Source: Takakia lepidozioides (lineage: Eukaryota > Plantae > Bryophyta). Taken from it: DNA of 17,240 nucleotides. Below the pieces are notes generated by a model. That model did not search any database. It had not been told where the DNA came from and was given only the letters and a program-made list of their open reading frames with translations. The stretch is from assembly GCA_030704615.1 (NCBI GenBank), contig JAKLZA010000328.1:1-17240 (forward strand), read 5' to 3'. Positions 1 through 17,240 of the stretch are shown here, one piece after another. The position numbers were made by a program, and so were the translations under genes. Positions within the stretch are counted from its first letter, which is position 1. Each line of letters starts with the position of its first letter.

Positions 1-281
1 AAGGGAATGGGCATTCCCACAGCTCGGTACAGGATGGTGTCTGACGGGGGAACGTGCCATTCGATTCCGCAACCTCCGTCGTTACCTAGCACGACAATGG
101 TCTCGTCAACCTGTCCAGGAACATCCTTCCTTTCTTCTTCCAAATAAACTGTGCCCGGTTTGAGCTTGAATTTGGAACAAAGGTAAGTTTCAGTCACTCT
201 GCAAAGTCCTCCCTCGTTTGGGATCCAGGCTCTCCCAAGTTGCGGAGGACAGCAAACTATAGCGTAGGAATTCGGAGCCAT
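1..281 (-). CDS. Hypothetical protein, runs off the left edge of the window
   Basis: Manual translation from ATG at 281: MAPNSYAIVCCPPQLGRAWIPNEGGLCRVTETYLCSKFKLKPGTVYLEEERKDVPGQVDETIVVLGNDGGCGIEWHVPPSDTILYRAVGMPIP..., with no stop before position 1. The same frame stays open upstream to ~572, so the start is uncertain. Not in the ORF track, presumably because it is truncated. No family recognised. Confidence 0.5.
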   Translation of the reverse strand, partial: MAPNSYAIVCCPPQLGRAWIPNEGGLCRVTETYLCSKFKLKPGTVYLEEERKDVPGQVDETIVVLGNDGGCGIEWHVPPSDTILYRAVGMPIP

Positions 282-696
282 CGAACACCGCACGGAGTTG
301 GCAAGTGCGAGGTTCAGTATAGCGACAGACCAAGGCTCACAGGCACCATGCGGAGTCCATCGACGATTGGAAGTTGCACATTGAAGTGGAAAGTATTGTT
401 TCAAGCTACATGCATGAAGGTGAGAGGTTTGATTCCATAGCCAGTGAGTATGACAATGATGGCCGATTCGGCGACGAAATAACATCTCCTGACAGTTTCT
501 CCTGAGGGTGGATCCAGCAGTATTCTCGATGCAGACAGGAACGTTCGCACTGACAAGTGCCAGGACAGCTGGTTAAAACAGTCAGACAACCAAGTTGTGC
601 TCATCAAGACTGGCCGCAATTGTGTTGTTTCGGAACAATGCAACCCATTGAGGTTCTAGATTTCCCGTCCCGAGTGATTCTTTCGATTGCTGGTGG

Positions 697-3172
697 ACGG
701 AAATACGGCGCCGCATTTCCGCATTTCCGTATTGCATCTTGGTCATGCACCAGAGCGACGGAAATGCGGCACTGAGTTTCCGTCCGGGGGAAACCTTTAT
801 ACTCTCCAGAACGGAAATGCGGTAACGCATTTCCATCCAGCAAGCACGGTATGTGAAGGTGGAACGGAAATGCGGTACCGCATTTCCGTTCTGATTGAGA
901 ATTATGAACAACGGGAACAGAAATGCGGCACCGCATTTCCGTCCGAGTCGCACTTTTCCGACATTTCAGAACGAAAAAGCGGCGCCGCATTTCCATTTTG
1001 TATCTGATGAATGGAGCTGAGGGATAGAAATGCTGCAGCACATTTCCGTCTTTAAAAGACATTCATACTCTCCAGAACGGAAATGCGGTACCGCATTTTC
1101 ATTCAACAAGCACGGTATGTGAAGGTGGAACGGAAATGCGGTACCGCATTTCCGTTCTGATTGAGATTTACGAACAACGGGAACAGAAATGCGGCACCGC
1201 ATTTCCGTCCGAGTCGCACTTTCGACATTCCAGAACGGAAATGCGGCGCCGCATTTCCATTTTGTATCTGATGAATGGAGCTGAGGGATAGAAATGCTGC
1301 AGCACATTTCCGTCCTTAGAAGACATTCATACTCTCCAGAACGGAAATGCGGTACCGCATTTTCATTCAACAAGCACGGTATGTGAAGGTGGAACGGAAA
1401 TGCGGTACCGCATTTCCGTTCTGATTGAGATTTCGAACAACGGGAACAGAAATACGGCACCGCATTTCCGTCCGAGTCGCACTTTTCGACATTCCAGAAC
1501 GGAAATGCGGCGCCGCATTTCCATTTTGTATCTGATGAATGGAGCTGAAGGATAGAAATGCTTGCAACACATTTCCGTCCTTAAAAGACATTCATACTCT
1601 CCAGAACGGAAATGCGGGTACCGCATTTCATTCAACAAGCACGGTATGTGAAGGGTGGAACGGAAATGCGGTACCGCATTTCCGTTCTGATTGAGATTTA
1701 CGAACAACGGGAACAGGAAATGCGGCACCGCATTTCCGTTCGAGTCGCACTTTTCGACATTCCAGAACGGAAATGCGGCGCCGCATTTCCATTTTGTATC
1801 TGATGAATGGAGCTGAGGGATAGAAATGCTGCAGCACATTTCCATCCTTAAAAGACATTCATACTCTCCAGAACGGAAATGCGGTACCGCATTTTCATTC
1901 AACAAGCACGGTATGTGAAGGTGGAACGGAAATGCGGTACCGCATTTCCGTTCTGATTGAGATTTACGAACAACGGGAACAAAAATGCGGCACCGCATTC
2001 CGTCCGAGTCGCACTTTTCGACATTCCAGAACGGAAATGCGGCGCCGCATTCCATTTTGTATCTGATGCATGGAGCCGAGTGCGATTCCGACAGCTTCAT
2101 ACAGCGCAATTCCGACCGCTTGAGACATTCATACTATCCAGAACGGAAATGCGGCAACGCATTACGTTCTGACTGAAAATCGTGAACCATCTGAACTAAA
2201 ATGCGGCACCGTATTTCCATCCGAGTCGCACCAACCAACATTCCAGAATGACTGAAAATCGTGAACAGTCGGAACTGAAATGCGGCAACGGATTTCCATC
2301 CGAGTCGCACTTCCAACATTCCAGGAACGGAATGTATTAGATTCAAAAGGGAAATGCGGCACCGCATTCCGTTCTGATGAAATATCCTGAAACCTCGGAA
2401 CTGAAATGCGGTACCGCATTTCCGTCGGAGTCGCACCTTCCGACATTCCAAACGGAAATGCGGCGCCCGCATTTCCGTTTTGTATGTGAGGCACGGAGCT
2501 GTGGAACGAAAATGCGGCACGCCATTTCCGCCCGTCAGACGTTAATACTCTACAGAACGGAAATGCGGTACCGCATTTCCATTCTGACTGAAAATCGTGC
2601 GCAACGGGAACAGAAATCCGGCATCGCATTTCCGTTCCAGTCGCACCTTCCGACATTCTAGAACGGAAATGCGGCGCCGCATTTCCGTTTTGTATATTGG
2701 GCCTGGAGCTGTGCTACGAAAATGTGTAGCAGCATTCCATCCATGTGAGACCTTCAAAGTTTCCGGACCGGAAATGCGGGCACCGCATTTCTGTCCAGGT
2801 GAGACCTCTATACTTTCCCGAACGGAAATGTGGCACGGCATTTCCATTCATCATCTAACGGATGTGAAGTGGGAACGGAAATGCGGTACCGCATTTCCGT
2901 TCACATTGAAAATCATGAACCACGGGAATAGAAATGTTGTGCCTCATTCCCGTCCAATCGCACCTTTCGACTTCCAGAACGGAAATGCGGCGCCGCATTC
3001 CCTTTGAATCTCATACTTGGAGTGTGGGACGAAATGCGGCACCGTATTTCCGTTCAACAACTAAGGTATGTGAAGGTGGAACGGAAATGCGGGCCGCATT
3101 TCTTTCCAACAAGTACGGATGTGTAGCTTCGTGATGGTACTTAACGGAAATGCGGCGCGCATTCGCATTTTC
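697..3172. repeat. Tandem array of ~46 palindromes GGAAATGCGGYRCCGCATTTCC at a 53-bp period
   Basis: AAATGC half-site starts at 762, 815, 868, 921, 975, 1028, 1081, 1134, 1187, 1239, 1292, 1345 and onward (52-54 bp steps). Copies continue with more divergence and a few irregular gaps to ~3148. The best copies extend to 28 bp (AACGGAAATGCGGTACCGCATTTCCGTT). Confidence 0.97.
801..2132. repeat. Higher-order repeat: 5 near-identical ~266-bp units, each made of 5 x 53-bp monomers
   Basis: Anchor ACTCTCCAGAACGGAAATGC recurs at 801, 1067, 1331, 1596, 1863 and (ACTATCC variant) 2133. The five different inter-palindrome spacers recur in the same order in each unit. Confidence 0.95.
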
Positions 3173-3512
3173 GCTCCAACTCATCAGACGCTGGGACGGA
3201 AATACCTTGAAAGTGAACCGTGGAGCAACGGAATTGCTGCACATGTCGGCACTCTATCTGACTGAAGGGCATGAGGCGGCGCGGCCTGACCGTTCGATAA
3301 TGATGTTTGTTTTTCGGACGGCAGGCGTACCCTCAACGATTCGAATTTCGTAATGACGCAAACTCCCCGAGGAGACACTTTCGTCCAACCCTTTCGACCC
3401 AAGTGGTGCATCACCGCCGTTTCATCTACTTTTGTAGGTGTCTCCTCAGTCACCCCTCTCGCGCCCTTTCCATCTGCACTCTTTGGCCCTTTTTCCTCTC
3501 TCTGTTCTTCTT

Positions 3513-6500
3513 ATGTCGAACCTGAGAGGGGGGGAGTTCGTGCACCAGCCAGGAGTCGAGGAGCTAGCTGCAGCACGTACACCCACCCGATCCCCCGAGC
3601 GCGGGTATTCCTGCCGGGCCTAGCCCTCTGCGATTCAAAGACGCGTCTTCGAAGGGCAAGTTCAAAGTCCCAGAGACGACTCGCGTTCTTCGGTCATGGA
3701 GAATCGCCAGCAGGGGTCGGGCCCTTCTCCAGCAAAGTCGAAGAAGAAGCAGCCGTCCCTCTACTGGCTTCTGAACCGGCTCAGGCCGATTCACCCCCCC
3801 CAACGCGAATGAAGCAGCAGGGTAGAAGACAGATTCAATTGCAGCAGACACCTTCACAGGCAAGGATGAGGAAGCAGAAGGCGACAGCGAACAAATCTAA
3901 AAACAGCTTCACGAGCTGAAGCTCAGTTCTGGAGGGAGGATTCCCGCCCTTTTGAAGATGTTAGGCCGACTCTGATGCAACGAGGGCAATGGGAGGAATC
4001 GACCGTTGATCTCGATTTGGTACCGGAAGGAGGAGGTGTACCGCTGCACGTTCGAGCAAGACCTCACCACGAATGAGCAAGCAGGCCCGAGGAGGCCCTC
4101 TGCAATGGCAGAGAATTGCCCGCAAACAGGCCCAGGAGTGCAGATCCAGTTGAGGATGCGCCAGCTGCTCAGCCACTACCGGACCCTACAGAATGTCTCC
4201 GGAGGATTTCAAACAGTGCAGCGGATAAAATGTGGAGGAGAACCACAGTAGCATGGCAGAGTTCTGGGGAGCAGGGTATTCCAGCGGACTCTTCGAATCC
4301 CACTCTGTCGCATGGTCTCCCTTCCCATCGTCAGGCAAGACCTTCCCGGAGATGTGGATAAGCTTCGTTTCGCATTTCGAGAAGGGGTACCGTTCGGGAT
4401 CGCAGCGTTTTACGTTTCCATTGAGAATGAGGATGGCGAAACTCGTGGACCCACTGCCGATGAATTGTTCAACGTGGGATACCCACTGGCACACTCGCAA
4501 CCACGAATTCGAGGCGGACGCTGAAGGGTGATCCCGACTTCGGCCATATGTCGGGTTAAAATGTTCTTTGTGTGGGACGGGAATCACCGGACTTCTCGCA
4601 TGGTGGAGTACATCAAGCAGAAACCCTGCCAAGCACATTGGCTGGCATTACATGGTGGAGTGTGTCATCCTCAAGGTGAAGGCGGCAGACTCCTCCCTGC
4701 TCAAGAATGCCATGGCGGACCTCAACTCGTAAGATACTCTTACCCTCCCTAGCACGTTAAAATGCGGTGCCGCATTTCGGTTGCCATTCTGGTTTGTTTC
4801 CGTGCTTCCGTGTACTGAACTGGAGAGTGTGCCTTCGGGTCACTGAAAATGCGTACGTGCAACCCACATGGCACACATGCTGTATAGGGTGAGGAAAATG
4901 TCTCAGTGTACTGATCCGCAGATGGTTGCGGAAAATGCTGGAGCCCGAGCTCATTCAGAAAGCCGTTGCAAAAACAGACCGGACATGGTATCGTCTCACT
5001 ATGGATGGAATGGTGGAGGGATATATGAAGTAGTCGTCCTCCAATTTTCCCTCTGATCACCTTCCCAATTTTCAGTAATGTTTCCACATTGAATCGAATG
5101 TAACGCTTCTGCATGTTTTTGTTGGGCAGTCAAACATCCAAGTTGGATTTGGCCCATGCCAAACGCTTCTTCATGGAAAGTGGGGGCAGGGTCAGGTGCA
5201 AACGTTGCAGTCATTGACTGAGCACTTGAAGGAAGCCGGTGTCAAGTCCAGAACCAAATACAAGTCAAAGCTTGTGAAGCTGGTGGCAATTGCAGGATCT
5301 GGCACTTGAAAGGACTTCATCCCCGAGATTGCAAACACTATTCTCGGGGCCATGCAGCCGACCATGCAATTGGAGAAAACTGCATCACCTCTCAAACGGC
5401 ATGTGTGGAGGCGAAAGAGAAGGTGAGGTTTCAATGCACTGAGAGTTCCTTCCTAGCCAATAGCCACTCTCTTCCAGCTCCGACATTGGATGGAAATGGC
5501 AGACACGGTGGCTGTCGACTGGAATGCATCGAGAGCATAAGGACAATGTGGTCTTTTCCACTCGAAGTTTTCCGACCCTGCAGTGGAGGGGTGGCTCAAC
5601 CGATGACTTGTGGTTCCAGGTAATTCAAGGTACTTTCCCAGATTTGCTTTTCTGAAATGAATTCACTGAAATGCTACGTGAAATTGCAGTTGGGAATCAC
5701 AGTTAATGTCGAATGCCGAAGGAGCGAGTCGAGGCACACAAATTCGTTCGGCTTGTACGTCAAATGGGATGGAACACAGACATTGGAAGATACGTGACAC
5801 GTTTCAGATGTGCGTACAAGCGCAACCTTTTCCGCCAGAGAGCTACGAGACAGCAAGAAGGAGCGTGGAGTTTACACATCAGGAGGGAGCGGGAAAGCTG
5901 CTGCAATGCGAAGTGTTTACAGGTGAAGCACAGCTTGCCTTGTATGCGAAGCCTGGTTACGAGTGGTTGTCTCGGAAAAATGCGGCACCGCATTCGCATT
6001 TTATGTTTTCGGTGTGGCACTCTGCCAGTAGGTGGTCTCAATTTTGCTCACGCATGCTGATGCCTTGCAGGTATATGAAATACGTGCTCCTTCAGACAGG
6101 GGCCCTGGCTCAAGAGCCCCCGTTCTTCATGGCTTGACCGTGGCGGCCCAAGCTGTGTTACACACCCGAGATGCAGAAACAATGGCATCCCGCGCATATC
6201 GTTGGATGCCCGTGGTACCTGGAACCCATTTGTGTTGGCGGTATTGTTACGAGTCTGAGAAAGATCTGCACGCCTTGGCAGAAGAGAAGAGAGAAAGGGA
6301 AAGACGTTGTCCCTGCGGGCCAAAGTCGGCAAAGGAATCTGCTGCTCGGAAGAATCCGGAAAGGCAGCTGAGGATGGCACAAAAAGCGGTGGATGCAGCT
6401 TGCAGGCCCAACAGAGGGGTCGAAAGAAGAGGACTCGCCAGCAAAGCAAGCAGCAGCTGTTGTGACACCCGCCAAAACGAAGAAGAAGCAGAAACGCCTG

Positions 6501-8391
6501 TTCAGGAAGAGGTGAGGAAAGGGACTACGATGGAGACTTTGCAACCAGCACACCCCCCCCAAACGCAGGCTGCCTCCCCTGTGCCCACCGTTGTCAATGA
6601 GAGGCTACGAGAACTGGCTCGGCAAAGACGGCCACTCTTCAACCCCAGGGGGGCACCCTTTCGAGCCGGTGGAAATGAAGAGGCCGAGAAAGTGGCTCCC
6701 GAAACAGTAGTCCAGATGTGTAAATGAGAGTTTTTGGCGGCTTTGGATGGACGGGGCAGCCAAGTTGCATACATGAAGACCATGGAGGGTCTGAAGGGCA
6801 GGACTGAAGAAGGCGACTGCGAGAGCCTTCCGACCACCCGTTCTTTGAGAGGGTGTGTGCAGACAAGGATTGTAGGAGGGGCGGAAATGCCACCGAGTGG
6901 TCTTGCGATATGATCATCTTGGATATTCCGGACGGAGAGCCTGTGGAAGGACTGCAAGCTTTGCCATCTTGGAACAGGTACTCGGAGGACTTTTGGAAAA
7001 AAGGATTCGGGCTTGCCCGCATGGTGTTGGACGACAGAGGCGTGTGGTTGTCCTGGCGAGCAGAGAAAAAAACACTCAGACAGGAATTGCGAAGTGGACC
7101 CGCAAGAGCGCCGTCCCGATTCTGAAAAAGAAGTGGACGTGCATCAACACACTGGGCCTTCGGTCGGAAGGGAAGGAAGAAGGTGATTACGACACTGGCA
7201 CTCGTCCATTCATTTGCTTGGGTGTTTTCAAATGCGGTGCCGCATTCGGTTTCTAATCGTTTTCCCCCTGTGTATGCAGAGACGAAGCAGTTCGATGCAT
7301 ACTGCTTTGTGAAGGAGAACTCCACCTTTGCTTTCCGGAAGGAGGGAGGAAAGGTTGACCCGAACTGCGACCCACTCGATTACGACGTTCTGTTCAACAA
7401 CGTTCCCAAGGAACTTCTCCCTCATAGCCTCACTTCAACGGAAACCCTGCGGTACTCACGGACTCGGAGCCCTGCCTTCATTCAGACAATTATGGAGACA
7501 TGCACAGACGTGGAGGGCACAGTGCTCGACCTCATCTGTGGAACAGGTATGCAGAATCTTGATCTCTGCTGTTCTGCAAATTCTCGTTAGGATGTAGTTC
7601 GCAACATCTGAAGCGCCATGTGGTAATGTGTGGATGGCATTGTAACAGGTGCCTCAATGTGGGCTGGGCGGTTTTCCGACCGGCACCTCTTTGCCTACGA
7701 GGAGGATTCATCCGTGTGGGGATCCCATCTGGAGGGGCTGCAACGGAATGTGAAGGCTCCCGACAGAGCGGAAGTCTCCTCGGATTCGTCGGAGTCCGAG
7801 GAAGACACAGTGGACATTGATGCGGAGGAGAACCCGGAATACGAGTGAGTGCAAACATTGTAAGTTTGCAAAGCCTTCTGGGTCATTTTTGTCAAACGAA
7901 TTTCCCGACTGTGGTTCTCATTAGTCTCGTTGATGATTGTCATGTGCAGGATTGCAGGGTCCGGGTCGAAACATGTAGGGCCTACACTTCCTGCCAGGAA
8001 GAATGTCCCGTTCTTTGCGAGGGCCGATTTCATGACGAGCCCGGTGAGGGACTACTCCCTTCCTAGTTATGCAGCTAAACTCGCAAATACAGCGATTAGA
8101 AGAAGTGAGAATCCCAGTAAAGTAGAGCAGATTTTGGAGAGGGCTAGGGAGGACAGAAGGATAAGGAAAGAGTTGGCAGCAGCTCAGACAGGTAGACGGG
8201 TACGAAAGTACATATGTGATTCAGCGGATGAGAGCGACGCAGACAGGGAGGAAGACGACCCAACGGAGGTGAGATGGACAGTTCCGCAAGGGGAAGATGG
8301 GATTTTCGAAAGCCTGGCCAACGAGCAGTCCGCTGGAGATGAGAGGGCACTGAGGGGGTGGAGGAGAGCAGGACAGTCTAGAACAGGATGA
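3513..8391 (+). CDS. Spliced gene, frameshifted in this copy: ParB/Srx-like N-terminal domain + low-complexity linker + beta-class amino (N6A/N4C) DNA methyltransferase-like domain + acidic tail
   Basis: Frame-hopping translation gives ...IPLCRMVSLPIVRQDLPGDVDKL..F..GYR....AFYVSIENEDGE...KMFFVWDGNHR...WHYMVECVILKVKAADSSLLKNAMADLN, later CDMIILDIPDG...WNRYSEDFWKKGFGLARMVLDDRG...RSPAFIQTIMETCTDVEGTVLDLICGT|GASMWAGRFSDRHLFAYEED. Phase-consistent GT-AG introns at 5923-6070, 7183-7279, 7547-7648 and 7845-7949. Less certain introns at 4729-~4838 (acceptor reads CGG), 5030-5129, 5423-5477 and 5620-5689. Start codon uncertain. Confidence 0.75.
4280..4728 (+). other. ParB/Sulfiredoxin-like domain coding segment
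   Basis: Hydrophobic strand followed by DGNHR (4576-4590) matches the ParB/Srx-fold signature hhhDG.HR. An upstream 'IPL..h......R' segment resembles the ParB N-terminal start. Confidence 0.7.
4760..4777. promoter_or_regulatory. Single palindrome copy inside a predicted intron
   Basis: AAATGCGGTGCCGCATTT within the intron that starts GTAAG at 4729. Confidence 0.75.
5978..5994. promoter_or_regulatory. Single palindrome copy inside a predicted intron
   Basis: AAATGCGGCACCGCATT within intron 5923-6070. Confidence 0.75.
6895..7740 (+). other. Beta-class N6/N4 DNA methyltransferase-like domain coding segment
   Basis: Motif order is IV (DMIILDIPDG, DIPD at 6922-6933, where DPPY/SPPY is expected), then 'ARMVLDDRG' (like RVLKPGG), then motif X-I 'RSPAFIQTIMETCTDVEGTVLDLICGTGASMWAGRFSDRHLFAYEED' (like KP..L...I...T..G..VLDPF.GSG.T..A....R..IG.E.D). 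The 7547-7648 intron splits motif I in phase. Confidence 0.75.
7230..7246. promoter_or_regulatory. Single palindrome copy inside a predicted intron
   Basis: AAATGCGGTGCCGCATT within intron 7183-7279. Confidence 0.75.
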
Positions 8392-8552
8392 GGATTCGGA
8401 TGATTTTCAAGATTAATAGAATTTTAATGAAGTCTCTGTAAATGTAAATTCTCTTCCAGAGTATATAAAGGAAATTCTGCCCGACATTCGTGACCCCTCT
8501 CCAGTGTGCATTCCAGCCACACAATCGCCCAAACCACGACGCTCCCAAAATC

Positions 8553-9287
8553 AGAAATGGGGCACCGCATTTCCAAAACAGGGGAACTCTAAGAACCTCT
8601 TTTCGAAATGCGGCACCGCATTTCCAAAACAGGGGAGGGACTAACTAAATTTTCCATTTCAATGTTGGCATAGTAAAAAGTAATCTGAATTGGAAATGCG
8701 GTGCCGCATTTCCAAAATTCCTTTGTCCACACGCCAGTTTTGGCCTCTCCCGCTCATTGCATGGATGCCACCACGCTTACAGAGGTCGAACAACGAGGTC
8801 GAACAAGGAGGTCGACATGGCGGGATTGAAAATGCGGTGCCGCATTTCAGTATTGGGGATGGTCGTTGTTCGAACTGCAGGCCCATCAGCAAAAAATTGG
8901 CACCGCATTCCATTGTTAAAAAAAGTCGATGACGGACATGGAAATGCGGCGCCGCATTTCCAGAACGGACATCGCAATTTGTCCATTTGCAGACCCTCTC
9001 TCGGAAATGCGGTAACGCATTCCATCGCGCTGGTCGGAAATGTCACACTTTTCGAAGTGTTGTACGGAAATGCGGCACCGCATTCCCTTGTCCAAAAAGA
9101 AGTTTCCATTGCCAAGCTGGAAATGCGTCGCCGCATTTGCAATGCCAACCTCGTTTTCTGATCAATTTATAGACCCGTGTGTGGTATTTCGTGTACCTGG
9201 ACGGAAATGATGCACCGCATTCTTGTCCGACATGGAAATGCGGTGCCGCATTTCGATCCCGACATGGAAATGCGGCGCCGCATTTCG
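8553..9287. repeat. Second cluster of ~12 palindrome copies with mostly unrelated, irregular spacers
   Basis: Half-sites start at about 8555, 8606, 8694, 8830, 8894, 8942, 9005, 9068, 9121, 9205, 9236 and 9268. The last copies form a ~31-32 bp tandem (CCGACATGGAAATGCGGYGCCGCATTTCGAT). Confidence 0.93.
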
Positions 9288-9543
9288 ATGTCCGACATGG
9301 CGTTACTCTGGTATATTCTTGACACATGACTCACATACCGGTTACTCTGCTATATTCATCCGGACAGACACATTGTAGAAATGAGACATCAAATTGTAAA
9401 CAGTGGGCCAATTCCGACAGTTATTCAACACAATGAAACACAATCATACAGAAGTGAGGTACGATGGGTTTATTGATCGGACACGATGTCTCACATTTAC
9501 CAACTGCAGACAAAACTAAGCCCTTCCTCCTTCTACATGGGCT

Positions 9544-10338
9544 TCACCAAGTCGACGGAACTTCGATACCCCTCAAAACAAGCTCATCACTGCTGCGGCA
9601 CCTCGAGGATAACTGCAATTCGGTCGTTCTGCTGCCCTTGCTGGAGCCGACGACAATGTCATGTCCATCAATGATACCACCATCATACATTGACAAGGTC
9701 ACTGTGGGCTCATGTGCCCGTGCGATTCGTCTTCGCAACGCAGCCGAATGTCTCCATACACTGGAAGAGAGAGGGAGTGATCTGCACGTATATAGTTTTC
9801 CCCGGTGCCGTCCTCCCTGGTCCACTTGCAGCAGTTCCAGCGCCAAAGCGAGGCCGTGCGTGATCTATCCGGCATCCCTTTCCAGCTTGGTATATAGACG
9901 AGGCAACAATTTCAGGACCCACGGACCGCATTGACCCTCGCCCTCACCTCGCTCAAAGCGGTAATAGCCCTCCAGATACTCCATTGCGCGCAAAGACTCT
10001 TTGATTCTAGCAGCGTCTGTGAAAACAGAGAGCCAGACAATGATGTCTCCTGATTCTGGTTTGAACATAGCATAATCGTGGCCATGATAAGGGCAGTCGG
10101 CTGGATTTCGGCGGCACGGCATCCTTGAAAAAGAGAGTAGCGGAGTACGCTCAATGACAGCAGCTCCCGGATGGAGGAGGAGCAGCGCGGTGGGGGGTGG
10201 CTGGAAAAAGTTCAAGCTAACGCTTGCAATTTCTCACAAACACTCCAGGGCACATTAAATTTCCCCCCTACAGGATCCTGGACCGATGAAGATTGGCTGC
10301 TGCATGAATGTAGTCCGTTTCAGTTTCCTACCTGCCAT
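9544..10338 (-). CDS. Hypothetical protein A (frameshifted), paralog of 10494-11234
   Basis: Joins ORFs 9865..10215 and 9544..9846: FSRMPCRRNPADCPYHGHDYAMF...GDIIVW...EYLEGYYRFERG...GGRHRGKLYTCRS...SMYDGGIIDGHDIVV...ELVLRGIEV. Start at ATG 10338 is tentative. Confidence 0.65.
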
Positions 10339-10388
10339 GCAAACTATGGGCAGTCACTGCCAGGTGGGCCGATAGCCACTGGACACGA

Positions 10389-10453
10389 CGAAGTCCATCC
10401 CCCTCTTCGATTGTAAATGCGGCGCCGAATTTCCATCGGGGGGATGGACTTCG
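10389..10453. promoter_or_regulatory. Inverted repeat centred on a palindrome copy, between the divergent paralogs
   Basis: CGAAGTCCATCCCCC (10389-10403) and GGGGGATGGACTTCG (10439-10453) form a perfect 15-bp inverted repeat enclosing AAATGCGGCGCCGAATTTCC (10415-10434). Confidence 0.8.
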
Positions 10454-10493
10454 GTGGCAGATCTCAAACTATAACTTGTGATGAGAAAGATAT

Positions 10494-11234
10494 ATGGCTT
10501 CATCCACCGCTGGCGTGATGAACACGTTCCACCTCCGTCGGTGGGTACGGGACCCAGATGCTCCATTATTGGAGGCCGGACTGCTCTTCCGCTTCGTATC
10601 ATTTCCAAAATCTAAGGGCTTCGTAGCTGTCCGCAGGTCATCGGCATCCAAGTCGTCCTCAGGTCCTCCTTTGCAAGGATGCCGTGCTTCCGGAACCGGA
10701 CGACTGCCCCTTTGGAGGCATCGATTATGCAATGTATTCGGCCACATCGGAGACATTGTTATCTGGTACACAGATTACAGAGAAGATACTGGTTCGATTG
10801 TGGAAACATTGGTGGCTTTTGAGTATATCGTAGGCCACTACGCCTTCGAGCGGGGTGACGATCTTGGTTTGAGGAGTCGTGGCTCCTGCGCATCCTCGAT
10901 TCCGATTTTCCCAGCTACGACGGTCACCCATGCAGAAGAAGGCGCACTGCTATGCTGTTGGCGGTGGAACTGGCCACTGAACGTGGGTGGACTCCATCGG
11001 AGAGACCTATTCTCCTCGAGGAGTGCGCTCTCTCTTCTCCATTGTATGGGGACATTCGCATTGGTGTGGACGACGACGAAAACGTGAAGTTCCATATTCG
11101 ATGGTGGTATGATTGAAGGGCAGGACATTGTGGTGAACATCACTAGGGGCGGTACAACGGCTGTTGCAATCGACTTTACATGGAGGAGCCCCAGGACTCA
11201 TGAGCTAGTTCTGAGAGCAGTCGAAGTCCATTGA
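10494..11234 (+). CDS. Hypothetical protein B (frameshifted), paralog of 9544-10338
   Basis: Frame-hopping translation: FARMPCFRN.DDCPFGGIDYAMY...GDIVIW...EYIVGHYAFERG...GGLHRRDLFSSRS...SIFDGGMIEGQDIVVNITRGGTTAVAIDFTWRSPRTHELVLRAVEVH*, with TGA at 11232-11234. Confidence 0.65.
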
Positions 11235-11265
11235 CAACGTGACTTGTATTCAGTAGGCACAGGGC

Positions 11266-11481
11266 TCAAGATTTGAGGGCACAATCAGCACAGTAGAGTG
11301 CGTGCTTCAAATGCAATTCATGTGGATCAATAAAAACCTCATGTGCCCTCTTTTTATTCATTCTGTGTCCATCGTTCCAGAATGCGTCATTGCTCATTTC
11401 GTTTGGGATTGGGGAGTGTGGTGTGAATTTTGCAAATGGCTGGTAGGCTGAAATGGGCCCCATTGTACAGAGCAGTACCAC
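11266..11481 (-). CDS. Possible small protein with His/Cys-rich C-terminus
   Basis: 71-aa ORF ending HEVFIDPHELHLKHALYCADCALKS, convergent with paralog B. No homology recognised. Confidence 0.2.
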   Translation of the reverse strand: MVLLCTMGPISAYQPFAKFTPHSPIPNEMSNDAFWNDGHRMNKKRAHEVFIDPHELHLKHALYCADCALKS

Positions 11482-11630
11482 CTACCATTCGCGAAACATT
11501 GCCTTTCAATATATAATTCTAAATAACATTGCCGAACCTCCTTCATCGGAGGTCTTTCCCCCTATGACCGTGGCTGGCACCCTAAACCCTATTCACCGCG
11601 GACACTCATTTCTGGAAAAATAGTGCTGCT

Positions 11631-11696
11631 GCTCATGTTTTTTCCACACTTACGACTCTGCTCATGGCTCATGCCGCTCATGGCTCATGGCTCATG
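11631..11696. repeat. GCTCATG short repeats
   Basis: Copies at 11631, 11660, 11667, 11676, 11683 and 11690. Confidence 0.85.
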
Positions 11697-11710
11697 AAAT
11701 AGCAGCCCCC

Positions 11711-12400
11711 TGTCACGACCATAGGGAACGGAGAGCAGGACAGGGAACGACTGTGGGGACAACACTGCAAAGGAACATGTCAGTTCACGGACGACGTTAG
11801 TGAGGGAAACGGTTGTTAGAGCCACGGGTAGGAAGATAAAGGAAGAAGCAGGGAATTTTGGGGGAGGATGATGATTCTTGGGGAGCACTTCTGGGTCATG
11901 CATGAGAGGAGATCGGGCGGAGAGCAAAGATGGAGAGCACGGTGAAGGAGGAACGAGGATTAGTAGATGCTTGTTATATGCAAAGCGATAGTGATATCGT
12001 AGAGCAGATTAGAGACACAATGGCTTCGGCCTGATACCTGGTAAATCATAATCTGATACTTATACGATACAATCACAATGTGTAGAGAGATCTGAGTGAA
12101 GCTGTGGAATGAATGGATGAGTTGATGGAATCCAATAGATGATGATGAAGGAAACTGATACTTAATTATCAATGGTAGGTAGCTAACATGAATGCCAAAA
12201 GGGAAACAAATAGGGAACACCCCCATGATACACTAGCTGTAGGTCATGACTGATTGTTCTGCGCGGGCTGAGTTCTTAGAGATTTCCAACTCTTCTATCT
12301 TGGAGTTTCCGCCTCTGATAGCGAAGGGATGGGTGAGTAAAAGCCGCGCGACATTGGCGACCATACTGGGGAACTGAGTCATGAACAACCAGATGTGACA
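11711..12400 (+). repeat. 5' LTR (690 bp)
   Basis: Starts TGTCAC and ends GTGACA (6-bp terminal inverted repeat), followed by a PBS-like sequence and coding sequence. The 3' LTR is outside the window; the predicted TSD would be CCCCC (11706-11710). Confidence 0.8.
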
Positions 12401-12416
12401 GGCATCTGGTGGGATC
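12401..12416 (+). promoter_or_regulatory. Putative primer-binding site
   Basis: GGCATCTGGTGGGATC lies immediately after the LTR. It loosely resembles the complement of a tRNA-Arg 3' end (from memory, not verified) and lacks the T of the canonical TGG. Confidence 0.4.
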
Positions 12417-13695
12417 ATGGTGGTTGGACCATTAAAGAATTGAAGTGAATCAAATTCCCTGTGGAACGAAGGAAGAAAGATTGTCCAAACAATTCTTTCA
12501 AAGGTTCTTGGAATTGCCAGACGGTTGTAAAGAAAATATTCTTAAGCGAGTGCATGATGCTGATCCGGAATGGGGTCTGGAGAAAGGAGTGATAAAGATT
12601 TATCAGGTAGCTGTAGTAGAGGAAGAGCACGTTGGTTACCCACGTTGGTTTATGTGATAGCATTGCTATCCATTAAGCGAGTAGAGTTTGAAGGCTGGGA
12701 AGAAAGAAATAAAGGTGAATGTTTATACTCATATGCATGAAGAGCTTGTACTGGTAAAGAATTGGATTCCAAAGGATATTTTGTGGATCAAACTCACACC
12801 AAGAACAGCTTTTCAGACTTGTTTGCCATATGGTTATATGGTAACGGAGACTTCAAGTATAGCCAAGGGTGCATTGAAGCTTGAAAGAAACCCAGGCATA
12901 TACGAGAGATTACAGAAGAGAGTTTTGGTTATTGCCACATTAAAAGAAATGAAAGACATGGGACATGAGTGATGAAAGAGAAGCTAGACGCCAGAGATAT
13001 TCAGCAAAAAGAGAGAAGCTATCTGAAAGCTAATTATCCATATCTTTGGGAGAGAGGAATAGACATAGGGGAATCATCTGGACCTCTCACACCATTAAGA
13101 TCACAGAGTACATCACCCATACGGAAGAAACTAGAGTTGGATGCCATTCCTTCTGTTTTCTTCGCAAGAAGATTATAAGGGAATTGGTACGAGAAGAAGA
13201 TCAATCACGAGGTGAAGGTGAAAGATCTGAGGTACATCCCTGGATAAAAGATTTGACAGAAATCTTTGATAAGAGTTGGCATGGAACACCAAAATCAGGA
13301 ACTCCAGTTTCTGAAGCGGAAGGTGAAGAAGGAGAAGAGGATGTGGCAGAGCCAACGGAGAGTTCAGACTCTCCAACACCATTACAGTTGAGTTACATGA
13401 GTGAAGAAGAAACCCAAGGGCAGAACTTGGAGGATGAAAACAGAGAGAAGAAATTGGAAGAGGAAGAATATGAAGAAGTAGACCCAACAGCTGAGGTTGA
13501 GACTACAACCAGGACATCCCAACCCGTTGGACCTGGATCAAGTGGAGCACTTGGATCACAGGCCAACGAAGGTGTGGTCGGCTCAGGGGGATCAGGCGGG
13601 CTGCTGGATCTGGCTCTAGGGGGACAGGGAGTGTGGGGGAAGTAGTGCAACTGAAGCTGGGAATACTATGAATATCGTGGGGCCGGAAGCAGGGA
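12417..13695 (+). CDS. Extra 5' ORF or long N-terminal extension of Gag (frameshifted)
   Basis: Abutting plus-strand ORFs 12445..12657, 12688..12972, 12969..13178 and 13046..13645 have protein-like composition, ending in an acidic/Gly-Ser linker. Confidence 0.55.
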
Positions 13696-15100
13696 GTGCT
13701 CAAGGGCCACCACTTGGTGGAAGATCCACCACAAAACAACAGGTCCAGAAGGACCAGCACCAGCAAGGGGGTGCCAGTACCTGTCAGTGGGCAGAAGGTA
13801 GGGCCACAGATGGCGTTACAACCAACACGGGCAAAACCACCCTTTCCAATATATTCAGGAAAACGGGATCCCGATGTACACATTAGCCAATTTGAGCACA
13901 TGTGTATAGTGAACAATGAGAATGGCGATGATGCCAAGATGAGATTGTTTCCTTGTTCACTTATCAAGAAAGCAAGTGAATGGTATGCAAGATTCCCTGA
14001 TAATCATTTCCTAACCTGGAATGGCTTGAATACAACATTTCGAAATAGGTTTAGGACAAGTAAAAACTGAAGATGAAGTGTATGGAAGTTTACACAGTTA
14101 AAGCAAAAGAAGCATGAAACTGTTGAGGAGTATATGGAAAAGATGGAATTGATGATGAAAAAGCTGGCTGCAGTACCGCACCGGGTTACAGAAGACTTGG
14201 TTTGTGAGTGGACTAAGACCTGAGTTGCAAAAGAAAGTGGATATGTTACCCCATAATACAGTGGAGGAGGCATTTGAAACTGCAAACAGGATTGAGCAAT
14301 TGGGAATGCTCAGGAGAGAGAAAAATGATGATGAGGACTCTGAGGATGAGTCAGATGAAGAAGAAGAGCAAGAACTAAAAAGGAAGAGTAAGAGAAAGGG
14401 AAGTTGAAGAGGGATAACTATGAAAAAATATTGGAAGAAATCTTGAAGAAGAAGTATGCCACAGAGGCTGCAACACATTGGAGGAAGGGTGTATGGTGTG
14501 CAAAGTGCCAGAATGAAGGCCATACCACCACAGAATGCCACGTGAAGAAGGAAGAAACACTGTACTATCTGTAAAATGGATAACCATTCTACTGAGAATT
14601 GTTACTACAACAGAAGGACAGCTACAAGAGAACTAGGCAAGTAAGGGTGCGCATCAGGTGCAGCCCCAGCCAAGAAGAAACAATGATCAGGACCACTATG
14701 GTAGGTCTGGTGGTTATAACAATGGCATGGAATGGAGAGGTAATTCAAGAGGGAATTACCAAGGAAATTCCAGAGGCAACTATCAGGGTAATCCAAGGGG
14801 GAATTACCAGCCCGCCGGGAATCAGGATTACAGAAATAATCCAAGAACAGACCAAGGGCGAGGACCCAATGGTGAAGAACTATGTTACTATTGTAATCAG
14901 CCAGGACATCGCAGGGCAGCCTGTTCATTCTGGATAAGACACCAGAATGAGATGAGAGCTCCTGTGAATGAGGGCCCAGTGGTGGCAGCTCACATGGTTA
15001 GGCCATGTGTTGTACCAGAAGTAAGTACAATGATAGTAACAAGAAGTAAAGCCAAAACTAATACCTCCAGTAGTAGAAGAAGAAGATGATGATGAAGGTG
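13696..15100 (+). CDS. gag: Gag: retrotransposon capsid domain plus three CCHC zinc knuckles (frameshifted)
   Basis: PFPIYSGKRDPDVHISQFE...RLFPCSLIKKASEWY...TWNGLNTTFRNRF. CX2CX4HX4C at 14497-14538, 14561-14602 and 14883-14924. GNSRGNYQ x3 repeat near 14739-14810. Confidence 0.88.
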
Positions 15101-15489
15101 GCAATGATATGCCTGAAGATGAAGAGAGACTTGGAAAGATGAGAAGGAACTGCACAAGGACAGTGGCAGATACTATAAGGGAAATGCAGAAGAGTACTGA
15201 TATTCATGTGGCAGATTCCTCTGATTCTGATGGAGAAGAAGAAGGGAGTGAGGAAGAAAGGAAGAAAAGAAGATGCAGACATGCAAAGTAATGAAGAGAC
15301 TTTGGCTGGAAGTAATATGCCAGACCAAAGCAGAAATTACCATTGGACAGTTATTAACAGTGGCACCTTATTGTAGGCATAGGCTGTATCAAGCAATCAA
15401 TCGAATTGCCCAGGAGACAGGAAACACAGACCTGAACAGCAAGGTGACCAGTTATAATGTGAAGCCGGAAGGGCGAGAAACAGTCATGG

Positions 15490-15900
15490 ACTTTGATGAT
15501 TCTATGCCAGTAATCCAATTGAGAATTGGGAGCACAGAACTAACTGATGTACTGATAGATGGAGGTTCTGGAGTAGTAAATATCATGACAGACCAATTAA
15601 GGAAGAAGCTTGGTCTAAGTAACATTGAAACCAGCCCCATTTACAGTAACAATGGCAGATCAAAGAAGTGTACAACCATTGGGATAATAAGAGAATTAAG
15701 ATAAGATAAAGAAGATGATCTTTATGATCACAGTAACTGTGTTGAAAATGGATGAAGTCATGGAGGCTTACTCCTTAATATTTGGACGTCCGTGGCTGAA
15801 ACAGGCCAGGGTATTCCATGACTGGAATTCTAGTTACTAACCGTGCATAATGGGATACACGAGATACAAATTACCACAAAGAAATCTAGTAGATTACCTG
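15490..15900 (+). CDS. pol: Aspartic protease domain (frameshifted)
   Basis: DVLIDGGSGVVNIM catalytic motif, and downstream YSLIFGRPWLKQARVFHDW flap/C-terminal motif. Confidence 0.88.
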
Positions 15901-16229
15901 CTACAAGAAGACCTCGAGGAGTCGAGAGAGAGTATGACTGGAAAGGACGATGGATGAGGACTGGAGGAGGAAGCAGGAGAGCTACCCTATTTGCTGCACA
16001 CCAGAGTGGGAGCAGGTTGCAGAGATTGCGGCTAAGGAAAGTCTAAGTGTTTGAGAGATATCTGCTGTGGTGTAGTGACAGCAACACCAACTGAAGAGGA
16101 AACTAGCATTTACCCATCACATTTCTATGAAGAAAGAGAAGAGAATAGAAATCCTAGAAGAACCAGCCACTGTGAGCTTACAGGATGAAGTGGGTGACTG
16201 GTTGGACAATCACAGCTGATGAGCAAGTG

Positions 16230-17240
16230 AGGGAAGTGAATGTGGGAACTAAAGAGGAACCGAGGATGGTGAAAGTAGGAGCTGATTTGGAGCCGGAGTT
16301 TTTGAGAAGCTAAAAGCTTGTTCATCAAATACAGAGATGTATTTGCTTGGAGCTATGAGGATATAAAAGGGATACCACCTGAAGTCTGTCAGCATAAGAT
16401 TGAATTGGAACCAGGGTCAGTACCAATCAAGCAGGCGAGGTACAGAATGAATCCCAACTACGCACAGAAGGTTGGAGGAGAAGAGATTAAGAAGTTGGCT
16501 GAGGCTAAGTTTATATACCCAATAGAGTATACAACTTGGTTGTCACCCATTGTGATAGTTCCCAAGAAGAATGGTAAACTAAGAGTATGTGTGAACTACA
16601 AGAAGCTGAATGCTTGTATGAAGAAAGATCCTTCCCTTTGCCATTCACAGAAGCAATAGATTAGACACTGTGGCAGGCCATGAGATGTACTCATTCATGG
16701 ATGGCTTCAGTGGTTATAATCAAGTGCAAGTGGCGAGAAGACCAAGGGGAAAACAGCTTTCATCACAGACTGGGGGGCTTATGCATACAAAGTCATGCCC
16801 TTTGGACTTTGTAATGCACCAGCGACCTTTCAGAGAGTGATATGGATCTTTTCATGAGTATCTGGATGATTCATGCAGGTATTCTTGGATGATTTCAGTG
16901 TGTACAGCTCTAAGAATGAGCACTTGCATAAATTGGAGTTAGTTATGTCTGGCCAGATGCAGGATGAGAGGTCTGGGCTGATGAATCCAGAGAAGTGTAC
17001 TTCTGTTGTGAACTCAGGGGTGCTTCTGGACACATGGTGGTAAGAGGGGGATTCTTGTGGATACCAGAAAGACAGAGTCCTTAAAGCATCTCCACCACCA
17101 GTGAATGTTAAAAGTCTAAGGAGATTCCTGGGCCAACCAGTAGGAGTGATCTACAGAAAAAGATTGTCAAAAAGGAAATGCCAAATAGCAGCACCATTGA
17201 CGCATACTCACTGAAAGAGAAAGGATGCAAGTGTTGACTG
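16230..17240 (+). CDS. pol: Reverse transcriptase (frameshifted; truncated by window end)
   Basis: [47 protein letters not shown], and FLDD at 16882-16893. Confidence 0.93.

Follow-up and report, generated by a model that had tools for sequence, protein, structure and literature searches.

What does a spliced gene that joins a ParB-like motif to a methyltransferase-like C-terminus do amid dozens of copies of a single 22-bp palindrome? The window, by which we mean the whole stretch of 17,240 nucleotides that was analysed, had been taken in a preliminary description to hold a ParB/parS-like module of a mobile or virus-derived element, in which the protein binds, loads on or marks the palindromes. 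An indel-tolerant scan of the window recovered 60 copies of the palindrome and none in three shuffled 4-kb controls, and matches with up to three mismatches numbered 45 in the window versus 0 in 200 dinucleotide shuffles. The arrays described earlier are real, and the dozen or so downstream copies are exactly 12, but the upstream copies number 44 rather than about 46 and four isolated ones (at 4758, 5976, 7228 and 10413) had been missed; three of these lie in predicted introns and the fourth between two head-to-head paralogs. The palindrome was absent from the viral and prokaryote sequence collections searched. Its copies are placed as follows.

699..3167, unstranded: upstream array of the palindrome, 44 copies at intervals of mostly 53 bp
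799-2080: 264-bp higher-order repeat (5 units), with five 53-bp units per repeat
4758..4779, unstranded: single palindrome, predicted intron 3' of the ParB-like exon
5976..5997, unstranded: single palindrome, intron 5923-6070
7228..7249, unstranded: single palindrome, predicted intron with its end at 7279
8553..9287, unstranded: downstream cluster, 12 palindrome copies, irregular spacing of 31-136 bp
10413..10434, unstranded: lone palindrome close to the point about which the head-to-head paralog pair is symmetric (likely a shared promoter)

In the upstream array, 36 of the 43 spacings measure 51-54 bp, which is about five helical turns, so that the palindromes would face one side of the helix. 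The 53-bp unit is itself nested in the 264-bp higher-order repeat, which is present in 4.8 copies with 96% identity between them. Core positions are highly conserved across the 54 ungapped copies (of 60), and at the two central bases all 54 have a pyrimidine followed by a purine (CA 22, CG 13, TA 13, TG 6). Over 33 pairs, adjacent palindromes are 0.80 identical, against a score of 0.39 for the spacers. All three palindromes within the gene are intronic by prediction, and predicted introns account for about 16% of its span (P ~0.004, the intron borders being drawn partly by eye). With the core kept and the spacers diverged, the palindromes look selected, and their features are those to be expected where a dimeric, element-specific protein docks.

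The gene between the array and the downstream cluster, together with its recognisable parts, has the following coordinates.

3513..8391, plus strand: accessory gene, probably spliced, with approximate start and stop and many frameshifts in this copy
4288..4728, plus strand: ParB/Srx-like segment with DGNHR (4576-4590), assigned at motif level only
6904..7710, plus strand: N6/N4 methyltransferase-like domain, three exons
6922-6933, plus strand: motif-IV-like DIPD
7522-7533, plus strand: VLDL part of the motif-I-like VLDLICGTG, which is split by intron 7547-7648
7690-7704, plus strand: motif-II-like FAYEE

The layout comprises a low-complexity N-terminus, the ParB/Srx-like segment, a conserved middle, the beta-order methyltransferase-like domain and an acidic tail. 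The gene had been described as intron-containing, and the introns at 5923-6070 and 7547-7648 indeed have clear GT..AG borders, indicating that it is likely spliced; the remaining borders were set by eye. Its frameshifts are probably assembly errors or damage to this single copy, because many of the indels are private to the window sequence: some are contradicted by nearly all of the read depth, and a deep, collapsed contig from run X6 covering 6664-6977 differs from the window by 31 gaps and 0 substitutions. Coverage of the gene is patchy in runs X13 and X14, whose RNA nature is a guess, and intron sequence is present in one of the X14 contigs. Loose read ends near the DGNHR stretch in these two runs appear by eye to come from a diverged paralog in organism A; the reads of organisms B and C yielded only short matching pieces, which were not counted as evidence. 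When gene pieces were scanned against Pfam, PHROGs and NCBIfam, none reached the cut-off for a ParB or methyltransferase family. Rfam gave 0 matches, and PDB sequence searches returned chance matches only.

The ParB/Srx-like character claimed for the protein stands at the level of the motif. DGNHR is present at 4576-4590, the surrounding GNHRLxA resembles Box II of ParB (GERRxRA), and the strand-helix order fits ParB-N by eye, with a 45-residue insertion ahead of the motif. Box I of ParB is not recognisable in the segment. Against a comparison profile built from 8 ParB-type proteins the signal was weak: hhalign gave a probability of 1.2%; the observed local scores were reached by 38 and 0 of 1000 shuffles and the whole-domain scores by 14 and 2 of 300, while 7-residue-block shuffles reached the whole-domain scores in 16 of 300 cases for each. 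PF02195 was not matched by any gene piece in the Pfam scan, the best Atlas lead for the N-terminal piece was NTP_transferase and not ParB, and the AlphaFold model of the segment was unusable (pLDDT 35.8). No helix-turn-helix was identified, and the middle pieces, which are frameshifted fragments, were without any family match. The 30 frames and 16 pieces scanned (207 frames listed) of an element that runs past the window included no ParA. On the motif and the order of its surroundings, a ParB identity of the segment is plausible.

In beta-class amino-methyltransferases, motif IV precedes motif I, and the order DIPD, VLDLICGTG, FAYEE is of this kind. The beta-class methyltransferase-like C-terminus proposed earlier is weakly favoured by this order and by the Atlas comparison, in which the best 10 matches with a family all belonged to PF01555 or its clan (top score 0.87, 126 shared features; a lead only), but no profile was matched above its cut-off: one of nine aligned members, the homolog P0003, touched the PF01555 profile, at E 0.13. 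The AlphaFold model of the domain was again unusable (pLDDT 37.9). The catalytic motif also departs from the expected form, since DIPD does not fit (D/S/N)PP(Y/F/W) and is without an aromatic residue; the canonical forms of motif IV are given as SPPY, DPPY, NPPY and DPPW (PMC8885841). DIPD is probably the state of the family and not private to this copy, because the X6 contig over 6664-6977 carries no substitution relative to the window, and a homolog is likewise non-canonical at motif IV. Canonical methyltransferase activity is doubtful, as the catalytic motif lacks PPY, PPF or PPW, apparently family-wide. A methyltransferase search in 8 phage records gave one weak match.

A phmmer search with exon 7279-7545 gave 10 matches, among which 5 are true exon-sized homologs (32-43% identity); P0001, P0004, P0005, P0006 and P0009, all repeat-rich bacterial proteins, were dropped as spurious. 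A metagenome scan gave 4 homologous loci, three of which (L001-L003) are one locus, and a further candidate, L005, was rejected as a chance antisense match. At L001 the homolog is complete though decayed: out of 52 weak local matches, 12 (the five best included) follow a single diagonal across 3.4 kb, and it seems to share four intron positions with the gene. Word-seeded searches for full-length homologs produced 19, 28 and 7,435 candidates, none of them significant; tblastn found none in phages and only noise at E 2-4 in plasmids, and the viral and genome contigs searched held no relatives. Co-varying palindrome arrays beside homologs had been named earlier as something to look for. The palindrome occurs in 0 of the 4 homologous loci (three being one locus) and L001, the one distinct locus with long flanks, has no comparable array, but the check is weak, as only about 740 bases lie upstream in a heavily decayed copy whose loss of CG and CHG (observed/expected 0.11, 12/109, and 0.22, respectively) would erase a CG-rich site. 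L001 contains CATATG 16 times versus 4.5 expected, with a maximum of 10 in 200 shuffles.

Three further reading frames lie beside the palindromes.

3..572, minus strand: open frame of no assigned family, pointing away from the main gene with the array in between; presumably part of the element
9559..10160, minus strand: gene of no assigned family, paralog A of the head-to-head pair, in the repeated unit
10645..11231, plus strand: gene of no assigned family, paralog B of the head-to-head pair, in the repeated unit

Paralogs A and B are 62.5% identical at the DNA level over 606 nt (E 2e-45). Reads of four runs covered all 30 bins of 3250-12300 in each run, and 48,592 short contigs of X1 and 24,263 of X3 (one sample) were placed on this interval. 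The summed depth of X3, which is not a copy number, ranged from about 36,000 to 570,000 over 3250-11705 and was mostly 140,000-480,000, and 7 of the 8 X6 contigs listed (264-576 bases) had a depth of 107-193. The interval 3250-11705 behaves as one repeated unit that contains the gene, the downstream cluster and the paralog pair. From fragmentation and depth together we infer that the element is high-copy, and the upstream array, which lies ahead of the point where read placement began (3250), would belong to the unit as well. On its other side, loose ends in X6 and X7 mark the edge of a Ty3 LTR at 11710-11711; the adjoining Ty3 has a gag match (PF03732, E 0.0028) and a primer-site-like motif at 12355. 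Since the repeated unit extends about 2.4 kb beyond the downstream palindrome cluster, the cluster is internal. As stated in the preliminary description for both ParA and transposase, the scanned frames and pieces of the window show no transposase; they reach no element end either, and the element runs past the window. It is probably giant and DNA-transposon-like. The mobile half of the earlier suggestion is supported by the finding of gene and downstream palindromes in one repeated unit; the viral and prokaryote sequences searched gave no support to a viral origin.

The element also differs from its neighbour in base composition. With the palindromes removed, the observed/expected ratio of CpG is 523/661 = 0.79 in 1-11710 (gene 0.74, paralog pair 0.84), compared with 32/157 = 0.20 in the adjoining Ty3 gag-pol. 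The element family avoided the CpG decay that is seen in the Ty3 neighbour and in the dead homolog. This retention fits protection from 5mC; it could equally reflect a young or recently arrived family. A plant host is suggested by the Ty3 element, by the 'plant metagenome' label of X6 and by the depletion of both CG and CHG at the homologous locus.

Our preferred reading, held tentatively as a complete chain, is that the locus serves a giant DNA transposon for recognising itself and escaping silencing. One large, high-copy plant DNA transposon would contain both the gene and the 60 palindromes; the ParB-like protein would bind the palindromes as a dimer and so recognise its own element; and the bound protein would keep the element free of silencing by host methylation. 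Since the aromatic residue is missing from its catalytic motif, the methyltransferase-like domain probably serves as a SAM- or DNA-binding module and not as a canonical enzyme. Among the separate steps, we consider it fairly probable that the ParB-like protein of this gene is the palindrome binder, whereas anti-silencing as the purpose of the module is a candidate we advance with more hesitation. A more specific and rather unlikely form is a bacterial ParB clamp domesticated by a land-plant transposon family; its dimers would load on the helically phased arrays, spread along the element in a CTP-dependent manner and, together with the non-canonical methyltransferase domain, protect thousands of copies from 5mC. 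If true, such a clamp would be the eukaryotic counterpart of Shigella VirB, described as a ParB-family anti-silencer that lost its link to ParA (PMC10653881), and an anti-silencing system unrelated to VANC.

The strongest competitor, though still an unlikely one, retains the docking sites and changes the protein: another product of the element would bind the palindromes, be it the product of a neighbour gene (there are three) or a transposase or TnpA-like protein encoded beyond the window, and the ParB-methyltransferase-like gene would be a passenger. Transposases and TnpA are reported to activate their own copies in a sequence-specific manner (10.64898/2026.08.24.746577), and the three frames of no assigned family beside the palindromes, the continuation of the element past the window and the lack of such a palindrome at the homologous L001 all leave room for another binder. 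However, the densest arrays bracket the ParB-methyltransferase-like gene and three of its introns each carry a site, and in Plavaka transposons a ParB-like gene is described as accompanied by inverted-repeat arrays in family after family (bioRxiv 10.1101/2025.02.11.637652).

It is improbable that the fusion is instead an active amino-methyltransferase, docked on the palindromes and writing a 4mC or 6mA self-mark. The DIPD at motif IV, probably a family state with the homolog non-canonical too, argues against it, despite the beta-class motif order, the unanimous Atlas lean to PF01555 or its clan, the P0003 match and the self-marking role that has been proposed for an Ectocarpus protein (PMC12477816). 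Less probable still is that nothing binds the arrays, which would then be neutral tandem expansions of a hairpin-prone motif in an ordinary repeat. The near-identity of the 264-bp repeats does mean that part of the array arose by recent unequal exchange, but conserved cores between diverged spacers at a fixed spacing are not what this predicts, and isolated copies in three introns and at one intergenic centre are unreachable by tandem expansion. Least credible is a genuine parABS-like system by which an episome or an endogenous virus is segregated or packaged, roles that the preliminary description had allowed and that the adjacency of a ParB-like motif to clustered palindromes and the occurrence of ParB and methyltransferase genes at phage ParB-terminase loci (PMC4738411) might recall, since the gene is spliced with introns common to a distant homolog, no ParA, terminase or capsid family was found in the 30 frames and 16 pieces scanned (207 listed), and the viral contigs and prokaryote genomes searched held neither the palindrome nor a true homolog.

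The self-recognition and anti-silencing reading can be set beside several known systems. Closest are the algal transposons with ParB-like accessory genes, with which the locus shares inverted repeats beside the gene and a large, repeated, multi-gene element. In the red alga Bostrychia moritziana, Plavaka (EnSpm/CACTA) transposons are described as carrying the ParB-like gene PAG3 next to tandem inverted repeats, and binding and modification of the encoding element have been proposed for its product (bioRxiv 10.1101/2025.02.11.637652). As described there, PAG3 resembles our gene in its giant multi-gene element, its ParB-like N-terminal domain, weakly assigned in PAG3 as well (HHpred E 0.29), and the inverted-repeat arrays beside it. 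It differs in being fused to a 2OG-oxygenase, the methylase being a separate gene, PAG2, with SET, whereas here one gene holds both parts; the present element probably resides in a land plant and has further sites in introns and in a likely bidirectional promoter, the comparison being one of descriptions. Plavaka elements are reported in streptophyte algae and moss (PMC13519894). In Ectocarpus, the 21.5-kb DNA transposon Sola1-1_Ec32 encodes a 1104-aa fusion of a ParB-like and an N4C/N6A methyltransferase part, for which the proposal is again self-binding and self-modification of the element, and which the supplement calls Ectocarpus-specific (PMC12477816). Its fusion order is identical, its size similar and its setting a DNA transposon, but the main text of that report mentions no palindrome arrays, and this comparison too is by description.

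VANDAL21 of Arabidopsis is likely a functional analogue, in that its VANC21 sites are reported in introns, intergenic regions and tandem repeats (PMC5735166), so that in both cases an element-specific motif would occupy introns, intergenic and upstream regions and be multiplied by tandem repetition. The VANC motifs, in contrast, are described as 9-bp, non-palindromic and in one orientation, and demethylation is demonstrated for VANC (PMC5735166); no similarity to VANC appeared in the Pfam scan, where the gene was without a match. Bacterial ParB/parS shares the Box-II-like motif (GNHRLxA versus GERRxRA) and palindromic sites near the gene (PMC10653881), but here the palindrome is another one, about 45 extra residues precede the motif, the gene is a spliced eukaryotic one, and neither Box I nor a helix-turn-helix nor ParA was found in the window frames and frameshifted pieces. 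Marchantia MpDN4MT1 (bioRxiv 10.1101/2021.02.12.428880) and bdelloid N4CMT (PMC8885841) are likewise described as bacteria-derived amino-methyltransferases in eukaryotes; they are host genes with an intact SPPY, whereas the present gene is repeat-borne, fused to a ParB-like part and has DIPD. The subterminal repeats of CACTA elements form arrays confined to the ends, unlike the internal cluster and intron sites seen here.

None of the literature searched reports a ParB-accessory module in a land plant, although Iyer et al. 2011 may mention one. On the features compared, the module matches the algal ParB-accessory kind and is not a new kind of system, because the pairing of a ParB-like gene with inverted repeats is already in print as a proposal. 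In the available passages that proposal comes without a defined site. What the present locus adds is a sharply defined site of 22 bp, a rule for its spacing, its positions in introns and in a likely shared promoter, and a CpG contrast with Ty3, by which binding and anti-silencing become directly testable, and it probably extends the module to land plants.

Comparing the window with deep short-read contigs revealed ~10% indel difference with few or no substitutions at 6664-6977 and elsewhere, in contrast to a clean stretch at 7520-8321, which together suggest that the window sequence is likely an unevenly polished long-read assembly. Around the ParB/Srx-like, methyltransferase-like main gene, and in the metagenome locus L001-L003 carrying its decayed collinear homolog, we recorded the following features.

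Window 3-572, minus strand: frame of 190 codons, still open where the window ends and divergent from the main gene
Window 9559-11231: two paralogous genes, head-to-head, 62.5% DNA identity over 606 nt
Window 11711-17240: Ty3/gypsy retrotransposon with frameshifts, its LTR beginning at 11711
L001 7122-7424, also in L002 and L003: non-palindromic tandem repeat, period 51
L003 6895-8073: intact frame lacking introns; the decayed homolog lies ~6 kb away

No family match was found for the left-edge frame, whose CpG level resembles that of the transposon-like element containing the main gene. The head-to-head paralogs, with a single palindrome between them, gave no family match in Pfam, PHROGs or NCBIfam. 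In the retrotransposon, which has a primer-site-like motif at 12355 and strong CpG depletion in gag-pol (observed/expected 0.20), a gag frame and frames resembling protease and RT were read by eye. Immediately 5′ of its LTR lie five GCTCATG copies (11660-11696), where loose ends occur in run X8 of organism B.

Long contigs from runs X13 and X14 of organism A match the window only at 4558-4590, the DGNHR stretch, and then continue into differing coding-like sequence, so one or more diverged paralogous families are likely present in that organism.

The L003 frame shows normal CpG (0.81) and may resemble a plant sterol methyltransferase. Seven CATATG hexamers lie at L001 120-465, upstream of the decayed homolog; across the L001 locus 16 were observed against 4.5 expected, and they could represent a remnant site or chance. 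The tandem repeat sits ~3 kb downstream of the homolog; the palindrome array in the window has a similar period, 53.

Follow-up and report, generated by a model that had tools for sequence, protein, structure and literature searches.

Palindromic motif in three introns of a ParB-methyltransferase gene: candidate docking sites for the encoded protein

A perfect 16-bp palindrome occurs once in each of three introns of a predicted ParB-methyltransferase gene within a window of 17,240 nucleotides (the whole stretch of DNA that was analysed, to which all coordinates refer). We consider it rather probable that these copies are docking sites for the protein of the same gene, kept in introns at about one site per 1.2–1.7 kb of a multi-copy mobile element. 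The kind of system is already known, both from ParB-fusion accessory genes and from intronic target motifs. The locus offers an exact candidate site, single per intron and at near-regular distances within its own gene, and widens the range of the gene family to include mosses and a likely plant host.

Results

The gene occupies 3560..7848 on the plus strand (ends approximate), and the window copy contains approximately 30 frame breaks; the fusion of a ParB-like N-terminus to a DNA-modifying domain was seen via the colinear homologs P0040 and P0042. The ParB/Srx-like domain (4291..4728, +) includes a WDGNHR motif, and DGNH, in the region of the nucleotide-binding arginine motif, is nearly invariant across homologs. 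All of the top nine structural matches of a predicted homolog model (pLDDT 75.8) have the ParB/Srx fold, the best being KorB (Z 7.4, rmsd 2.8, 93 aligned; N-terminal domain only), and the best Foldseek rows for the homolog are Noc, KorB, and ParB at E 0.02–0.2. Taken alone, a Z of 7.4 is middling by the structure-comparison tool's own guidance. Neither an HTH nor a C-terminal dimerisation domain was matched by Pfam or NCBIfam, and the full-length model of P0040 reaches a pLDDT of only 35. The methyltransferase domain (6850..7760, +) carries a motif IV-like DIPD ahead of the SAM-binding motif I, VLDLICGTG, which is the order of the beta class, and the sole Pfam match of P0040, with which the window is colinear, is N6_N4_Mtase (PF01555) at residues 903–1119 (30.4 bits vs a cut-off of 26.7). 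The catalytic motif departs from the canonical (D/N/S)PP(Y/F): the error-rich window has DIPD, the moss protein DTPF, and the homologs DTPF or DQPF. The initial annotation had named the gene as ParB plus methyltransferase, and the fold of the homolog model and the PF01555 match agree with this; the gene encodes a predicted ParB/Srx-fold domain fused to a beta-class amino-methyltransferase with putative catalytic activity.

The palindromic core, AATGCGG-YR-CCGCATT (7+2+7), lies without strand assignment at 4761..4776 in intron 1 (centre TG), 5979..5994 in intron 5 (centre CA), and 7231..7246 in intron 6 (centre TG), each with no mismatch. In a motif scan of the window, AAATGCGGYRCCGCATT was matched perfectly at 4760, 5978, and 7230, while the interval from 3049 to 8555 held no further copy at up to three mismatches; elsewhere in the gene there are half-sites only, each with one mismatch. 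The absence of a full copy from the exons, as claimed earlier, is thus borne out. The chance expectation for one perfect core in 718 nt of intron is 6e-7, and the whole window holds 106 strand-matches to the motif against a shuffle mean of 0.12. The total of approximately 58 copies includes an upstream array (696..3165, about 42 copies with a 53-bp period and a 264-bp higher-order unit), a downstream cluster (8555..9285, 12 copies at irregular spacings of 31–136 nt), and a lone copy (10415..10432) centred between two divergently oriented, paralogous unknown genes, none with an assigned strand. The same scan found no copy in the adjacent 5.5-kb retroelement. Among the 16 non-array copies, the CpG in the arms is intact in 29 of 32 half-sites, whereas the central CpG is present in 4 of 16 (Fisher P=9e-6, for copies that are partly non-independent), with a pyrimidine-purine centre in all 16. 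Retention of the arm letters, without co-variation, fits protein recognition of duplex DNA.

To delimit introns, the window was aligned with the colinear moss homolog P0040 (1147 aa) by a spliced method that tolerates frameshifts and takes no account of the motif; it returned a donor at 4729 (acceptor put at 4825) and exactly the intron 5923–6070. Motif-bearing intron 1 (4729..4837, +) directly follows the ParB-like exon; since the top-scoring exon restart after it is 4842 and the loose end of a family contig at 4835 reads ..GCAG ahead of the next exon, at letters that differ in the window, the approximate acceptor is set near 4837. Homologous genomic ORFs that reach this junction end exactly there in 10 of 12 cases. 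Removal of motif-bearing intron 5 (5923..6070, +; 148 nt, phase 2) makes MRSVY-R-YMKYVLL contiguous, aligned to MNRLIY-R-YWKHILL of P0040. Motif-bearing intron 6 (7183..7279, +; 97 nt) lies inside the methyltransferase domain at a position common to homologs, and here the spliced alignment took another path, 7259–7344. We prefer 7183–7279 because homologous ORFs stop at YDDMM/V and resume after Q (CAG); because the block at 7282 fits best against eight homologs (14.2, vs 9.9 for a block at 7200); because the window has 4 extra nt at 7171 and 2 extra nt at 7278 relative to family contigs, differences that indicate a phase-0 intron which, if retained, would cause a frameshift; because all 11 listed variable sites of 7150–7310 fall in the intron (P=0.003, copy-to-copy variation); and because a branch-like CTAAT stands 22 nt upstream of its AG. 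The spliced-alignment reading of 7183–7255 as exon was rejected as an effect of extra letters specific to the window.

Four supported introns carry no motif. Homologous ORFs run off at YLHS/V at intron 2 (5030..5129, +; ends approximate), and intron 7 (7547..7648, +) splits SAM-binding motif I and corresponds to a 34-residue gap in the alignment. Intron 3 (5423..5502, +) and intron 4 (5620..5702, +; acceptor 5689 or 5702) are both spliced out in a single contig from a run guessed to be RNA, and such a joint is absent from two DNA runs; there are signs that the gene is transcribed and spliced. Introns 1, 5, and 6 are not bridged by any contig of the two guessed-RNA runs, a blank that is uninformative. 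One guessed-RNA contig (X14 record 16) is unspliced over 7231–7541 with foreign sequence ahead of the motif, and may be DNA, a truncated copy, or a retained intron. The total of seven introns excludes low-complexity calls at 4195, 6512, and 6720, three past 7716, and a possible intron at 7860–7949. The proposal that the copies at 4760, 5978, and 7230 each lie in a predicted intron therefore stands, supported by the colinear P0040 and by junctions at which homologous ORFs stop or begin; variation among copies adds to this for the third intron.

In a gene that is 17% intronic, uniform placement would put all three gene copies in introns with P about 0.003, but nearly every model that includes coding constraint predicts that exons lack the motif. 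The remaining four introns show at least 6–7 mismatches to the core, such that the idea of a site placed wherever coding constraint allows is too strong; site spacings of 1218, 1252, and 1325 nt point instead to approximately one site per 1.2–1.7 kb. By a post hoc test, introns 1, 5, and 6 are the most evenly spaced of 35 possible triples, and adding the possible intron 7860–7949 leaves the rank at 1 of 56. The flanks of the cores are at chance level (best identity 12–14/30 vs a null best of 13.3), as are local alignment scores between introns and between introns and spacers (P=0.16–0.6), and the intronic copies are surrounded merely by chance duplications of 2–3 nt, with no target-site duplication. 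As the flanks are unrelated to the spacers of the 53-bp array, the evidence supports assigning the motif to the element and not to a satellite next to it, in keeping with the initial annotation.

Conservation of the motif against flanking intron sequence among paralogs, which had been put forward as a check, could be compared in one of the three motif-bearing introns, and the outcome is suggestive and non-significant: none of the 11 variable sites falls inside the third motif, with 7229 and 7249 as the closest (P=0.09 when 18 bp are counted, 0.12 with 16 bp). Ten of these sites come from one contig of a diverged subfamily, whose eleventh difference is unplaced, and a gap of at least 19 without variable sites arises somewhere in 76% of random draws. 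Over the 79 other positions of the intron, that subfamily has 10 differences, and its arms are perfect.

The gene is repeated, as 25,828 and 10,002 contigs from two DNA runs of one sample map to 5.2 kb of it (a depth that does not equal copy number), and its copies fall into two subfamilies; runs X8 and X9, from organisms B and C and with small shares, gave no contigs over 7150–7310. At 0.75 for the gene and 0.83 for the gene pair, the CpG observed/expected ratio exceeds the 0.31 of the adjacent retroelement, a difference compatible with escape from methylation decay, or also with younger age. Window ORFs gave no match to transposase families (element ends not in view), the ORFs scanned held no ParA ATPase (frames broken, element incomplete), and 25 of them had nothing above the Pfam cut-off, as expected with broken frames. 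Rfam returned no matches in 1–11800, none of 161 candidates matched in a homolog search with 7126–7587, and an Atlas search with a 90-aa window piece gave weak unnamed matches only. The 20-bp motif had no matches in viral contigs and four single, unrelated ones in metagenome contigs; paired-motif patterns were absent from prokaryote genomes and viral contigs, and P0040 and P0042 had no related loci in viral or prokaryote contigs. A giant-virus relic is disfavoured, as the gene is spliced and PMC4083422 contains no occurrence of ParB.

Discussion

Under the docking interpretation, a dimer of the protein would recognise the two 7-bp arms and load there, perhaps as a nucleotide-gated clamp of the kind formed by KorB and ParB, after which the loaded protein would spread over approximately 1 kb and mark or occupy the element's own DNA, thereby protecting it from host silencing or controlling its genes. 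The carrier may be a giant DNA transposon whose transposase lies beyond the window or is supplied in trans. We favour this reading on the basis of perfect cores with chance-level flanks, arm CpG that is intact in most half-sites around centres that are all pyrimidine-purine, the invariance of the third motif at the listed variable sites, the even spacing together with the reach of KorB, the ParB/Srx-fold structural matches and the 16-bp length that parS shares, the precedents of Sola1-1, PAG3, and VANC21, the multi-copy contigs of the gene, and its higher CpG ratio than that of the retroelement. The layout fits the element-wide coating suggested earlier, and autoregulation, suggested with it, stays as an alternative for what is putative binding.

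Several observations were counted against the docking interpretation: the undetected HTH, the middling Z, the non-canonical catalytic motif, the non-significant conservation, the post hoc nature of the spacing test, and the unspliced X14 record 16 contig.

Repeated internal motifs are also bound by transposases and TnpA-like proteins, which we likewise counted against it. The sites might be bound by another protein of the element (a transposase, a TnpA-like factor, or the product of the divergent pair) with the ParB-methyltransferase gene merely as host, an explanation we hold to be unlikely. The large arrays on either side of the gene are placed like subterminal repeats, one copy is centred in the divergent pair, and no HTH was detected in the ParB protein by Pfam or structural matches; however, evenly spaced single internal sites would be unnecessary for end recognition, and a 7+2+7 palindrome beside a ParB-fold gene matches the association reported for PAG3 across Plavaka families. 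Neutral spill-over, in which pieces of the satellite or a tiny MITE entered introns while exonic insertions were purged, is very unlikely. Any insert is expected to be absent from exons and the conservation within the intron falls short of significance, but the flanks share nothing with the array spacers or with one another, the short duplications around the copies are at chance level, the arms stay perfect where the subfamily differs elsewhere in the intron, and the retroelement took up no copy. A MITE in particular, a possibility that the initial annotation had raised, is made unlikely by the lack of a shared body between terminal repeats and of a target-site duplication.

Intronic enhancer-like sites are common in plants, and the element may have recruited the site of a host transcription factor, given that the gene appears transcribed and spliced. 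We judge this highly improbable for a palindrome of 14 specific bases in approximately 58 copies on an element that encodes its own candidate binder; to our knowledge, typical plant factor motifs are shorter than 14 specific bases, and we know of none that matches. A role for the palindrome in splicing as an RNA hairpin, or in DNA as a site of recombination or breakage, seems extremely improbable. In introns 1 and 6 it does fold into a stem of 6–7 bp. In one contig, foreign sequence abuts the third core precisely at its left edge, and 5978 is where two DNA joints end (intervening sequence undefined). Nevertheless, intron structure is no greater than in shuffles (z -0.8, +0.4, -0.6), the arms keep their letters instead of co-varying, the majority of copies lie outside the coding span of the gene, and dozens of recombination sites would be expected to delete the interior of the element.

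The Ectocarpus transposon Sola1-1_Ec32 carries an accessory gene for a 1104-aa ParB-like and N4/N6 methyltransferase protein in a giant algal element, and the authors propose that this protein binds and modifies its own transposon (PMC12477816). Likened by domain description, the two share both domains, a length of approximately 1100 aa, and a large repeated element; they differ in that the passages of PMC12477816 consulted name no target word or intronic sites, the host is a brown alga rather than a likely plant, and no transposase is seen here. In Bostrychia, the Plavaka gene PAG3 encodes a ParB fusion beside tandem inverted-repeat arrays (bioRxiv 10.1101/2025.02.11.637652), resembling our locus by description in its ParB-like N-terminus, giant transposon, and adjoining arrays. 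PAG3 is, in contrast, fused to a 2OG oxygenase with the methyltransferase separate (PAG2), and its repeats form adjacent arrays, whereas single, evenly spaced intronic sites occur here as well. The present locus combines the features of ParB-fusion accessory genes, namely the domain fusion, a tandem inverted-repeat array beside the gene, and multiple copies.

In Arabidopsis, the motifs bound by VANC21 lie in introns, among them those of its own gene, and in intergenic and terminal non-coding regions of the transposon that encodes it, and the VANC/VANDAL effect spreads over the element (PMC5735166), as we propose here. The likeness is in the manner of working only, through motifs in non-coding parts including introns of the own gene; the VANC motif is a 9-bp asymmetric word in same-orientation tandem repeats rather than a 16-bp palindrome present once per intron, and VANC has DUF1985/DUF287 domains, which Pfam did not find here, instead of a ParB-fold methyltransferase. 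Closer in fold are ParB-parS, Noc-NBS, and KorB-OB, with a ParB/Srx fold and a G-x-x-R-like motif (DGNHR here; PMC11790492, PMC12704722), and parS, like the word at this locus, is a 16-bp site (PMC8494293). Promoters as far as 1.5 kb away are within range of KorB (PMC11790492), a reach that matches the site spacing. Unlike bacterial ParB-parS, our locus has another word, a spliced eukaryotic gene, and a methyltransferase fusion as in phage orphans, and no ParA or HTH was detected. One such fold-search neighbour with a ParB-methyltransferase, Mycobacterium phage Vincenzo, has no repeated perfect palindrome in the first 50 of its 72 kb and no significant sequence match to the family. Eukaryotic amino-methyltransferases of the beta class and of bacterial origin are represented by N4CMT of bdelloid rotifers (PMC8885841) and MpDN4MT1 of Marchantia (bioRxiv 10.1101/2021.02.12.428880), although those are host genes with an SPPY motif and a chromodomain or no extra domain, neither fused to ParB nor borne on repeats. 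Our literature search found no description of a land-plant ParB-methyltransferase element or of intronic palindromes in one, and Iyer 2011 and preprint supplements may hold more.

If binding and methylation are true, the locus would join VANC/VANDAL as a second, independent case of self-marking, one that combines a clamp from bacteria or phages with a DNA mark from bacteria, and it might serve as a sequence-specific tool for the epigenome. A bolder version, possible but doubtful, is that a land-plant transposon runs true ParB-parS in chromatin, with a nucleotide-gated clamp at parS-like sites, an array phased at five helical turns, introns one clamp-reach apart, element-wide 4mC/6mA as an anti-silencing mark, and DUF3723 of Starships as cousins. 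DUF3723 of fungal Starships is likewise a giant-element accessory gene of unassigned function in the parts consulted of bioRxiv 10.1101/2021.12.13.472469 and 10.1101/2025.02.28.640899; unlike in Starships, there is no Pfam match to PF12520 or DUF3435, the window is without a recombinase, and the element ends are not in view. The language-model features of P0040 215–730 are closest to DUF3723 clusters (0.96, with 177–192 of 256 shared), and we treat this kinship as a lead only.

Intronic copies of the palindrome

The window is eukaryotic, error-rich sequence. An array of palindromes occupies 696-3165, with a period of 53 bp and a higher-order unit of 264 bp. The + strand then carries a spliced gene from about 3560 to 7848, after which come another cluster of the palindrome (8555-9285), two divergent paralogous genes of unknown function that flank one further copy at 10415, and an LTR retroelement with gag and zinc-knuckle from about 11711. 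The initial annotation had placed the same palindrome in three introns of the ParB-methyltransferase gene, with no full copy in exons, and this is real: the word, with its 16-bp core AATGCGG-YR-CCGCATT, matches with 0 mismatches at 4760, 5978, and 7230, and no other copy was found from 3049 to 8555 when up to three mismatches were allowed. Chance origin of the copies is excluded. The remainder of that reading was mostly right, except that the word is not placed wherever coding constraint allows, since four of the seven introns lack it.

Seven introns are supported in the gene. Blind spliced alignment gives introns at 4729, 5030, 5423-5502, 5620, 5923-6070, and 7547-7648, and introns 1, 2, and 6 coincide with the ends or beginnings of homologous ORFs called on genomic contigs. 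At intron 1, 10 of 12 homologous ORFs end, while the P0024 cluster of such ORFs runs through the junction and supplies the following stretch, which the window takes up again at 4842. Introns 3 and 4 are skipped in one contig from a run presumed to be RNA, and that joint is absent from two DNA runs. Intron 6 (7183-7279) was doubtful at first: the window can be read in frame through it, and the blind alignment followed a different path. Contigs of other copies of the gene (family contigs) lack 4 letters that the window has at 7171 and 2 that it has at 7278, and their intron is 97 nt long and in phase 0, as in homologs. All 11 variable sites listed in 7150-7310 lie within intron 6, and the 64 nt of exon there have none (P=0.003), a diverged contig having one more difference, unplaced and outside those 11. 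Against intron 6, one presumed RNA contig, from run X14, retains the sequence between 7231 and 7541. In it, 528 nt of foreign sequence precede the third core and join its left end (7231), either through a break at the palindrome or as an artefact.

The invariant part of the word is 16 bp, a two-base centre flanked by two 7-bp arms. Conservation of the intronic motif, which the initial annotation had proposed to check, is suggestive only: none of the 11 variable sites of intron 6 falls in the motif, the nearest being 7229 and 7249 (P=0.09-0.12). Stronger evidence comes from the window itself, where the intronic cores are perfect and their flanks have only random similarity to one another and to the array spacers. 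The 16 copies outside the array keep the arm CpG in 29 of 32 half-sites and a central CpG in 4 of 16, with a pyrimidine-purine centre in all 16, the series expected from CpG decay. From this pattern we infer a binding site in duplex DNA with a free centre. The six central bases read GGYRCC in all copies, a recognition site in restriction-modification systems (BanI type, or KpnI where it is GGTACC), and could be the methyltransferase's own target.

Successive copies lie 1613, 1218, 1252, and 1325 nt apart, the first distance being measured from the last degenerate copy of the array; the cluster follows, and after it a gap of 1147 nt. Introns 1, 5, and 6 give the most even spacing among the 35 possible intron triples, but 1 in 35 overstates the evidence because the spacing was spotted post hoc.

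The encoded protein

A search with one window ORF gave 27 proteins (E up to 0.001), of which 26 form one family. The profile of that family led to a single long protein, P0040, which has 1147 aa and carries an N6_N4_Mtase domain at residues 903-1119. The moss Ceratodon purpureus provides the only named full-length homolog, which makes a plant host likely. The window gene is colinear with P0040 throughout, with about 30 frame breaks; many of these are peculiar to the window copy or its assembly, because family contigs differ from the window at 199 indel places. A model of the homolog P0042, built from 23 sequences (pLDDT 75.8), has ParB/Srx-fold proteins in all of its top nine structural matches; KorB is the best (Z 7.4, rmsd 2.8 over 93 residues), followed by PadC, SerK, sulfiredoxin, SbnI, and pNOB8 ParB. 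Foldseek on the homolog model agrees weakly, with no row reaching E 0.001. The methyltransferase part has its closest matches, about 30% identical, among the adenine-specific beta-class enzymes that phages and plasmids encode.

For P0040 residues 215-730, the nearest Atlas clusters are fungal DUF3723 proteins (0.96), Starship cargo of unknown function. DUF3723 may be ParB-like; a literature search found no paper joining the two. For 4558-4590 and 8160-8321, longer presumed RNA contigs of 2138 and 2284 nt, present in both such runs, have nothing but the DGNHR-coding stretch in common with the window, which suggests that the organism has a further family of ParB-like genes, diverged from this one.

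Proposed function and alternatives

We consider it rather probable that the gene's own product binds the word: a dimer of the ParB-methyltransferase would recognise it, load there, and spread or loop across about a kilobase, thereby bringing the methyltransferase over the proposed mobile element. From its 16-bp operator, KorB slides as far as 1.5 kb (PMC11790492, partial text). CpG loss is lower in the element than in the adjoining retroelement, which fits protection from host methylation but also a younger age.

No HTH was detected, and binding of the sites by another protein of the element is an unlikely alternative. Neutral spill-over or a MITE would also put copies into introns, and this we regard as improbable; there is no target-site duplication around the intronic copies. 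Slightly below it in probability stands a host factor that binds the word. An RNA hairpin or a recombination site is the least credible explanation of all, and the motif-bearing introns are not unusually structured as RNA.

Binding by the gene's own product has precedents, and the general kind of system is already in print. In Ectocarpus, Sola1-1_Ec32 carries a 1104-aa gene that, like ours, fuses a ParB-like part to an N4/N6 methyltransferase; its authors propose that the product binds and modifies the transposon that carries it (PMC12477816, partial text). Bostrychia Plavaka elements resemble the window in that the ParB-like PAG3 adjoins tandem inverted-repeat arrays (bioRxiv 10.1101/2025.02.11.637652, partial text), and VANDAL21 shares intronic motifs, bound by VANC21 there and in other non-coding parts (PMC5735166, partial text). 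In the available part of a 2025 survey, ParB-N6N4-methyltransferase fusions are phage-enriched and sulfiredoxin is the common eukaryotic member (PMC12704722). Single intronic sites and a land-plant element of this kind have not been described in the literature found. What makes the case valuable is its unusual layout and a target word that is exact and testable.

Surrounding sequence

In the array at 696-3165, the 53-bp period, about five helical turns, occurs in 21 of 38 gaps, and the 264-bp higher-order repeat comprises five units, one of them degenerate. Palindrome pairs with spacers of 15, 29, 33, and 34 nt occur in DNA contigs off the aligned stretch, and further arrays of the word are therefore probable elsewhere in the genome. 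Coding-like sequence left of the array (1-690) could be part of a further element gene, and a 175-aa open frame lies downstream of the methyltransferase exons (7864-8391); neither has a family match. Two divergent paralogous genes of unknown function, also with no family match, come from an old inverted duplication at 9560-11227 whose halves are 69-77% identical in patches of DNA, and the palindrome at 10415 is the centre of the pair, nested in a longer inverted repeat (10389-10453). The Ty3/gypsy-like LTR retroelement at 11711-17240, with gag and zinc-knuckle matches in broken frames, is CpG-depleted (0.31) and free of the palindrome, and it is possibly nested in the element or adjoining it.

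Follow-up and report, generated by a model that had tools for sequence, protein, structure and literature searches.

A Probable Beta-Class Methyltransferase Domain Lacking the Motif IV Aromatic in a High-Copy Plant Repeat, and Its Possible Role in Element Anti-Silencing

The Locus and Its Gene

The DNA analysed here, called the window, is a stretch of 17,240 nucleotides from the bryophyte Takakia lepidozioides (assembly GCA_030704615.1, contig JAKLZA010000328.1). It carries a plus-strand gene that ends in a methyltransferase-like domain, palindrome arrays on both sides of this gene and parts of two further genes (Table 1).

Table 1. Features annotated in the window.
Feature	Position	Strand	Remarks
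Start of divergent gene running off the window	1..620	-	Place where relatives have the transposase
Upstream array	696..3200	.	53-bp units, each with the CG-rich palindrome; 37 copies
N-terminal exon, same gene	4273..4728	+	ParB/sulfiredoxin-like, FFVWDGNHR (DGNHR 4576-4590); several frameshifts in window copy
Gene middle	4729..6840	+	Several small exons and introns, K/E-rich linker; layout inferred from L006
Methyltransferase exon A	6841..7182	+	Motif IV, P-x-W-N, helix and strands; frame-breaking indels behind 7041 and at 7171
Intron	7183..7279	+	97 nt, GT..AG, phase 0, one palindrome copy (7229)
Methyltransferase exon B	7280..7546	+	Strand resembling motif VIII, motif X region with its His replaced, motif I first half VLDLICGT
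Intron	7547..7648	+	102 nt, phase 1, GT..AG; splits motif I (G-T|G) and contains three in-frame stops
Methyltransferase exon C	7649..7844	+	Motif I remainder, LFAYEED with the motif II acid, acidic tail
Probable intron (7845-7949) and last exon	7845..8390	+	From sequence; short motif common to 6 related loci
Downstream palindrome cluster	8548..9300	.	10 copies
Broken gene converging on the methyltransferase gene	9450..11200	-	One palindrome copy (10414), CpG o/e 0.85

As read from sequence, the methyltransferase domain forms the C-terminus of a protein of about 1,000 residues with a ParB-type DGNHR motif at its N-terminus. In the intact relative L006, splicing out eight GT-AG introns yields a stop-free frame of 969 residues that contains both domains, and both introns of the window domain recur there at identical position and phase. 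Where a locus group extends 3 kb or more past the downstream side of the N-terminal exon (25 groups), the methyltransferase domain follows in 18 and is lacking in 7. The intron inside motif I is read through or truncating in the protein models P0009-P0011 and P0013. Two sequencing runs guessed to be RNA gave two contigs each, none of them joined across an intron. The first-pass annotation described the domain without this larger context, that of the C-terminal part of a large ParB-like protein on a high-copy repeat.

The upstream array has a 264-bp higher-order repeat at 799-2080, and two palindrome copies (4759 and 5977) lie in non-coding parts of the gene middle. The converging minus-strand gene is probably part of the same element, since it holds a palindrome copy and has the CpG ratio given in Table 1. 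Neither this gene nor the divergent gene at the window's edge matched the other, any of 80 related loci or Pfam.

Motifs of the Methyltransferase Domain

Motif IV reads D-I-P-D-G at 6922-6936 (DIPD at 6922-6933), preceded by the strand DMIIL, and is followed in the same exon by a conserved P-x-W-N (6964-6975). Motif X-I (7471-7546) and motif II, LFAYEED (7687-7707), come after it; a domain with DIPD as its motif IV, in the beta-class order that had been claimed, is thus present. One motif IV-like pattern is present in the six reading frames taken together, where 200 mononucleotide shuffles contain 0.005 on average, and the motif IV and motif I patterns occurred together in none of the 200, both patterns having been composed after the sequence was seen. 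The introns had been said to interrupt the domain in phase: both are GT-AG introns and one does fall inside motif I, whereas the exons as assembled do not join in phase, owing to indels.

On its own the window copy was not recognised by profiles. No methyltransferase profile matched its pieces or its read-through in a Pfam scan, the read-through had no match in a PDB search, and two single exons had none in word-based protein searches. The assignment to the methyltransferases therefore comes from relatives. The lack of an N6_N4_Mtase match, which had been named as grounds for rejecting the domain, thus holds literally for the window copy, where it is due only to divergence and frameshifts. The SPPY/TSPPY motif of N4CMT and MpDN4MT1-type enzymes was looked for in the window and its relatives and is absent from both.

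Read-Level Support for DIPD

Public contigs reveal that the domain in the window contains three indels, one behind 7041 and the others at 7171 and 7278, and that about 21 bases are missing near 6833-6839; at the indel sites, the window copy is broken or mis-read. DIPD itself is not a read error, despite these frame-breaking indels elsewhere in the copy. It is kept in short-read contigs of independent runs from three studies, and DPPY, which would have overturned the claim, did not appear at the places located in them. In run X2, where 3,117 contigs cover 901 bases, no G>T change reaches 5% at any place, and the two G>T places of run X3 are both outside DIPD. Contig 19 of run X6 covers 6664-6977 with no differing letter. 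In X7, a single contig differs at 6928, with Ser in place of Pro. One further G>T place in X1, two in X6 and two in X7 were counted without their location. In run X8, from another organism, the contigs do not cover the domain.

It would still be conceivable that DIPD arose by sequencing error or private mutation in a DPPY gene, or that the sequence is bacterial contamination, and the abundance of small indels in the window, together with the missing Pfam matches of its pieces, would suit such an origin. We consider it very improbable: beyond the agreement of the three studies, none of the 18 readable family motifs is canonical, the spliceosomal introns are conserved, and a pattern scan of GTDB and IMG/VR recovered no prokaryotic or viral relative of the N-terminal exon. 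The earlier view of an old, eukaryote-adapted gene is upheld by the intron positions shared with L006, which is only about 23% identical over the domain, and by a fern homolog.

Fold and Erosion of the Family

At the family level, homology to the beta-class enzymes of PF01555 extends across the domain. The family profile A3 matched M1.HpyAVI in the PDB (5hfj, 5hek; E 7.5e-5) with DPPY opposite its own motif; the match to M.RsrI was weak (E 0.07). An hhalign comparison of eight plant rows with six phage beta-class enzymes gave a probability of 97.1 over 208 columns with a score of 77.7, where 30 column shuffles reached no more than 21.8, and 22 of 30 ESM Atlas hits carried PF01555 (score 0.93). 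Single members reached E 0.012-0.13 against the Pfam methyltransferase, short of Pfam's cut-off; a PHROGs search returned only weak methyltransferase rows (E 0.11-0.32), and tblastn of P0011 against phages and plasmids found no match. Taken together, a beta-class amino-methyltransferase fold is supported by sequence comparison. The top row of the protein search, the repetitive fish protein P0008, was dropped as spurious, leaving six of seven matches. An AF2 model of P0014 reached a pLDDT of 37 on a shallow alignment, too low for judging the SAM pocket.

The aromatic fourth residue of motif IV, which stacks the target base (PMC4738411; PMC10406627), is found in none of the 18 readable motifs, namely those of the window, 14 metagenome locus groups and three proteins, one of them from the fern Adiantum (EIPD, DMPT and DFPT in the three proteins); 13 of the 14 locus-group motifs are from decayed copies, perhaps of few hosts, so that about five are independent and intact. 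The supposed absence of a base-stacking residue at this position is hence a family trait. DIP[DE]G is not strictly conserved; what persists is D-hydrophobic-P-x, with x being D, E, T and others, and one member has Glu first. The helix ahead of motif IV is missing in the family. The SAM pocket retains S/T-G in motif I as well as the acid of motif II, while the motif X His (replaced in all members), the Phe and the motif III region are changed; the first Gly of motif I is replaced in L006, P0009 and P0011. Since the family has no motif IV aromatic, the protein likely no longer methylates, and the domain is likely catalytically dead. As a counterpoint, Asp-x-Pro, S/T-G, the motif II acid and a nearby Trp are kept, as they would be in an active enzyme.

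The same residues might belong to an active amino-methyltransferase with a remodelled pocket, in which base stacking would fall to the conserved Trp behind motif IV or to some other aromatic, and 4mC or 6mA placed on the palindromes would block or counter host 5mC. The P-x-W-N motif is conserved in the window, L006, P0011 and P0012; in RlmJ a Trp replaces the motif IV Tyr, which shows that another aromatic can substitute; horizontally acquired N4C enzymes are active in rotifers and a liverwort; and the CpG retention described below would fit. Against activity, the fourth position has not settled on any one new residue, the catalytic Asp is Glu in one member, there is erosion at the motif X His, in motif III and at the first Gly of motif I, and the eukaryotic enzymes shown to be active (rotifer, liverwort) all keep SPPY. 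We regard an active enzyme as unlikely, if conceivable.

Decay could also have gone further, with the N-terminal and middle parts doing all the work and the methyltransferase domain being a slowly decaying relic or acting on RNA or protein with no relation to the palindromes. Identity among members is only about 21-34%, a ParB-like exon is not seen in P0014, the Adiantum model, and a downstream domain is missing from the seven locus groups mentioned above. The core strands, P-x-W-N, R-G-P-x-E and two intron positions nevertheless persist across this deep divergence, and of the nine listed exon sites with variation among copies, seven are synonymous, so a mere passenger role appears distinctly improbable.

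The N-Terminal Domain and the Question of Descent

A GxxR-type P motif, DGNHR, occurs in the window and its intact relatives, and the ParB label of the N-terminus is a motif-level assignment. The AF2 model of this part (pLDDT 56, shallow alignment) places a strand (171-174) and then a helix (180-191) around the P motif. In hhalign, only 16 motif columns match, and the profile similarity is gone once the motif is masked. The domain had no match in Pfam, NCBIfam or the PDB, and four fold searches with the pLDDT-56 model gave no meaningful match (human sulfiredoxin at rank 40, E 3.6).

Phage ParB-CTPase/N6_N4 fusions share with the plant proteins a GxxR N-terminus and a beta-class methylase C-terminus (bioRxiv 10.1101/2025.10.10.680097; L086, L100). 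They differ in keeping DPPF/DPPY and in their length of about 510-550 residues, whereas the plant N-terminal domain has a 45-residue insert. We infer descent from a phage or prophage fusion of this kind. Two of them, L086 and L100, looked by eye like specific ancestors, which statistics did not support: L086 ranked 9 of 113 motif-selected viral frames, and rank 3 with an E of 0.75 after masking. The relatives found for L086 and L100 are too few for a deep profile.

If land-plant DNA transposons had domesticated such a fusion whole, it would act as a nucleotide-gated sliding clamp that loads at parS-like palindromes evolved by the element itself, spreads along the element, and blocks or erases host CG methylation by means of its pseudo-methyltransferase. 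A bacterial-centromere mechanism would then serve a eukaryotic element against silencing; we hold this to be unlikely.

Mobile Element Context

The sequence is highly repeated, with one run giving 14,993 contigs on 2.5 kb of the element, and the family reaches at least a fern (Adiantum) and other land plants. A DDE transposase with CxxH and a SWIM finger is the signature of MULE elements, whose insertions also have a 9-11 bp target-site duplication. In 8 of the 23 locus groups that are at least 10 kb long, the seed locus among them, the opposite strand encodes a protein with D..D..CxxH and SWIM-like motifs, these motifs being read in decayed neighbours and the count having no background control. 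This transposase-like protein has no Pfam match and is absent from the window. The MULE label thus rests on motifs, and the element is likely a MULE-type DNA transposon of land plants. A literature search found no published description of the family.

Palindromes and CpG Retention

The window contains 51 copies of a CG-rich palindrome, in arrays and in introns, with none in the neighbouring gypsy element and none seen in an assigned exon. Its core positions are 82-100% conserved (two central ones 65-67%) against 31-53% in distal flanks; some of this conservation stems from the search pattern itself. Upstream of the same exon, L008 and L049 have tandem palindromes of their own, of 20 and 26 bp respectively; a scan of 32 locus groups showed palindrome arrays in 2, most of the others being decayed. 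A family-specific motif in tandem in non-coding DNA, introns included, is the VANC-like layout, and it is found in the window, L008 and L049.

The gene has a CpG observed/expected ratio of 0.75, the arrays have 1.39 and 1.14, and gypsy has 0.31. The element keeps its CpGs and the neighbouring gypsy has lost them, in this one comparison of element with gypsy. The same retention could be seen in a young or recently imported element, or result from self-deposited 4mC.

The subterminal repeats of En/Spm are bound by its TnpA, and palindrome binding might likewise pair or organise element ends or steer insertion, with no part in methylation control. The arrays on both sides of the gene and the divergent transposase-like gene linked to it in relatives are in line with such an accessory to transposition, as are the ParB-fold clamps reported to organise DNA around palindromic sites (bioRxiv 2025.10.10.680097). 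An accessory would leave the CpG retention unexplained, and single copies deep in introns (4759, 5977 and 7229) follow the VANC pattern rather than one confined to ends; its chances seem small. The palindromes could also be bound by the transposase, or by the product of either of the two flanking genes in Table 1.

A Possible Anti-Silencing Function

Our preferred reading, a tentative one that could well prove wrong, is a pseudo-methyltransferase carried by a MULE-type element and predicted to bind the element's own palindromes, averting methylation and silencing as VANC does. Methyl transfer would have been lost and the Rossmann scaffold retained for DNA contact, dimerisation or cofactor binding. 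The palindrome would be the putative binding site, each subfamily evolving its own, and occupancy, possibly spread by a ParB-like clamp step, would shield CG sites or recruit host demethylation, as VANC does for VANDAL elements.

VANC is likewise transposon cargo, with a family-specific short motif in tandem in introns and intergenic DNA (PMC5735166). Its target is a 9-mer in one orientation, whereas that of the window family would be a CG-rich palindrome of 20-26 bp, known from sequence. No VANC-type Pfam match was found on window pieces, relatives or L006 exons. If the proteins do bind their own palindromes, sequence-specific anti-silencing would have evolved in a second way unrelated to VANC, and its target would be short and defined. 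Should the ParB-like domain prove to work as a clamp, a ParB-type switch would operate on eukaryotic chromatin and offer a mechanism by which one protein protects an element many kilobases long. If the enzyme is instead active, amino-methyltransferase chemistry would be wider, and plant genomes would have an added source of 4mC or 6mA.

Comparison With Known Methyltransferases

With the beta-class enzymes (PF01555; M1.HpyAVI 5hek/5hfj, M.RsrI 1eg2) the window family shares the same permuted order IV...X-I-II and homology over about 208 columns. It differs from them by the missing motif IV aromatic, the eroded motifs III, X and I and the spliceosomal introns, and its domain sits behind about 700 further residues, with no restriction partner.

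Eukaryotic bacterial-type N6/N4 methylases are rare, and the published cases named here are active with the motif intact; the window family is a widespread, repeat-borne one with the motif degenerated and the fold kept. Transposons that have co-opted a DNA methylase are known, among them retrotransposons carrying DAM, of prokaryote type (bioRxiv 10.64898/2026.05.21.726589), and DNMT (PMC5890265). They are retroelements with the NPP pocket kept, whereas the window family belongs to a different enzyme class and likely to a DNA transposon; DAM-LTRs are reported to be absent from streptophytes (bioRxiv 10.64898/2026.05.21.726589). Bdelloid N4CMT (PMC8885841, PMC10406627) and Marchantia DN4MT1 (bioRxiv 10.1101/2021.02.12.428880) are, like the window family, beta-class bacterial enzymes naturalised in a eukaryote. 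Those are active host genes that have retained SPPY/TSPPY and deposit 4mC, in contrast to the repeat-borne, motif-degenerate window family, with which rotifer N4CMT has in common the possession of introns.

Gene structure of the family

The methyltransferase domain terminates the large protein of a highly repeated element with its own palindrome arrays, and this context is the larger finding. A search with the exon of the N-terminal domain confirmed 84 metagenome loci; the 80 retrieved fall into 46 non-redundant groups, some with plant-type genes in their flanks, as judged by eye, and no relative was confirmed in IMG/VR or GTDB. Among the 25 groups that extend 3 kb or more beyond this exon on its downstream side, 18 have the methyltransferase there. 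In the intact relative L006, splicing of eight GT-AG introns yields a single stop-free frame of 969 residues, with that N-terminal domain at its start and the methyltransferase at its end, and the two methyltransferase introns match those of the window in position and phase.

Motifs IV and X-I and the introns seen in the first-pass annotation were located, as was motif II, and both introns have GT..AG ends (Table). The motif-IV pattern, defined post hoc, occurs once in the window against a mean of 0.005 in 200 shuffles. Small indels are abundant throughout the window; comparison with contigs from public sequencing runs placed three of them in the domain, one behind 7041 and the others at 7171 and 7278, and showed that about 21 bases are absent near 6835. 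The introns do have phases 0 and 1, one inside motif I, but because of these indels and missing bases the window copy is not spliceable in phase as written, and its domain is a 252-residue read-through once X is placed at the frame breaks.

Table. Positions of the features in the window and in related or phage loci (prefixed L)
Feature	Position	Strand	Remarks
N-terminal domain with FFVWDGNHR	4273-4728	+	strand of methyltransferase, upstream of it
Motif IV, D-I-P-D-G	6922-6936	+	codons read after strand DMIIL
Intron, phase 0	7183-7279	+	GT..AG ends
Motif X-I	7471-7546	+	3' of motif IV
Intron, phase 1, within motif I	7547-7648	+	GT..AG ends, three in-frame stops
Motif II	7649-7707	+	3' of motif X-I
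Five-unit higher-order repeat, 264 bp, of 53-bp units	799-2080		96% identity
Broken gene flanking array	1-620	-	CpG content high, like element
Broken gene flanking array	9450-11200	-	CpG content high, like element
Ty3/gypsy-type LTR retrotransposon	11710-17240		gag, zinc knuckle, protease, reverse transcriptase motifs by eye
Decayed transposase-like gene	L078:419-3300	-	N-terminal Cys/His-rich region, D..D..CxxH core, SWIM-like end
Subfamily-specific tandem palindromes	L008:1437-2452		75- and 127-bp periods
Subfamily-specific tandem palindromes	L049:1147-2372		105- and 182-bp periods
Phage fusion	L086:514-2157		ParB, weak HTH and intact beta-class methylase in one chain
Phage fusion	L100:701-2224		ParB, weak HTH and intact beta-class methylase in one chain

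Fold and origin

The amino-methyltransferase fold had been named correctly. Pieces of the window matched no Pfam family and single relatives matched PF01555 weakly (E 0.012-0.13); a 20-row family profile found the beta-class enzyme M1.HpyAVI (E 7.5e-5), with the family motif aligned on DPPY. Profile-profile comparison with six phage beta-class enzymes gave 97.1% over 208 columns (score 77.7; at most 21.8 in 30 column shuffles), and PF01555 stood in 22 of 30 ESM Atlas matches, at 0.93. Searched against the full protein library, the read-through retrieved seven proteins, six of them relatives, one from the fern Adiantum nelumboides; the seventh was a spurious repeat.

In the ParB-CTPase fold the P motif is GxxR, to which the DGNHR of the N-terminal domain corresponds. 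Phages commonly encode fusions of ParB with an N6_N4 methylase (bioRxiv 2025.10.10.680097); neither 'plant' nor 'transpos' occurs in the main text of that study. A motif scan of viral contigs recovered two such fusions, L086 and L100, of about 510-550 residues, with DPPF and DPPY. For the plant domain no significant similarity was demonstrable beyond the motif, nor did family, PDB and fold searches give informative results; a ParB-like nature and phage descent are no more than plausible.

Motif IV and the SAM pocket

At motif IV, intact-looking members read DIPD (window), DIPE (L006), EIPD, DMPT and DFPT, and 13 decayed locus groups read DMLG, DVPR, DILG, DMLK, DVIG, NVPK, DVLG (twice), DIPI, NVPE, DLLD, DVIG and NLLE. 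Of DIP[DE]G, proposed for checking as a family signature, the DIP[DE] part stands in the window and L006 but not in the others; Tyr, Phe or Trp at the fourth position is found in none of the 18. In the decayed loci, e.g., L066, L030, L054 and L024, CpG and CHG are both depleted (observed/expected 0.21-0.45) and Leu frequently takes the place of the motif Pro, both changes being what deamination of methylcytosine in silenced copies would produce.

The SAM side appears partly eroded: another residue stands for the His of motif X, three members have Ser where motif I should begin its Gly series, and the family lacks the helix N-terminal to motif IV. Motif I keeps its S/T-G, and motif II its acid. 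The motif-IV aromatic of solved enzymes stacks on the base (PMC4738411; PMC10406627), and activity is abolished when both outer motif residues are replaced (PMC5100572; PMC8885841), these being double mutants that do not isolate the aromatic. The domain would have lost catalysis and become a pseudo-enzyme. Because a different Trp takes over in RlmJ (PMC3814359), and P-x-W-N is conserved 3' of motif IV in the family, an active enzyme with an altered pocket is conceivable, albeit unlikely.

The first-pass annotation had allowed that accurate reads might show DPPY. Contigs from 8 of 15 listed runs were compared with the window, and the indels leave the motif unchanged. Among the 3,117 contigs of X2 no G>T place reaches 5%, the two G>T places of X3 lie outside the motif, X6 contig 19 covers 6664-6977 with zero substitutions, and the single counted G>T of a diverged X14 contig, which shows 21 differences over 6919-7040, is at 6984. 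For X1, X6 and X7 together, five G>T places have no position among the rows listed, and one X7 contig changes Pro to Ser. The non-canonical motif is characteristic of the family, and an artefact is very improbable. The 14,993 X1 contigs on 2.5 kb suggest many diverged copies, contig depth not being copy number. Among the sites listed, 7 of 9 copy-to-copy variable exon sites are synonymous; at five more sites nearly all copies differ from the window.

The published survey of eukaryotic amino-methylases (2015) lists other clades, gives MT-A70 enzymes for Physcomitrella and Selaginella in the passages concerned, and lacks DGNHR in its supplement. Marchantia and rotifer enzymes keep (T)SPPY, whereas the family lacks a canonical motif; DAM-carrying retrotransposons keep their pocket, and DAM-LTRs are reported absent from streptophytes (bioRxiv 10.64898/2026.05.21.726589). 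The passages and listings searched in the literature hold no description of the family.

The element and its palindromes

The element is probably MULE-type. A decayed D..D..CxxH protein with a SWIM-like finger, the combination that marks MULEs, is encoded on the opposite strand in 8 of 23 locus groups of at least 10 kb (seed included, no background control) and in one shorter group; in seven groups it is upstream and divergent. A Pfam search of these proteins did not confirm MULE identity, the gene of L078 and its relatives (L021, L030, L033, L035, L054, L066, L070, L074) match no Pfam family, and the window has no such protein. That the methyltransferase-bearing protein is a transposition accessory is a minor possibility.

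Of the 51 copies of the 20-base CG-rich palindrome in the window, 37 lie upstream within 53-bp units and 10 downstream; three more stand in non-coding stretches of the gene and one in the right-hand gene, whereas the gypsy element has none. The high identity of the 264-bp repeat is a sign of recent amplification. Among 32 groups scanned, two (L008 and L049) have their own tandem palindromes upstream of the N-terminal exon, each with a same-strand upstream gene; L008 and the window share an 8-base palindrome core. The two broken genes flanking the arrays, either of whose products could be the palindrome binder, have zero matches in Pfam or among the 80 loci.

CpG is retained in the gene (observed/expected 0.75) and in the arrays (1.39 and 1.14), against 0.31 for the gypsy element alongside; the ratio is 0.66-0.82 in five intact-looking relatives, 0.45 in L049 and 0.23-0.45 in five decayed ones. 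The most likely reading, held tentatively, makes the protein a DNA-binding pseudo-methyltransferase, which would recognise the palindrome of its element and shield the element from CG methylation. A passenger domain is quite improbable. The protein would bind the palindromes, may behave as a clamp on DNA, and when bound would protect against CG methylation. VANC proteins strip methylation from their own elements, to which they bind at family-specific motifs that have multiplied in introns and intergenic repeats (PMC5735166).

The gypsy element starts with TG at about 11710 and carries frameshifts throughout; its CpG is strongly depleted (0.31) and its CHG is not (1.34).
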